Assembly (NCBI GenBank): GCA_963664825.1 | Contig: OY761614.1 | Coordinates: 1,696,001-1,760,000, forward strand | Length of the DNA: 64,000 bases | DNA from: an uncultured Holophaga sp. | GTDB lineage: Bacteria > Acidobacteriota > Holophagae > Holophagales > Holophagaceae | Direction of reading: 5' to 3' | In this document: in pieces, positions 1-64,000 of the stretch | Layout: each line of letters begins with the position of its first letter | Numbering within the stretch: the first letter of the stretch is position 1 | The notes under the pieces: model-generated | Seen by the model: only the letters and a program-made list of their open reading frames with translations | Database searches by the model: none | What the model was told of the DNA's origin: nothing | Made by a program: the position numbers and the translations under genes

Positions 1-597
1 CCCATCCTCAATCCGCCGGCCATGGCGCCTGTCTTCCTGCAGCTCACGGCGGGCGTGAAGGAATCCCAGCGCAATCACTTGGCGGCGCTGATCGGCTTCT
101 ATACCTTCGTCTTCCTCACCTCCCTCTTGCTGGTGGGGGGCTGGCTGCTCAAGCTCCTGGGCATCTCCATCCCCGTCATCGCCATCGCGGGCGGGCTGCT
201 GCTCTTCCACAGCGCCTGGCACATGCTCAACAAGGATCCGAAGATGAGCGAGTCGGAGAAGGCGGAGCTGCAGACCTACATGCTCGACAAGGCCTTCTTT
301 CCCCTCACCCTGCCGGTGACGGCCGGTCCAGGCGCCATGGCCGTCACGCTGAGTCTCGTGCCCAGCGGCCGTGTCTTCGACCCTCACACGCTTGTCCACT
401 TCCTGGCCATCACCTGCGGCATCGCCATGGCCGCCACCACGGTCTTCATCTTCTACCGCTACTCCGCCAAGGTGCTCCGCCGCCTTGGGAACACAGGCGC
501 CGCCACCATCAGCCAGGTATCAGCCTTCATCCTGCTGGCCATCGGCGTGCAGATCGTGTGGGGAGGACTACGGGAACTGATCCTCACCCTGAAGTAG
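1..597 (+). CDS. MarC family inner membrane protein (5'-truncated by window edge)
   Basis: Frame is open from base 1 (PILNPPAMAPVF..); MarC-like motifs NP, AGGLLLF, FFPLTLPVTAGPG, ILLAIGVQ; several hydrophobic helices. Confidence 0.85.
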   Translation, partial: PILNPPAMAPVFLQLTAGVKESQRNHLAALIGFYTFVFLTSLLLVGGWLLKLLGISIPVIAIAGGLLLFHSAWHMLNKDPKMSESEKAELQTYMLDKAFFPLTLPVTAGPGAMAVTLSLVPSGRVFDPHTLVHFLAITCGIAMAATTVFIFYRYSAKVLRRLGNTGAATISQVSAFILLAIGVQIVWGGLRELILTLK

Positions 598-708
598 ACC
601 GGGGAACTCAGCTCCAGAGCCTGGCAGCGGTACTTAAATTCACCCTGCGCCCTGTTGGGGATGATAATCGTCCCACCAGGGCTCCCGGGCCTTGGAGGGA
701 GGGGTCAC

Positions 709-2310
709 ATGCGCGTCAACCAACCCGTCACAAAAGTGGAGAAACAGGTCCAGGAGGGCGCCTTCCTGGTCTCCATGACGGATCCCCGGGGCATCATCAC
801 CTACGCCAACGACGAGTTCGTGCGCCTCAGCGGTTTCACCCGGGATGAGCTGATCGGCCAGCCCCACAATATCGTGCGGCACCCGGACATGCCTCCGGCC
901 GCCTTCGCCGATCTCTGGGCTACGGTCAAGAGCGGCAAACCCTGGCACGGCTACGTGAAGAACCGCAGCAAGGATGGCGCCTTCTATTGGGTGGATGCCA
1001 ATGTGACCCCGGTGGTGGAACAGGGCCAGACCACGGCCTTCGTTTCCATCCGCAGCAAGCCCAGCCGAACCCAGATTCGGGAGGCCGAAAGGGTCTATGC
1101 CCTGATGAATCAGGGCAAGAGTTTTGCGGAGACCCAGCGGAAGACCTGGATTCCCTTTCCGCACATGACCTTTGCGAATCGCCTCCGCCTGGCTTTCGGT
1201 CTCGTCATCGGGATTTTCATCGCAGTGCTTGGGCTCGAGGCCCTGTCTCTGGGATCCCTGCAGAACCTTTCGGGTCGGGGCCTCTGGGTTCCGATGTTGG
1301 GCGGAGGGGGCGGAATCGCCGCGGCCGTCGTCGTCTCCATGTTCATGGTGCGCGTGGTTCAGGCCCAGATCGGAGGCGATCCCGAGTACGCCATTCGCGT
1401 CACCCGGGCCATTTCAGAGGGAGACCTGCGGGTGGAGATCGACACCCAGCCCGGTGATTCCACGAGTCTCCTGGCCACCCTGCGAGGCATGCAATCCCGG
1501 TTGAAGGGCATGATCAACCGCATTCGCTTCGATTCCATGCGCGTCACGGAGAATGCCACGACCTTCGCGTCCGCCAACCACGAGATCTCCTCCACCAGCC
1601 AGGAATTGGCCCGAAATGCCGAGGAACAGCGCGGCTCCGTGGAGCGGATGGCCTCGGCCATGACTGAATTGACCGCCTCCATCGAGGAGGTCTCCAACAA
1701 TGTGAAGGCCAGTCAGCGGCAGGCCGAATCCGCCGTGGAAGCCACCCAGGTGGGCGATCGCTCCGGGGAGGCCGCCATCCTGGCCATGGCCCAAGTGGAG
1801 CAGTCCACCGCCAAGGTCGTCCAGGCTGTGCGGGTGATCCAGGACATCGCCCGACAGACCAATCTGCTCTCCCTCAATGCCGCCATCGAGGCCGCCAAGG
1901 CAGGCGCCATGGGCAAGGGTTTCGCCGTGGTGGCCGAGGAAGTGCGGAAGCTCGCCGAGCGCAGCGCCCAGTCCGCCCGGGAGATCGCCACCCTCATCGA
2001 GGGCAGCAACGAGGCCGTGGCCCTGGGCAAATCCACGGTCCAGGATGCCGTTCAGGCCCTGGCCGAAATTCGTGAGCACATTGGTCAGGTGACTTCCATG
2101 GCGTTGGAAATCAGTTCTTCCACGGAGGAACAGGCCCACGCCAGCGCCGAAGTGACCCAGCAGGTGGAGCTGAGCGCCCAGAAGGCCATCGAGAACGCCA
2201 GCGCCAGCGTGCAGCTCTCCACCACCGTGGAGAGCAACGCCAACACCTCCGATCAGCTCGCTCGGACGGCCGATGGCCTGGCTGCCCTGGTGGCCCGCTT
2301 CAGGACCTAG
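709..2310 (+). CDS. Aer-like methyl-accepting chemotaxis protein (PAS-TM-HAMP-MCP signal)
   Basis: N-terminal Aer-type PAS ([33 protein letters not shown]), hydrophobic segments, [20 protein letters not shown] 709 follows GGAGG. Confidence 0.9.
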
Positions 2311-2510
2311 TGCACCCCGCCTGAATTACAGGTACAAGTTTTGTTGACGGCGGGGCGCACTTCCATGGGGGCAAGGCCCCCTCTGGCGCCCGCAAACGCA
2401 GTGCGTCTGCGGGCTGTCACCCCTCTGGGGGCACTGCCATGCCCCCAGACCCCTGCCACGTGGTGCCCAGGGTACGCTTTGTCTGTCTCATGTATTTCGG
2501 ACGGGCACCA
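2311..2510. mobile_element. Putative MITE (200 bp, imperfect 22-bp TIRs, flanked by CTAG direct repeats)
   Basis: CTAG at 2307-2310 and 2511-2514; left end TGCACCCCGCCTGAATTACAGG vs reverse complement of right end TGGTGCCCGTCCGAAATACATG (15/22); several internal GC hairpins; no ORF. Confidence 0.55.
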
Positions 2511-4064
2511 CTAGTAGGCCGCTTCGCTCTTCCCGCTGAGCTTTAGCAGGCTCTGGCCCTCCACCTCCGCGGGTTGGGGGAGGCCCATCAGTTCCAGCAG
2601 CGTGGGCGCCACGTCGCAGAGGGCTCCCCCGGCGCGGAGCTGGCGGCCCTCGAAACCCTCCGCCACGATCACGGCGGGCACGGGGTTGGTGGTGTGGGCC
2701 GTGTGGGGGTTGCCCGCTTCATCCCGCATGCAGTCCGCGTTGCCGTGATCGGCGGTGACGAAGAGCGCGCCCTTGGCCGCCAGCACCGCATCTGCCACCT
2801 GGCGCACAGCGTCATCGACGATGCCGCAGGCCATCACAGCCGCGCTCAGGTCACCCGTGTGGCCCACCATGTCGCCATTGGCCAGGTTGCACACGATGAA
2901 GCGGTGCTCCCCGGCGCGAATGGCCTCCACCAGGCCCCGGGTCACTTCGTGGCAGCTCATCTCCGGCATCAGATCGTAGGTGGCGACCCTGGGGGAGGGC
3001 ACCATCAGGCGCTCCTCGCCCTCGAAAGGCTCCTCTCGTCCCCCGTTGAAGAAGAAGGTGACATGGGCGTACTTCTCGGTCTCCGCCGTGCGGAGTTGCT
3101 TCCAGCCCTGGCGCGCCACCAGTTCCCCCAGGATGTTCTCCAGGTTCTGGGGCGCGTAGGCCACGCTGACGAGGGAGTCCAGCTCCGTGTCGTACTGGGT
3201 GAAGGTGACGAGCTTCACCTGGGGGCGCTTGGCACGGGGGAAGCCGTCGAAGGAGGGGTCCACCAGGGCATGGCTGAATTCCCGGGCGCGATCGGCTCGG
3301 AAATTGAAAAAGATGATGCCATCCCCGTCCTGCATGGGCTGGAAATCCGCCGTGGCGGTGGGGCTCACGAATTCATCCGTCTCGCCCCTCGCATAGGCAG
3401 CCTGGATGCCCGCCCTGGCGTCCACCGCCTGGAATTCGGGCACGCCATCCACCAAGAGCTTCCAGGCGCGCACCACCCGCTCCCAGCGCTTATCGCGATC
3501 CATGACCACGTAGCGGCCGCAGAGGGAGCCGATCTTCACCAGGGGGCAGGGCTGGAGGTCTTCCGTGAGCTGTGCCAGGAAACCATCGGCGCTCTTCTGG
3601 GCCGTATCGCGACCATCGAGGAAGGCGTGGATCACCGTGGGAACGCCTTCGGCCTGGGCCCACTGGGCCAGGGCCACGAGATGGTTCTGGTGGCTGTGGA
3701 CGCCGCCTGGGCTCACGAGGCCCATGAGGTGAAGCCGCTTGCCCGAGGCCTTGAGTTCGGACATCAGCTGTCCCATGGCCGGATTCTGGCGGAAGGTGCC
3801 CTTCTTGATGGCCGCATCGATGCGGGTGAGCTCCTGCCATACCACCCGCCCCGCGCCCAGGTTCATGTGGCCCACTTCCGAATTGCCGAACTGCCCCTCC
3901 GGCAGCCCCACGAATTCGCCACCGGATTGCAGTTGCGTTGCCGCATAGCGGGCGCGCAGGCGGTTCAGGTGCAGCATGCCCGCTTGGAAGGGGGCATCGA
4001 AGGCATTGCGGGCGCCATCGGCCACGCCATCGAGAATGAGGAGCACCACTGGGCCTGGAATCAT
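2511..4064 (-). CDS. gpmI: 2,3-bisphosphoglycerate-independent phosphoglycerate mutase
   Basis: LLILDG, GNSEVGH, MDRDKRWER, FFNFRADRAR, AETEKYAHVTFFFNGG, DMVGHTG, TADHGNA. Confidence 0.97.
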   Translation of the reverse strand: MIPGPVVLLILDGVADGARNAFDAPFQAGMLHLNRLRARYAATQLQSGGEFVGLPEGQFGNSEVGHMNLGAGRVVWQELTRIDAAIKKGTFRQNPAMGQLMSELKASGKRLHLMGLVSPGGVHSHQNHLVALAQWAQAEGVPTVIHAFLDGRDTAQKSADGFLAQLTEDLQPCPLVKIGSLCGRYVVMDRDKRWERVVRAWKLLVDGVPEFQAVDARAGIQAAYARGETDEFVSPTATADFQPMQDGDGIIFFNFRADRAREFSHALVDPSFDGFPRAKRPQVKLVTFTQYDTELDSLVSVAYAPQNLENILGELVARQGWKQLRTAETEKYAHVTFFFNGGREEPFEGEERLMVPSPRVATYDLMPEMSCHEVTRGLVEAIRAGEHRFIVCNLANGDMVGHTGDLSAAVMACGIVDDAVRQVADAVLAAKGALFVTADHGNADCMRDEAGNPHTAHTTNPVPAVIVAEGFEGRQLRAGGALCDVAPTLLELMGLPQPAEVEGQSLLKLSGKSEAAY

Positions 4065-4117
4065 GAACACACCTTTTAAGAACCGCAAGGGACGCGCCCT
4101 TGGAGCCTCCAAGAATA

Positions 4118-4660
4118 CTATCGAAGGCCAGGGGCCGGAGATTCCCCGTCCAATGCCACGGCGACGCCATGGACGGTGGCCGCGATACGGATGGCGTCAT
4201 GGATCTGGGCCTCCGTGAGGCCGCCTTGGATCAGGGCGCTCTCATGGGCGCGAACGCAGGTTTCGCAGGCGTTGACGGCGCTCACTGCCAGGCAGAAGAG
4301 CTCGAAGTCGAGCTTGGGGCCTTCGGGCTTGGCCACGCGGTTCATGCGGAGGCGCGGAGGAAGCTGGCCGTAGCCCTCCTTGCCGACGAGGTGCCGGAAG
4401 CGGTAGAAGATGTTGGTCATCCCCATGAGGGCGGCGGCCGCCAGGGCATCCTCGACCGTGGCCTGGCCGCATCGCGCCAATGCCTCGGCCTCGAGGGCTG
4501 CCCGGAGGGGGGCATTGCGGAAAGCGGCCGCCACAGCCAGGGCTGTGCCGTACTGCTGGGCGGGGTTCAGGGTGGATTCGCCGAGCACGGCCTGGAGATT
4601 GAGTTTGAGATCCTTCGCGTACGGGGGAAGGGACTCCCGCAGGGATTCCAATGTGTTCAT
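4118..4660 (-). CDS. ahpD: Alkyl hydroperoxide reductase AhpD (CMD family)
   Basis: LPPYAKDLKLNL, MGMTNIFYRFRHL, AVSAVNACETCVRAHE (CxxC); directly downstream of ahpC. Confidence 0.92.
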   Translation of the reverse strand: MNTLESLRESLPPYAKDLKLNLQAVLGESTLNPAQQYGTALAVAAAFRNAPLRAALEAEALARCGQATVEDALAAAALMGMTNIFYRFRHLVGKEGYGQLPPRLRMNRVAKPEGPKLDFELFCLAVSAVNACETCVRAHESALIQGGLTEAQIHDAIRIAATVHGVAVALDGESPAPGLR

Positions 4661-4731
4661 GGGGGCTCCGTGATGATTGATGCCAAGGGCGGGAAGCAAC
4701 CCCAGGTCCTGGGGTTGCTTCCCGGGTGGGC

Positions 4732-5268
4732 TCAGACCTGCAAGGTGGCATCGCCCTTCTGCCAATTGCAGGGGCAGAGCTCATCGGTCTGGAGGGCGTC
4801 CAACACCCGCAGCACCTCGTCCACGCTGCGCCCCACGCTCAGATCGTTGACGCTGACATGGCGGATGATCCCTTCGGGATCCACGATGAAGGTGGCCCGC
4901 AGGGCCACGCCCTCGGTCTTGTGCAGCACGCCCAGGGCCTCGCTCAGCTCCCGCTTGTGATCGGCCAGCATGGGGAAGGGCAGCGCCTTGAGGTCCCCAT
5001 GGTTGTTTCGCCAGGCCAGGTGAACGAAATGGCTATCGGTGCTGGCACCCAATACTTGGGCATCCCGGTCCAGGAAATCGGCGTTGCGCTTGCCGAAGGC
5101 GGCGATCTCCGTGGGGCAGACGAAGGTGAAGTCCATGGGCCAGAGGAAGAGCACTTTCCACTTCCCGGCATAACTATCCTGGTTGATCACCTGGAATTCC
5201 TTGCCCTTCTCGAGGCTGGTCACGGCTTGAAGCTCAAAGGAGGGGAGGCGGTCTCCGACTGTCAGCAT
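4732..5268 (-). CDS. ahpC: Peroxiredoxin AhpC
   Basis: WPMDFTFVCPTEI, ALRATFIVDP, LQTDELCPCNW. Confidence 0.95.
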   Translation of the reverse strand: MLTVGDRLPSFELQAVTSLEKGKEFQVINQDSYAGKWKVLFLWPMDFTFVCPTEIAAFGKRNADFLDRDAQVLGASTDSHFVHLAWRNNHGDLKALPFPMLADHKRELSEALGVLHKTEGVALRATFIVDPEGIIRHVSVNDLSVGRSVDEVLRVLDALQTDELCPCNWQKGDATLQV

Positions 5269-5340
5269 GTCTACTCCTGTTTGTGGGGGCGCGTTCCTGC
5301 GCCGCTCCATCAGCATCGGTCCCAGGGGAATTCGAGTCTA

Positions 5341-5377
5341 AGATATCATTTCTATGATATTGATAGTTTGGTACGAT
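5341..5377. promoter_or_regulatory. Probable OxyR binding site between divergent ahpC and oxyR
   Basis: AGAT-N7-CTAT-N7-ATAG-N7-CGAT matches the spacing of the OxyR ATAG-N7-CTAT-N7-ATAG-N7-CTAT motif; TAGACT -10-like hexamer on the minus strand at 5335-5340. Confidence 0.7.
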
Positions 5378-5378
5378 C

Positions 5379-6302
5379 ATGATGCCTACGCCCCTCCCCT
5401 TCACGCTCCGACAGATGCAGTACGCCCTGGCGGTTCTCGAGACCCGCAACTTCCGGCGGGCCGCGGAGCTCTGCGCAGTGGCCCAGCCCTCTCTGAGCTC
5501 CCAGCTGGCGGCCCTGGAGGCCTCCTTGGGGGTGGTCCTCTTCGAACGGGGCGGGGGCGGCGTGCGGGTGACGCCCCCGGGGGAGATCCTCCTGGCCCGC
5601 ATGGCCCGCCTCCTGGCCGAGAGCCAGGAACTGGTTCGGGAAGCCGGGGCTTGCCAGGACCCCCTCGCCGGGCCCCTGCGCCTGGGGGTGATCCCTACAC
5701 TCGCGCCCTACACGCTGCCCTTCCTGGTCCCCGCCCTCCGGGAGGCCTTCCCCCGTCTCCTCCCGCTCTGGACCGAAGCCCGCACCGATGTGCTGGTGGC
5801 CGCCCTCCAGAAGGGAGAATTGGAGGGCGCCATCCTGGCCCTGGAGGCCAATCTGGGGGATCTGGATCACCAAGTGCTGGGGGAGGACCCCTTCCGGGTC
5901 TGTCTCCCGGCTGGGCATTCCTTGGCCCGAAGCCACCGGGCGTTGCGGGTGGAGGAGCTGGAGGGAGAACACCTACTCCTCCTGGAGGATGGCCACTGCC
6001 TGAGGGACCAGGCCCTGGCGGCCTGCGGCCGGGCCCGGATCGAGGAATTGGGATACCGGGCCACCAGCCTGCCCACGCTGGTCCAGATGGTCGCCAGCGG
6101 TGTGGGCGTCACCCTGCTGCCCCGGCTGGCCGTGGCCACGGAAGCTGCCCGGGCTTCCGTGGTGCTGAGGCCCCTGGTCAAGCCTGCCCCTTTTCGCACC
6201 TTAGCCCTCGTCTGGCGCCGGGGCAGCTTTGCCGATGGGTCTATGCGGCGCCTGGGAACGGTGGCGGCCCAGGCCTTCCGGAAGCATCCGGACGGGATGT
6301 GA
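5379..6302 (+). CDS. oxyR: LysR-family H2O2 sensor OxyR
   Basis: LysR HTH (NFRRAAELCAVAQPSLSSQL), LLLEDGHCLRDQALAAC (both redox Cys), RATSLPTLVQMVASG; divergent from ahpC. Confidence 0.93.
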   Translation: MMPTPLPFTLRQMQYALAVLETRNFRRAAELCAVAQPSLSSQLAALEASLGVVLFERGGGGVRVTPPGEILLARMARLLAESQELVREAGACQDPLAGPLRLGVIPTLAPYTLPFLVPALREAFPRLLPLWTEARTDVLVAALQKGELEGAILALEANLGDLDHQVLGEDPFRVCLPAGHSLARSHRALRVEELEGEHLLLLEDGHCLRDQALAACGRARIEELGYRATSLPTLVQMVASGVGVTLLPRLAVATEAARASVVLRPLVKPAPFRTLALVWRRGSFADGSMRRLGTVAAQAFRKHPDGM

Positions 6303-6359
6303 TTGAATCCACCGACTCCCCCGGCTAATCTCGAACGGTCCTTTGTCTGGAGGTTTACC

Positions 6360-6530
6360 ATGGCCCACAAGATCACCGATCCCTGCGTCGCCTGCGGCGC
6401 CTGCCTGCCTGAATGCCCTGTCGAGGCCATCAAGGAAGGCGACCCCATCTACGTCATCGATGCCGATACCTGCATCGATTGCGGCGCCTGCGCCGACACC
6501 TGCCCCTCCGGCGCCATCATCGCCGGTTGA
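6360..6530 (+). CDS. 2[4Fe-4S] ferredoxin
   Basis: Two CxxCxxCxxxCP motifs in 56 aa; GGAGG RBS. Confidence 0.95.
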   Translation: MAHKITDPCVACGACLPECPVEAIKEGDPIYVIDADTCIDCGACADTCPSGAIIAG

Positions 6531-6547
6531 AACGCTTCACGTTTCAA

Positions 6548-6578
6548 GAGAAAAGGCCCGCAACGCGGGCCTTTTCTC
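6548..6578. terminator. Bidirectional intrinsic terminator
   Basis: GAGAAAAGGCCCGC-AAC-GCGGGCCTTTTCTC between convergent ferredoxin and pyrB. Confidence 0.85.
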
Positions 6579-6600
6579 ACATACGCCGCGGAGCGGCGTA

Positions 6601-7560
6601 TCAGGGCACCTGCTCTCCGTGGGGATTGGATAGCAGGTAGAGTACGGCCATGCGCACGGGCACGCCGTTGGTCACCTGGCTGAGGATCACGCTATTGGGG
6701 CCATCGGCCACTTCGGAGGTGATCTCGAAACCGCGATTCATGGGGCCTGGATGCAGGAGGACCACATCCTTCCGGGCCCGTTTCATGCGGGCAGCGTTGA
6801 TCTGGTAGTAGCGGATGTATTCGCCCTGGCCGGGGATGAACTGGCCCGTGCCCCGCTCGAACTGGGCCCGCAGCATCATGATGGCGTCCATCTCGGGGAT
6901 GACCGAATCCAGGTCGTAGCTGAATTCCATCATGGGCCAGGTGTCCTTCAGCTCCGTGGGCAGCAGGGTGGGCGGCCCCACCAGCGTGACCTTGGCGCCC
7001 ATCTTGGTGAGCAGCCAGAGATTGGAGCGCACCACGCGGCTGTGGCGGATATCGCCCACGATGGCGACCTTGAGCCCCTCGAAGGTGCCGAACCGCTCGC
7101 GCAGTGTGTAGGCGTCCAGCAGGGCCTGGGTGGGATGCTCATGGGCGCCGTCACCGGCATTGACGATGCTCGCCTTCATGTGGCGGGCCAGCAGCGCGTG
7201 GGCTCCGGGGGCGCTATGGCGCATGACGATGAGATCCGGGTGCATGGCCTCCAGGTTCATGGCCGTATCCACGAGGGTCTCGCCCTTGCTGAGAGAGCTG
7301 GTGTCGGCGTCGAAGTTGATGATTTCGGCGGAGAGTCGTTTTTCCGCGATTTCAAAACTATTTCGGGTGCGTGTGGAGTTCTCGAAGAAGAGATTTACCA
7401 CCAGCCGCTTGCGCAGGGCCGGCACGATCTTGATATCGGGCCGCTCACAGACCTCTTCGAAGGCCTTGGCCTGATCGAGAATGGTGGTGATGTCCTGGGG
7501 GCTGAGGGGCTCGATGCCCAGCAGATGTTTGTGGGGAAAGCTATAGCGCGGTGTAGTCAT
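6601..7560 (-). CDS. pyrB: Aspartate carbamoyltransferase catalytic subunit
   Basis: [42 protein letters not shown]. Confidence 0.97.
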
Positions 7561-7561
7561 C

Positions 7562-8107
7562 TCAGATGCGTCCTTCCAGGAAGACTCCGTCCACCTTGTC
7601 GATCTCCACGACCCGCACGGAGACCCGCTGGTTGAGGGGAACCTCCAGCTTCAGGCCCACGAAATCGGCCTGGATGGGCAGCTCGCGGCCCCCGCGGTCC
7701 ACTAGCACCGCCAACCAGACCCGCTTGGGCCGCCCCAGATCCTGGAGGGCGTCCAGGGCGGCGCGGATGGTGCGCCCCGTGAAGAGCACGTCGTCCACCA
7801 GGACCACCGTCTTGCCCTTGAGCCGGAAGGGAATCTCCGTGGGACGCACGATGGGGCTGCCGGCCAGTTCCGTCAGATCGTCCCGGTAGAGCGTGATATC
7901 CAGGATCCCGATGGGCACGTCGCGCCCCAGGAGGGTCTCGAGTTTCGTTCCCAGGCGTTCGGCCAGGGGCAGGCCCCGGCTGCGGATGCCGATCAGGACC
8001 AGGTTCTCGTCATGGCCGAAGGCCGCTGCGATCTCCCGGGCCACCCTCAGCAGGTAGGCATCCATCTGTTGGGGATCGAGCAGGCAGGGTGCTGGGGATT
8101 CGTTCAT
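7562..8107 (-). CDS. pyrR: PyrR pyrimidine regulatory protein / uracil phosphoribosyltransferase
   Basis: [45 protein letters not shown]; adjacent to pyrB. Confidence 0.95.
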
Positions 8108-8200
8108 GGAGGCTCCAGTGCGGGCACTCTCTCAGTTTAGTGCACCCGGTGCTCAATTACCCCGGGATCTAGTCCAGGAAGTCTGGAAGGGCGTCTGGGT

Positions 8201-9778
8201 CTAGCGTTTCCGCGTCCCCTTGGACCAACGGACTTTTAAGGCTTCGGCCTCCGGGTTGCCCGGTGCCAGGCGCAACACCTCCGCCAGATCTGCCAGGGCC
8301 TCCGGCCGCCGATTCATTCTTTCCCTCAACAGGGCCCGCCTCAGGAAGCCCCAGGTATTGGCCGGTTCCAGGGCGATGATCTCGTCGTATTCGGCTTCGG
8401 CTTCCAGGAAGTGGCTCCTTTCCTCCGCGGCCTCGCCGCAGAGCAGGTTCGTCACCGCACAAAACCCCAACCACTTCTTCTGCTCGGCGAATTCCGCGCT
8501 CGTATAGACCGAGCGAGCTTGCTCCTGGGTGGCCACGGCCTCCAGGTGGCGCAGGGCCCGCTCGGTGTGGCCATCCACCCGGGCGAAGACCTCCGCATCC
8601 CCGGTGGCCCGAAAGAAGTCCTTCCCCACGCGGCCCTCGGCCCGGTAGCGCTCGAAGAGCCGGGTGCCGGGATAGATGGCCAGGGGGGATATCTGCACAT
8701 CGTGGGGTCGGGTCTCCCGGATGAAGGCGGCGCTGGCTTCCACGTCCTCCCAGGTTTCGCCGGGAATGCCTGTGATGAGGTACATGCCCAGGTTCAGGCC
8801 CACCTTGCGCACCAGGGAGAGGGCCTGGCGGGCCTGGCGCATGTTCGTGCCCTTGTCCAGCAGCGCCAGCACCCGCTCGCTGGCATGCTCCACCCCGAAC
8901 TGCATGAACTCGCAGCCCGCGCGCTTCATGGCCACCAGGCGCTCCTCATCGACTAGGTTCACGCGGCTCTGGCAGTTCCAGAGGGGGTGCAAGCCCGAGG
9001 CCTGGATCTGCGCCATGAGTTCCAGGGTGCGGCTCTTCTTGGCCGTGAAGGTGTCGTCCCGGAAGCTGATGTAGGTGAGGCCGTGCTTTTCCCGCAGGAA
9101 GCGAATCTCCTGCAAGACGGAAGCCGCGCTGCGGAAACGGATGGAGGAACCCCAGAATGCCGGCGTGTTGCAGAAAGTGCAGGTGGCTGGGCAGCCACGG
9201 CTGGTGCTGATGTAGGCGAGCTGGCCCGGATCATCCAGGAAGTCGGCCTCGAAGTGCAGGGCGGGAAAGGGAATGGAATCCAGGTCCTCCAGGGGGGGCT
9301 GGGGCAGGGTTTCTCCCTGGCGCAGGATGAGGCCCGGCGAGCGCTTCCAGTGGTCCTCGCCTGGTGCCAGGGCCAGGGCCTCCATTACGCCCAGGAGGGG
9401 CAGCTCTCCCTCCCCCTTCACGATGGCATCCAGGGCCGGGCATTCCTGGAAGACATCGGCCGCCAGATGCGTGGGATGGGGCCCCCCCGCCAGCAGCGCG
9501 GCCTTCGGACGAGCCTCCCGGGCCCAGGACAAGAGCTCGAAGCAGCGCTTGCGATTGAAGGTGAACATGGAGACGCCGATGAGCTCGGCCTCCTGGGAGC
9601 GGAAGTAGGCCAGCACCTCCTTGCGGGATAGGCCCGAGAGGTTCGCCAGGCGGCAGGGATAGCCCTTCTGTTTCAGGGCGGCCTGCAAGTAGCCCAGCCC
9701 GATGGGGAGAAAGCGCATCCATTCGTCGCCAGAGCCGCTGCGGGGGGCGCTGTAGACCAGCAGGGCCCGCGGCTTCAC
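8201..9778 (-). CDS. B12-binding radical SAM protein with C-terminal TPR-like repeats
   Basis: PIGLGYL..GGPHPT..GEGE cobalamin-binding domain, SRGCPATCTFC (CxxxCxxC), helical C-terminus (EAEAEYDEIIALEP..ALADLAEVLRLAPGN). Confidence 0.88.
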   Translation of the reverse strand: MKPRALLVYSAPRSGSGDEWMRFLPIGLGYLQAALKQKGYPCRLANLSGLSRKEVLAYFRSQEAELIGVSMFTFNRKRCFELLSWAREARPKAALLAGGPHPTHLAADVFQECPALDAIVKGEGELPLLGVMEALALAPGEDHWKRSPGLILRQGETLPQPPLEDLDSIPFPALHFEADFLDDPGQLAYISTSRGCPATCTFCNTPAFWGSSIRFRSAASVLQEIRFLREKHGLTYISFRDDTFTAKKSRTLELMAQIQASGLHPLWNCQSRVNLVDEERLVAMKRAGCEFMQFGVEHASERVLALLDKGTNMRQARQALSLVRKVGLNLGMYLITGIPGETWEDVEASAAFIRETRPHDVQISPLAIYPGTRLFERYRAEGRVGKDFFRATGDAEVFARVDGHTERALRHLEAVATQEQARSVYTSAEFAEQKKWLGFCAVTNLLCGEAAEERSHFLEAEAEYDEIIALEPANTWGFLRRALLRERMNRRPEALADLAEVLRLAPGNPEAEALKVRWSKGTRKR

Positions 9779-10887
9779 GCGGGCTCCCGGGGCGCCAGGA
9801 TGCCTTCGAAGCCCTCGTCCTGGCGACGCAGGATGCCCTGCAGAAGGCGCTGGAAGAAGGGACTGGGCTTGGGCCCGAGGACATAGGCCGCGGCGGCCTT
9901 CAGCTCCGTGCCCAGCCCCATGAGGGCCGAGGCCTCCAGATCGGAACCCAGCAGGAGGAAGGGCATCCGCGCCGGCAGTACCTCCACCAGGGCCCGCAGG
10001 CGCTTGCGGTCGTCCAGGCTGAGGCTGGCCAGGTGGAAGAGCACTAGAGCCGGGTGGCCCATGGCCGCTTCCTTCACCGTCGCCAGCGTCGGGGGTATCC
10101 GGCGCAGGCTTGGGAGGCCCACCAAATAATCCCGCAGAGCCTGCTCCAATTCTGGGGAACTCGAGACCAGCACCAGTCCACCCCCTTCGGTAGGGGGCAG
10201 AGGGCTCAAGGGGGTCAGCCCCTTCACCCGGTCCTTATCCTCCTCCCGCCTTTGGAAAATCCAGCGGGAAAGGGGCGTCAGCATGGCCTCCGGCAGGATG
10301 GGCAGGAATTCCAATCCCAGGCTGCGTCCCTGGGCCCACCTCACCAGGGCCGGACTATTGATCTTGAGCTCCGGCTCGAGGGGAATGGTGACCGTCATGA
10401 GGTCGCCGGTCTGGAAGAGGCTCTCCAGGTGATCCTGGGAGGCGTGGATCTGGGCGCCCGTGGTGCTCAGGTTGGTGAGAGCGCCGGAGCGGAGTTGGAA
10501 GTGAGGCGTGCTGAAGGTGACCTCCACCCGGCCCACCCGCTCGACCCGGTAGGCGCCCCGCAGATCGTCATCCTGGAGGAGCTTGGGAATTTCGAGTTTG
10601 AGGCTGCGTCGACCCTCCACCTGGCCGAGGCCGAGCAGGCGGGTCTTGCCCTCGAGAAAGCGGGTGGAAAAGGGAAAGCGGAATCGGAGATCGGCGCTGC
10701 GCAATCCGTACATGGCGTCTTCGGCGCTCATGGTGATCCGCACATGGAGGGCATCCCCTTCGATCTGGAGAAAATTCGATTCGAAGCGGAGGTAGGGCGT
10801 GACCAGGATCAGCAGCTCCCGATGGGCACAGGCGAGCTCCAGGATGTCCTGGACCTCTTTAGGGGTGCTCGCGACAAACTGGCCCAT
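9775..10887 (-). CDS. YcgR/PilZ-like protein with C-terminal receiver-like domain (paralog 1)
   Basis: RGAYR (RxxxR) and NLSTTG (D/NxSxxG) PilZ motifs, SLGLEF; similar along its length to 10991-12115. Confidence 0.7.
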   Translation of the reverse strand: MGQFVASTPKEVQDILELACAHRELLILVTPYLRFESNFLQIEGDALHVRITMSAEDAMYGLRSADLRFRFPFSTRFLEGKTRLLGLGQVEGRRSLKLEIPKLLQDDDLRGAYRVERVGRVEVTFSTPHFQLRSGALTNLSTTGAQIHASQDHLESLFQTGDLMTVTIPLEPELKINSPALVRWAQGRSLGLEFLPILPEAMLTPLSRWIFQRREEDKDRVKGLTPLSPLPPTEGGGLVLVSSSPELEQALRDYLVGLPSLRRIPPTLATVKEAAMGHPALVLFHLASLSLDDRKRLRALVEVLPARMPFLLLGSDLEASALMGLGTELKAAAAYVLGPKPSPFFQRLLQGILRRQDEGFEGILAPREPA

Positions 10888-10990
10888 CCCCTCCCCGGAT
10901 CGCCTAGTGCAGGCTCGTGTAACAATAGAATGGCGTACTTCCTAAACTGTATCCCCTTCCCGGCACGATAAGAGGAGATCGGAGGCTTCG

Positions 10991-12115
10991 GTGGGCAACA
11001 TTCTCAAGGGGCAGGAGGAGATCCGGGGCGTGCTGGCCTTGGCCTGTTCCCGGAGAGAACTGCTGGTCTTGGTCACGCCCTACCTCCGCTTCGAATCCAG
11101 TTTCGTGGCCCTGGAAGGCGATGAACTGCATGTGCTGGCTACCATGAGCCGGGACGACGCGATCTTCGGACTCAAGACCGGCGAGCTCAAGCTGCGCTTT
11201 CCCCAGGGCATGGGTTTCTTCGAAGCCTCCGTCCAGATGCTGGGCCTGGGCCTTCACGAGGGTCGTCGCACCCTGCGGCTCTCCCTTCCCAAGGTCATCC
11301 AGGAAAATGACCAGCGCGTGGCCTATCGCGTCGAGCGGGTGGGCCGGGTGGAGGTCACCTTCAGCACCCCGAAGGCCGATATCTTTACAGCCACCCTGCT
11401 GGATGTGAGCACCAGCGGCGCGCGGATCCATGTCCACCAGGATCTGCCGGAAGGCTCCCTGCATTCCGGGGACCGGATCCTGGTCTCCATTCCCCTCAAT
11501 GAGGAAATCCGCATCCAGGCAGGCGCCCTGGTCTGCCATCTGAGGGGGCGCAGCCTGGGCCTGCACTACCACCTCGAACCCGGGGCCGAGGTCCTGGGCC
11601 CCCTTTCCCGTTGGGTCTTTCTCCGCCGTGAGGAGGAGCGGGAACGTCTCACCCAGCGCATGGAGCTGACGGCGAGGGCCGAGACCCGGAGCAGCATCCC
11701 GGAACTGGGCATCCTGCTGATCAGTGCCGATCCCGAGCTGGAGAACGAACTGAGGGCCAGCCTGGAGGAGATCCGCACCCTGACGCGGCTGGCGCCCGGT
11801 GCCCAGGCCCTGAAGGAAGCCCTGCTGGTCAATCCCTCCCTGGCGATCTTCCATGTGGGCGGGGCCGGGCTCGACGAACGTCGGCGTCTCAAGACCCTCC
11901 TGGAGATCGCTCAACGCAAGGTCCCCACGCTGCTCTTGGGCACCGAGTTGGATGGGGCCACCCTCTTCGAATTGGCCGGTGAATGGAAGGCATCGAGCGC
12001 CATGAACTGGCATGCCGGTCGCGGCGCCTTCCTCCAGCGCCTCGTGCGGGGCATGATCCGACGCCACATGGATGTGGGCGAAGGGCCCCTGGCCCCCCGG
12101 GAGACGGGGTCCTGA
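10991..12115 (+). CDS. YcgR/PilZ-like protein with C-terminal receiver-like domain (paralog 2)
   Basis: RVAYR and DVSTSG motifs; shares ELLVLVTPYLRFES and YRVERVGRVEVTFSTP with paralog 1; GAGGAG RBS. Confidence 0.7.
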   Translation: MGNILKGQEEIRGVLALACSRRELLVLVTPYLRFESSFVALEGDELHVLATMSRDDAIFGLKTGELKLRFPQGMGFFEASVQMLGLGLHEGRRTLRLSLPKVIQENDQRVAYRVERVGRVEVTFSTPKADIFTATLLDVSTSGARIHVHQDLPEGSLHSGDRILVSIPLNEEIRIQAGALVCHLRGRSLGLHYHLEPGAEVLGPLSRWVFLRREEERERLTQRMELTARAETRSSIPELGILLISADPELENELRASLEEIRTLTRLAPGAQALKEALLVNPSLAIFHVGGAGLDERRRLKTLLEIAQRKVPTLLLGTELDGATLFELAGEWKASSAMNWHAGRGAFLQRLVRGMIRRHMDVGEGPLAPRETGS

Positions 12116-12737
12116 GCCCCGGGAGCGCAAGGTGAAGCTGCCCTTTCGGGAATTCCCCAGGGTATCGGGAGCCCTCGCAGGTCCCTTCCGGGACGAAGTC
12201 CTGGCCGAGCTCTGCGCACGGCGCCAGGCTTGCCTCCTGGCCACCCCCTACCTCAGCTTCGAATCCCGGGTGATGGAAATCGTGGGGGGGGAACTCCGAG
12301 TGCGGGCCACCATGAGCCGGGAAGCGGTCAAGCATGCCCTGGGCCAGGAACCGCTGAAATTGCGCTTCCCCTGGGGCCTGGCCTTCTATGGCGGCTTCAC
12401 CCGGGTGCTGGGCTATGAGCAGGGTGAGCAGCGCCGCACCCTGCGCCTGGCCATTCCTGCGAGCCTGGAGCCCGATGAACAGCGCGGGGCCTATCGGCTG
12501 GAACGGGTGGGCCGCAGTCAGGGCGCCTTGGGCAGTGCTGCCGGGAGTCTGCTTCGGATCTCCCTGGAGAATATTTCCCTGCTGGGGGCCGGTGTCTTCT
12601 GCATGGAGCCCATCCCTGTGGAGGGATTCCAGACGGGACGCCTGTTGGCCTTGGCCCTGAGTCTCGAGCAAGGTCCCAGTCTCCGTCTGGAGGCTCGGGT
12701 CTGCCACGGCCAGGGCCAATATCTTGGCCTAAAATTT

Positions 12738-14067
12738 GGTTCTTCGCGGATTTGCGTGAAGTAGGTCGGCAGTGGCGGATTTCAGGCATCTTGGGTTTGT
12801 CGAGAACTCGAGATGAAGGAGGCCGCCACTGCCTACCAAAGAGCTTATGTCCCGCTTGGGCGGGTGGAAAGGGCAACGCGTCGGAATCGTGGAGCGCTTC
12901 GAAGCCGGGGTGAAGGGGCCGCGGGCCGAGGTGTGGATCGAGTTGCTTGGGTTCGGCGATCATCCCCGGAAGTGCAGCGGTTGTGGGCATTTCGTGCGGA
13001 GCGTCCACGACTGGTCAGAGCGGGAGATCCGCGACCTTCCGCTGTTCGACGCCGACACAGTCCTAGTGGTGTGGCGGGCTCGAGTAGCCTGCCCCCGGTG
13101 CGGCCCGAAGCTGGAAGCCCTGGACTGGTTGGAGCCCCATGCCCGGATCACGAACCGGCTTGCCGCGAGCGTGGCGCGGCTTTGCAAGGTCATGCCCATC
13201 AAACAGGTCGCGGAGCACTATGACCTGCACTGGGGCACGGTGAAGGCGATCGACAAGGCTTACCTGGACCGAGAACTTGGGCCCGTGAAGCTGAGCAAGG
13301 CGAGGCTTCTTCTGATGGACGAATTCGCCATCCACAAGGGACAGAGCTATGCCACGGTCATCACGGATGCGGAAACGCGTCGCGTGCTCTGGGTCGGGAA
13401 AGGGCGTGGCCGCGAGGACATCCGCCCGTTCTTCGATCTGATCGGGAAGAAGGGCTGCAAACGGATCCAGGCCGTGGGCATAGACATGTCGGCGGCCTTC
13501 GAAGGCGAAGTCCGGGCGCGCTGTCCCAACGCCGAGATCGTCTACGACCAGTTTCATGTCGTGGCAAAGTACGGCCATGACGTCATCGACCGGATCCGGG
13601 TGGATGAGGCCAATCGATACCGGCACGACAAGGCCTCGCGGGAGCTCGTCAAGGGCGCGAAGTGGCTCCTGCTGGGCAATTGGGAGAACCTGCCGAATCG
13701 GGATGCCAAAGTCCGCCTCAACGAGTTATTGGACGCGAACCAGCCTCTGATGACCGCCTACGTGCTGAAAGACGCCCTGAAGGCACTGTGGCGCTACACG
13801 CGGGAGGGCTGGGCTCTGAAGGCCTGGGAGAACTGGATGGAACTCGCCACCTCAAGTGGACTCCAGCCCCTCGTGAAGTTCGCCAAGAATCTCGCCCAGC
13901 GGATCGACGGAATCCTCTCCCATTGCCGCTGGCCGCTCAATACCAGCGTCCAGGAAGGGATCAACAACAAGATCAAAGTCCTCAAGCGCATCGCCTACGG
14001 CTACCGGGATGAGGGCTACTTCTTCCTTAAGATCCGTGCGGCCTTCCCCGGAAAAACGTGAAGAACC
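12738..14067 (+). mobile_element. ISL3-family insertion sequence (1330 bp)
   Basis: Imperfect IRs starting GGTTCTTC at both ends; 8-bp AT-rich TSD TAAAATTT at 12730-12737 and 14068-14075. Confidence 0.95.
12847..14061 (+). CDS. ISL3-family transposase
   Basis: CSGC..CPRC zinc finger, MDEFAIHKG, IDMS, DQFHVV, EGINNKIKVLKRIAYGYRD; ORF intact. Confidence 0.95.
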   Translation: MSRLGGWKGQRVGIVERFEAGVKGPRAEVWIELLGFGDHPRKCSGCGHFVRSVHDWSEREIRDLPLFDADTVLVVWRARVACPRCGPKLEALDWLEPHARITNRLAASVARLCKVMPIKQVAEHYDLHWGTVKAIDKAYLDRELGPVKLSKARLLLMDEFAIHKGQSYATVITDAETRRVLWVGKGRGREDIRPFFDLIGKKGCKRIQAVGIDMSAAFEGEVRARCPNAEIVYDQFHVVAKYGHDVIDRIRVDEANRYRHDKASRELVKGAKWLLLGNWENLPNRDAKVRLNELLDANQPLMTAYVLKDALKALWRYTREGWALKAWENWMELATSSGLQPLVKFAKNLAQRIDGILSHCRWPLNTSVQEGINNKIKVLKRIAYGYRDEGYFFLKIRAAFPGKT

Positions 14068-14670
14068 TAAAATTTGATCCCCCTCCTTCCCCGGAAATCG
14101 CCGCCCAGCTTCAGGATTGGATGGCCCCTCGCGTAGAGGAGGCCCGCCGCCATTGGGAGGATCGGGCCGAACTCCGGGCTCGGGCCGAGGAGGCGGCCAA
14201 GCCCAAACAGCCCCCCGAGGGTGTCCTGCTGGTCTCACGGGATGGGGAGCTCGTCCTTGAAGTGGCTAGCGCCCTGGAGGGTCTCCACACATTGAGGGCC
14301 ACCCCGCCTGTCATGGGCCCCTTCAAGGAGGCTCTCGAGCCCCCACCCCTGCTCCTGCTGGTGGATACCGTGGGCATCGATGGGGAGGAGCGCCATCGCC
14401 TGCGGGGACTCTTGGAGGCTCAACCACCGGGCTGCCCCATCCTGGTGCTGGGGCGGGGAGGGGATCCCGAGGCCTGGCGCCCCCTCGTCACGGAGCTGAA
14501 GGCCCATCTCTACATCACCTGGAACCTCGCACAGGTGAGCTTTTTCCGCCGACTGGTACAGGGCCTCATCCTCCGTCATGGGAGAAGGCAGGCCGCCGCC
14601 CTCTGAACCGAGATCACAGGCCGCCGATCGTTGGCCAGGCGACTGGTAGAATCATGCTCCTGGAGAGCCC

Positions 14671-16932
14671 ATGGATCCCGTCGTGAATGAAACCCTTGGT
14701 CAGAAACTGGGTCTTTCGGCGGAGGAGTGGCAGACCATGCTGCGCCTGGTGGGTGGTCGCACGCCCACCTACCCGGAATTGGGCATCTTCAGCGCCATGT
14801 GGAGCGAGCACTGCTCGTACAAATCCAGCCGCCTCCATCTCGCCAATCTCCCCACAAAGGGCCCCCGTGTGCTTCAGGGCCCCGGTGAGAACGCCGGCGT
14901 GGTCGATATCGGCGATGGATGGGCGGTCTGCTTCAAGATGGAGAGCCACAACCACCCCAGCTATATCGAGCCCTACCAGGGCGCGGCGACCGGCGTGGGC
15001 GGCATCCTGCGGGATGTCTTCACCATGGGCGCCCGACCCCTGGCCAACATGAACAGCCTGCGCTTCGGAGAACTGGACGCTCCCCGCATGAAGGGCCTCG
15101 TGAAGGGCGTGGCCGGGGGCATCAGTGGTTACGGCAACTGCATGGGCATCCCCATGCTGGGGGGCGACGTGGCCTTCGACGCCTGCTACAACGGCAATAT
15201 CCTGGTGAACGCCTTCACCCTTGGGGTCATGCAGGGCGACAAGATTTTCCGGGGCTTCGCCTCCGGCGTGGGCAACAAGGTGATGTACATCGGCTCCAAG
15301 ACGGGTCGGGACGGCATCCATGGCGCCAGCATGGCTTCGGCCGAATTCGGCGAAGGCAGTGAAGAGAAGCGCCCCACAGTGCAGGTGGGGGATCCCTTCA
15401 CGGAGAAGCTCCTGTTGGAGGCCTGCCTGGAACTTTTCGAGACCGACTGGATCATCGGCATCCAGGACATGGGTGCCGCGGGACTGACTTCTTCCAGCTT
15501 CGAGATGGCCAGTCGCGCTGGTACCGGGCTGGAACTGCGCCTGGACCGGATCCCCATGCGCGAAGAGGGCATGACCCCCTTCGAGTTGATGCTCTCGGAA
15601 TCCCAGGAGCGCATGCTGCTGGTGGCCAAGCCTGGTTGCGAGCCCCAGATCGAGGGCGTCCTCCACAAGTGGGGCCTGGACGCCTGTGTGGTGGGCGAGG
15701 TGACCGATTCGGGCCGCTTCATCGGCCTCTGGCACGGCTCAAGGGTCATCGACTTGCCCATCCAGCCCCTGGCCGATGCGGCTCCCAAGTACGATAGGCC
15801 CCAGGTGCGGCCCGCCTACCTCGATTCCATCGCCTTGGAACCCCTGCCTGCGGATCTGGAACCCGATGAGGTGGAACCCGCCCTGCGCCAGCTGCTGTCC
15901 AGCCCCACTATTGCCAGCAAACGCTGGATCTTCGAGCAGTACGACGGCACCGTGCGCAGCAACACGCTCATCCAGCAGGGAGCTGCCGATGCGGGCCTCA
16001 TCCGGGTGAAGGGCACCCAAAAGGCCGTGGCCATGAAGAGCGACTGCAATGGCCGCTACGCCTATCTGGATCCCTTCTGGGGCGCGGCCCACGCCGTGGC
16101 GGAAGCCTGCCGCAATCTGGCCTGCGTGGGCGCCGAACCCATCGGCCTCACGGATTGCCTCAATTACGGCAACCCCGAGAAGCCCGAGAACATGTGGGCC
16201 TTCGCTCAAGGGATCCTGGGCCTGCGCCAGGCCTGCCTGGCTTTCGATGTGCCTATCGTGAGCGGCAATGTGAGTCTCTACAACGACACCGAAGGGGTGG
16301 GCATCTTCCCCACCCCCATGATCGGCGCCGTGGGCCTCATCGACGACTACGCCATGCCCGTGGATGTGGAGGCCCAGGGCGCCGGCACAGGCAACCACTT
16401 CTGCGGTTCCAGCTTCAGGGCCCCCCACGACGCCATCTTCCTCCTGGGGGAAACCCGGGAGGAACTGGGGGGCAGCGAATACCTGAAACTGCGCACGGGG
16501 CGAGTCTTCGGCGCCTGCCCCGAGCTGCGCCTGGACGAGGAACTGCGTCTTCAGGCCTGCGTGCGGGAAGGCATCCGCATGGGCCTCATCCGCAGTGCCC
16601 ACGACACCAGCGAAGGCGGCCTGCTCATCACGGCTCTCGAAAGTGCCTTCAGCGGTGAGATGGGTTGCCAGCTCATGCTCTCCAGGCAGGGCCTACGCTT
16701 CGATAGCCTCCTCTTCGGCGAGAGCGCCGGACGCATTGTGGTGAGCCTGAACCCCGAGGGCGAATCCAGCTTGGCCAAGCTCGCTTGCACCCACCGGGTG
16801 CCCCTCGCCAAGATCGGCACCACCGGTGGCAGCCGCATCACGGTGGCCGTGGACGGGAAACCCCTGCTGGATGCCGAAGCCGTCGAACTGAAGGGGATTT
16901 ACGCGGACGCGCTGGAGACGGCGCTGGACTAA
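14671..16932 (+). CDS. purL: Phosphoribosylformylglycinamidine synthase subunit PurL
   Basis: [56 protein letters not shown]. Confidence 0.98.
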
Positions 16933-16968
16933 CGGGAATTGCACTTCACCCAACCCAAAGGACCGTCC

Positions 16969-17778
16969 ATGCGCTTCGCCCTTGCGATCCCCACCCTGCT
17001 GCTTTGCTCCACACTCGGTTTCTCTCAAACCGCGGTTCCACCCAATCCCCCCCCAGCTCCCGATCTCACGGCTCCCTTGGATGCGGTGAAGACGCTTTCC
17101 GGCCTCGCGACGAAGCTCCTGAAGGCCGGGATGGGTGAGAAGTCCGCAGGCCCAGGGGATTACGTGACGCTCCACTACACGGGCTGGACCCGGGACGGGA
17201 AGGTATTCGATAGCACGCTGGCCCGCGCCGAGCCGCTGATCGTGCCCCTGGAGCGCCTGATGAAGGGTCTGGGGGAGGGGGTGCGGCTGATGATGGCGGG
17301 GGAAACCCGGCGGATGTGGATTCCCGAGGCTTTGGCCTTCGCGGGGGCCAAGGGGAAGCCTGCGGGCGATCTGGTGCTGGAGGTGCAGCTGCTTTCCGTG
17401 GACCCCCCCCCCACCCAGGCTCCCCTCGACGTGGCCCAACCTCCTGCGGATGCCCGCCTGGCGCCTTCGGGCCTCGTGTTCCATACGTTGCGCGCGGGCA
17501 TGGGGACCAAGCACCCTGGCAAACGCAGCCATGTCAATGTCCACTACACGGGATGGACCACGGACGGGAAACTGTTCGATAGTTCGCTGCTGCGGCGTAC
17601 AAGTGCGGAATTCCGCCTCGACGAGGTCATCAAGGGCTGGACCGAAGGCATTCAACTCATGGTGCCGGGGGAGAAGACCCGCTTCTGGATCCCCGAGAAA
17701 CTCGCCTACCGGGGCGAACGGGGAAAGCCTGCGGGGAAGCTGGTCTTCGATGTGGAGCTGCTGAGCTTTTGGGACTGA
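16969..17778 (+). CDS. Two-domain FKBP-type peptidyl-prolyl isomerase, exported
   Basis: Signal peptide; two HYTGWT.DGK.FDS..WIPE.LA repeats. Confidence 0.92.
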   Translation: MRFALAIPTLLLCSTLGFSQTAVPPNPPPAPDLTAPLDAVKTLSGLATKLLKAGMGEKSAGPGDYVTLHYTGWTRDGKVFDSTLARAEPLIVPLERLMKGLGEGVRLMMAGETRRMWIPEALAFAGAKGKPAGDLVLEVQLLSVDPPPTQAPLDVAQPPADARLAPSGLVFHTLRAGMGTKHPGKRSHVNVHYTGWTTDGKLFDSSLLRRTSAEFRLDEVIKGWTEGIQLMVPGEKTRFWIPEKLAYRGERGKPAGKLVFDVELLSFWD

Positions 17779-17801
17779 GCTTCAGGCTGTGCGCACTGTC
17801 T

Positions 17802-18293
17802 TCATACGTGGGTGGGCGATGAGGCCAGTCTTCCCGCCAGGACAACGCCTGTTCTCGTGTTGAAGAGGATCTTCATGCCCCGGAGGCCGCCCATATCCTG
17901 GGCGACGATGGGAATCCGGTGGGTGGCCAGGATCTCTTGGGCCAGCGAGATATTGCGTTCGCCGATCAGCATGCGGCCGGACGTGTCTCCGAGCACATTG
18001 GCCCCTCCGAAACATTTCGCCACGAGCTGCTCCTTCCGGCATCCGAACTCGAGCATTTTCCCGATGAGCTTCTCGATGGCGACGTTCCCGTATTTCGGCG
18101 TGGGGAGTCCATCGCCATTCCAGAGGGGCAGCATGTAGTGGTTCATGCCTCCGAAGGCCAGGCGCGAATCCCAGAGGCACACCGAAACGCAGGATCCTAG
18201 TAAGGTCATCACCTCCAGCTCGTCTCGGCTGGCGATGAGCATGCATGGGTTCAGGTTGTGGCGTGCCACAGCCGGGAAGGAAGGCAGGGCCAT
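17802..18293 (-). CDS. cheD: Chemoreceptor glutamine deamidase CheD
   Basis: TLLGSCVSVCLWD, GGMNHYMLP, KYG, AKCFGGA, IGERN, DMGG. Confidence 0.93.
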   Translation of the reverse strand: MALPSFPAVARHNLNPCMLIASRDELEVMTLLGSCVSVCLWDSRLAFGGMNHYMLPLWNGDGLPTPKYGNVAIEKLIGKMLEFGCRKEQLVAKCFGGANVLGDTSGRMLIGERNISLAQEILATHRIPIVAQDMGGLRGMKILFNTRTGVVLAGRLASSPTHV

Positions 18294-18295
18294 GT

Positions 18296-19534
18296 TCAGA
18301 GCTCGTGGGGTTCGTCGAAGATGAAGAGGTTTCCGTCGAAGGAGGACGTGTCCGTGTCCTCGGCCGGGGAACCCGCAGGCAGGCGGCAGATGAATTTTGA
18401 GCCGTGACCTGGTTGGCTCTCCACGAGGATCTGACCGTTCAGCAGGTCCGTCAGAGCCTTGACCACGGCGAGGCCCAGCCCCTGTCCTTTATGGGCCCGC
18501 ACGGAGCCCGCCTCCAGTTGTTTGAAGCGTTCGAAGATCAGGGCCTGGTCCGCTTCGCTGAGGCCTGGCCCCTGGTCCTCGACCTCGATGACCAGCACAC
18601 CGGGCGACTGAAGGGCCCGCAGTTCGATCCGTCCTCCCCTGGGCGAGAATTCAATGGCGTTGGCCAGCAGATTGGCCAGGATGATGCTCAATTTCCCCGC
18701 GTCCGTGGGGAAGGGCTCGCAGCCCTCGGGGGCCTTCACGACTAGGGTCTGGGCCTTCGCAGTCGCTCCGCCGGCGAAGCCCTCCGCCGCATCCCGCAGC
18801 ACGGAACCCACGTCCACCCTCGTGATGGATGGAGAAGCCTCGCCCGCTTCCAGTTCTCCGGCACAGAAGATGTTCCGGAGCTCGAATTCGAGATGGGAGG
18901 CCTCTGCCTTGATCAGGGCGGCCAGGGTTCGGCTCACCTCCGCCGGGAGGGCCGGGTCGCAGATCTCCGTAGCCAGCCCCAGGATGGCGCCGAGGGGGTC
19001 ATTGATCTCGCTTCGCATATTGGCGATGAAATGGCCCTTGAGCTCCTCGGACTCGCGGAGCCGTTCGTTGACTTCGATCAACCGCCGGTTCAGCTGGTGA
19101 GCTTCCGAGAAGGCATCCTGGAGATGCTGATGGCTCTCTTCCAATTGCCGCCGTTGTCGCCGGAGCTCCAGGTGGGTGCGGACCCGAGCCTCCACTTCCT
19201 CGAAATGGAAGGGCTTGCTCACGTAGTCCACCCCGCCCGAGGCGAAGGCCTCCAGCTTATCCCGGGTCTCCATGAGGCCGCTGAGGAAGATGACCGGCGT
19301 CTCCCGCAGCTCCGGCATGGCCTTGAGGCTCCGACAGACATCGAAGCCGCTCTTGCCGGGCATGCTGATATCCAGCAGGAGCAGATCGGGATGGTCCCGG
19401 AGGCAGACCTCCAGGGCCGCGTCGCCTTGGCAGGCCTCGAGCACCTCGAAGCCGATATCCTCCAGGAAGGCCCGGAGATTCTGCCGTAGCAGGGGTTCGT
19501 CATCGACCACCAGGATCTTTTCCAACGGGTTCAT
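18296..19534 (-). CDS. Receiver-HisKA-HATPase hybrid protein lacking the canonical H-box histidine
   Basis: REC (VVDD, LLLLDISMP, DYVSKPF); H-box reads FIANMRSEINDPL; N/G boxes NLLANAIEF, DQGPG, GQGLGL. Confidence 0.85.
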   Translation of the reverse strand: MNPLEKILVVDDEPLLRQNLRAFLEDIGFEVLEACQGDAALEVCLRDHPDLLLLDISMPGKSGFDVCRSLKAMPELRETPVIFLSGLMETRDKLEAFASGGVDYVSKPFHFEEVEARVRTHLELRRQRRQLEESHQHLQDAFSEAHQLNRRLIEVNERLRESEELKGHFIANMRSEINDPLGAILGLATEICDPALPAEVSRTLAALIKAEASHLEFELRNIFCAGELEAGEASPSITRVDVGSVLRDAAEGFAGGATAKAQTLVVKAPEGCEPFPTDAGKLSIILANLLANAIEFSPRGGRIELRALQSPGVLVIEVEDQGPGLSEADQALIFERFKQLEAGSVRAHKGQGLGLAVVKALTDLLNGQILVESQPGHGSKFICRLPAGSPAEDTDTSSFDGNLFIFDEPHEL

Positions 19535-19538
19535 GGCG

Positions 19539-19931
19539 TCATCTCCCGGAATCAGAGGGCTCAGGATGATCGAGGATCGCTTGGATGGCCGTCACCAGCA
19601 TGCCCAGATCATTCAATGGCTTGAAGAGACAATCCCTGGCGCCCAGGCGGAGGGCCTCGGTGGAGGCCTGGGCATCACCCGTGCCCGTGAGGACGATGAC
19701 CGGTGTGCCCAGGTGCTGGGCCCGCAGGAGGCCGAGCAGGCTGAAACCATCGATCTCGGGCATCCGCAGATCGGTCACCAGGATATCCGGGGATTCCCGC
19801 ACCAGGATTTCCAGGCCTTCCCTGCCGTTGGCGGCCTCCAGGCAGCGGAATCCGCTATCTTCCAGATAGGCGGCTATGGAGAGGCGAATCGCTGATTCGT
19901 CGTCGATGATCAGCACGGTGCGGCTAGGCAT
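19539..19931 (-). CDS. Single-domain response regulator
   Basis: IIDDE, LVTDLRMP, VLTG, FKP. Confidence 0.9.
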   Translation of the reverse strand: MPSRTVLIIDDESAIRLSIAAYLEDSGFRCLEAANGREGLEILVRESPDILVTDLRMPEIDGFSLLGLLRAQHLGTPVIVLTGTGDAQASTEALRLGARDCLFKPLNDLGMLVTAIQAILDHPEPSDSGR

Positions 19932-22900
19932 CCTCCCGCTCCCTCATCACCGGTAGGCGCAGTGTGAAGCAGGTCCCTACACCAGGGGTCGAAGCGACCT
20001 CCAGTAGCCCCTTGTGGTTCTGAGTGATGATCGTGTACGAGACTGAGAGACCGAGCCCCGTCCCTACGCCAGGATCCTTGGTGGTGAAGAAGGGTTCGAA
20101 GACGCGCCTGCGGATGGTCTCGTCCATTCCCGGCCCGTTGTCCTCGATCTCCAATACGACGTGTTTGGCTTCCCGGCGGGCCCTCAGGATCAGGCAGGGG
20201 TGCTTCGAAGGAGGGTTCCCGGCCATGGCCTGGGCCGCGTTCTTGAGGAGGTTGAGGAACACTTGCTCGATCTCGATGGCCACCACCGGCACGAGGGGCA
20301 GTTCCTGTTCGAATTCCCGCTGGATCTCGATGCTGCGGAAATCGTATTTTTTCTTCAGGTCGTAGTCATTGGCGGCCAGCTCGAGAGCCTGTTCCAGGAT
20401 CGCGGGCAGCGAGACCGCATGCCTAGCGGAATCGGCCTGGCGGCTGAACTGCAGCATGTTGCCGACGATCTTGGTCGCCCGGCCGACGGCCTCTCGGATG
20501 CCGCCCATGAACTGGGTGATCTGCCGCTTCTCGAAATAGGCCTGGAGGAGCCCCATATCCAGGCCTATTTCCTCGGCCACGACGCGGTTGGCGGGCAATT
20601 CCGTGGAGAGCCGGCGTTCGATATTTTGGGTCGCTTGGCTGATGATCCCCAGAGGGTTATTGATCTCGTGGGCCATGCCTGCGGCCAGGCCGCCCACGGA
20701 CATCATCTTCTCGGTCTGGATCATCAGTTCCTGGATGCGGACCCGCTCCGTGATGTCCTGGATGCGCACAACGGCTCCCTCCATTCCGTCGGTCACCAGG
20801 GGATACATCATCAACTCGAAGAAGTGCCGCTCACCCTCGCGTTCCAAGAGCAGCTTCTCCATGGAGGCCGGACGATGTTCCCGCTGGATTTCCTGGCAGA
20901 GGACCGATATCCAGGGTGCGAAGTCCGGGGCCAGATCCTCGATGGGCCGCCCCAGCGCTTCTGCCTCGGGGATTCCCAGGAGGGTCTCCGCGGCGCGGTT
21001 CCACTGGGTGACGCGCTTCTGACAATTCAGGCCCACCAGGGCGGAGGGCATGGAATCGATGACATTGGACAGGTAGTTCTTGAGGTGGAGGATTTCCTGC
21101 TCCACCTTCTTCCGTTCGGTGATGTCGTGGAAAGTCCAAATCCTCCCATAGAGTTCCCCATTCTCCCCCAGGACTGGTGCGGAGTACCTCTCCAGGACCG
21201 TGCCGTTTCTGAACTCGATCTCGTCGCGGCTGGTCTCCGTGGGATGGGCGTAGAGGTAGATGACCTTTTCTAAAAATGCCTTGGGGTTCCGAGTGAGGCC
21301 GACGACCTGTTCCAGGAACATCGTGTCATCCTCGTTCTCCATGACTTCGCGAGGGACCTTGAACATATCCAGGAGGGCTCTATTGCTGAGGATGCGCTTC
21401 TGCTGCATGGAGACCACCAGGATTCCATCCAGGGTTGCATTGGCTTGAGCCGAGAGTAGCGCGGTCTTGGCTTTCAGGGAGTCCTCGGCCTTCTTCCGTT
21501 CGCTGATGTCCTGGACGAAGCCGAAGAGGAGAGGCTGCTCCGTCTCCGGATCCGGATGCAGGCTGATGGACATGATGCCGTCCATGAAGGTGCCGTCCTT
21601 CCGCCGGAAGTGGACCTCCTCCACGAACCAGGTTCCAACGTTGTCCTGGAGTCGCCGCACCAGATCGAGGCGCTGGTCCGGGGACTCGTAGAGCCCCTGG
21701 CCGATCCCCTGGGCGTTCACCTGCTGGACCGTGGAGAGCGGATCCTCATAGCGGAACATCGCCGCCAGGGCGGGATTCACTTGCAGGAAACGCCCTTCCG
21801 GGGTCGAGCGGAAGATTCCGATGGGGGAACCCTCGAAGAGAGTGCTCAGGCGGCGCTCGCTCTCTTGGATGATCTGTTCGGATCGCTTCCACTCCGTGAT
21901 ATCCATGGCCATGAAGAGCAGGAGGGGTCTGCTCTCCACGGGCACCCTGCGGATGGTGGCCAGGACGTCCCGCTCACCCTTGCCGGGGATATGGATCTTG
22001 ATGTCCATGGCGCTGACCGATCCGCCCCCATCCAGGATCTGCATCGCTCTCTGCAGACCGCTCTCCTCGAGGACGAGGCCGAGCTGCTCGGGCGTCTTAC
22101 CGAGGATCTCCTCCTTGGGACGATCCAGCACCTCGCAGAAGCGTGGATTCACGTCCACATAGACGCCCGTCTCGGGATCGGCCAGGGTGATCGACATGGG
22201 ATTGGCATCGAAGATGGCCCGGAACCGCTGCTGGTTCTGATGGGTCTCCGCTTCGGCCTTCTTCTGCTCGGTCATGTCCAGGCCCACGCCGACGATGTAG
22301 GGCTTCCCGCCGATATCCACACTCACGGCCGTGAAGTAATAGGGGATGCGTCGCCCATCCTTCATTCGGAGGTGGGCTTCGGCCTCGGTCTGGCCTTCCC
22401 GACGGGCCCGTTGGAAAGCCTCGAGAATCCGCTGGGTCTCCTCTGAATCCCCCTTGAACCAGTCGAGGATGGGGAAGCCCTTCAGCTCCTGGGTCGAATA
22501 ACCCGTCAGTTCCTCGTTGCGCTTATTCCAGCGCACCATCCGCCCATCCAGATCATAGACATAGAGGATCCCCGGGATGCTGTCCATCACGGCATCGGTG
22601 AAGAGACGGCTCTGGGCCAGATCATCCTCCACCCGCTTGCGATCGGTGATGTCCTCGAAGACGCCCAGGCTGCCGATCACCTTCCCCTGGTGGTCCTCCA
22701 GGGGGACCTTGGTGGTGTCCAACCAAAATTCTCGCTCTTTCGCATCCCGGAGAGACTCGATGATATGGCGCTTGGGTTGCCTTGATTCCATGACCACTCG
22801 GTCGTCGGCCAGGTAGGTCTCGGCATGTTCCGAACCCCAGGGCATATCGAAATCGGTCCTCCCGATGATCTCTGCGGAATCCTCGCGTCCCGCGAAGTGG

Positions 22901-24102
22901 GCGAAAGCCTCGTTGCAGCCCAGGTAGGTTCCGGCGCAATCCTTCCAGAAAACGGCCTGGGGGATGGTGTTCAGCACCAGCTTGAGCATGGCCTCGCTGG
23001 CGTGCAGGGCCGCCTGGGCTTCCTTCTGCTGGGTTATGTCCAGCGTGATGGTGACGTATTCGCTCTCAGCCCCCTCGAGTTCCAGGGGGGCTAGGCGCAC
23101 CACCAGAGGCACCATGCTGCCATCAGCCCGTTGGCCCTGGGTCTCCTGGGCAGTGATTCCGTGGGGCAAACCATAGAGGAGCCCTGCGGCTTCGGAATCC
23201 TCCTCTCGGGCGTAGGTCATGCGGATGCTCTGGCCGGGGAACTCGGCCCGATCTCGCTGGAAGATCCGGGCGAAGGTCTCATTGACCTCAATGAAGCGGC
23301 GGTCCTTCATGGAGGCAATGCCGATGGGTGCGGAATCAAATACGGCCTTCAGTGTGGATTCACTCCTGCGGAGGGCCACCTCCGCATGGAGGCGTTCCCG
23401 GATTTCCCGAGCCAATTTGAGGTTCTGGGCCCGGAGCGAACCCATGGCCAGCACGATGGGCGCTAGGAAGAGGAGAAGCAGGGTCAGAAAGATGAAGAAG
23501 CCCGAGCGCAGGACGGCCAGCAGCGCCCGGCTCTCCTCGTTCAGATAGGCGCCGGTCCCGATCATCACGTCCAGTTCCGGCACCAGCTGGAAATAGGAGA
23601 GTTTATCCTCCACGTGTCGCATCTTGGGGCTCGGGAAAGGATAGGCGTAGAAGATCCCCTCCGGATGGACCCGGAGCCCGGGGATCACCTCTTTGAGGAG
23701 ACCGCCCCCCGGAATATTGGCATCCATAGCGCCCTCGTCTTGGGTCCGGAAGGGCCTCAGGATCACCCGGCCATCCATGCCGGTTATGAAAATGTAGTTG
23801 GGACCGGATTCATCCTCGAAGCAAAGGGTTCGCAATCGCTCGCGGGCTGCTTCGATGGCCGCTGCTTGGGAAATTTTTCCCGCCCGGAGCTCCGCCAGGA
23901 TGGGTTCCAGGGCATGGCGAGCCATGCTGACCTTTTCCGTGAGCTCGGCCCGCCGCTGCTGTTCCTCGTAGGCGCGGAAGCGATTCTTGCCATAGCTGAA
24001 TAGCGCGAAGGCCAGCATTACCATCAGGCCGACCAGGAGGGCGATCCAGGCGTCCCGGAAGAACATCGGCGGCCTGCCTTCGGGCCGGGAAGGGGGCTTC
24101 AT
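19924..24102 (-). CDS. Cache + ~7 PAS sensor histidine kinase
   Basis: TM-Cache-TM, repeated PAS/PAC units ending DIT/DMT/DIS, AGMAHEINNPL, NLLKNA, FEPFFTTK..GTGLGL; ATGA overlap with the upstream EAL stop supports start 24102. Confidence 0.9.
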   Translation of the reverse strand: MKPPSRPEGRPPMFFRDAWIALLVGLMVMLAFALFSYGKNRFRAYEEQQRRAELTEKVSMARHALEPILAELRAGKISQAAAIEAARERLRTLCFEDESGPNYIFITGMDGRVILRPFRTQDEGAMDANIPGGGLLKEVIPGLRVHPEGIFYAYPFPSPKMRHVEDKLSYFQLVPELDVMIGTGAYLNEESRALLAVLRSGFFIFLTLLLLFLAPIVLAMGSLRAQNLKLAREIRERLHAEVALRRSESTLKAVFDSAPIGIASMKDRRFIEVNETFARIFQRDRAEFPGQSIRMTYAREEDSEAAGLLYGLPHGITAQETQGQRADGSMVPLVVRLAPLELEGAESEYVTITLDITQQKEAQAALHASEAMLKLVLNTIPQAVFWKDCAGTYLGCNEAFAHFAGREDSAEIIGRTDFDMPWGSEHAETYLADDRVVMESRQPKRHIIESLRDAKEREFWLDTTKVPLEDHQGKVIGSLGVFEDITDRKRVEDDLAQSRLFTDAVMDSIPGILYVYDLDGRMVRWNKRNEELTGYSTQELKGFPILDWFKGDSEETQRILEAFQRARREGQTEAEAHLRMKDGRRIPYYFTAVSVDIGGKPYIVGVGLDMTEQKKAEAETHQNQQRFRAIFDANPMSITLADPETGVYVDVNPRFCEVLDRPKEEILGKTPEQLGLVLEESGLQRAMQILDGGGSVSAMDIKIHIPGKGERDVLATIRRVPVESRPLLLFMAMDITEWKRSEQIIQESERRLSTLFEGSPIGIFRSTPEGRFLQVNPALAAMFRYEDPLSTVQQVNAQGIGQGLYESPDQRLDLVRRLQDNVGTWFVEEVHFRRKDGTFMDGIMSISLHPDPETEQPLLFGFVQDISERKKAEDSLKAKTALLSAQANATLDGILVVSMQQKRILSNRALLDMFKVPREVMENEDDTMFLEQVVGLTRNPKAFLEKVIYLYAHPTETSRDEIEFRNGTVLERYSAPVLGENGELYGRIWTFHDITERKKVEQEILHLKNYLSNVIDSMPSALVGLNCQKRVTQWNRAAETLLGIPEAEALGRPIEDLAPDFAPWISVLCQEIQREHRPASMEKLLLEREGERHFFELMMYPLVTDGMEGAVVRIQDITERVRIQELMIQTEKMMSVGGLAAGMAHEINNPLGIISQATQNIERRLSTELPANRVVAEEIGLDMGLLQAYFEKRQITQFMGGIREAVGRATKIVGNMLQFSRQADSARHAVSLPAILEQALELAANDYDLKKKYDFRSIEIQREFEQELPLVPVVAIEIEQVFLNLLKNAAQAMAGNPPSKHPCLILRARREAKHVVLEIEDNGPGMDETIRRRVFEPFFTTKDPGVGTGLGLSVSYTIITQNHKGLLEVASTPGVGTCFTLRLPVMREREDA

Positions 24103-25370
24103 TCTGGTCCTGATCCACGGAGATGGGACCGGTCTTGCTGGGCCCACTCGGGCACCTGTTCCCCAGGCATCGGACGGGCCAGGAAATACCCCTGGCCCAC
24201 ATCGCAGCCCAGGCCCCGGAGGGCTCGCCAGATCTCCAGCGTCTCGATGCCTTCGGCGACGACGTTGAGCTTGAGGTCCTGGGCCATCTGGATCATCCGA
24301 AGGGCCATGAGCATCTGGCGCTGGGCGGGGAGCACCCGGGTGATGGATTGGTCGATTTTCAGTTCCGTGAAAGGGATCCGTTCGAGCTGTTCGAAGGTCG
24401 CGAAGCCGGTTCCGAAGTCATCGATGCTCAGCCGGAAGCCCCTCATCCTCAGCCGGGCTAAATTGGACAGACTGTGTCCCAGATGGGAGACAGAGGCGGA
24501 TTCCGTCACCTCGTAGACCACGGATTTGGGTGGCAATTCGAGGCGCTGAGTGGTTTCCATCAGTTGATCGGCGAACCCGGAAACCCCCAGGGAACGGGTG
24601 GATAGGTTCACGGAAACATCCAGACGGAGACCATGGCGGTTCCAGGCATGCCAATGTTCGGCCACGCGCTCCAGGACGCACATGGTCAGATCCGTGATCA
24701 GTTCCTCTTCCGCCTCGGCCTGGGGCAGGAAGGCCGCCGGGCCCAACAGGCCGAATTCCGGATGACGCCACCGCACGAGGGCTTCCACGCCCTGGAGGAG
24801 GGCGCCCTGCAGGGTGACCTGGGGCTGAAAGAAACAGAGAAACTCGCCATCCGTGATGCCCCGGCGGATCTCCCGGTGGTCGAGCCCATTCAGGAAGGGC
24901 CCATCCGCAGGTTTCATGTCCACGGAGGAAAGTGCGGGGGCCTCCCCGAGGACCCGCATGAGAGCGTCCCGGTTCAAGGGTTTGGGGATCACACCGGGAA
25001 CGCTTAGTCCATAGGTCTCCGCCATCAGGCGCACGGCGCGGAGCACTTCGGATTCCAGGGAACTGACGATGATCACCCGGGGTTTGAACCCGCGGGCGGC
25101 CAGTTCGCCGATGAAGGCCACGCCATCCATGCGAGGCATCTCCAGGTCCGAGAGGATGACATCGATTCGGGTCTCCTGGGCTAGGGTGGCCAGCCCCTCG
25201 ACGCCGTCCCCGGCCTCCAGGATTTGGGTGGCCCCCAGTTCCTTCACCAGGGAGACCGCGTGGGCCCTCTGGACGGCGCTGTCCTCCACCACCAGCACCC
25301 GGAGACCGGCCATCGGGGGCTCCGTGTTTTTGTCGAGCGGGGATATTTCACGATCTTGGGGAAACTTCAT
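24099..25370 (-). CDS. Receiver-EAL c-di-GMP phosphodiesterase
   Basis: REC (VVED, SDLEMP, KP) plus EALVRW, SVNLS, EVTE, DDFGTG, ELKID, EGIE, GQG; ATGA overlap with the cheB stop. Confidence 0.9.
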
Positions 25371-26434
25371 CGAGAGATCAGCTCCGGAATCTGCCTTAGG
25401 GGCACCACGCGATCGGCGGCCCCCAGTTTGATGGCCTCCTTGGGCATGCCGAAGACCACGCAGGAATCCTCGTCCTGGGCCATGGTGCGGGCGCCTGCCT
25501 GCTTCATCTCCAGCAGACCCCGAGCGCCATCGTCGCCCATGCCGGTCATGATCACGCCTGTAGCGTTCTTCCCGGCGTATTTTGCCACCGAGCGGAAGAG
25601 CACATCCACCGAGGGGCAATGGCGGTTTACGGGGGGTGCGCTGATCACTTCCGCCAGGTATTGGGCGCCGCTGCGCCTGACCACCAGATGCTTACCTCCG
25701 GGGGCGATGAGGGCTCGCCCTGCCAGCACCCGGTCCCCGGTGCGGGCTTCCCGCACTTCGATTTCGCAGATGGAGTCCAGGCGCTCGGCGAAGGCGGCCG
25801 TGAATCGCTCGGGCATGTGTTGGACCACGACGATGCCGGGGCAGGTCCGGGGCAGGGCGGAGAGCACGAATTCCAGGGCCTGGGTGCCTCCGGTGGACGT
25901 ACCGATGGCGGTGAATATTTCTGTGGTGACGGCCATGGCTTCGATTCCAGGTGCCAATACGGCGTCCGCAGTGAGTTTGGGGGGTGTGGTCAAGGTTGGG
26001 TGGAGCTGTGGCAGGCGCGACATGCGGGCTCCGGCGGCTGCTCGCACAGCAGCAACGAGATCCTGGGAAGCGTCCTCCAGGTAATTCTTCACGCCGATCA
26101 TGGGCTTGGTGAAGATCGTGAAGGCCCCGGCCGACAGCGCCTGCATCGTGGTCTCCGCACCCTTGGCGGTGAGAGAGGAACAGATGATCACCGGGGTGGG
26201 TCGTTCGGCCATGATCTTTCGCAGGAAGGTGATGCCGTCCATGCGCGGCATTTCCACATCCAGCAGGATTACATCGGGCCATTCCTTGGCCATTTTTTCC
26301 ATGGCGAAGATGGGATCCATGGCGTGGCCGATGACCTTGATGCCGCGGTCCTTTTCGAGGATGGCGACGAACGCTTGGCGCACTACTGCGGAATCATCCA
26401 CGATGAGCACCTTGATGGGGTTCGCGAGCGTCAC
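25367..26434 (-). CDS. cheB: Chemotaxis methylesterase CheB
   Basis: REC plus [28 protein letters not shown]. Confidence 0.96.
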
Positions 26435-26485
26435 GAGGCTTTCTCCTTCCAGTCCTGCGCATCGATCATAGTCGTGGATGCCATC

Positions 26486-27346
26486 TCAGGGGATACGGTA
26501 TACCGTGGGGCGCAACGGGATGAGGCCATCGCAGATGCCCGTGAGGCTCTCGGAATGGCCTACGATGAGCAACCCCCCGGGCTTCACCTGGGCCATGACG
26601 GCCTCCACCACCCGGCGCTTCTGGGGGACATCGAAATAGATCAGGACGTTCCGGAGGAAGGCCACATCGAAGGGACCCAGCTTCGGCAGGGGTTGGCAGA
26701 GATTGGCCTGGGTGAAGGAAACCCGTTCCCGAAGTTGGCGGCTGATCATGAAGAGGCCCTCGTGCTTGTCTTGCCCCCGGAGGCAGAAACGCTGAAGGAA
26801 ATCCTTCGGGATCGTCGCGGCCCTTTCCATGGGGTAGAGGGCCTTCCTCGCTCTCTCCAGCACCCGTGTGCTGATATCTGTACCCAGGATCTGCCACTCC
26901 GCGCTGCCCAGAAGATCGGATAACACCATGGCGAGGGTATAGGCTTCCTCACCCGACGAGCTGGCTGCGCTCCAGACCCTGAAGGGAAAGGGCACGGGGC
27001 GCAGGCCCTGAATATGCTCCCGAAGGGATTTGAAATGATCGGCCTCACGGAAGAAGGAAGTCTCATTGGTGGTGATCAGGTCGATGGCTGCCTGGAGTTC
27101 GTCCCCTTCCCCTGGATCCTGGAGAATCTTGTAGTAGGCGGAAAAGCTTTCGGCCTTCCGATGCCGCAGGCGCGAGCCGAGACGGCCCACCACCAGGGCC
27201 CGTTTCTGGTCCGAAAGGCTGATGCCCGTGACTCGCAGGACCAACTGCTGAAAATGAGCGAACTCGGTATCGGTAATGGGTGCGAAGCCCCCGGAGGTGG
27301 GAAGGGACGCGTTATTAGTTGGTTTTGCGGGAGGATTCGGAGTCAC
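26486..27346 (-). CDS. cheR: Chemotaxis methyltransferase CheR
   Basis: TTNETSFFRE, WSAASSSGEEAY, GTDIS, RNVLIYFD, GHSES. Confidence 0.96.
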   Translation of the reverse strand: MTPNPPAKPTNNASLPTSGGFAPITDTEFAHFQQLVLRVTGISLSDQKRALVVGRLGSRLRHRKAESFSAYYKILQDPGEGDELQAAIDLITTNETSFFREADHFKSLREHIQGLRPVPFPFRVWSAASSSGEEAYTLAMVLSDLLGSAEWQILGTDISTRVLERARKALYPMERAATIPKDFLQRFCLRGQDKHEGLFMISRQLRERVSFTQANLCQPLPKLGPFDVAFLRNVLIYFDVPQKRRVVEAVMAQVKPGGLLIVGHSESLTGICDGLIPLRPTVYRIP

Positions 27347-27882
27347 TGGGTGGGTTCCATCACAGCCTTGTCGCCTGAGAGGGCCGAGAGCTCATCGGTG
27401 GAGAGTACGTGGTTCACGTCCAGGAGGATGACGAAGCGGGTGCCGATCTTGCCAACGCCACTCAGGAACTCCCTGCGGATATCCCCCCCGAAGGAAGGCG
27501 CTGGCTCGATCTCGGAAGCGGCCAGCTCCAGCACTTCGCTCACGTTCTCTACGATGACACCCACAACCACGGGACCCTCTGGCCGGGGCACCTCCAGGAT
27601 GACCACACAACTCCGACGGGCCACCTCTGTGAGAGGGCGCCCGAAGCGCACGGAGAGATCGATCACCGGCACCATGGCGCCCCGAAGATTGATGACGCCC
27701 CGGATGAAGGGGGGCATCAGGGGCACTTCGGTGAGTTCCCCGTACTGGATGACCTCCTTCACATAGCCAATCTCCATGGCGAAAGCTTCTCCACCCAGTC
27801 CAAAGGCGAGGTACTGCTTCTTCCGCTCCGCCGGGGGAGCGTTCTTGATTTTCCGGGCGCCGGGTCTGTTGGGTTCCGCCAT
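27343..27882 (-). CDS. cheW: CheW scaffold protein
   Basis: VKEVIQY..VPLMPPFIRGVINLRG.VPVIDL. Confidence 0.95.
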   Translation of the reverse strand: MAEPNRPGARKIKNAPPAERKKQYLAFGLGGEAFAMEIGYVKEVIQYGELTEVPLMPPFIRGVINLRGAMVPVIDLSVRFGRPLTEVARRSCVVILEVPRPEGPVVVGVIVENVSEVLELAASEIEPAPSFGGDIRREFLSGVGKIGTRFVILLDVNHVLSTDELSALSGDKAVMEPTQ

Positions 27883-27908
27883 GACAGGCTCCTCCTTGTG
27901 ATGCGGGT

Positions 27909-29552
27909 TCAGAAGCGGGTGAATTGTTGGCTATCTGCATCATCGGACGGGTTGGCCCGCTGGATGGGAACCTTGGGTGTCTTTTTGGGAGCCGTGTTTC
28001 GCGCCCTTTGAGATGATGGCTTGGTCCTTCCCCCCGCGAGCGTGAAGAATTCCATGGTGTTCTGGAGCTCCTGGGCCTGGGCGTTCACTTCTTCCGAGGT
28101 GGAGGCCAGTTCTTCGGAAGCGGCGGCATTCTGCTGCACGGCCTGGGTGATCTGGGTGAGGGCCCCATTGATCTGGCCCACGCCGGAATTCTGTTCGGCG
28201 GAAGCCGCCGCGATTTCCTGTACGAGATCGGCGGTCTTCTGGATGGAGGGAACAATCGTTTCCAGCAGTCCGCCCGCTTTTTCGGCTAGGCCTACGCTGC
28301 CCGAGGCCAGCTGACTGATCTCTTCGGCGGCCACCTGGCTGCGTTCGGCCAGCTTGCGCACTTCGGCTGCCACCACGGCGAAGCCCTTGCCATGCTCGCC
28401 CGCGCGGCCAGCCTCGATGGCGGCGTTCAGCGCCAGCAGGTTGGTCTGGTAGGCGATGTCATCGATGATGGCGATCTTCTGGGCGATCTGCTTCATGGCC
28501 GCCACGGTCTCCCGCACAGACTGGCCGCCCTCCACGGCTTCTCGGGCGCTGCGAGTGGCGATATCGCCTGTGACCTTGGAGTTCTCGTTATTCTGCGCAA
28601 TGGAGGCGCTCATCTCCTCCATGCTGGCCGAGGTCTCTTCCACGCTGGCCGCCTGCTCCGAGGCTCCCTGACTCAGGGATTGAGCCGTGGAACTGAGCTG
28701 GTCGGAAGCGCCCACGAGCGTTTCCGCGTTCTCCCGCACCCGTCCGATGATCTCATTGAGTTTGGCCACCATACCCTGGATGGCCGCCATCATGCTGCGG
28801 GTGTCCCCGGGCGCCGTATGCACTTCCACGGAAAGATCCCCGCCTGCCACCTGCTGGGCGATCTCGGCGGCCTCCCGGGGTTCTCCTCCCACCTGTTTCT
28901 TGATGGCCCGGGTGACCGTCAGCCCCAGGCCGATGGCCAATAGGATTCCAAGCCCCACGGCCACTTCCATCTGAGTGCTGGCCGAGGAGGCCTGCTTGGC
29001 GTTATCCGTGGCGATCTTTTGAGCGGCATCCACGTTTTCATTGATCATTTTGTTGAGGAGGTCATTGAGCTCATTGGTGATCTTGCCGACGCTCGGGCTG
29101 TAGGACACGGCAACGGCCTCGGCGATCTTGCCCTCCAGCCTGGCATTGATGATGGGCTGGGAGACTTCCTTGTCGTACAGGGCCACCAGTTCCTTGAGTC
29201 TGGCTAGGTCGGCCTTCTCGGCAGGGGTCGTCACCTGCAGGGTGTAGGCCGCCAGGGCGTCCTCCAGGAGCTTCCAGTTCTTCTCCCTGGCCCTCAGGAC
29301 CGCATCAAGGCGCTCCTTGTCCGGAGCGGAGGGCGACTTGCTCAAGGAGTTCCTTACCAGCTGGAAATTGCCGTTGAAGGCATCCAGGTTCTTCATCGGC
29401 GCTGTCGCATGCTCATACATGTACCGATCGCTAGTGGCCAGCACACCCACATTGACGATCCCGATGACTCCTATGATCCCGGCGATCACCGCCACGAACA
29501 CGAAGGCAAGAAGGAGCTGGGTGGCCAAACGGAGGTTCGAAAGCGCATTCAA
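27909..29552 (-). CDS. Methyl-accepting chemotaxis protein (periplasmic helical sensor)
   Basis: TM-sensor-[27 protein letters not shown]-terminal QFTRF. Confidence 0.93.
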
Positions 29553-29615
29553 TTTCGACTCCTTAGGGTGGGTTGAGGGATTCGATTACTTTCACAGAGC
29601 GGATGCCTTGGGGAT

Positions 29616-32600
29616 TTAGAAGCGCGTGAATTGCCGTTCGTCGGCATCATTGGACATGCCGCTCCGCTTGGTGGACGCCTTGGGCGGCGTCTTCCGCGGG
29701 GTCCGAGTCTCCGCACGGGGCTCCGTGAGCGTGAAGAACTCCATGGTGTTCTGGAGCTCCTGGGCTTGGGTGTTCACCTCATCGGAGGTCGAGGCAAGCT
29801 CTTCCGAGGCCGCCGCGTTCTGCTGTACGGCTTGCGTGATCTGGGTCAGGGCTCCATTGATCTGGCCCACGCCGGAGTTCTGTTCGGCGGAAGCTGCTGC
29901 GATCTCCTGCACGAGGTCGGCGGTCTTCTGGATGGAGGGCACGATGGTCTCCAGCAGGGTGCCGGCCTTTTCGGCTAGGCCTACGCTGCCTGAGGCCAGC
30001 TGGCTGATCTCTTCGGCGGCCACCTGGCTGCGCTCGGCCAGCTTGCGCACCTCGGCTGCCACCACCGCGAAGCCCTTGCCGTGTTCCCCGGCCCGGCCCG
30101 CTTCGATGGCTGCGTTCAGCGCCAGCAGGTTCGTCTGATAGGCGATGTCATCAATGATGGCAATCTTGTGGGCGATTTGCTTCATGGCCGCCACGGTTTC
30201 CCGCACGGCTTGGCCTCCGTCCACGGCCTCCTTGGCGCTGCGGGAGGCGATATCTCCGGTCACCTTGGAATTTTCGTTATTCTGGGCGATTGACGCACTC
30301 ATCTCCTCCATGGAGGCGCTGGTCTCCTCCACGCTCGCCGCCTGTTCGCTGGCCCCTTGGCTCAGGGTCTGGGCCGTGGTGCTCAGCTGATCGGACGCGT
30401 TGACAAGGGATTCCGCGGCTCCCCGCACATCCGCGATGGTCGAGGCCAGTTTGGCGATCGTGTTGTTGATGGCGGACTTGAGCTCCTTGAATTCGCCCTG
30501 GTAATCCTTCTCGATGTTCTGGGTCAGGTCCCCGGATGCAAGGGAGCCCATCACTCGCTTGACTTCGTTGATCGGCTCGACGATCGCCTCGATCAGTTCG
30601 TTGAGGCTCTGGACGACCTCCTTGAATTGGCCGCGATGGAGCGAGACATCGCTGCGTTCTCCAAGCTTTCCCGCGATGCCTGAGGCCGCAAGGCGCTGAA
30701 CATCGTTGATCAAGAGATTCAAGGGTGTGATGACGGCATCAAGGGTCGCATTGACGCCTTCGATCACATGCCTATACTCGCCCTGGTGCTTGCTTGCGTC
30801 GGCTCGCACATCGAATTTCAGCGCCACAGCCGCATTGGACAACATGGTGGCATCGCTGACCAGCGCGTTGAGAGACGCGCCCACCTGCTTGAAGCTGTCG
30901 TTGATCTTGCCGAACTGGGACTGCACCTCCTTGGTGTACTGATCCGAGGCAGGAAGCGTGAGATCGAGATCCAGATCTCCGCCACTCAGGCGTTCGAGGT
31001 TCAGGGCCACGCGCCGGACTTCCTGCTCGGTGTAGTTCTTCACCCGCAAGGTGGACGTGAGATCGGTCACGGTCTCCACGTAGCCCACGGTCTCGCCTTT
31101 GGCGTTGAGCACTGGGGCCGTGTCCTGCTTGCAGTTAAGGCCGCACCAGTCGAAGAAGCTCTCCTTCACGCCGCTCCGTAGCTGGACAATGCCGCACTTG
31201 TTCGTGTTGCAGATGTTCGCGTTGGCCGTCGAACATGGACGGTGGATTGCATCCTGGCGGTCCCGGATGTTGCCCTGATCGACCATCAACTTCTCGAAAG
31301 CCTTATTGAGGAACGTCCACTTCATGTCCATATCCGTGACATGGATCGGGAAGGGGACGGCATCGATGATCGACCGGTACCATTCCAGCTTGTCCACCAC
31401 AACATCCAGCGTCTCGTTGACGCCCTCGATGACCTTCCGGTACTCACCTGCATGCGCCATGGCATCGGCACGGCTGGAGAACTGACCCTGGATGGCGTCG
31501 ATGGACATCTTGTTGACGTCGGTTACCAGAGCCTTCAGCGAAGTGCTCACCATCTTGAAGCTGTTGTTTATCTTGCTGAATTGCGCATGCACATCCTTGG
31601 TGTAGTTGTCTGTTTCGGGCAGGGAGAGATCGAGATTGAGATCACCATTGCCCATGCGTTCGAGGTTCAAGGCCACCCGCTGGACTTCCACCTCGGTGAA
31701 ACTCTTGATCCGCAGGGTGGACGTGAGATCGGTCACGGTCTCTACGTAGCCCACGGTCTCGCCCTTGGCGTTGAGCACGGGGGCCGTGTCCTGTTTGCAG
31801 TTCAGGCCACACCAGTCGAAGAAGCTCTCCTTCACGCCGCTCCGCAACTGGACGATGCCGCACTTGTTCGTGTTGCAGATGTTCGCATTGGCCGTTGAAC
31901 ACGGACGGTGGATGGCCTCCTGGCGGTTCCGGATGTTGCCCTGATCCACCATCAACTTCTCGAAGGCCTTGTTGAGGAAGGTCCACTTCATGTCCATGTC
32001 CGTGACATGGATCGGGAAGGGGACGGCATCGATGATCGATCGGTACCATTCCAGCTTGTCCACTACGACATCCAGAAGGCCGTTGGTGCCTTCCATGACC
32101 TGGCGGAATTCGCCCGTGTAGGTCATCGCATCGCCGCGGGTGGTGAACTGCCCCTGCATCGCGTCGGCGGATACCTTGTTGAGATCCGCGAGCAGCCCGT
32201 TGAGGGGAACCACGATGGCATCCAGGGTCCCGTTGATCCCCTGAACCAGCTTCCGGTACTCCCCCTGGTGCTGGTTGGCATCGGCACGCACGTTCAGCTG
32301 TGCCTTGGACGCAGCCTGGACCAGCATGTCCGTATCCGCCAGCAGGGAACGAAGTGTGGCGGTCACCTGGTTCATGGCGGCCATGACGCTGGTCGTATCG
32401 CCGGGTTCCGTCTGCACCTCGATGCTGAGATCCCCCGCGGCCAAGCGGCGGGCGGCATCGACAGCATCCTTCGGCTCACCCCCAACCTGTTGCTTGATCG
32501 CCCGCGTCACCAGGATGCCGAGTCCGATGGCGATGGCGAAACCGATCATGATCGCGAAAATGGAGGTCATGCGGCTCTTTTCAAAAGTCGCCGCACCGAT

Positions 32601-33140
32601 CTTGTTGGCCTCGTCGGCCCCCTTCGCGTTGTCCTCCGAGATATTCTGGAAGAGGGTCCGGATTGCGATGTAGTTGGGTCTCACTTCCGTGAGCAGGATC
32701 CTCTTGGCATCCTCGATCTTGCCAGCCTCCGCGAGATCCATGACCCTCTTGATCTCGCGCTGATAGGTAGGCCAGAGCTCGTCGAACTGTTTCCACATCC
32801 CCTTTTCGGCCTCGCTCGACTCCGTGGATCGTTCCTTCCTGACCCATTCCTGGAGTTCCCGGATGGCAACATCTGTCTTTTGGATTTCGTCCTGCCGTCC
32901 CTTGGCGTCGGGAACAACCACGGTATAGATCACCCGCTGCTGGAGTGCCGCGAGCTGGGTCGTGCTGTTCAACAGATACCCAAGGGCGAGGGTATGGTTC
33001 GTGTAGCTGTCGCGCATCAGGCCATTGATTGAGGATGTGCCCGATAGCCCGAGGAGGCCGACGACCACGGAGATGGTTGCCACCAGCGCGAAGGAGAGGA
33101 GAAGGCGGGTGCCCAAACGGAGATTCGAAAGAGAGTTCAT
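29616..33140 (-). CDS. Large MCP with periplasmic sensor, poly-HAMP and two Cys-rich PAS modules
   Basis: 1174 aa; internal repeat of period 222 aa (666 bp) containing [23 protein letters not shown] signal domain; ends QFTRF. Confidence 0.92.
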
Positions 33141-33201
33141 CTCTGGCTCCTATGGTGGGGTTCGATCAATGGGCAGGGCACAGCCCCGCAACGGCGACTC
33201 T

Positions 33202-33729
33202 TCAGGCTTTTCGTTCAAAACTTCCCAGTTCATCGGCGGAGAGCACGCGTTCGATATCCAGCAGGATGACGAAGCGGCCTCCGATCTTCCCCACCCCCCG
33301 GACGAAATCGGCCCGGAGCGTGCTCCCGAAGGCGGGAGCGGCTTCGATCTCGTTTTCGGAGATCTCCAGGACCTCACTCACGTGGTCCACCACGATGCCC
33401 ATGACGGTGGTCCGATCCTCTTCCTCCACTTCCAGGATGACCACGCAGGTCCGCCGGTCCGCGGCTGTGGCCTGGCGGCCAAAGCGCACCGCCAGATCGA
33501 TCACAGGGATCACGGCCCCCCGCAGGTTCATCACCCCCCTCACGGTGGGGGGGGCGAGGGGAACCTCCGTGATAGAGCCGTATTGGAGGATTTCCTTCAC
33601 GAAACGGACCTCCATCGCTAGGGCCTCGCCTCTCAGGGAGAAGGTGAGGAACTGGTTGCGCCGCTCCTCCTTCTCCCCTGGGGTTGGAAGTTGGGAGGCA
33701 CGTGTGGCGACCTGCATCGATTCCGCCAT
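33202..33729 (-). CDS. cheW: CheW scaffold protein
   Basis: QFLTFSL, VKEILQY, RGVMNLRGAVIPVIDL. Confidence 0.95.
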   Translation of the reverse strand: MAESMQVATRASQLPTPGEKEERRNQFLTFSLRGEALAMEVRFVKEILQYGSITEVPLAPPTVRGVMNLRGAVIPVIDLAVRFGRQATAADRRTCVVILEVEEEDRTTVMGIVVDHVSEVLEISENEIEAAPAFGSTLRADFVRGVGKIGGRFVILLDIERVLSADELGSFERKA

Positions 33730-33742
33730 GCTGGACTCCAGG

Positions 33743-35371
33743 TTAGAAACGCGAGAACTGTCGGTCGTCGATGTCTTCGGTGGCGGGCCGTCGGATATTG
33801 ACCTTGGGGGAAACCGTCCGCACCTTCTTTTGGGTTCCTCCGGCGAGGCGGAAGAATTCCATGGTGTTCTGGAGCTCCTGGGCCTGGGCGTTTACCTCTT
33901 CGGAAGTGGATGCCAGTTCTTCGGAAGCCGCCGCATTCTGCTGCACGGCCTGGGTGATCTGGGTGAGGGCCCCATTGATCTGGCCCACGCCGGAATTCTG
34001 TTCGGCGGAGGCCGCGGCGATCTCCTGCACGAGGTCGGCGGTTTTCTGGATGGAGGGCACGATGGTCTCCAGTAGGCCGCCTGCCTTTTCCGCAAGCCCC
34101 ACGCTGCCCGAGGCCAGCTGGCTGATCTCTTCGGCGGCTACCTGGCTGCGTTCGGCCAGTTTGCGCACCTCGGCTGCCACCACGGCGAAGCCCTTGCCAT
34201 GCTCGCCCGCCCGGCCCGCTTCGATGGCCGCGTTCAGCGCCAACAGGTTGGTCTGGTAGGCGATGTCATCGATGATGGCGATCTTGTGGGCGATCTGCTT
34301 CATGGCCGCCACGGTCTCCCTTACGGACTCTCCGCCCTCCACGGCCTCCTTGGCGCTGCGGGTGGCGATATCGCCTGTGACCTTGGAATTCTCGTTGTTC
34401 TGGGCGATGGAAGCGCTCATCTCCTCCATGGATGCGGAGGTCTCTTCCACGCTGGCCGCCTGCTCCGAGGCCCCCTGGCTCAGGGTTTGGGCCGTGGAAC
34501 TCAGCTGGTCGGCAGCTCCCACCAGGGTCCCCGCGTTCTCCCTCACCTGGCCGATGATCTCCGCGAGTTTCGCCACCATCTCCTTGATGGAGACCATCAT
34601 GCTGGCCTTGTCCCCGGGGAGGGTCTGTACATCCACGGTCAGATCGCCGTCGGCGATATGTTTCACTACCTCTGCGGCGTAGCCGGGCTCACCACCCAGA
34701 TCTCCCGTGATGCTCTTGGTAACCACCATCGCTGCCGCCACGCCGAAGGCGATGGCCAGCACCAAAAGGATGATGCTGAGGCGCTCCGCCGAGGCTAGGT
34801 CGCTATCCACTTTTTCGCCGGCCTTCTGATTGAGGTCCGCCTCGAAATCGGCCAGTCCGGAAAGTTTGTCCACGAGGCCATTCAGGCCTGGGCGGACCTC
34901 GGAGATGCGCACCTGGTCGGCCTCAGCCTTCTTCCCCTGGTCGAGCAAGGAGATCATGCGATCGATGCCGGCCCAGGCCTTCTCTCGGCCCTCCTTGGCC
35001 TGCTTCAGAAACTCCTTTTCCTTGTCTGTGGTGTCAGCCGCGAAGGTCTCGAAGAGTTTCCAGGTCTTGGTGGAGGCCTCCAGATACTTGTCCTGGGAGG
35101 CCTTGAGGGCCTCCTTGGCCTTTTGGTAATCCTGGGGTGTGGCGGCGAGCATGAGGTCGCGGTAGCCGGTGCGGATGCCGTAGCTGGCGATGACCGTATC
35201 CTTGGCGGCGATCAACTCGGGACTATTCATCTTGACGATGTCGCTGACCTGCATGCCCGCAGAGCGCATATTGAGGTAATTCCCGGTGGCCATGACCAGC
35301 ATCAGCAGGAGGAGAAGCCCGAAAGCGGAGGCGAGCCGAACGGCGACCTTCATGTTCTTGAGCACGATCAA
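33743..35371 (-). CDS. Methyl-accepting chemotaxis protein
   Basis: TM-helical sensor-TM-HAMP, MCP signal domain, ends QFSRF. Confidence 0.93.
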
Positions 35372-35418
35372 ACTCCAAAGAAGTTGGAAAGGGATGAGGA
35401 ACGTTCTGAGGGATGCGG

Positions 35419-37605
35419 CTACTGGGGTGCCAGGAGCCTGGCAGGGGAAGTGCGGTGTTCAGAGGCCAGGGCCACCAACTGAGGTACGTCCAGGATTAGG
35501 GCCACTTCGCCGGAACCGAGGATGGTGGACCCCCCCACGCCCCGCACATTCTTGAAGAGATTGCCCAGGGGCTTGATCACGGTCTGGAATTCGCCCATGA
35601 GCTTGTCCACCACCAGGCCCGCCCGGGTCTCCCCGTACTGGACGACAATCACCCGCTCCCGGGCCGGGGCCTCTCCCTTCATCTGGAAGACTTCCCTCAG
35701 CCGAAGGAAGGGCAGCACTTCGCCCCGTAGATTGATGAGGTGGTTCTCCTCGGATTCCAGGAAGGGACCCAGATCCAGACACTCGATGACCATATCGAGA
35801 GGCACCACGTACGAGGCTCCCCCGATGCCCACCCGGAACCCGTCGATGATCGCCAGGGTCAGGGGCAGGCGGATGCGCAGGGTCGTGCCGCCCTCTTCGT
35901 AGGATTCCACTTCGATGGTGCCCCGCAGCTCATCGATATTGCGCCGCACCACGTCCATGCCCACGCCTCGGCCCGAGAGCTTGGTGACGGCATCGGCCGT
36001 GGAAAAGCCGGGTTCGAAGATGAGGCTGGTGATCTCGCTCTCGCTGAGTTCGGCCCCTTCGCGCACCAGGCCCCGCTCGATGGCCTTCTGGAGGATCTTG
36101 GCCTTGTTGAGGCCGCCGCCGTCATCGGCCACTTCGATGACGATGCTGCCGGATTCGTGGAAGGCCGTGAGGGAAAGGGAACCCGTATCGGGTTTCCCCC
36201 GCGCCCGGCGCACTTCCAGGGGCTCGATGCCGTGGTCGATGGAATTGCGGACGATGTGCATGAGCGGATCGCTCAGCTTTTCCACGATGGTCTTGTCCAG
36301 TTCGGTATCCCCTCCGTGGATCTCCAGTTCGATGGTCTTGCCCATCTCCTGGGACACATCCCGCACGATGCGGCGGAAGCGGTTGAAGGTGTCGCCGATC
36401 TGCACCATGCGCAGGCTGAGGGCGTTATCGCGGATCTCCTCCACCAGCTTATTGACGATGGTGGTGGCCTCCAGGAGCCGGGCGTCCCGGGAATTGATGG
36501 CCATTTCTGCGGCCATGGCGTTGGCCGAGGCCCCGGAGATCACCAGCTCTCCCACCAGATCCACCAGCCGATCCAGCTTGTCGGCCTGGACCTTGACGAC
36601 CTTCATCTCCTGGGCCTGGCGTTCCTGGAATTTCTTCTGCTTATCCAGGGCCGCCGCCACCAGGGGCGGGGGCACGGCCTGGTCCTCGATGAGGATATTG
36701 CCGATGCGTCGGCCCTGGATGGCGCCCTCTTCCTGGGATTCGGTCTTTTGGGTATGGAGGGCCTCCTCCAGATCCTTGGTCGTGATGCAACCCCCGGCCA
36801 CCAGGATCTCCCCCAGGAAGCGCTCGCCTTCGGGCATCTCCCGGATGAAGGCGATGTATTCCTCCACCTTGGAATGGGGAGGGATCAGGCGGATGCGGCT
36901 ATCGTCCCGCACGAATTCGAAGACATCCTCGATGGCCTGGCGCTCGGCATCGGTTTCCAGATCCAGCTCCAGGCCCAGATAGCAGCACTCCGGATCATAG
37001 GTGGCACCCAGCGGCAGGCTCTCCAGCAGCGGCACGAGATGGACGATGCGCCCCAGGGTGCCCAGGTAGCGGATGAAGGAGAGGGGATCCATGCCATTGC
37101 GCAGCACATCGCTTCCGAAGCGGATGGAGAGGTGCCAGCATTCGTTCCGGCCATTTTTCGCGTGTTCACCGGAGCGTGTGGCCAGGGAGGCCGAAGGGGC
37201 TGCGGAGGCGCCCCCGTTCTCCAGGTAGGGCACCAGGCTTCCCAGGAGTCTCTTGCTCACCTCCTGGCTCTCGGGCGCCTCCTCGACGCCCTCCTGGGTG
37301 GAGGAGATGAGGCTCTCCAGATGATCGTGGCATTCCAGCAGGATCCCGATGAGGGTTGGGTCCAGCGTGATCTGGCGGGCCCGCACCCGGTCCATGACGC
37401 TCTCCACCGTATGGGCGAAGCGCACCACCGGGTCCAGGCCGAAGAGGCCTGCGGAACCCTTGATGGTGTGGACGGCCCGGAACATGGCGTTGATGGATTC
37501 GCCCGTATCCACTTCGCCCTCGATGCCCAGGAGCGCTTCCTCCATGGCCGCCAGTAATTCTCTGGCCTCGATGATGAAGGTCTGCTTCGCCTTATCGAGA
37601 TCCAT
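35419..37605 (-). CDS. cheA: Chemotaxis histidine kinase CheA
   Basis: Hpt [50 protein letters not shown]-terminal CheW-like domain. Confidence 0.97.
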
Positions 37606-37615
37606 GGTGGCTCCT

Positions 37616-37942
37616 TCAGGAAGCGGAGGGGGAAAGGAGGATGGGATCGCCAAAGGTGGCCGTCAGCTTCAGCAGATCGAGGATTTCCAGGACTGCGGGA
37701 CTGTGGTGGGCGAGGATCAGGGTCTTGCCCTGGTTCGTCGCCTCGCGCTTGAGCCAGAGCAGGAGCTGCACGCCTGCGGTATCCAGCTCCTCAATCCCGG
37801 AGAGATCCAGGGTCTGGGTACCCGCCTTGGCCATCCGTGCCGGGATCTGGGTCCTGGCCTCGGTCGCGGTATAGATGGTGAGGACCCCTGTGAGTTTGAG
37901 GGTGGCCTGGCCGTTCAGGTGTGTGGAGTGATAGGTGAGCAT
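37616..37942 (-). CDS. STAS domain protein
   Basis: LTIY..LDLSGIEELDTAGVQLLLWLK; lies between cheY and cheA. Confidence 0.88.
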   Translation of the reverse strand: MLTYHSTHLNGQATLKLTGVLTIYTATEARTQIPARMAKAGTQTLDLSGIEELDTAGVQLLLWLKREATNQGKTLILAHHSPAVLEILDLLKLTATFGDPILLSPSAS

Positions 37943-37968
37943 CGGACCTCCATGACCAGGTTTCGGAA

Positions 37969-38337
37969 TCAGGGCAGAATGAGTTTGGAAACCGCGACCA
38001 GCAACTGATCGGGCTTGAAGGGCTTGACTACCCAGGCCCGGGCTCCGGCCGTCTGGCCCTCCTTCTTCTTCTCTTCACCGGCCTCCGTGGTGAGCATGAT
38101 CACCGGCGTGAATTTGTAGTTTGGGTGTTCGCGCACAGCCTTCAGGAAACTGATGCCATCCATGTTGGGCATGTTCACGTCGCAGACCATGAGATGGATC
38201 TTCTGCCCCGTGAGCTTGGAGAGGGCGTCCTTCCCGTCGCAGGCTTCGAGGACCTCGTACCCGGCGTTATTCAGGGCTATGGAGACCACCTGCCGGAGGC
38301 TGATGGAATCGTCGATGATCATGATGGTCTTGGCCAT
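37969..38337 (-). CDS. cheY: Chemotaxis response regulator CheY
   Basis: IIDDS, CDVNMPNMDG, YKFTPVIMLTTE, WVVKPF. Confidence 0.93.
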   Translation of the reverse strand: MAKTIMIIDDSISLRQVVSIALNNAGYEVLEACDGKDALSKLTGQKIHLMVCDVNMPNMDGISFLKAVREHPNYKFTPVIMLTTEAGEEKKKEGQTAGARAWVVKPFKPDQLLVAVSKLILP

Positions 38338-38345
38338 GGGTGCGC

Positions 38346-39512
38346 TCAGAAGAAGGTGACGTCAGAGGAGGCGGGGGTATCGGTTTCGATCCCTTTGTGG
38401 ATGGCGATCTGTTCCTGGGTGGTGTAGGTATGCTCGAGTTCGTCGAGCCAGGTCGATGTCTCGAGCCCGGTGGGGTTCACTTCCAGCTGTCCCGCCAACT
38501 TTTCCATGTCCTGGACCACGGTCCAGAGCATCTGGCTGACGCGATCCTGGAACTGGAAATGGACGAGGGCTTCCGAGATGCCCTTCTGCACATTGGTGTT
38601 GGCACCCTCCATCCCCCGGGCCGATTCCGAGATGTCGGCAGCCACTTGCTGGAATTCGGTTACCACCGTGTGGATCTTTTCCTCCGCCTCGTGGATGAAG
38701 GCATCGTCCCGTTCCGTGAATTCCCGTGCCGAGGCGAGGTTACCTTCCAGAGTCTGGCTGACGCCAGCCACCTGCTGGGAGATCTGCAGACCGGTGGCGC
38801 CGGAACGTTCCGAGAGCTTGCGCACTTCGGCGGCCACGATGGCGAAGCCCCGACCGTGTTCCCGGGCGTGGGCGGCCTCGATGGCGGCATTCAGGGCCAG
38901 GAGGTTTGTCTGGTTGGCGATGGCCGCCACTTCGGAACTCATCTCCTCCAGGGTGGTGATGGTCTGGGCCATCTCCGAGATCCGGCCCAGGAAGGCCGTC
39001 CGGACTTCCCGGGCCTCCCGGAGGGAATCCACGAGGCCCTGGAGGGTGGCCTGGCCCTGGGCGATGGTCCGGGTCACACCCTCGATCCTCTCCATCCCGG
39101 CCGCCCCTGCGGCCTGATGCAGTTCCTGCTGCATGGAAGCGAACTGGGAGGTGAGGCCGTTGATGGATTCCTCCGTCTGCTGGCGCGCTGCGCTGGTCTG
39201 ACGGGCCCAGACCGGAATGATGCCCTTCCCCAGGTGCCAGAGCGGGCTGCCTTTCCCCAGTTCCAAAGCGGGGGGCGCCGTTTCCTGCTGCCCTGAGGAG
39301 AGCACGTCACCCTCCGTCGACCGGGCATTCCAGGCCAGGAGTCCCCAGCCCAGAAGGCCCAGTAGCAGCCCTCCGAAAAGCCCTCGCAGCGGGCTTTTCG
39401 AGGCCATGCCGATGACTAGCCAAGCGCAGAGGAAGAGCGCAAAGGCTCCGAGTCGGATACCCGGAAGGCCCAAGGCTTTCAGATAAGTTTCTCTGCGTTT
39501 TCGTAAATCCAC
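38346..39512 (-). CDS. Short methyl-accepting chemotaxis protein (first gene of che cluster)
   Basis: Two N-terminal [30 protein letters not shown], ends VTFF; GTG 39512 after GAGGA (start uncertain). Confidence 0.85.
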
Positions 39513-39535
39513 GGTCCTCACCCTTCGCAAACAGG

Positions 39536-39563
39536 TTCTCGGCCTGGATGATCCGCTGCATTA
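39536..39563 (-). promoter_or_regulatory. Possible sigma-28-type promoter of the che cluster
   Basis: Minus strand TAAT-N16-GCCGAGAA vs consensus TAAA-N15-GCCGATAA. Confidence 0.35.
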
Positions 39564-39743
39564 ATTTGCGTCACGAAATCATTAGGCCGCTAATTTTAAA
39601 TACCTTAGCGATTCCGGATGATTGGTTCAATGGTCAATAATCGACCCTCGTCGACCTGTTCCCGAGGACTGTTCAGAAGGCCTTGACCGGGTTCTCGAGG
39701 AGGTGCAGTCTAGGCGCCTCGATTCCACCCCAAGGAGACCGAT

Positions 39744-40019
39744 ATGAAGCTCCTCAGCACCGCACTCCTGATGGCGGCCACCCTGGCCTTCGCCCAGACC
39801 CCCGCCAAAAAACCGGCAACCCCCGCAGCCAAGGCTGAGACCAAGGCTAAAGCCGCTCCCACGGTGGGCGGATTTGTGGGCAACAAGGATTCCAAGACCC
39901 TCCACAGGGCCGACTGCAAGATGGCCGCCAAGCTGAAGGCCGAGAACAAGACCACTTTCGCCACCAAGGCCGAAGCCGAGAAAGCGGGCTACAAGGCCTG
40001 CAAGGTGTGCAAACCCTGA
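39744..40019 (+). CDS. Small exported protein with Ada-like metal-binding domain
   Basis: Signal peptide, A/K/P linker, GNKDSKTLHRADC..AEKAGYKACKVCKP; AGGAG RBS. Confidence 0.75.
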   Translation: MKLLSTALLMAATLAFAQTPAKKPATPAAKAETKAKAAPTVGGFVGNKDSKTLHRADCKMAAKLKAENKTTFATKAEAEKAGYKACKVCKP

Positions 40020-40130
40020 CCCACACCGAGTCAATCATCTTCGGCTGTGACGAACATCGCCCTGTGGACGATGCCACGCCGAGTCAATCACCGCTCTTGT
40101 CCAACACTTTCACCTTCTCGAGGAGAACCC

Positions 40131-40490
40131 ATGCGTATCGCGCTCTGTTTCGTCGCCGCTTCTTTGGTCCTGGGTGCCCAGTCGCTCGAAGAGCTGAAGG
40201 GCGCCGCCAAGGCCAAGGCCCAGACTCAGGTGGAAGCGACCAAGGCCAAGGCTGATAAGAAGGCCGATGCCGCCAAGGCCAAGGCCGATACCAAGGTAGG
40301 CAAGGCCAAGGCCAAGGCTGATGCCAAGGCCGATGCACTGCCGGTGGGGGGCGACATGGCCAAGGGTGCCACGGCCAAGGGCGAAGCCAAGGCCAAGGGG
40401 GCCGCCGAGAAGGCTCACGCCAAGACGAAGAAGAAGGCCACCAAGGGTGAAGCCAAGGCCAAGGAGGTGACCGAAAAGGTCACGAAGTAA
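40131..40490 (+). CDS. Exported Lys/Ala-rich low-complexity protein
   Basis: AGGAG RBS, signal peptide, KAKA repeats with GC3-rich codons. Confidence 0.7.
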   Translation: MRIALCFVAASLVLGAQSLEELKGAAKAKAQTQVEATKAKADKKADAAKAKADTKVGKAKAKADAKADALPVGGDMAKGATAKGEAKAKGAAEKAHAKTKKKATKGEAKAKEVTEKVTK

Positions 40491-41574
40491 GGGCCGCCAC
40501 TCGCAGTTCGTCCTCCTGTTCCTGTAGATCCCGCAGGAGGGCGAACTGGGTGCGGGCGCGGTCCAGGTTATGCCCTTCGCGGTGGATGCGGAAGTAGGGG
40601 TCGCCTTCCAGGAAGTCCGTCAGAAAACGCAGGCCCAGGCTGTAGGCGAAGACCTGAGTGGCACCCACTAGGTTGTCTCGCTCCAGGGGACTCAAGCCCT
40701 GGGCCGTTCCTTCCAGGAAACCCCTGGCTAGGGCGCCGAACAACGTGGGGTCCACGCGCACCTTGTCGAGTTGGCGTTCGTCCTCGAGGGCCGTGCTGGC
40801 CGCGCTGCGTGCCAAGTCCCCGAAATCAAAGAGGGCTAGGCCGGGCATCACCGTATCCAGATCAATGACACAAAGGGCTTCACCTGAAACGGCGTCAAAG
40901 AGCAGGTTATCGAGCTTGGTATCGTTGTGGGTGATACGCGACCGCATCTCTCCCCGCGCGATGAAGCCCGCGAAGAATATCGAGAGGGGGCGGTTTACGA
41001 AGGCGAAGCGGATCTCCGGCACCGCCTGGTTGGCCCGGTTGAGCACATCGCTATCCACGGCGGCCGAGAAGGCCTCGAAGCGCCTCTCCGCATCATGGAA
41101 ATGCGGGATGGTGGTCTCGAGAGGAGGCTCCGGCAGATCCGAGAGGAGGCGCTGGAAGGTGCCGAAGGCCTTGGCGATTTCGAAGGCCTGGGCGGGGTTT
41201 TCGACGACCGTTCTCTCCCGGGTCCCTTCGATGAAGGGAAGGCAGCGCCAGTGGCCACCGTCCTCATCCTGCAGGAAGTCCTGCCCTTCCAGAGAGGGCA
41301 CGAGGGTGAGCACTCGGCGCTCCAGGTCGGCCTTGCCTTCAGCCTCCAGGCGGGCCCGCAGATGGCGCGTCACGCGCCCCAGGTTGGCCATGAGCCCGGC
41401 CGGATCCCGAAAGACGCTTCCGTTGATGCGCTGCAGGATGAAGCGCCGCGGGCCCTGAGGCCCAGAGGCTTCCACCCGGAAGGTGGCATTGATGTGCCCA
41501 TTGCCGTAGGGACGAACCCCACCGACATCTCCTCCCAGACGGAATCGCCGCGCGATCTCCCGTGGATCGGGCAC
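40480..41574 (-). CDS. APH-fold phosphotransferase (N-acetylhexosamine-kinase-like)
   Basis: GNGHINAT, ILQRIN, THNDTKLDNLLF, VIDLDTVMPG, DFGD, GLRFLTDFL.GD.YF. Confidence 0.85.
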   Translation of the reverse strand: MPDPREIARRFRLGGDVGGVRPYGNGHINATFRVEASGPQGPRRFILQRINGSVFRDPAGLMANLGRVTRHLRARLEAEGKADLERRVLTLVPSLEGQDFLQDEDGGHWRCLPFIEGTRERTVVENPAQAFEIAKAFGTFQRLLSDLPEPPLETTIPHFHDAERRFEAFSAAVDSDVLNRANQAVPEIRFAFVNRPLSIFFAGFIARGEMRSRITHNDTKLDNLLFDAVSGEALCVIDLDTVMPGLALFDFGDLARSAASTALEDERQLDKVRVDPTLFGALARGFLEGTAQGLSPLERDNLVGATQVFAYSLGLRFLTDFLEGDPYFRIHREGHNLDRARTQFALLRDLQEQEDELRVAALTS

Positions 41575-41575
41575 C

Positions 41576-42436
41576 TCAGCCCTTCTTGGGGAACTGGCGG
41601 TCGTAGGCCTCCTGGGCGAACTTGCTGGGAGGTACATCGAAGCGCCGCTTGAAGGCTCGGGTGAAGGCGCTAGCGTCATAAAATCCCAGGTTAGTCGCCA
41701 CATCCGAGGGGCGTTCGCCGTCGGAAAGAAGCTGCACCGCGCGTTGGAGTCGGCGCTCGATCAGATACTGGTGGGGGGTGGTGCTGGTGGCTTCTCGGAA
41801 GAGGCGGATGAAGTGGTCCGGCGTGCAGCGAGCCAGCTTGGCGAGATCAGGCACGGAATTCGGGGAGCCGATGTGGGCCTCCATGTGGTCCAGCACCAAT
41901 TGCAGGGTGGAACGGGAGAGCCGGTAGGGGAAGCGGCCCCGGTCCTCCTTCTCCGTGAGGCGCTGAAGCTCTGCGCCCATGAGGATGAGGAAGAGTTCCC
42001 GCGTCATCAGCTGCAGGCCATCCGGATGGGCCATCTCCTGGGTGAAGATGTTGAAAAGTTGCTTGAGGCTCTGGCTGCGCAGGGCGGCAAAGCTCAGCTC
42101 CTGCCATTTGCGGGGCGGATGCTGGAGAATACTCACCAGGGGTTCGGGGAAGGGGCCGTCCAGTTGCAGCGCCGTGAAGCCGAAGGGCTGATCCGGCGCA
42201 TGCCGTTTGAGGGTGTGCCCGAAGCCCGGCAGCAGCAGCGCAAGGCTTCCCCGGGGGACGATGCCCTCCTCGTGGTCCTCGCCCGTACAGATCCGGATGG
42301 GTCCCGTGGGTAGCAGGAGGGTCCAGGAATCCCGGCTGGGCGCTGCCTTGGCGGGAATGGGATCCCGCTTCAGGGTGATCAGCCGCAGGGGGCCGCTGGT
42401 GCAGGTCTGGAGATTTTTGGGATCGTTGTTTGACAT
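41576..42436 (-). CDS. AraC-family transcriptional regulator
   Basis: C-terminal double HTH (HFIRLFRE..PHQYLIERRL..LGFYDASAFTRAFKR). Confidence 0.88.
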   Translation of the reverse strand: MSNNDPKNLQTCTSGPLRLITLKRDPIPAKAAPSRDSWTLLLPTGPIRICTGEDHEEGIVPRGSLALLLPGFGHTLKRHAPDQPFGFTALQLDGPFPEPLVSILQHPPRKWQELSFAALRSQSLKQLFNIFTQEMAHPDGLQLMTRELFLILMGAELQRLTEKEDRGRFPYRLSRSTLQLVLDHMEAHIGSPNSVPDLAKLARCTPDHFIRLFREATSTTPHQYLIERRLQRAVQLLSDGERPSDVATNLGFYDASAFTRAFKRRFDVPPSKFAQEAYDRQFPKKG

Positions 42437-42562
42437 GGCCGCTGTGAAAAATCCGGAATCGGAATACAAGGAAGGATGTCACCGTTTCCTTTGGGCGTCA
42501 TGTTTTTTTCTAGGCTTCTGTTTTTTCCCGTGGGGGAAGTCTCGTTCCGAAAAGGGAAACCC

Positions 42563-43245
<683 letters not shown>

Positions 43246-43246
<1 letters not shown>

Positions 43247-43482
43247 CAGAGGACCTCGATGATGGCCTTTTCCATCACGGGATTGACCAGCAGCTTGTCG
43301 CACATGGCCTGAGCCTGGAGTCTCGCCTCCTCAGGCGTCGTGGCGGGCACCTCCAGCTCGATCATGCGCCCGATGCGCACATGGGAGACCTCGAAGGCGA
43401 AGCCGTGGAGACCGTATTCCACGGCCTTGCCTTGGGGATCCAGGATCCCGGGCTTCAATGACACCAGAACGCGCACCTTCAT
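43246..43482 (-). CDS. purS: FGAM synthase subunit PurS
   Basis: LKPGILDPQGKAV, MCDKLLVNPVME; TGATG-coupled to purQ. Confidence 0.95.
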
Positions 43483-43547
43483 GCCGAACCCCCCAGGGCT
43501 TCAGTCTACCCGGGGCGCTCGGGCTTCACGGTGCCGAGGATCACGGA

Positions 43548-46115
43548 TCATTCTGGGTTCCCCTCTTTTCGCAGGGGCCATTTCTCGAGCATCCAGGGCA
43601 GGAGCCACTGGGTGACCAGGAGGGCGAGGGCCGTGCCGCCGAGGCAGGCCAGCCCCAGGCCGCGCAGACCACGGTAGCCGCTGAAGACCAGGCCGCCGAA
43701 GCCCGCCAGGGTCGTCCCGGCGCAGACCGCGTTCACCCGGGCCACCTTCGCGCTGGCGGCGGGTTCCAGGCGGGCGCGGTGGAGCAGGTTGAGGGCCGTG
43801 TCCACGCTCACGCCCAGGGCGATGGGAATGGCCACTAGGCTCAGGAAGGTGAGGGGCTCTCCCGCCCAACCGAGGATGCCCAGCACGCCGATCTGGCTGG
43901 CGACCAAGGGCACAAGGGCGAAGAGGACGAAGCGTAGGCGGCGCCCGAAGAGAGCCACCACGGCCAGCACGGCGGCCAGAGCCAGCAGCACCACATCCTG
44001 GAGGGCGTCCTTGGCCACGGTCTTGATGGCCCGGAAGAGGGGGCGAGTGCCTACCATCCTTCCGCCCACGGCCTCCACGGCGGCTTCGACTCGGTCCTGG
44101 GAACCTTCCGAAAGGCGCAGGGGCAGCGTGAAGTATTCCTTCTGAGGGGTGGGATCCGCACCGTGTTTCACCCAGCTCGCCAGGCTCCAGCCATGCTTGG
44201 CCTCGGTGTGGGCGGGCTGAGCAAGGATGGCTTGAAGGGCGCGAGGGGCGGCCAGGGGGTTCTCGGCGCTGGCCCGCAGGGCCGAAAGGGGGCGTTCCAG
44301 GGCGACGGGATCGAGGCCCTCCCGGGCTGCAGCGCCCAGGGCCATGCGGTACCACGTCTCAGACCCGAGGACCCTCCGGAGTTCGGGATCGGCCCATTGC
44401 CATTTGGGCATGGGCAGGCCTTCGGCCCTCAGGACATCGGCGATGGCGTTCCAGCGTTTGGCCACATGCTCGGGTTCATCTAGGGGGATCTGGATGGCCA
44501 GGGGCTGGAGCCCGGCACCGAGTACCTTCCCGAGGGTCTCCTGGAGCGCCAGGGCCGGATTGCCCTTCTGGCGGAAGCGGCGCAGGTCCTCCTCCCACTG
44601 GAGGCGGAAGGTTCCCAGGATTCCCAAAGCCAAGAGGCCCAGGGCCACCTGGGCCTTCCAGGCCCGGGCGGGTCTGGGATGGGGGGGGGGGGCGCTGGTG
44701 GGGGCGAAGACGCCCTTGCCGCGATCCAGGGCCAGGAGCAGGGCCGGCAGCACGAGGAAACTGGTGGCCAGGCAGGCCAGCAGGCCCAATCCCGCCGTGA
44801 GTCCCAGATCCCGGAAGCCCGGAAAGGGGGCGGCCACGCAGGCCAGGAAGGCTAGAGAGGTGGCGAGGGTGGCGGCCAGGACGCCGGGGCCCGTGCCCAG
44901 GAGGGCGGCCCGGAGGGAGAGACTCTTGGGGCGGCCGAGCTGCCTTTCGTCCCGGTAGCGGCTGAAGAGCATGATCCCCACGTCATCCCCAATGCCCAGG
45001 AGCACCGCGCCGAAGGCCGCTGCCATCAGGTTCAAATGGCCCAGTATCCAGCCCACGGAGCCCAGCGCCCAGAACATGCCTAGGAGCAGCGGTACCACCA
45101 CGAAACCGTAGCCTGCCAGTGTGCGGAAGCCGATCCAGTAGACCAGGCCGATGAGCAGGAAGGAGAGCGTCAGGCTGAGCAGCACCTCGTGGCCCAGGCG
45201 CTGGGTCTCCCAGAAGGCGACGGCATGGGCGCCCGTGGCTTGGAGGGCGAAGGGCCGATCCTGGCTGGGGGCCAGGGATCGTTCCACGTCCCTCAGGTTA
45301 GCCTTGGGCGGCAAGATCCCCTGGGCGCCTCTTCCCAGCCAGGTGAGCACCCGCGCCGTAGAGGCCGATTCCCCGCTTGGGAAGTCCAGCATCAGGGGCA
45401 CGAGCACGAAGCGCCCATCGGTGGTCTCCAGATACCCGGCGCGCAGCTTCACGGGGAAGGCCTTGGCGCTCTGCCGGGCCCGGGTGACGGCCTCATTTTG
45501 TGGGGGTACTTCGTTGCGGAGGCCCAAGGGGTCCAGCTGGGCAAGGCGGGCCTTCACGGGATCGGGCGATCCCAGCATCCGCGCGGTTTCCTGGAAGCGC
45601 TGCTGGAGCTTCCGCCCATCGGCCAGAGGCGCCAGGCGATTCCCCAGGATGATCGGGGCGAAGCCGTAGAGCTGCTCTGTGACGAGCCTCGTGACGGCGG
45701 GGTCCCCGTCGAAGAAACTGCCCGCGGCCAGGAGGGCGGGCCAGAGGGATGGCCCCTTGGGACCCGCCACGGGCACGGGGGGCGAGAGGCGGCCCTCCCC
45801 GCCCATACCATTGTCCGGCACGCCATCCAGATTGATGAGCCGTTCCACCAGTTGCTCGGCCCAGGCCTCCCGGGCTTCCAGGTCGCCCTGTCCACCCTCC
45901 ACCGCAAGCCACAGGAGTTCCTGTTGGCCCACCCCGGCCTCCAGGCTTGCCTTCACGATGGGGTGCTCCATGGGGAGGAGGCTCATCAGATCCAGGCGGC
46001 GCTCCACACGCAACACGCCGGATCCGAGGATGAGGGTGATGACGGCCAGGAGGATCCACAGACCCGCTGGGCGGCGCAAGTGGAGCTGGAGCAGCCCCCG
46101 TAGGAGCCTCTTCAC
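43548..46115 (-). CDS. MMPL/RND-family membrane transporter
   Basis: Two TM clusters separated by large loops; LLGIGDD, ALGVSVD, TTLAGFGGL. Confidence 0.8.
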   Translation of the reverse strand: MKRLLRGLLQLHLRRPAGLWILLAVITLILGSGVLRVERRLDLMSLLPMEHPIVKASLEAGVGQQELLWLAVEGGQGDLEAREAWAEQLVERLINLDGVPDNGMGGEGRLSPPVPVAGPKGPSLWPALLAAGSFFDGDPAVTRLVTEQLYGFAPIILGNRLAPLADGRKLQQRFQETARMLGSPDPVKARLAQLDPLGLRNEVPPQNEAVTRARQSAKAFPVKLRAGYLETTDGRFVLVPLMLDFPSGESASTARVLTWLGRGAQGILPPKANLRDVERSLAPSQDRPFALQATGAHAVAFWETQRLGHEVLLSLTLSFLLIGLVYWIGFRTLAGYGFVVVPLLLGMFWALGSVGWILGHLNLMAAAFGAVLLGIGDDVGIMLFSRYRDERQLGRPKSLSLRAALLGTGPGVLAATLATSLAFLACVAAPFPGFRDLGLTAGLGLLACLATSFLVLPALLLALDRGKGVFAPTSAPPPHPRPARAWKAQVALGLLALGILGTFRLQWEEDLRRFRQKGNPALALQETLGKVLGAGLQPLAIQIPLDEPEHVAKRWNAIADVLRAEGLPMPKWQWADPELRRVLGSETWYRMALGAAAREGLDPVALERPLSALRASAENPLAAPRALQAILAQPAHTEAKHGWSLASWVKHGADPTPQKEYFTLPLRLSEGSQDRVEAAVEAVGGRMVGTRPLFRAIKTVAKDALQDVVLLALAAVLAVVALFGRRLRFVLFALVPLVASQIGVLGILGWAGEPLTFLSLVAIPIALGVSVDTALNLLHRARLEPAASAKVARVNAVCAGTTLAGFGGLVFSGYRGLRGLGLACLGGTALALLVTQWLLPWMLEKWPLRKEGNPE

Positions 46116-46118
46116 GCC

Positions 46119-47018
46119 TCACCCATTCAATGCCTCCAGGAGGCGTTCGAGAGTGGGATGCAGGGCCACCCGCCGGGATTGGGCCAGGCGGCGCATGAGG
46201 TTTGGATCCTCCAGCCGGGCCAGTGGATAGCTTTCGGACCCGACGTTCTGAAGGACTTCGGCCCAGCGAGCGGCCGTGAGGATGGTGGGGCGCTGCTCCG
46301 CGTAGCGATGATCCAGAAGCTGCGCCAGGGCCCGCACTACCCGGATATCCGAATCCATGCGATCGAAGTCGTCCAGCACCAGGCAGGGCGCCTTCAGCAG
46401 GGGCTCCATGCGGTCGCGCTCGCTCTGGAAATCACGATTCAAGAAGCTGCGCGTATCGTAATAGACATCCTTCAATTCCTGGCTGAAGGTGCGCACCGAA
46501 ATGAACAGGCCTCCGACGCTCTCCCGGGTGCAGCAGGCCTTCAGGGCTGCGGCAGCCAGACTGCTTCGGCCGCTGCCCGGCGGTCCATCGATCCACCAGA
46601 GATCCACCTGTTCCCGGTCCCGGCGCGCCCAGTTGAAGAGGGTGCGATACCCCTCGGGTTCCAGGGCGGGTTTGATGTCCTTCCAGGCGGAATCCCCCCC
46701 CCGACTCCCGCACTTGTGGAGGATGTGATCGAGCTTGGGGAGCAGTTCCTCGGCCAGGGTGTCCCGGCTGGCTTCGTGTTGCAGCAGCTGCTGGGCCGTT
46801 TCCAGTCCCGCGATGGCCTTCTCGCGAGGGTGCTGGATCTTCCACCACTCCCAGAAGCTCTCGAAGGAAGCCCCCCGGTATCGGGCGGGAATGCCCAGGC
46901 TGGCGCCATCGGCGGCGGTGTCCAGCGTGCACTCGCAGATCCGGGCCGGGACCGAGGGATCCGGGTCCAGCACGATGCCGCGTCCCTGGCAGTGGGGACA
47001 GGATGGACGGCCCTTCAC
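46119..47018 (-). CDS. DnaC/IstB-like ATPase with N-terminal Cys cluster and atypical Walker A
   Basis: CPHCQG..CEC, GIPARYRGASF, GPPGSGRS, CLVLDDF, LLDHRY..PTILT; start GTG 47018 or ATG 47036. Confidence 0.7.
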   Translation of the reverse strand: MKGRPSCPHCQGRGIVLDPDPSVPARICECTLDTAADGASLGIPARYRGASFESFWEWWKIQHPREKAIAGLETAQQLLQHEASRDTLAEELLPKLDHILHKCGSRGGDSAWKDIKPALEPEGYRTLFNWARRDREQVDLWWIDGPPGSGRSSLAAAALKACCTRESVGGLFISVRTFSQELKDVYYDTRSFLNRDFQSERDRMEPLLKAPCLVLDDFDRMDSDIRVVRALAQLLDHRYAEQRPTILTAARWAEVLQNVGSESYPLARLEDPNLMRRLAQSRRVALHPTLERLLEALNG

Positions 47019-47127
47019 GATGCGCCTCCTGCGCATCTCCCTGCGGGCTTCACCTGCGGTGAAGTGGCCCTCTGCTTCTGTTTCGGGCTCACGACGAGCA
47101 TTGGCTGCGCCTCGCCCTGTTTCACGT

Positions 47128-47994
47128 TCACTGGTATTCCCCCTTGAGGAACTGCCCCAATAGGATCTGGCGGCGGTCCCGGATCTTGCCGAAGGCCCTT
47201 TCTTCGATCTGGCGCACGCGCTCCCGGCTGATGGGGGGGGCGAAGGTCTGGCCGATCTTCTCGAGGGTCATGGGCTCGCAGCCCTCCAGCCCGAAATGGA
47301 GCCTGAGGATCTTGTGCTCCTTCTCGTTCAGCATGGCGAGGCTCTGCCGGATCTGATCCTGGAAGGCCTCGTTGTCCATGGCCTCCATGGGACTGGGTTC
47401 GATGTTCTGTTCGAGGCTATCCCCCAGCGTGAGGTCTCCGTCGCCCATGCCCTGCTCGGTGGAAACCGTCGAGGTGGTCTGCTGCAGGAGCTGGAGGCGG
47501 TTTACTTCCTCGGTGGTGAACTGAGGGGCGGCCGCGATGATATCGGAGACCATGGGCGGCCGACCCAGGTCCTGGCCCAGTCGGTTGGTGATGCGATTGA
47601 GCTGGACGAGATGACCGGCCACCTTCTGGGGCAGGCGGATCTTGCTGCCGTGCTCGGCCAGCGCGTGGAAGATGGCCTGGCGCACCCACCAGGAGGCGTA
47701 GGTGAGGAACTTGTTCTCGCGCTCGGGATCGAAGCGCTTGGCGGCTTCGATGAGGCCCAGATTGCCTTCGCTGATGAGGTCCAGCAGATCCAGGCCCATG
47801 CCTTGGAACTTACGGGCCTCCTTGACCACGAAGCGGAGATTGCCCTCCACCAGGTAGCGCAGGCCTTCGGGGTTGCCGTCGTTCTGCCACATGCGCCCGT
47901 ACTTGCGTTCCTCCCCCGCGGTCAGCAGCGGCAGATCGCGGATGGAATCGAAGTACTTGTCGAGGCTTCGCTCTTCGAGATGCCTTGGGGGCAC
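47128..47994 (-). CDS. Sigma-70 family sigma factor (regions 1.2-4, no 1.1)
   Basis: YFDSIRDLPLLT, NLRFVVKEA, DLISEGNLGLIEAAKRFD, FLTYASWWVRQAI, TLEKIG..SRERVRQIE. Confidence 0.92.
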   Translation of the reverse strand: MPPRHLEERSLDKYFDSIRDLPLLTAGEERKYGRMWQNDGNPEGLRYLVEGNLRFVVKEARKFQGMGLDLLDLISEGNLGLIEAAKRFDPERENKFLTYASWWVRQAIFHALAEHGSKIRLPQKVAGHLVQLNRITNRLGQDLGRPPMVSDIIAAAPQFTTEEVNRLQLLQQTTSTVSTEQGMGDGDLTLGDSLEQNIEPSPMEAMDNEAFQDQIRQSLAMLNEKEHKILRLHFGLEGCEPMTLEKIGQTFAPPISRERVRQIEERAFGKIRDRRQILLGQFLKGEYQ

Positions 47995-48055
47995 GGTTCA
48001 CCTAGGTTGGGGGCTTCAGCATAGCAAAGGGAGCGGGCCTGTCGTGAAGGAGCTG

Positions 48056-48457
48056 TCAACGCTTTCGCAAACCTTGGGGGGTCAGCTTTACGAGTGCGGT
48101 GGGCTTGAGGGGTTTCTCGAAGGAGGGCCGTTCCACCTGGAGGCCAGCGGCCCGGAGCTTCTCCTCATAGCCTTCCATGATCTGGCCCATCTCATCCTGC
48201 ATCTTCTGCATGCGGTCCCGGAGGCTCATCACGACCTCCACCCCCGCCAGGTTCACCCCCAGATCCCGGGTGAGGCTCAGGATGAATTCCAGGCGCTCCA
48301 GGTCTTCTTCGGAATAGAGGCGGGTCTTGCCCTCGGTGCGGCTGGGCAGCAGGAGGCCTTCCCGTTCGTAGAGCCGCAGGGTCTGAGGGTGGATCTGGTA
48401 GCGCAGCGCCACCACGCCAATCATGTAGCATCCGGCCTTGGGATCGCGCCGCATCAC
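48056..48457 (-). CDS. hspR: MerR-family heat-shock repressor HspR
   Basis: YMIGVVA..IHPQTLRLYEREGLL.PSRTEG.TRLYS, LGVNLAGVEV; follows dnaJ. Confidence 0.88.
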   Translation of the reverse strand: MMRRDPKAGCYMIGVVALRYQIHPQTLRLYEREGLLLPSRTEGKTRLYSEEDLERLEFILSLTRDLGVNLAGVEVVMSLRDRMQKMQDEMGQIMEGYEEKLRAAGLQVERPSFEKPLKPTALVKLTPQGLRKR

Positions 48458-49537
48458 CTACCTCCAGATTCCCTGCCGGATCACGGCATCATTGATCTGG
48501 CCCAGTTCCCGGAGGAGCTCCTTGCTGCGTTCGTCCTGGATCTGGGGTGTGACGACCTGAATTTCCGCGAAGAGATCGCCTCGCTGCTCGGAGCGGGGCA
48601 CGGGCATGCCCTGACCCTTGAGTCTCAGTTTGGACCCGCTCTGGGTGGTGGGCGGAATCTTGATGGTGGTGTGCCCCTCCGGGGTCGGGATCTCCACCTT
48701 GGCTCCCAGGGCCGCTTCCGAGAAGCTGATGGGGAGTTTGACATAGAGATTGGCGCCCCTGCGTTCGAAACGCGGGTCCACCTCCACCTGGATCTGGAGA
48801 TAGAGGTCACCGGGTCCGCCTCCCCGGCGGCCCGCTTCGCCCTTGGCCGAGACCCTCAGTCGTGTGCCATCCTCCACGCCGGGGGGGATCACGACAGTCA
48901 CCGTCTCCCGCTTGGGGTTGCGACCTCTTCCCTGGCATTCCGCGCAGGCCGGAGCCTTCTTGCCCGTGCCCCCGCACTCGTCGCATTCGGTGCGGCTCTT
49001 GAAAAATCCCATGCCCTGGTCGTGGAAACCCCGGCCATGGCAGGCTGGGCAGCTCGATTTGGGCGCGCCCGGCGCCTCGCCGCTGCCTTGACAGGGGCGG
49101 CAGGTCTCCGTGCGCGTCAGATTGATAGGCAGCTTGGTGCCCTTGAAGGCTTCGGCGAAGCCGATGCGCACCACATGCTGGAGGTCTTCTCCGGGCTTGG
49201 GCCCCGCGCGTCTTGCGCGTCCCCGACTGCCGCCGAAACCCTGGAAGATATCCCCGAAGGCCCCGCCCATATCCCCGAAGTCGAAGCTCTGGCCTGAGCC
49301 CATCTGGACCCCTGGGCCGCTGGGATCCCCGAATTGGTCGTAGTTGCGGCGCTTCTCGGGGTCGGCCAGGGTGTCGTTGGCGGCGGAGAGTTCCTTGAAC
49401 TTGGCCTCGGCTTCCTTGTTGCCGGGGTTCAGGTCGGGGTGATACTTCCGCGCCAGCTTCCGGTACGCCTTCTTGATGTCCTCGTCCGAGGCGTTCTTGG
49501 GAACTCCCAGGATTTTGTAATAATCAGGGACGGCCAT
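48458..49537 (-). CDS. dnaJ: Chaperone DnaJ
   Basis: DYY..HPD J-domain, four CxxCxGxG repeats, C-terminal domain. Confidence 0.95.
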
Positions 49538-49593
49538 GGGGAACCCTATCACGAACCTGAGCCTCGAGAGCTAAGGTTTTATCCGTTCACAAT

Positions 49594-49617
49594 AAGGGCC
49601 GGGCAAGCCCGGCCCTT
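49594..49617 (-). terminator. Stem-loop between dnaK and dnaJ (terminator or mRNA stabiliser)
   Basis: AAGGGCCGGG-CAAG-CCCGGCCCTT. Confidence 0.6.
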
Positions 49618-49628
49618 TGGGGTGATTC

Positions 49629-51512
<1,884 letters not shown>

Positions 51513-51562
51513 GGGTTCCTTCTTCCTCTCTGAAATCGATGGTCCCTCGACCATCCAAGGCA

Positions 51563-51590
51563 AGTGTAAGGCGTAGGATACAGGGGTCAA
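51563..51590 (-). promoter_or_regulatory. Sigma-70-type promoter of dnaK operon
   Basis: Minus strand TTGACC-N16-TACACT about 50 nt upstream of the ATG. Confidence 0.6.
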
Positions 51591-51716
51591 GTTAATCTTC
51601 CTAAAAAGACTAATATTTCCTTCGCTTTAAACACGCATACCCGCCCTGGGTGTTTATGCAAAATCTAGGGGAAGGGAAGTTGTGCCATTCCATGGGAAAA
51701 CTGCTAGCCTCCTTTC

Positions 51717-51905
51717 ATGGTCCTGCGTCCCTGTCCCATCTGTCGGAAACTCGTCCAATGGGAAACCACACCCACTCGCCCCTTCTGTTCGGAGCGCTGC
51801 AAAACCCGGGATCTGGGGGCCTGGAGCGCCGAGGCCTATCGCCTGCCCGAAAAACCCGAAGCCGAAGACGGGGAGGGTTGGAGCGAAGCGGGTGCGGAGG
51901 ACTGA
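51717..51905 (+). CDS. yacG: DNA gyrase inhibitor YacG
   Basis: CPIC..RPFCSERCKTRDLGAW..Y. Confidence 0.9.
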   Translation: MVLRPCPICRKLVQWETTPTRPFCSERCKTRDLGAWSAEAYRLPEKPEAEDGEGWSEAGAED

Positions 51906-51975
51906 AAAGGGGCCCTTCTTCTCTGCGGAGACGGAGGCTGCGCGTGAGGGCAGGGAACGGTGTCAGACTGGGCGG

Positions 51976-52734
51976 GTGAAGCCCTTCTACCGTCTCATCG
52001 CCCGGTCCCGGATCAAGCTGGAGGCCTCTCTGCCGGGATTGCCCCCCTGGGCCAAGCTCCATGGGAAGGCCTGGGCTTGGCTGGATCCGACCCGTCTGAT
52101 CTGCCTGTCGGGCTTGGTCCGGCTGAGTTCCCGGCCACGGCCCTTCTTCACGGAGCTCCACCTCCTGCTGGATCGGGAGGGGGCCATCACCCTCGGAGAT
52201 GTGGTGGACGCCGCCCAGGAACAGACCTTCGGCTTGCTCATCCTGCTCCTGGCGCTGCCGAGCCTCATCCCCGGCCTGAACATCGGCGCGGCGCCCTTGG
52301 GGGGGCTGTTCCTTTTCTGGATCGGCCTCCAGATGGCCGCAGGCCGGTCCAGTCCCGTGCTTCCCCCTCGGTTTCGCCAGCAGGTCATCCACAAGGGGCG
52401 CGTGAAGGAAGGCGTTGCCCGCCTCGAAGGCTATCTGGATCGCCTGGGTTCCAGGAACCGGGTCCATCGCGCTCTCAACCAGCGCTGGATGGGCGTGGTC
52501 GTGGGCTGGACAGCCCTCCTACTGGCCATCCCGGTTCCCCTGCCTTTCGGCAACATCCTGCCGGCCGCCATCCTGGTGCTCTTGGGCGCGGCCCTAGTGG
52601 AGGAACATCCCGCCTGGGGCTGGCTGGGGGCAGGGGCCGCCCTGGGCAACACACTCTATTTTGCCGCCTCCTTCGATCTCATCGTCCTGGCCTGTGCCAA
52701 GGCCTTGGTCGTTCTGAGACACTGGGCGTCCTGA
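51976..52734 (+). CDS. ExoD-family membrane protein
   Basis: ITLGDVVD..FGLLILLLALP, IPVPLPFGNILPA; start uncertain. Confidence 0.75.
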   Translation: MKPFYRLIARSRIKLEASLPGLPPWAKLHGKAWAWLDPTRLICLSGLVRLSSRPRPFFTELHLLLDREGAITLGDVVDAAQEQTFGLLILLLALPSLIPGLNIGAAPLGGLFLFWIGLQMAAGRSSPVLPPRFRQQVIHKGRVKEGVARLEGYLDRLGSRNRVHRALNQRWMGVVVGWTALLLAIPVPLPFGNILPAAILVLLGAALVEEHPAWGWLGAGAALGNTLYFAASFDLIVLACAKALVVLRHWAS

Positions 52735-53537
52735 TGCGCTTCGATGCCCTCACGCTGTTCCCCGAATTCTTCGACACGGCCCGCCTGGGCGTGACGGGCC
52801 GGGCCTTTCGCGAGTTGGGCCACGAGCTGTATACCCATTCGTACCGGCCTTTCGCGGGGAATGCCTCCGGACATGTGGACGATTCCCCCTTTGGCGGCGG
52901 GCCGGGCATGGTGCTGCGTCCCGACGTGCTGCGGGACACCCTGGCCTCCCTTCCCCAGCGGACCCCTCGCCGAGTCATCCACTTCACGCCCGCCGCGCCG
53001 CCCCTCACCCATGCCAAGGTGCTGGATTTGGCCAAGCTCGACCAGGTGATCCTGGTCTGCACCCGCTACGAAGGCCTGGATCAGCGGGCCGTGGAGCTCC
53101 TGGTGGACGAGGAGTTCAGCATCGGAGAGGCCGTGCTATCCGGGGGTGAACTGCCCGCCCTCTTCCTCATCGATGCGGTCTGCCGCTGGCTGCCGGGTGT
53201 GCTCGGCAATGAGGAGAGCGCCGAGCAGGATAGCTTTGCCGCTGGTTTGTTGGACCATCCCCACTACACGCGGCCCGAAGTCTTCGATGGGCTTTCCGTG
53301 CCCGAGATCCTGCGCAGCGGCAATCACGGCCTCATTGCCCACTGGCGTCTGCGGGAGGCCATGGTCCGCACGAAGCGCCTCCGGCCCGATCTCTGGGCGG
53401 CCTTTCTCCGGGACCGGGTCCATGCCCTCTCCCGGCCCGAGCAGTGGTGCGTCTGGCAGGTGGAACATGCCGAGAGCTGGGGCCAGCCTAAGCCCAAGGG
53501 ATGGAAGGGACTTCCGCCTTCGGCGAATTTGACCTAG
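52734..53537 (+). CDS. trmD: tRNA (guanine-N1)-methyltransferase TrmD
   Basis: LTLFPEFF, VDDSPFGGGPGMV, RYEGLDQR, SIGEAVLSGGELPA, LDHPHYTRP, SGNH. Confidence 0.96.
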   Translation: MRFDALTLFPEFFDTARLGVTGRAFRELGHELYTHSYRPFAGNASGHVDDSPFGGGPGMVLRPDVLRDTLASLPQRTPRRVIHFTPAAPPLTHAKVLDLAKLDQVILVCTRYEGLDQRAVELLVDEEFSIGEAVLSGGELPALFLIDAVCRWLPGVLGNEESAEQDSFAAGLLDHPHYTRPEVFDGLSVPEILRSGNHGLIAHWRLREAMVRTKRLRPDLWAAFLRDRVHALSRPEQWCVWQVEHAESWGQPKPKGWKGLPPSANLT

Positions 53538-53546
53538 GATCTTTCC

Positions 53547-53609
53547 ATGCACGTTTCCCTTCCCACTCCCCGCATCCAGGCCCAGGCCTGGTGGTGGCTT
53601 GTCCCCTAG
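53547..53609 (+). CDS. Trp leader peptide 1 (MHVSLPTPRIQAQAWWWLVP)
   Basis: 20-codon ORF with three consecutive TGG at 53589-53597, followed by antiterminator/terminator elements. Confidence 0.8.
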   Translation: MHVSLPTPRIQAQAWWWLVP

Positions 53610-53646
53610 AGGCGGGCCCAGGGCGCATTTTTATGCAGAGATTCCC

Positions 53647-53679
53647 AGGACCCGCTTTCGGCGGGTCCTTTTCGTTTTT
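53647..53679 (+). terminator. Attenuator terminator 1
   Basis: AGGACCCGC-TTTCG-GCGGGTCCT followed by TTTCGTTTTT; competing strand AGGCGGG at 53610-53616. Confidence 0.85.
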
Positions 53680-53693
53680 AAGGAACTGAATCC

Positions 53694-53771
53694 ATGAACC
53701 TTCGCAGCACATTCTCCCTCACCCCCTGGTGGCCCTGGCAGGACCCGCCCGGGTGGATTCCGCGCGCCTGA
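53694..53771 (+). CDS. Trp leader peptide 2 (MNLRSTFSLTPWWPWQDPPGWIPRA)
   Basis: AAGGA RBS; 25 codons with 4 Trp (WWPW..W). Confidence 0.8.
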   Translation: MNLRSTFSLTPWWPWQDPPGWIPRA

Positions 53772-53791
53772 ATTTTCAGGCACAGCCCAGG

Positions 53792-53825
53792 AAGCCCACC
53801 CTTCGCGGTGGGCTTTTCTTTTTTT
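53792..53825 (+). terminator. Attenuator terminator 2
   Basis: AAGCCCACC-CTTCGC-GGTGGGCTT plus long T tract; competing strand GGGTGG at 53751-53756. Confidence 0.85.
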
Positions 53826-53848
53826 CCCCTTTTTTATCAGGAGATCCC

Positions 53849-55093
53849 ATGAACACTTTCACTCACACGGCCTTGGAGCTGGACGTCCTGGACAAGGAGG
53901 GCCGCTTCGGCGAATTCGGAGGCGCCTACGTGCCTCCGGCTCTCGTGCAGCCCCTTCATGAACTGGCCGAGGCCTTCGATGCCGCGGCCCGCAAGGGGGA
54001 CCTGGCCCAGGAACTTTCAAGCCTGCTCCGGGACTATGCCGGGCGTCCCACGCCCCTCACCGAAGTGCCCGCCTATGCCGCGGCCCTGGGAGGGTGCCGG
54101 ATATTCCTCAAGCGGGAGGATCTGCTCCACACGGGCGCCCACAAGCTGAATAACGCCCTGGGCCAGGCCCTCCTGGCCAAGAGTATGGGCAAGGGCCACG
54201 TGGTGGCCGAGACCGGCGCGGGCCAGCATGGGGTGGCCACGGCCACGGCCGCGGCGCGCCTAGGGTTGCGCTGCACCGTATTCATGGGCGCCGTGGACGC
54301 CGCCCGGCAGCGCCTGAATGTCTTTCGCATGAAGATGCTGGGAGCCGACGTGATCGAGGTGCAGGGCGGGAACCGCACCCTGAAGGATGCCGTGGACGAG
54401 GCCATGGGCTACTACGTGGAACACGCTGCCGACACCTTCTACCTGCTGGGCAGCGCCGTGGGGCCCCATCCGTATCCTTCCATCGTGCGGGAGTTCCAGA
54501 AGATCATCAGCCTGGAGAGCCGCGCCCAGATGCTCCAGCAGGTCGGGGCCCTTCCGGAGGCCGTGGTGGCCTGCGTGGGGGGTGGGAGCAATGCCATCGG
54601 CGCCTTCAACGCCTACCTGGGGGACGAGGATGTTCGCCTCGTGGGCATCGAGGCCGGGGGGCGCAGTTTGGACCCAGGCCAGCACGCCGCTCGCTTCGCC
54701 ACGGGGCGCCCCGGGATCCTCCATGGCATGGCGACGGTGATACTCCTGGATGGCCAGGACCAAGTCCAGCCCACCCATAGCATCTCAGCGGGTCTGGACT
54801 ATCCCGGCGTCGGGCCCCAGCATGCTCAGCTCCGGGCCACCGGTCGCGCGGAATACGGATTTGCCACGGATGCGGAGGCGCTCACCGAATTCCACCGCCT
54901 GGCGCGCCTGGAGGGCATCATCCCCGCCCTGGAATCCAGCCATGCCCTGGCGGGGGCTGCCCAGTTGGCCCAGGAGCTGGAGGGTGAAGCCACGATCCTG
55001 GTCAATCTTAGCGGCCGAGGCGACAAGGACGTGGCCCAGGTGTCAGAGATGGAGGGAGAGCCGATGGGAGATCTTAGGGGGCCCTTCTGCTGA
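53849..55093 (+). CDS. trpB: Tryptophan synthase beta chain (stand-alone, no adjacent trpA)
   Basis: GRFGEFGGAYVP, KREDLLHTGAHKLNN (PLP Lys), AETGAGQHG, VGGGSNA, HSISAGLDYPGVGP, NLSGRGDKD. Confidence 0.96.
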   Translation: MNTFTHTALELDVLDKEGRFGEFGGAYVPPALVQPLHELAEAFDAAARKGDLAQELSSLLRDYAGRPTPLTEVPAYAAALGGCRIFLKREDLLHTGAHKLNNALGQALLAKSMGKGHVVAETGAGQHGVATATAAARLGLRCTVFMGAVDAARQRLNVFRMKMLGADVIEVQGGNRTLKDAVDEAMGYYVEHAADTFYLLGSAVGPHPYPSIVREFQKIISLESRAQMLQQVGALPEAVVACVGGGSNAIGAFNAYLGDEDVRLVGIEAGGRSLDPGQHAARFATGRPGILHGMATVILLDGQDQVQPTHSISAGLDYPGVGPQHAQLRATGRAEYGFATDAEALTEFHRLARLEGIIPALESSHALAGAAQLAQELEGEATILVNLSGRGDKDVAQVSEMEGEPMGDLRGPFC

Positions 55094-55123
55094 AGGCCGG
55101 GTGCGCAATTCTGGAATTCCGCC

Positions 55124-55151
55124 TTGTCTTTCAAGGCTCTTGGGCTAGACT
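55124..55151 (+). promoter_or_regulatory. Candidate rplS promoter
   Basis: TTGTCT-N16-TAGACT. Confidence 0.55.
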
Positions 55152-55232
55152 GGTCGTTCCCCCCGTGTGGGGCTTTTCGTGTGCTATGTCCCCGGCGCCA
55201 GCCGTGCAGGACCGCTAGCCCCAGAGGAAACC

Positions 55233-55598
55233 ATGAACATCATCGACAAACTCGAAGCCGGCCTGCTTCGCCACGACCTGCCCCGCCTCTCCCCCGGCGA
55301 CACCGTGAAGGTGCACGTGAAGGTGCGGGAAGGGGAGAAGGAGCGCATCCAGGTCTTCCAGGGTGTGGTCATCTGCATCAAGGGCGGCGGCATCCGCACC
55401 TCCTTCACCGTTCGCAAGATCTCCAACGGTGTGGGCGTGGAGCGCGTCTTCCCCCTCCACAGCCCCTCCATCGACAAGATGGAAGTGGTCCGGAGCGGCA
55501 AGGTCCGTCGTGCCAAGCTCTACTTCCTGCGGGAGAAGCTCGGCAAGAAGGGGCGCCTGAAGGAAGTCCGTCGCGTCGAGGCCCTCGTCGCCGAGTAG
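55233..55598 (+). CDS. rplS: 50S ribosomal protein L19
   Basis: [51 protein letters not shown]. Confidence 0.98.
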
Positions 55599-55608
55599 GC
55601 TTCACACC

Positions 55609-55644
55609 CATGGAAAAGGCGCTCTTCGGAGCGCCTTTTCCATG
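55609..55644 (+). terminator. Intrinsic terminator after rplS
   Basis: CATGGAAAAGGCGCTC-TTCG-GAGCGCCTTTTCCATG. Confidence 0.85.
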
Positions 55645-55709
55645 TACAGATGACATTTCTGTGGCGGGAAGCCGCTAGGCTAGAGCCAACCCTCCACAGG
55701 AGTTTATCC

Positions 55710-56255
55710 ATGAAAGTGACGCGCATCGGATTTCTCACCGCCATTCTGGCCCTCGGGGGCGTGATGGCTTCGGCCCAGGATGTCCAGTTCGGGGCCCAGG
55801 GCGGCCTGAATCTTCCTCTAGGAAATCTGGATTCGGCCGTGGACGGGCGCATCGGCTACACCATCGGCGGCCATGTGGGCCTCTATTACGGCAACGGCCA
55901 CGAGCTGCGCCCCCGGGTGGACTACACCTACTACGCCGGCGGATGGACGCCAGACGGGTCCGGACCTTTCAAGAAGAACACCGTTTCCGCCTGGGGCATG
56001 GGCGCCGACTACATCTACTACACCGAGATGCATCCCCAGGGCTTCTACCTGGTCATGGGCCTGGGCTTTCAGAATTGGACCGTGGACCCCGAGCATGCTT
56101 CCAGCGAGAGCAAGACCTCCCTGTCCCTGGCGGCGGGCGCGGGATATCGCTTCAACCGGAGCTTTTCGGTGGAGGGTCGCTTCACCACCGGCCAGTTCCG
56201 GTCCAATGACGGCCAGGCCAATGCCCTGCAGGTGCTGGCCTCCATCCGGTTCTAA
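55710..56255 (+). CDS. Outer-membrane beta-barrel protein
   Basis: Signal peptide, alternating aromatic beta strands, AGAGYRFN, C-terminal IRF. Confidence 0.8.
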   Translation: MKVTRIGFLTAILALGGVMASAQDVQFGAQGGLNLPLGNLDSAVDGRIGYTIGGHVGLYYGNGHELRPRVDYTYYAGGWTPDGSGPFKKNTVSAWGMGADYIYYTEMHPQGFYLVMGLGFQNWTVDPEHASSESKTSLSLAAGAGYRFNRSFSVEGRFTTGQFRSNDGQANALQVLASIRF

Positions 56256-56262
56256 GGCGCTC

Positions 56263-56303
56263 TACGCAAAGAGACCGCGCCACAAGCGCGGTCTCTTTGC
56301 GTA
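56263..56303. terminator. Bidirectional terminator hairpin
   Basis: TACGCAAAGAGACCGCGC-CACAA-GCGCGGTCTCTTTGCGTA. Confidence 0.8.
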
Positions 56304-56332
56304 CGGTGACGAGGTTTGACGAACTCTAGGGC

Positions 56333-56755
56333 CTAGCCGCTGATGAGCGTCTTCAGGCCTTCGCGGAAGAGGACCTCTACCTTGCGTCCGGCTTTGCGCT
56401 GGATACGGCCCAGGCCGAAACTCGGGTGATCCATCCAGAGGCCTTCGCTCCACACCGTGGCCGGGCTGTAGGGCTGGGCCTTGGCGCCAGCCTGTTCGGA
56501 GATCATCAGTTCCTGGAAGTGGTTGGGGCTGGAGGCCGCCTTGGGCGCCGAGGCCGTGGACAAGCGGGGGGCCCTCGGGGAGGATGCGGCCTTGGGTGCC
56601 TTCTCCGTGCGGAACTTATGCACGGACTTGCAACTCACACAGATGAGCTTTTCGGGGATTCCATCGGTGATGGAGAGGATCCGATGCAGGGTTTCGCCCT
56701 TGCATCGCCCGCAGGGAGCATCGAGATCCATTCCTGCGTAGTAGGACTTCGTCAT
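56333..56755 (-). CDS. Hypothetical protein with zinc-ribbon and Tudor-like C-terminus
   Basis: CGRC..H..CVSC..H and HPSFGLGRI..VEVLF motifs. Confidence 0.65.
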   Translation of the reverse strand: MTKSYYAGMDLDAPCGRCKGETLHRILSITDGIPEKLICVSCKSVHKFRTEKAPKAASSPRAPRLSTASAPKAASSPNHFQELMISEQAGAKAQPYSPATVWSEGLWMDHPSFGLGRIQRKAGRKVEVLFREGLKTLISG

Positions 56756-56916
56756 GACAACAGTCTAGCGCAGGGAGGCGCCGATGGGCAGGCGTGGTAG
56801 CATCCCTGTGTTCCAAACCCTTGAAAAAACGCTTCCAGCAGAAGGTGCATTCCCCGCTTTTGCGAGTATTCCCTCGCCCACCTCGCCACCCCAACCTCAC
56901 TTTTCGGGAGCTCTCC

Positions 56917-57384
56917 ATGAACGAATCCATGCCGCCTCAGGGCTTTGGGCGCTTCACCAAACACATCCTGCTCGGCGCCCTCTTCGGTGGTCTTCTGTCC
57001 GCCATTCCCATCCTCAGCTGCCTCAATTGCCTATTCTGTCTTCTCAATATCGCGGGCATCGTCATCGCCCTTTCGATGTATCTGAAGGCGAACCCCCAGG
57101 ACACGATCAGCAATGCCGAGGCGGCAGGTTTCGGGGCTATCGCAGGGGCTGGAGCCGGTCTCATCGCCAGCCTTCTGGGCTTCCTGGTCAACATGCTCAT
57201 CGGCGGACTGATGGCCTCGCTGATGGCCAATATTCCTGGCGTTGGACGGAACATGATGGCTTCCACCGCTGCGCTGGGCGTGCTCTTCATCCCCATTAAT
57301 GTGATCCTGTACGCCGCCTTCGGTGCCCTGGGGAGCTTCGTCGGTCTGCAGTTGTTCTTCAAGAACAAGATCCGCCGGGCTTGA
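56917..57384 (+). CDS. Hypothetical membrane protein
   Basis: Multiple Gly-rich TM helices, CLNCLFC. Confidence 0.7.
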   Translation: MNESMPPQGFGRFTKHILLGALFGGLLSAIPILSCLNCLFCLLNIAGIVIALSMYLKANPQDTISNAEAAGFGAIAGAGAGLIASLLGFLVNMLIGGLMASLMANIPGVGRNMMASTAALGVLFIPINVILYAAFGALGSFVGLQLFFKNKIRRA

Positions 57385-57836
57385 ACGGACGGATTCGATT
57401 CAGGTTCCCAGTCCTGTTGAGGCTCCTCCTGGCCTTGGCAGGGCTGGCGCCCTGGTTGCTGGTCCTGTTGAAGGAACATGGGTTGCTGTTGAGGCCCGCC
57501 TTCCATACCTTCTGCCACCAGCTTCCCGAGCGGACCCTGGTGCTGATGGGCCATCCGATGGTCGTGTGCAGCCGCTGTGCGGGGATATACGGAGGTATGG
57601 CTCTCGGAGCCCTGGTACCGGCCTCCGGCTTCATCACGCGGCGAGGGCGCCTGCTGCTCCTGCTCAGCCTCGGGTTGATGCTGGTGGATGTTTTGGCGCA
57701 GGATCTGGGGCTCCGGCCTCCCAGTCATTTCGCACGGATCGCGACGGGCCTCTTCCTCGGATGGAGCGCCAGCGCCTACCTGTTCGCCTCGATCCAGGAA
57801 CCGGAAGCACCAGCCTCGTCCTTCAAAGAGGGCTGA
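57381..57836 (+). CDS. DUF2085-like membrane protein
   Basis: FCHQLPERT..VCSRCAGIY.G, RIATG. Confidence 0.8.
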   Translation: MNGRIRFRFPVLLRLLLALAGLAPWLLVLLKEHGLLLRPAFHTFCHQLPERTLVLMGHPMVVCSRCAGIYGGMALGALVPASGFITRRGRLLLLLSLGLMLVDVLAQDLGLRPPSHFARIATGLFLGWSASAYLFASIQEPEAPASSFKEG

Positions 57837-57981
57837 CCAGGCTCGAGTAGGCTGCTTTTCCTGGGGCCTGAGAAAGGGCAGATAGGATGAGGCCCTCTTG
57901 GTTAAGATGCTTTATTCGAAAACTCTGCTGCAACCGACTGAACCTGGATGCCATTAATTTCTTTGACCTAAAGGAGACACC

Positions 57982-58311
57982 ATGTTTTGCCCCAAATGCG
58001 GGAACGAAGTCGCCGACCACGCGGTCGTCTGTGTGAAATGTGGAGGCGCCATCAATTCATCCACCGCCTCGGCTATCAATCCCCCGGCCAATCCGCTTGC
58101 CAAGTCGAGAATGGCCTTCATCCTGCTTGGAATCTTTCTGGGGGGGCTCGGGATTCACAATTTCTATGCGGGTTATACGGGGAAAGCCGTGGCTCAGCTG
58201 CTGATTTCAGTCCTAACGTGCGGTTTTGGAGGAATCATCTCTTGGATCTGGGCGGTGGTAGAGGTCTGCACGATCGAGGTCGATGCCTCTGGCAAACCTT
58301 TTATCAGTTAG
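57982..58311 (+). CDS. Zinc-ribbon + TM2 domain protein
   Basis: MFCPKCG..CVKCG, KSRMAFILLGIFLGGLGIHNFYAG; AAGGAG RBS. Confidence 0.85.
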   Translation: MFCPKCGNEVADHAVVCVKCGGAINSSTASAINPPANPLAKSRMAFILLGIFLGGLGIHNFYAGYTGKAVAQLLISVLTCGFGGIISWIWAVVEVCTIEVDASGKPFIS

Positions 58312-59493
58312 CTCGATTCCCGCGATCTCCCGGGCACCCAAGAAGGCGGCAAGGCGCTCCAGGGCCTCCCTCAATTTTTTCATCCGGATCTTCGTGGGCT
58401 TGATCCCGGGTTCCCACCAGAGCCCCCGCACTTCCAACAGTCCCCGGTCCCGGTGGAACTTGGGATCCAGGCGGCCCACGAGGCGCTTGCCTTCCAGCAG
58501 GGGCATCACGTAGTAGCCAAAGGTGCGCTTGGGTTCGGGCGTGAAAGCCTCGAAGTGGTAGTCGAAGCCAAAGCGGTTCAGGGCTCGGCCACGATCGCGG
58601 AGCACGGGATCAAAGGGACTCAGGAGCCGCAGGGCCTGGGGCGCTTCCGGCAACCGGGCCAGCCGTTCCTCCCAGTCCGCCAGGGCCCAGGCCTTCTGAG
58701 GCCAGGAATCATGTACATGTGCGATATCCACGGGTACCAAGCGGCCCTGCCGACCCGCGTTCTGGCACCAGGCTCGGACCTCCGCGGGACCCAGGGCATT
58801 CCAGAAGGCCGCCAGTTCCCTTGGTGTGAAGATGACCAGTCGCTCCGCCGCGCTGGCGCAGACCCACTCTCGGTGGGCTTCGGGAGCGGGTTCGGGTGAG
58901 GCTGTCGCCTCGGGCAGCACCCGCTCGGTCAGGTCATAGCGCTTGTGGAAGTTCAGCCGCCCGGCAATGGCCAGCTGACCCGTGCGCCAAAGATAATCCA
59001 GGGCGGCCTTCTGGGGTTTCCAGCCCCACCAAGGGCCACGCCTCTCGGGATGGTCGAAGTCCGCGCTGCCGAGGGGGCCTTCTGCGGTGATGCGCTCCAG
59101 CACATGGGCGCAGACCCGTTCGGTCTCGGGGCCCAGCAAATTCTGCCACCAGGCATGGTTCTCGATGCGGGCCCGGTCCCGGGCGAAACGTGGCTTCCAC
59201 TGGGGATACCAGGCCGTGGGGATGAGGGAAGCGTCGTGGGTCCAGCCCTCGAAGAGGGCCCGATCCTCCTCAAGCAAGGCCTCCAGCTGCGGGGGGCGGT
59301 AGCCCTCCAGGCGGCTGAAGAGCGTCAGGTCGTGGGCGCGTCCCACCACATTGATGGTGTCCACCTGCACGAAGCCCAGGCGCTCGATGGTTTCGAGTAG
59401 CTCCTGCTTCGTGGCCCGCCGACGAGGGTCCTCGAGCAACCCTTGGGCTCCTAGGAATAGTTGGGTGGCATCGGATGCGGGGATGGTGGGCAC
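58213..59493 (-). CDS. YcaQ/AlkZ-family (HTH_42) crosslink-repair DNA glycosylase-like protein
   Basis: LGFVQVDTINVV.RAH, WWGWKP.K, LLSPFDP, FEAFTP..KR.FGYYVMP. Confidence 0.85.
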   Translation of the reverse strand: MPTIPASDATQLFLGAQGLLEDPRRRATKQELLETIERLGFVQVDTINVVGRAHDLTLFSRLEGYRPPQLEALLEEDRALFEGWTHDASLIPTAWYPQWKPRFARDRARIENHAWWQNLLGPETERVCAHVLERITAEGPLGSADFDHPERRGPWWGWKPQKAALDYLWRTGQLAIAGRLNFHKRYDLTERVLPEATASPEPAPEAHREWVCASAAERLVIFTPRELAAFWNALGPAEVRAWCQNAGRQGRLVPVDIAHVHDSWPQKAWALADWEERLARLPEAPQALRLLSPFDPVLRDRGRALNRFGFDYHFEAFTPEPKRTFGYYVMPLLEGKRLVGRLDPKFHRDRGLLEVRGLWWEPGIKPTKIRMKKLREALERLAAFLGAREIAGIELTDKRFARGIDLDRADLYHRPDPRDDSSKTAR

Positions 59494-59646
59494 GGGGCAA
59501 TCCCAAGGTGAGGGTTCATCTTCCGCTGATTTTCCTTTCCCTCATCGTTTCGGAAAATCCCATTCCAAGAATTTGTAAAAGGGTGCAGAATCCCCTCACC
59601 CATTCCGGCATCCCATTCATCACCCACTTCAGAGGGAGGTTCTGCC

Positions 59647-60090
59647 ATGGCTACCATGAAGCACATCCTGGAGACGAAGGGCGACACCTTCTGGTTCGTG
59701 GCTCCGGATGCCCAGGTCCTAAGTGCGCTGAAGATGCTCACGGAAAAGCGCATCGGCGTCGTGCTTGTGATGGACGGAGAGAGGCTCTGGGGGGTCTTCT
59801 CCGAGCGGGATTTCGTGCGTTTGGCCATGAAGACGGGCAGCTTCTCGCCAGAGCTGCCCGTGAGCGAGGTGATGACCAGTCCCGTGTTCTGCGTGAAGCT
59901 CGACACCACCGTGGACGAATGTATGGCCCTGATGACAGAAAAACGCATCCGCCACGTCCCCGTCCTGGATGGTTCGATGGTCGTAGGCATCGTCTCCATC
60001 GGCGATGTGGTGAAAGCCCTCGTGGCCGAACGCGAGAGCGTCATCCGAGGCCTGGAGAACTACATCGCCGTGGGGGAATTCCCGACTTAG
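59647..60090 (+). CDS. CBS-pair domain protein
   Basis: GVFSERDFVR, VSEVMT, ECMALMTEKRIRHVPV, SIGDVVK. Confidence 0.9.
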   Translation: MATMKHILETKGDTFWFVAPDAQVLSALKMLTEKRIGVVLVMDGERLWGVFSERDFVRLAMKTGSFSPELPVSEVMTSPVFCVKLDTTVDECMALMTEKRIRHVPVLDGSMVVGIVSIGDVVKALVAERESVIRGLENYIAVGEFPT

Positions 60091-60118
60091 AAATCGGGCT
60101 CTGGCGAGCCCGATTTCT
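60089..60118. terminator. Terminator hairpin between CBS gene and topA
   Basis: AGAAATCGGGCTC-TGGC-GAGCCCGATTTCT. Confidence 0.75.
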
Positions 60119-60174
60119 GTTGGGTAATGATTGTCTCCGCGCCGCGGCTTTTCTAATTTCGTGCTCGCACGAAA

Positions 60175-62646
60175 TTAGCCCATGGGCTCTTCGTGCTTGC
60201 AGGCCGGGCAGAGGAGGACGGTGATGGGGTCCTTGCCCCGGGGCTTGCGGGTCTTCTCGGTCATGTAGTTGGCCTTGCAGGCCGGGCAGCTCATGGGCAC
60301 AGGCTTATCCCAGGCCGTGAAATCGCACTTGGGGTAATTGGTGCAGCCGTAGAAGATCTTGCCGAAGCGGCTCTTGCGGGGGCTGAGGTCGCCGCCGCAC
60401 TTGGGGCAGGGCACGCCCAGGATCTCCTTCTTCACGGTCTTGCACGTGGGGTAGTCCACGCAGCATACGAATTCACCGTAGCGGCCATGGCGCTTCACGT
60501 AGTGCTTGCCGCAGGTGGGGCACTTCTCTTCCAGGGGCACATCGGGGGGCACGGGGATGCCCTTGGGATCGGCCTTCACGATGCCCCGGCAATCGGGATA
60601 GTTGGGGCAGGCCCAGAAGGGACCCCACTGGCCCCTGCGCAGGTTCATGGGGGTCGTGCCGCAGAGGGGGCATTCGGGAGCGTCCTCGGGCTCGTCCAGG
60701 GGTTCGAGCTCCTCCGTGTGATCGCATTCGGGATACTTGGAACATCCCAGGAAGAGGCCGTTCCTCCCATAGCGCTTGAGCATGATGGCCTTGCACTTCT
60801 TGCACAGGATTTCCGTGGGGACGCCGGCCTTAAGGTTGGCCATGTCCTTGCTGGCGCTCTTGAGCAGCATCTCGAAGGGGGTGTAGAAGGTCCTGAGCAT
60901 CTTCCCGTAGGTAATCTCGCCGCCCTCGATGCGGTCCAGCTGATCCTCCATGCCGCTGGTGTAGCGCGGGTCCATGAGCTCGGGGAAGCCCTGCACCAGC
61001 AGATCGGTGACGGCCATGCCGATCTCGGTGGGCTTGAAGCGCCCTTCGATCTTCTTCACGTAATCGCGGTTCTGGATGGTGGCGATGATGCTGGCGTAGG
61101 TGGAGGGGCGTCCGATGCCATCCTCCTCCAGCTCCTTCACCAGGGTGCCTTCCGAGTAGCGCGCCGGGGGCTTGGTGAACTGCTGCTCGGTCTCGAGCGT
61201 CTCAAGCTTCAGGGTCTCGCCCTTCTTGAGATCAGGCAGGCCGACGTTTTCCTCTTCCTCCTCCTCGGAGGCGTCCACCTGTTCGGCGGCGCTCTGGGCG
61301 GTATCGGCGCGGTAGGCCGCGAGCCAGCCGGGGAAGCGTTCGATTTCGCCCTTGGCCTCGAAGAGCGCCACTTCTCCGCTCTCCAGGGCGCTTTCGGCCT
61401 CCACCCGCGTTTCGTCGATGCGGGTGGCCTCCATCTGGCAGGCCACGGTGCGGCGCCAGATGAGGGCGTAGAGGCGGAACTCATCGGGACCCAGGCGGCC
61501 CTGCAGGCTTTCGGGAGTCCTGGCGATATCGGTGGGGCGGATGGCTTCGTGGGCGTCCTGGGCGGCGGCCTTGCCCTTGAATATCTTGGCCTTGGCGGGC
61601 AGATATTCCTTGCCCCACTGCTTCTTGATGTATTCCCGGGCGGCCTCGATGGCCTCGGGGGCCAGTCGGGGCGAATCCGTGCGCATGTAGGTGATGAGGC
61701 CCACCGGGCCCTCGCCGGAATCTACGCCTTCGTAGAGGCGCTGGGCGTTCTGCATGGTGCGCGATACGGAGAAGCGCAGCTTGGCAGCCGCCTCCTGCTG
61801 GAGCTTGGCGGTGGTGAAGGGTGCCGGGGCGTTGCGCAGCTTCTCCTTGGTCTCCAGGGCCGTCACCTTCCACGCGGCCTTCAGGATCTGGTCTCGCAGG
61901 GAGTGGGCCTGTTTCTCGTTCTTGATCCGGGCCTTCGTCTCCTTGTTTCCAAGCTGGAGAACCAGGCCATTGAGTTTCATGAATTTCATCCAGAATTGGG
62001 GCGGCAGCTTGGCTGCGAACTTCCCCCGGAGCACCCAGTATTCGACGGGCTTGAAGGCCTGGATTTCGTGCTCGCGGTCGACGATGAGGCGCAGGGCCAC
62101 GCTCTGGACGCGTCCCGCGGAGAGGCCCCGCTTCACCTTGTCCCAGAGCACCTGGCTCACCTTGTAGCCCACGATGCGGTCCAGCACCCGGCGGGCCCGT
62201 TGGGCGTCCACCAATTGCCGGTTCAGTTCCGTGGGGGAGGCCATGGCCTTCTGAATGCCGTTTTGCGTGATCTCATTGAAGAGGACGCGGGTCACCTTCA
62301 GGCCCTTGGGGGGTTTGATGGCCTCCAGCAGATGCCAGCTGATGGCCTCCCCTTCGCGGTCAGGGTCAGTTGCCAGGATCAGTTCTTCGACCCCTTTGGC
62401 CGCGGCCCTGAGGCCCGTCACCACCTTGGCCTTGGCGGCCGGGATCTCGTAGATCTCCTGAAACGCCTCGGCCACATTGATGACGGGCACCTTCTTGCCG
62501 CCGATCTCTACGGCCTCCTTGGTGGGCAGATCCCGGATATGGCCCACGCTCGCCATGACCTTGTAGCCCTTGCCAAGGTATTTAGTGATGGTCTTGGCCT
62601 TCGAAGGGCTTTCGACGATGACGAGCTTGGTCACGGTTCTCTCCAA
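60175..62646 (-). CDS. topA: DNA topoisomerase I
   Basis: IVESPSKAK, ATDPDREGEAI, SAGRVQS, ITYMRTDS, QDAHEAIRPT, C-terminal C4 zinc ribbons. Confidence 0.97.
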   Translation of the reverse strand: MERTVTKLVIVESPSKAKTITKYLGKGYKVMASVGHIRDLPTKEAVEIGGKKVPVINVAEAFQEIYEIPAAKAKVVTGLRAAAKGVEELILATDPDREGEAISWHLLEAIKPPKGLKVTRVLFNEITQNGIQKAMASPTELNRQLVDAQRARRVLDRIVGYKVSQVLWDKVKRGLSAGRVQSVALRLIVDREHEIQAFKPVEYWVLRGKFAAKLPPQFWMKFMKLNGLVLQLGNKETKARIKNEKQAHSLRDQILKAAWKVTALETKEKLRNAPAPFTTAKLQQEAAAKLRFSVSRTMQNAQRLYEGVDSGEGPVGLITYMRTDSPRLAPEAIEAAREYIKKQWGKEYLPAKAKIFKGKAAAQDAHEAIRPTDIARTPESLQGRLGPDEFRLYALIWRRTVACQMEATRIDETRVEAESALESGEVALFEAKGEIERFPGWLAAYRADTAQSAAEQVDASEEEEEENVGLPDLKKGETLKLETLETEQQFTKPPARYSEGTLVKELEEDGIGRPSTYASIIATIQNRDYVKKIEGRFKPTEIGMAVTDLLVQGFPELMDPRYTSGMEDQLDRIEGGEITYGKMLRTFYTPFEMLLKSASKDMANLKAGVPTEILCKKCKAIMLKRYGRNGLFLGCSKYPECDHTEELEPLDEPEDAPECPLCGTTPMNLRRGQWGPFWACPNYPDCRGIVKADPKGIPVPPDVPLEEKCPTCGKHYVKRHGRYGEFVCCVDYPTCKTVKKEILGVPCPKCGGDLSPRKSRFGKIFYGCTNYPKCDFTAWDKPVPMSCPACKANYMTEKTRKPRGKDPITVLLCPACKHEEPMG

Positions 62647-62676
62647 ATCGCTTAAATGTGGATCATCGCACGAGCG

Positions 62677-63513
62677 TCAAGGACAATTCTTCCAAAGGGG
62701 GAGACTTCCCAGATCCTCCAGGATATCGCGAGGGCTCCGACAGAGTCGGGCAGCCCCCTCCCGCAGGAGCGAATTGGGGCCCTCCGCCATTGGGTTTTCG
62801 GGAGTTCCCGGACAGGCCCAGAGTTCCCGGCCGAGATCGAGCGCCAGCCTCGCCGTCACCAGGGAACCGGATTTGATCCGGGCTTCGATCACCACCACCC
62901 CTTGGGTCCAGGCCGCCAGGAGCCAGTTGCGCCGGGGGAAATGCCATTTCTGAGGCCTCGAATCCGGAGGGAAGGGCGTGATCACGCCCCCTCTTTCGGC
63001 CATCCTGTCCATCATATGGCGGTGTTCCATGGGATAGGGATGATCCAGGCCGGAGCCCATGATGCCCCAGGTGGGCCCCGCTTCCAGGGCCCCCTCGTGG
63101 GCGGCGCCATCTATGCCCCGGGCCAGGCCCGAAAGCACGGCCACACCGGCCTGGGTGAGGGCCTTCGCCCAGGTGTGGGCCCGGGCCCGCCCCCCCGCAC
63201 TGGCCTCCCGACTGCCCACCATCGCCAGGGCCGGGCCCGCGGGCGGGAGGCTGCCTCGCACCCAGAGCGCCACTGGGTAGGGCAGTTCGGCAAGAAATGG
63301 GCCCATCCCGGGGTCTGAGGGCAGCATCAAACGCGCCCCACGATCCCGTGCCTCCTCCCGTAGCCTCTCCGGCTGGAGCCCTTCCAGGGCCCTGAGGGCC
63401 TCCCCCTCGAGATGGGGGCTCTGCCCCTGCTGGAGGGCGGCCCAAAGCTGGGCCTTCTGGCCTTCGGGCCAGGGAAGCAGGGTGAAAGCGAGAGCCCAGC
63501 GGTCGAGTTCCAT
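62677..63513 (-). CDS. dprA: DNA-processing protein DprA
   Basis: AMVGSR, SGLARGIDGAAH, FPRRN, VVIEARIKSGSLVTA; upstream of topA. Confidence 0.93.
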   Translation of the reverse strand: MELDRWALAFTLLPWPEGQKAQLWAALQQGQSPHLEGEALRALEGLQPERLREEARDRGARLMLPSDPGMGPFLAELPYPVALWVRGSLPPAGPALAMVGSREASAGGRARAHTWAKALTQAGVAVLSGLARGIDGAAHEGALEAGPTWGIMGSGLDHPYPMEHRHMMDRMAERGGVITPFPPDSRPQKWHFPRRNWLLAAWTQGVVVIEARIKSGSLVTARLALDLGRELWACPGTPENPMAEGPNSLLREGAARLCRSPRDILEDLGSLPLWKNCP

Positions 63514-63572
63514 AGGGAATGCCCTACCTTCGCCGGGAAGGCGCCCCGCCGCAAGCCCATCACGAATTAGCC

Positions 63573-63600
63573 TTGAGATTCCGGGAATACTTGGTAGACT
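63573..63600 (+). promoter_or_regulatory. Candidate rpmB promoter
   Basis: TTGAGA-N16-TAGACT. Confidence 0.55.
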
Positions 63601-63644
63601 AACGTTCCTTTGGCAGTGCCGTATCCGGAATCCATGAGGTCGCC

Positions 63645-63836
63645 ATGTCCCGTCAATGTGAAGTTTGCGGTAAGAAGCCCCAGTTCGGGCACAACGTCAG
63701 TCACTCCCACAACATCACGAACCGCCGCTGGAATCCCAATCTCCAGCCCGTGCGCGCCCTGGTGAACGGCGTGCCCAAGCGCATCCGCGTCTGCACCTCC
63801 TGCCTCCAGGCCGGCAAGGTCATCAAGAACATCTGA
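63645..63836 (+). CDS. rpmB: 50S ribosomal protein L28
   Basis: [33 protein letters not shown]. Confidence 0.97.
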
Positions 63837-63921
63837 AGCCGTCGGAGCACGGCGCTCGCCATCCTGTGGGGAGCGATGTGAGGATTCCGCGAGCTTCAGA
63901 GAATGCTCGAGTGGGTCGAGG

Positions 63922-63953
63922 CAACCGAGCGGTCTGCGGGCCGCTCGGTTGCT
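63922..63953 (+). terminator. Stem-loop downstream of rpmB
   Basis: GCAACCGAGCGG-N8-CCGCTCGGTTGC followed by TTGT (weak U tract). Confidence 0.5.
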
Positions 63954-64000
63954 TGTACTCGTCTGGAGCCCGAAGGATCGTAGACTGATTCGATGCTGCT

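Follow-up and report, generated by a model that had tools for sequence, protein, structure and literature searches.

Tandem tryptophan leader-peptide attenuators predicted upstream of a stand-alone trpB gene in an uncultured Holophaga genome

The leaky trp attenuator of E. coli is offset by a repressor, and Salmonella his uses more codons and an extra hairpin; in tandem T-boxes, same-signal sensors stand in series, each with its own terminator. Leaders with several peptides have reportedly been predicted in comparative work by the Lyubetsky group. A single E. coli trp attenuator is given a basal read-through of 10-15% (PMC1183508). The Salmonella mgtCBR leader carries mgtM and mgtP, two uORF-dependent attenuators acting independently, which respond to different signals (ATP and Pro-tRNA), are additive and work without intrinsic terminators (PMC3641672). 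In mefA-msrD, two erythromycin-sensing attenuators on one transcript form a 'double-lock' against basal expression; they use drug-induced arrest peptides, and the whole of mefA lies between them (bioRxiv 10.1101/2021.11.29.470318). The ermB region also has two leader peptides, ErmBL and ErmBL2, before one gene, but control is by translational attenuation, antibiotic-dependent and without a terminator pair (PMC8274638). Pseudo-cooperative tandem riboswitches are same-signal sensors in series with their own terminators and give a steeper, more digital response, with the RNA itself as the sensor; the words 'attenuat', 'leader peptide' and 'uORF' occur nowhere in the text of that review (PMC9481103). 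Tandem leaders are not mentioned in the accessible part of PMC1262725.

Two Trp leader/terminator units were found between trmD and a TrpB1-type trpB, with rplS downstream of trpB (Table 1). Positions refer to the window, the whole 64,000-nt stretch of DNA analysed, and the genome is a single contig of 3.47 Mb with 63.7% G+C. As in E. coli trpL and Salmonella hisL, a short uORF with clustered cognate codons, a rival antiterminator and an intrinsic terminator precede a cognate gene (PMC1183508). The locus differs from trpL and hisL in having two complete units, no repressor, a first leader that is probably leaderless and a lone trpB; it scores far below the Rfam gathering threshold, and no conserved 1:2 pause hairpin was seen in it. 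The units are adjacent and would sense aminoacyl-tRNA, in contrast to mefA-msrD, and the sensor would be the translating ribosome, unlike in tandem riboswitches. Because both units carry Trp codons and their own intrinsic terminator, AND-like multiplication is predicted here. A sequence-only reading of the window had proposed two complete Trp leader-peptide attenuators in tandem before one gene, and its uORFs, arms and terminators were located again at the same positions; its start for trpB (53849) agrees with the reading frame and the TIGR00263 match. That reading was not aware of a described serial pair of ribosome-stalling attenuators, but mgtM/mgtP (PMC3641672) and mefAL/msrDL (bioRxiv 10.1101/2021.11.29.470318) are precedents for serial ribosome-dependent attenuators. 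For adjacent leader-peptide attenuators with the same amino acid, each with an intrinsic terminator, no report was found in the open literature, and the open literature likewise yielded no report of attenuation in Holophaga. On balance we favour regarding the tandem leaders as the equivalent, with the ribosome as sensor, of pseudo-cooperative tandem riboswitches; no description of such a class was found.

Table 1. Features of the trpB locus (window positions) and of the His tandem (genome positions)
Feature	Position	Strand	Details
trmD	52734..53537	+	NCBIfam TIGR00088 and PRK00026 above cut-off; upstream neighbour
Predicted -10 box	53535..53540	+	TAGGAT; 6 nt before uORF1 ATG
Leader peptide 1 (uORF1)	53547..53609	+	20 aa, MHVSLPTPRIQAQAWWWLVP*; Trp codons 15-17 at 53589-53597
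Antiterminator 1, 5' arm	53609..53619	+	pairs with 53648-53658; small hairpin 53625-53636 enclosed
Intrinsic terminator 1	53647..53679	+	stem 53647-53669 and U tract
Predicted Shine-Dalgarno of uORF2	53679..53684	+	TAAGGA
Leader peptide 2 (uORF2)	53694..53771	+	25 aa, MNLRSTFSLTPWWPWQDPPGWIPRA*; control codons WWPW at 53727-53738
Antiterminator 2, 5' arm	53751..53761	+	pairs with 53790-53801
Antiterminator 2, inner hairpin	53766..53781	+	from folding; flanks differ among kin
Intrinsic terminator 2	53790..53825	+	stem 53790-53817 and long U tract
trpB	53849..55093	+	stand-alone, TrpB1 type, 414 aa; Shine-Dalgarno 53839-53843; TIGR00263
Predicted rplS promoter	55124..55151	+	TTGTCT-16-TAGACT; inferred from pattern
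rplS (L19)	55233..55598	+	TIGR01024; downstream neighbour
His tandem	G000:C1:2222700-2222370 (locus L242)	-	uORFs VQLASRHHAHHHVAHRVTGEAF and MHILAIHLHHTHPPPPG, each with terminator

A terminator scan of 52800-54300 returned exactly two sites, the two stems listed in Table 1, each with a T-run; 1.1 +/- 0.9 sites were expected from shuffled sequence, so that the count alone is not significant. TrpB scored 562.6 bits against TIGR00263 (cut-off 392.45), which places the downstream gene in the Trp pathway. No Rfam family was matched in the window at gathering level. Both units matched RF00513 (Trp_leader) over the full model, with 17.7 and 17.5 bits (E 0.61 and 0.70), below the gathering threshold of 41 bits, and are therefore not members of that family. 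The best match at E-value level, the RF01772 rnk leader over unit 2 (36.8 bits, below 55), was rejected as a generic rival-hairpin match.

Orthologues were searched for in 61 related genomes, and an orthologous trpB (81-85% identity) was found in six of the eight congeners. Both uORFs and both terminators were present in all six as well as in the window (7/7 loci), so the double Trp uORFs that the sequence-only reading had suggested looking for upstream of trpB in related genomes are kept; the seven carriers belong to one genus and hence are not independent samples. Of 135 trpB loci given to one script, four dropped out because the flank was short or no hit was obtained. Units of a WW/WxW uORF and a terminator stood upstream of trpB in 7 of the remaining 131, namely the seven orthologues with two units each; as many of the remaining 124 are operon-internal trpB genes, the scan serves as a chance control and not as a survey of lone trpB genes. 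In a DNA search of 133 family genomes, the full-length element was confined to the same seven genomes. Short hits occurred in 43 other genomes, and the 23 loci inspected were coding DNA, Shine-Dalgarno regions or plain terminators, with no Trp leader. Scans of metagenome and GTDB contigs gave distant trpB alone (48-62% identity) and added no orthologous leaders; about a dozen more orthologous TrpB proteins are found in metagenomes, their DNA lying outside the contig scans.

In leader 1, W15 and W16 are kept in 7/7 loci and W17 in 5/7, at a constant distance from the ATG in 7/7. In leader 2, WWPW and GWIP are invariant in 7/7, with synonymous third-position changes. The possibility raised earlier, that the control codons might not be conserved, thus falls away for WWPW, and for the first leader it applies to the full WWW but not to WW. 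Variable columns of uORF1 by codon position numbered 7/6/11, with 10 synonymous versus 17 non-synonymous steps, a pattern that gives a weak signal of translation. The fourth Trp codon of leader 2 (53754-53756) falls inside the antiterminator arm, where a stall would close the gate, and it is probably retained for pairing.

Base pairs were counted with the helices anchored by motif, and MAFFT columns were set aside (terminator 1 was misaligned in one row). Locating helices by motif inflates the paired counts, so the base changes matter more. Antiterminator 1 was paired in 42/42 cells and terminator 1 in 63/63 (9 pairs in 7 genomes), with two-sided changes at four pairs of the terminator. In G005, one position is changed in all three strands of unit 1, turning G-C into A-U in both rival helices, and in G003 two G-C pairs of terminator 1 are replaced by A-U. 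For unit 2, the antiterminator helices were paired in 42/42 and 28/28 cells and terminator 2 in 62/63, counted in the same way over 7 genomes. These helices are almost invariant, the single one-sided change (G006) giving G-U in both rival helices, and covariation therefore says little about them. The arms first proposed for both units were correctly placed, but their extent was too short: both helices are longer (Table 1), and that of unit 2 is accompanied by the inner hairpin.

Alternative structures were folded with a ribosome mask extending 9 or 12 nt beyond the A-site codon. In nascent RNA, a ribosome on the first or the second Trp codon gave an antiterminator probability of 0.97-1.00, and a ribosome on the stop codon gave 0.00-0.14, in 14/14 units each; this folding, proposed earlier as a check, thus returned attenuator logic in every unit computed. 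In full-length RNA at equilibrium with a stalled ribosome, the terminator often wins (probability 0.00-1.00, mostly high), so that read-through must be kinetic, the antiterminator forming first. Before its partner is made, the antiterminator arm pairs with upstream sequence at a probability of 0.80-1.00, with partners that differ between genomes; a 1:2 protector helix in each genome is possible from these models.

The motif TA[GC][GC]AT-N6-ATG is present at leader 1 in 7/7 loci. The -10 box overlaps the trmD stop codon in the window genome; it is kept where the end of trmD lies farther upstream (G005 and G006) and likewise in G007 and G008. Across the genome, TAnnnT before 2811 crude first ATGs peaks at a 6-nt gap (82 versus 2-21 at other gaps). 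From the conserved -10 box and the genome-wide peak, we infer a transcription start at or next to 53547, which suggests that the cassette is one leaderless transcript beginning at leader 1. A good -35 box was found in 2/7 loci, with none good in 5/7. Two public runs labelled as RNA gave no coverage of the leader; DNA contigs from runs X7 and X8 extend to it. Further downstream, a TTG-16-TAnACT pattern precedes rplS in all seven cassette loci and in two of five loci without the cassette. With a promoter pattern of its own, rplS need not depend on the attenuators, and the cassette looks as if it was inserted in front of the rplS promoter. As a separate observation, the 6-nt TAnnnT excess before start codons makes leaderless genes look common in this organism, and several trpE leader peptides of the family also seem to begin at the promoter.

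The reading preferred here, to which a probability of about 0.83 is given, is that both units are tRNA-Trp-sensing attenuators acting serially, with read-through being the product of two probabilities. Conservation, the covariation of unit 1 and the masked folding support this reading, as do two absences described below: no -10 box was seen between the units, and no terminator after trmD in relatives without the cassette. The transcript would begin at or next to the uORF1 ATG, and read-through from trmD may also feed in. When Trp-tRNA is scarce, a ribosome would wait at WWW in unit 1 or at WWPW in unit 2 and leave the G-rich arm 12-21 nt downstream free, so that the antiterminator would precede the 3' arm of the terminator and the polymerase would continue. 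When Trp-tRNA is plentiful, the ribosome would cover the arm and the terminator would form. A fresh ribosome at the uORF2 Shine-Dalgarno would repeat the test, trpB being expressed solely if both were passed. Leaks would multiply and the response would steepen ('pseudo-cooperative'): if each unit leaked 10-15% as in E. coli, 1-2% would pass both, and log-sensitivities would add, as in pseudo-cooperative tandem riboswitches (PMC9481103), these figures being borrowed from other systems. The double gate would replace a repressor, which is apparently absent from the genus, and keep an indole-salvage TrpB off while Trp is present.

Several other explanations were weighed against serial sensing. It is unlikely that one unit alone senses Trp, with its partner (most probably unit 2) translated poorly and serving as a partial terminator of fixed strength or surviving as a leftover. 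The Shine-Dalgarno of uORF2, TAAGGA in the window, is a weak GGAA or GGAG in 6/7 loci, the antiterminator probability of unit 2 without a ribosome ranges from 0.00 to 0.99 by genome, and RNA pairing accounts for part of the conservation of uORF2 (GWIP), all of which would fit such a division of roles. The start codon, frame and WWPW of uORF2 are nevertheless kept in 7/7 loci, including G003 with its shifted upstream part, its 16 synonymous versus 9 non-synonymous steps over 7 genomes point to translation, and the doubled layout recurs for His. A TnaC-like arrest peptide, in one leader or both, that senses free tryptophan or indole in the tunnel instead of or besides charged tRNA, with the ribosome parked on the antiterminator arm, is considered very unlikely. 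TnaC has W12, D16 and P24 before the stop, that is, a Trp, an Asp at +4 and a C-terminal Pro. W13 of uORF2 is followed by an Asp 4 residues on and by the stop 13 codons on, a spacing like that of TnaC, and QAQAWW and GWIP are invariant at the peptide level. The Asp is however absent in G003 (1/7), the last residue is Ala and not Pro, so the TnaC-type motif is not present, the Trp codons form a cluster like that of tRNA-sensing leaders, and the trpE leaders of the family have just xAWW in common.

The two remaining explanations appear remote. Terminator 1 might be the end of the trmD transcript, with a separate promoter between the units driving a single attenuator; in 4/7 loci no more than about 30 nt separate the cassette from the end of trmD, which would suit this. 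No TAnnnT box was found between uORF1 and terminator 2 in 7/7 loci, however, so that an intervening promoter, which the sequence-only reading had named as a threat to its proposal, did not appear. In four of five relatives without the cassette, the rplS leader follows trmD directly and no U-tract terminator was seen between them, and in the fifth an unrelated ORF follows trmD. In G007 and G008, trmD and unit 1 are about 0.9 kb apart, with other DNA in between, and unit 1 remains with trpB. As kin show no trmD terminator and unit 1 stays with trpB, terminator 1 is taken as part of the cassette and not as the old end of trmD; nor would a plain terminator keep a Trp uORF together with a rival helix that covaries. 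Just as improbable is structural cross-talk between the units through a repeated 10-mer. The 10-mer is present in the window genome at both places where it had been noted, in terminator 1 and in leader 2, but its exact form occurs in uORF2 of 1/7 genomes, there are 44 copies genome-wide, and terminator 1 has already been passed by the time the second copy is transcribed, so the coordinates of the earlier proposal stand and the cross-talk is not supported.

The trpB of the window is the sole trpB in the genome. No match to TrpA, the TrpE N-domain or TrpF was found in the window genome, nor to the trpE, trpD, trpF and trpA frames of a congener. TrpA was not matched in 5/7 carriers (completeness 83-97%) and is present in G005 and G007. 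TrpR (PF01371) was found in 0/9 genomes of the genus and TRAP (PF02081) in 0/5 genomes, and a tryptophanase-family gene is present in 8/9 genus genomes. TrpB forms Trp from indole and serine. On this gene content, the lack of trpA, trpE, trpD, trpF, TrpR and TRAP matches together with the tryptophanase-family gene, trpB probably serves indole salvage, with attenuation as its sole control, and with this chemistry a leaky trpB beside tryptophanase would be expected to waste serine. As G005 and G007 carry trpA, a salvage-only rationale does not cover all carriers. The best PDB scores of the lyase are 466 bits (tryptophanase) versus 457 bits (tyrosine phenol-lyase), with both equivalog models under the cut-off, and it could be a tyrosine phenol-lyase. 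Separately, a frame beside enolase (G000:C1:1407528-1409066, minus strand) encodes a TrpC (IGPS)-like domain that continues into a long tail of Ala-Lys-Lys-Pro-Val repeats; the tail resembles a histone H1-type protein, and the rest of the trp pathway was not found in the genome.

In 9/9 trpE loci sampled across 8 genera, a single Trp leader with one terminator-like hairpin lies upstream of the gene; single attenuators are therefore the norm in the family, and the mechanism is native to it. Several of these trpE leaders end in xAWWW like leader 1, and leader 2 is reminiscent of the LTAWRWWP type. End-to-end alignment of unit 1 with unit 2 gave a z of 5.7 against shuffles. The mean score between units 1 and 2 was 39 (7x7 pairs) versus 33 and 29 for the trpE leaders, whose between-genus scores range over 17-103; these scores do not tell duplication, or capture of trpE leaders, from shared architecture. 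Most of the trpE leaders (L086, L087, L090-L096) carry (S/P/A)DG or SEG as a motif of their antiterminator arm, and as a group they are apparently an uncatalogued leader family.

A genome-wide scan for uORFs with terminators returned a second tandem outside the window, for His before hisG (Table 1), with uORFs at C1 2222655 and 2222510. Two His uORFs were found in 9/9 long-form hisG loci, five in the genus of the window and four in another genus, and none directly upstream of 37 other hisG loci (operon-internal, short form, 30-36% identity). The U tail of the first hairpin is weak in 4/4 loci of the second genus. By masked folding of the His units (17/18 scored), upstream pairing of the terminator strand was 0.55-1.00 with the ribosome on the first His codons and 0.00-0.45 at the stop. 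Together, the His and Trp tandems show doubling in the same genome for two different amino acids. We judge it somewhat more probable than its contrary that serial doubling is a selected design rule in a repressor-less lineage, in which independent promoter-proximal and Shine-Dalgarno-led gates with leaks of about 10% each would give about 1% and a steeper response, and which would have arisen at least twice in one genome (Trp salvage and His biosynthesis).

If true, serial doubling would be a third remedy for leaky small-range attenuators, beside a repressor and more codons or an extra hairpin, and the doubled layout probably gives tighter shut-off than the single textbook switch. The locus of about 300 nt would be a natural test of attenuator multiplication, for which the single trpE leaders in the genus and the His tandem provide comparisons. 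It also adds a family for which no report was found to those with leader-peptide attenuation, its leader peptides being apparently leaderless, and could be a small part for tight amino-acid-responsive reporters.

Other arrangements were seen around trpB genes of related organisms. No Trp leader was found within 550 nt upstream of the TrpB2-type genes of seven family genomes; three of them follow a TrpR-like gene. In genera g2, g6 and g8 (L185-L187, L194-L198), a TrpR-like gene lies directly upstream of a TrpB2-type gene, a pairing that would be another way to control a lone trpB in the same family. In a second family of the same class (f2; L008-L011, L013, L014, L017), trpB stands behind a single conserved leader ending in ASWVWRS or ASWMWRS, with a TTGACA promoter. 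A strong intrinsic terminator was not found by script in these f2 leaders, and they possibly act by Rho-dependent or translational attenuation.

At the locus itself, a 298-aa frame without NCBIfam match lies directly after trmD, between trmD and the cassette or rplS, in G007 (L088:5701-6597), G008 and G001 and probably in G005. The rplS leader (55152-55232) has a hairpin at 55159-55172 and a GGACCGCT[AG]G block at 55209-55218, conserved in 12/12 loci from four genera; it had no Rfam match at gathering level and is a candidate L19 autoregulatory leader. The 9-mer TTCCGCCTT flanks the trpB cassette at 53512-53520 and 55117-55125, the second copy abutting the rplS -35 box, and the two copies are possibly a trace of cassette insertion.
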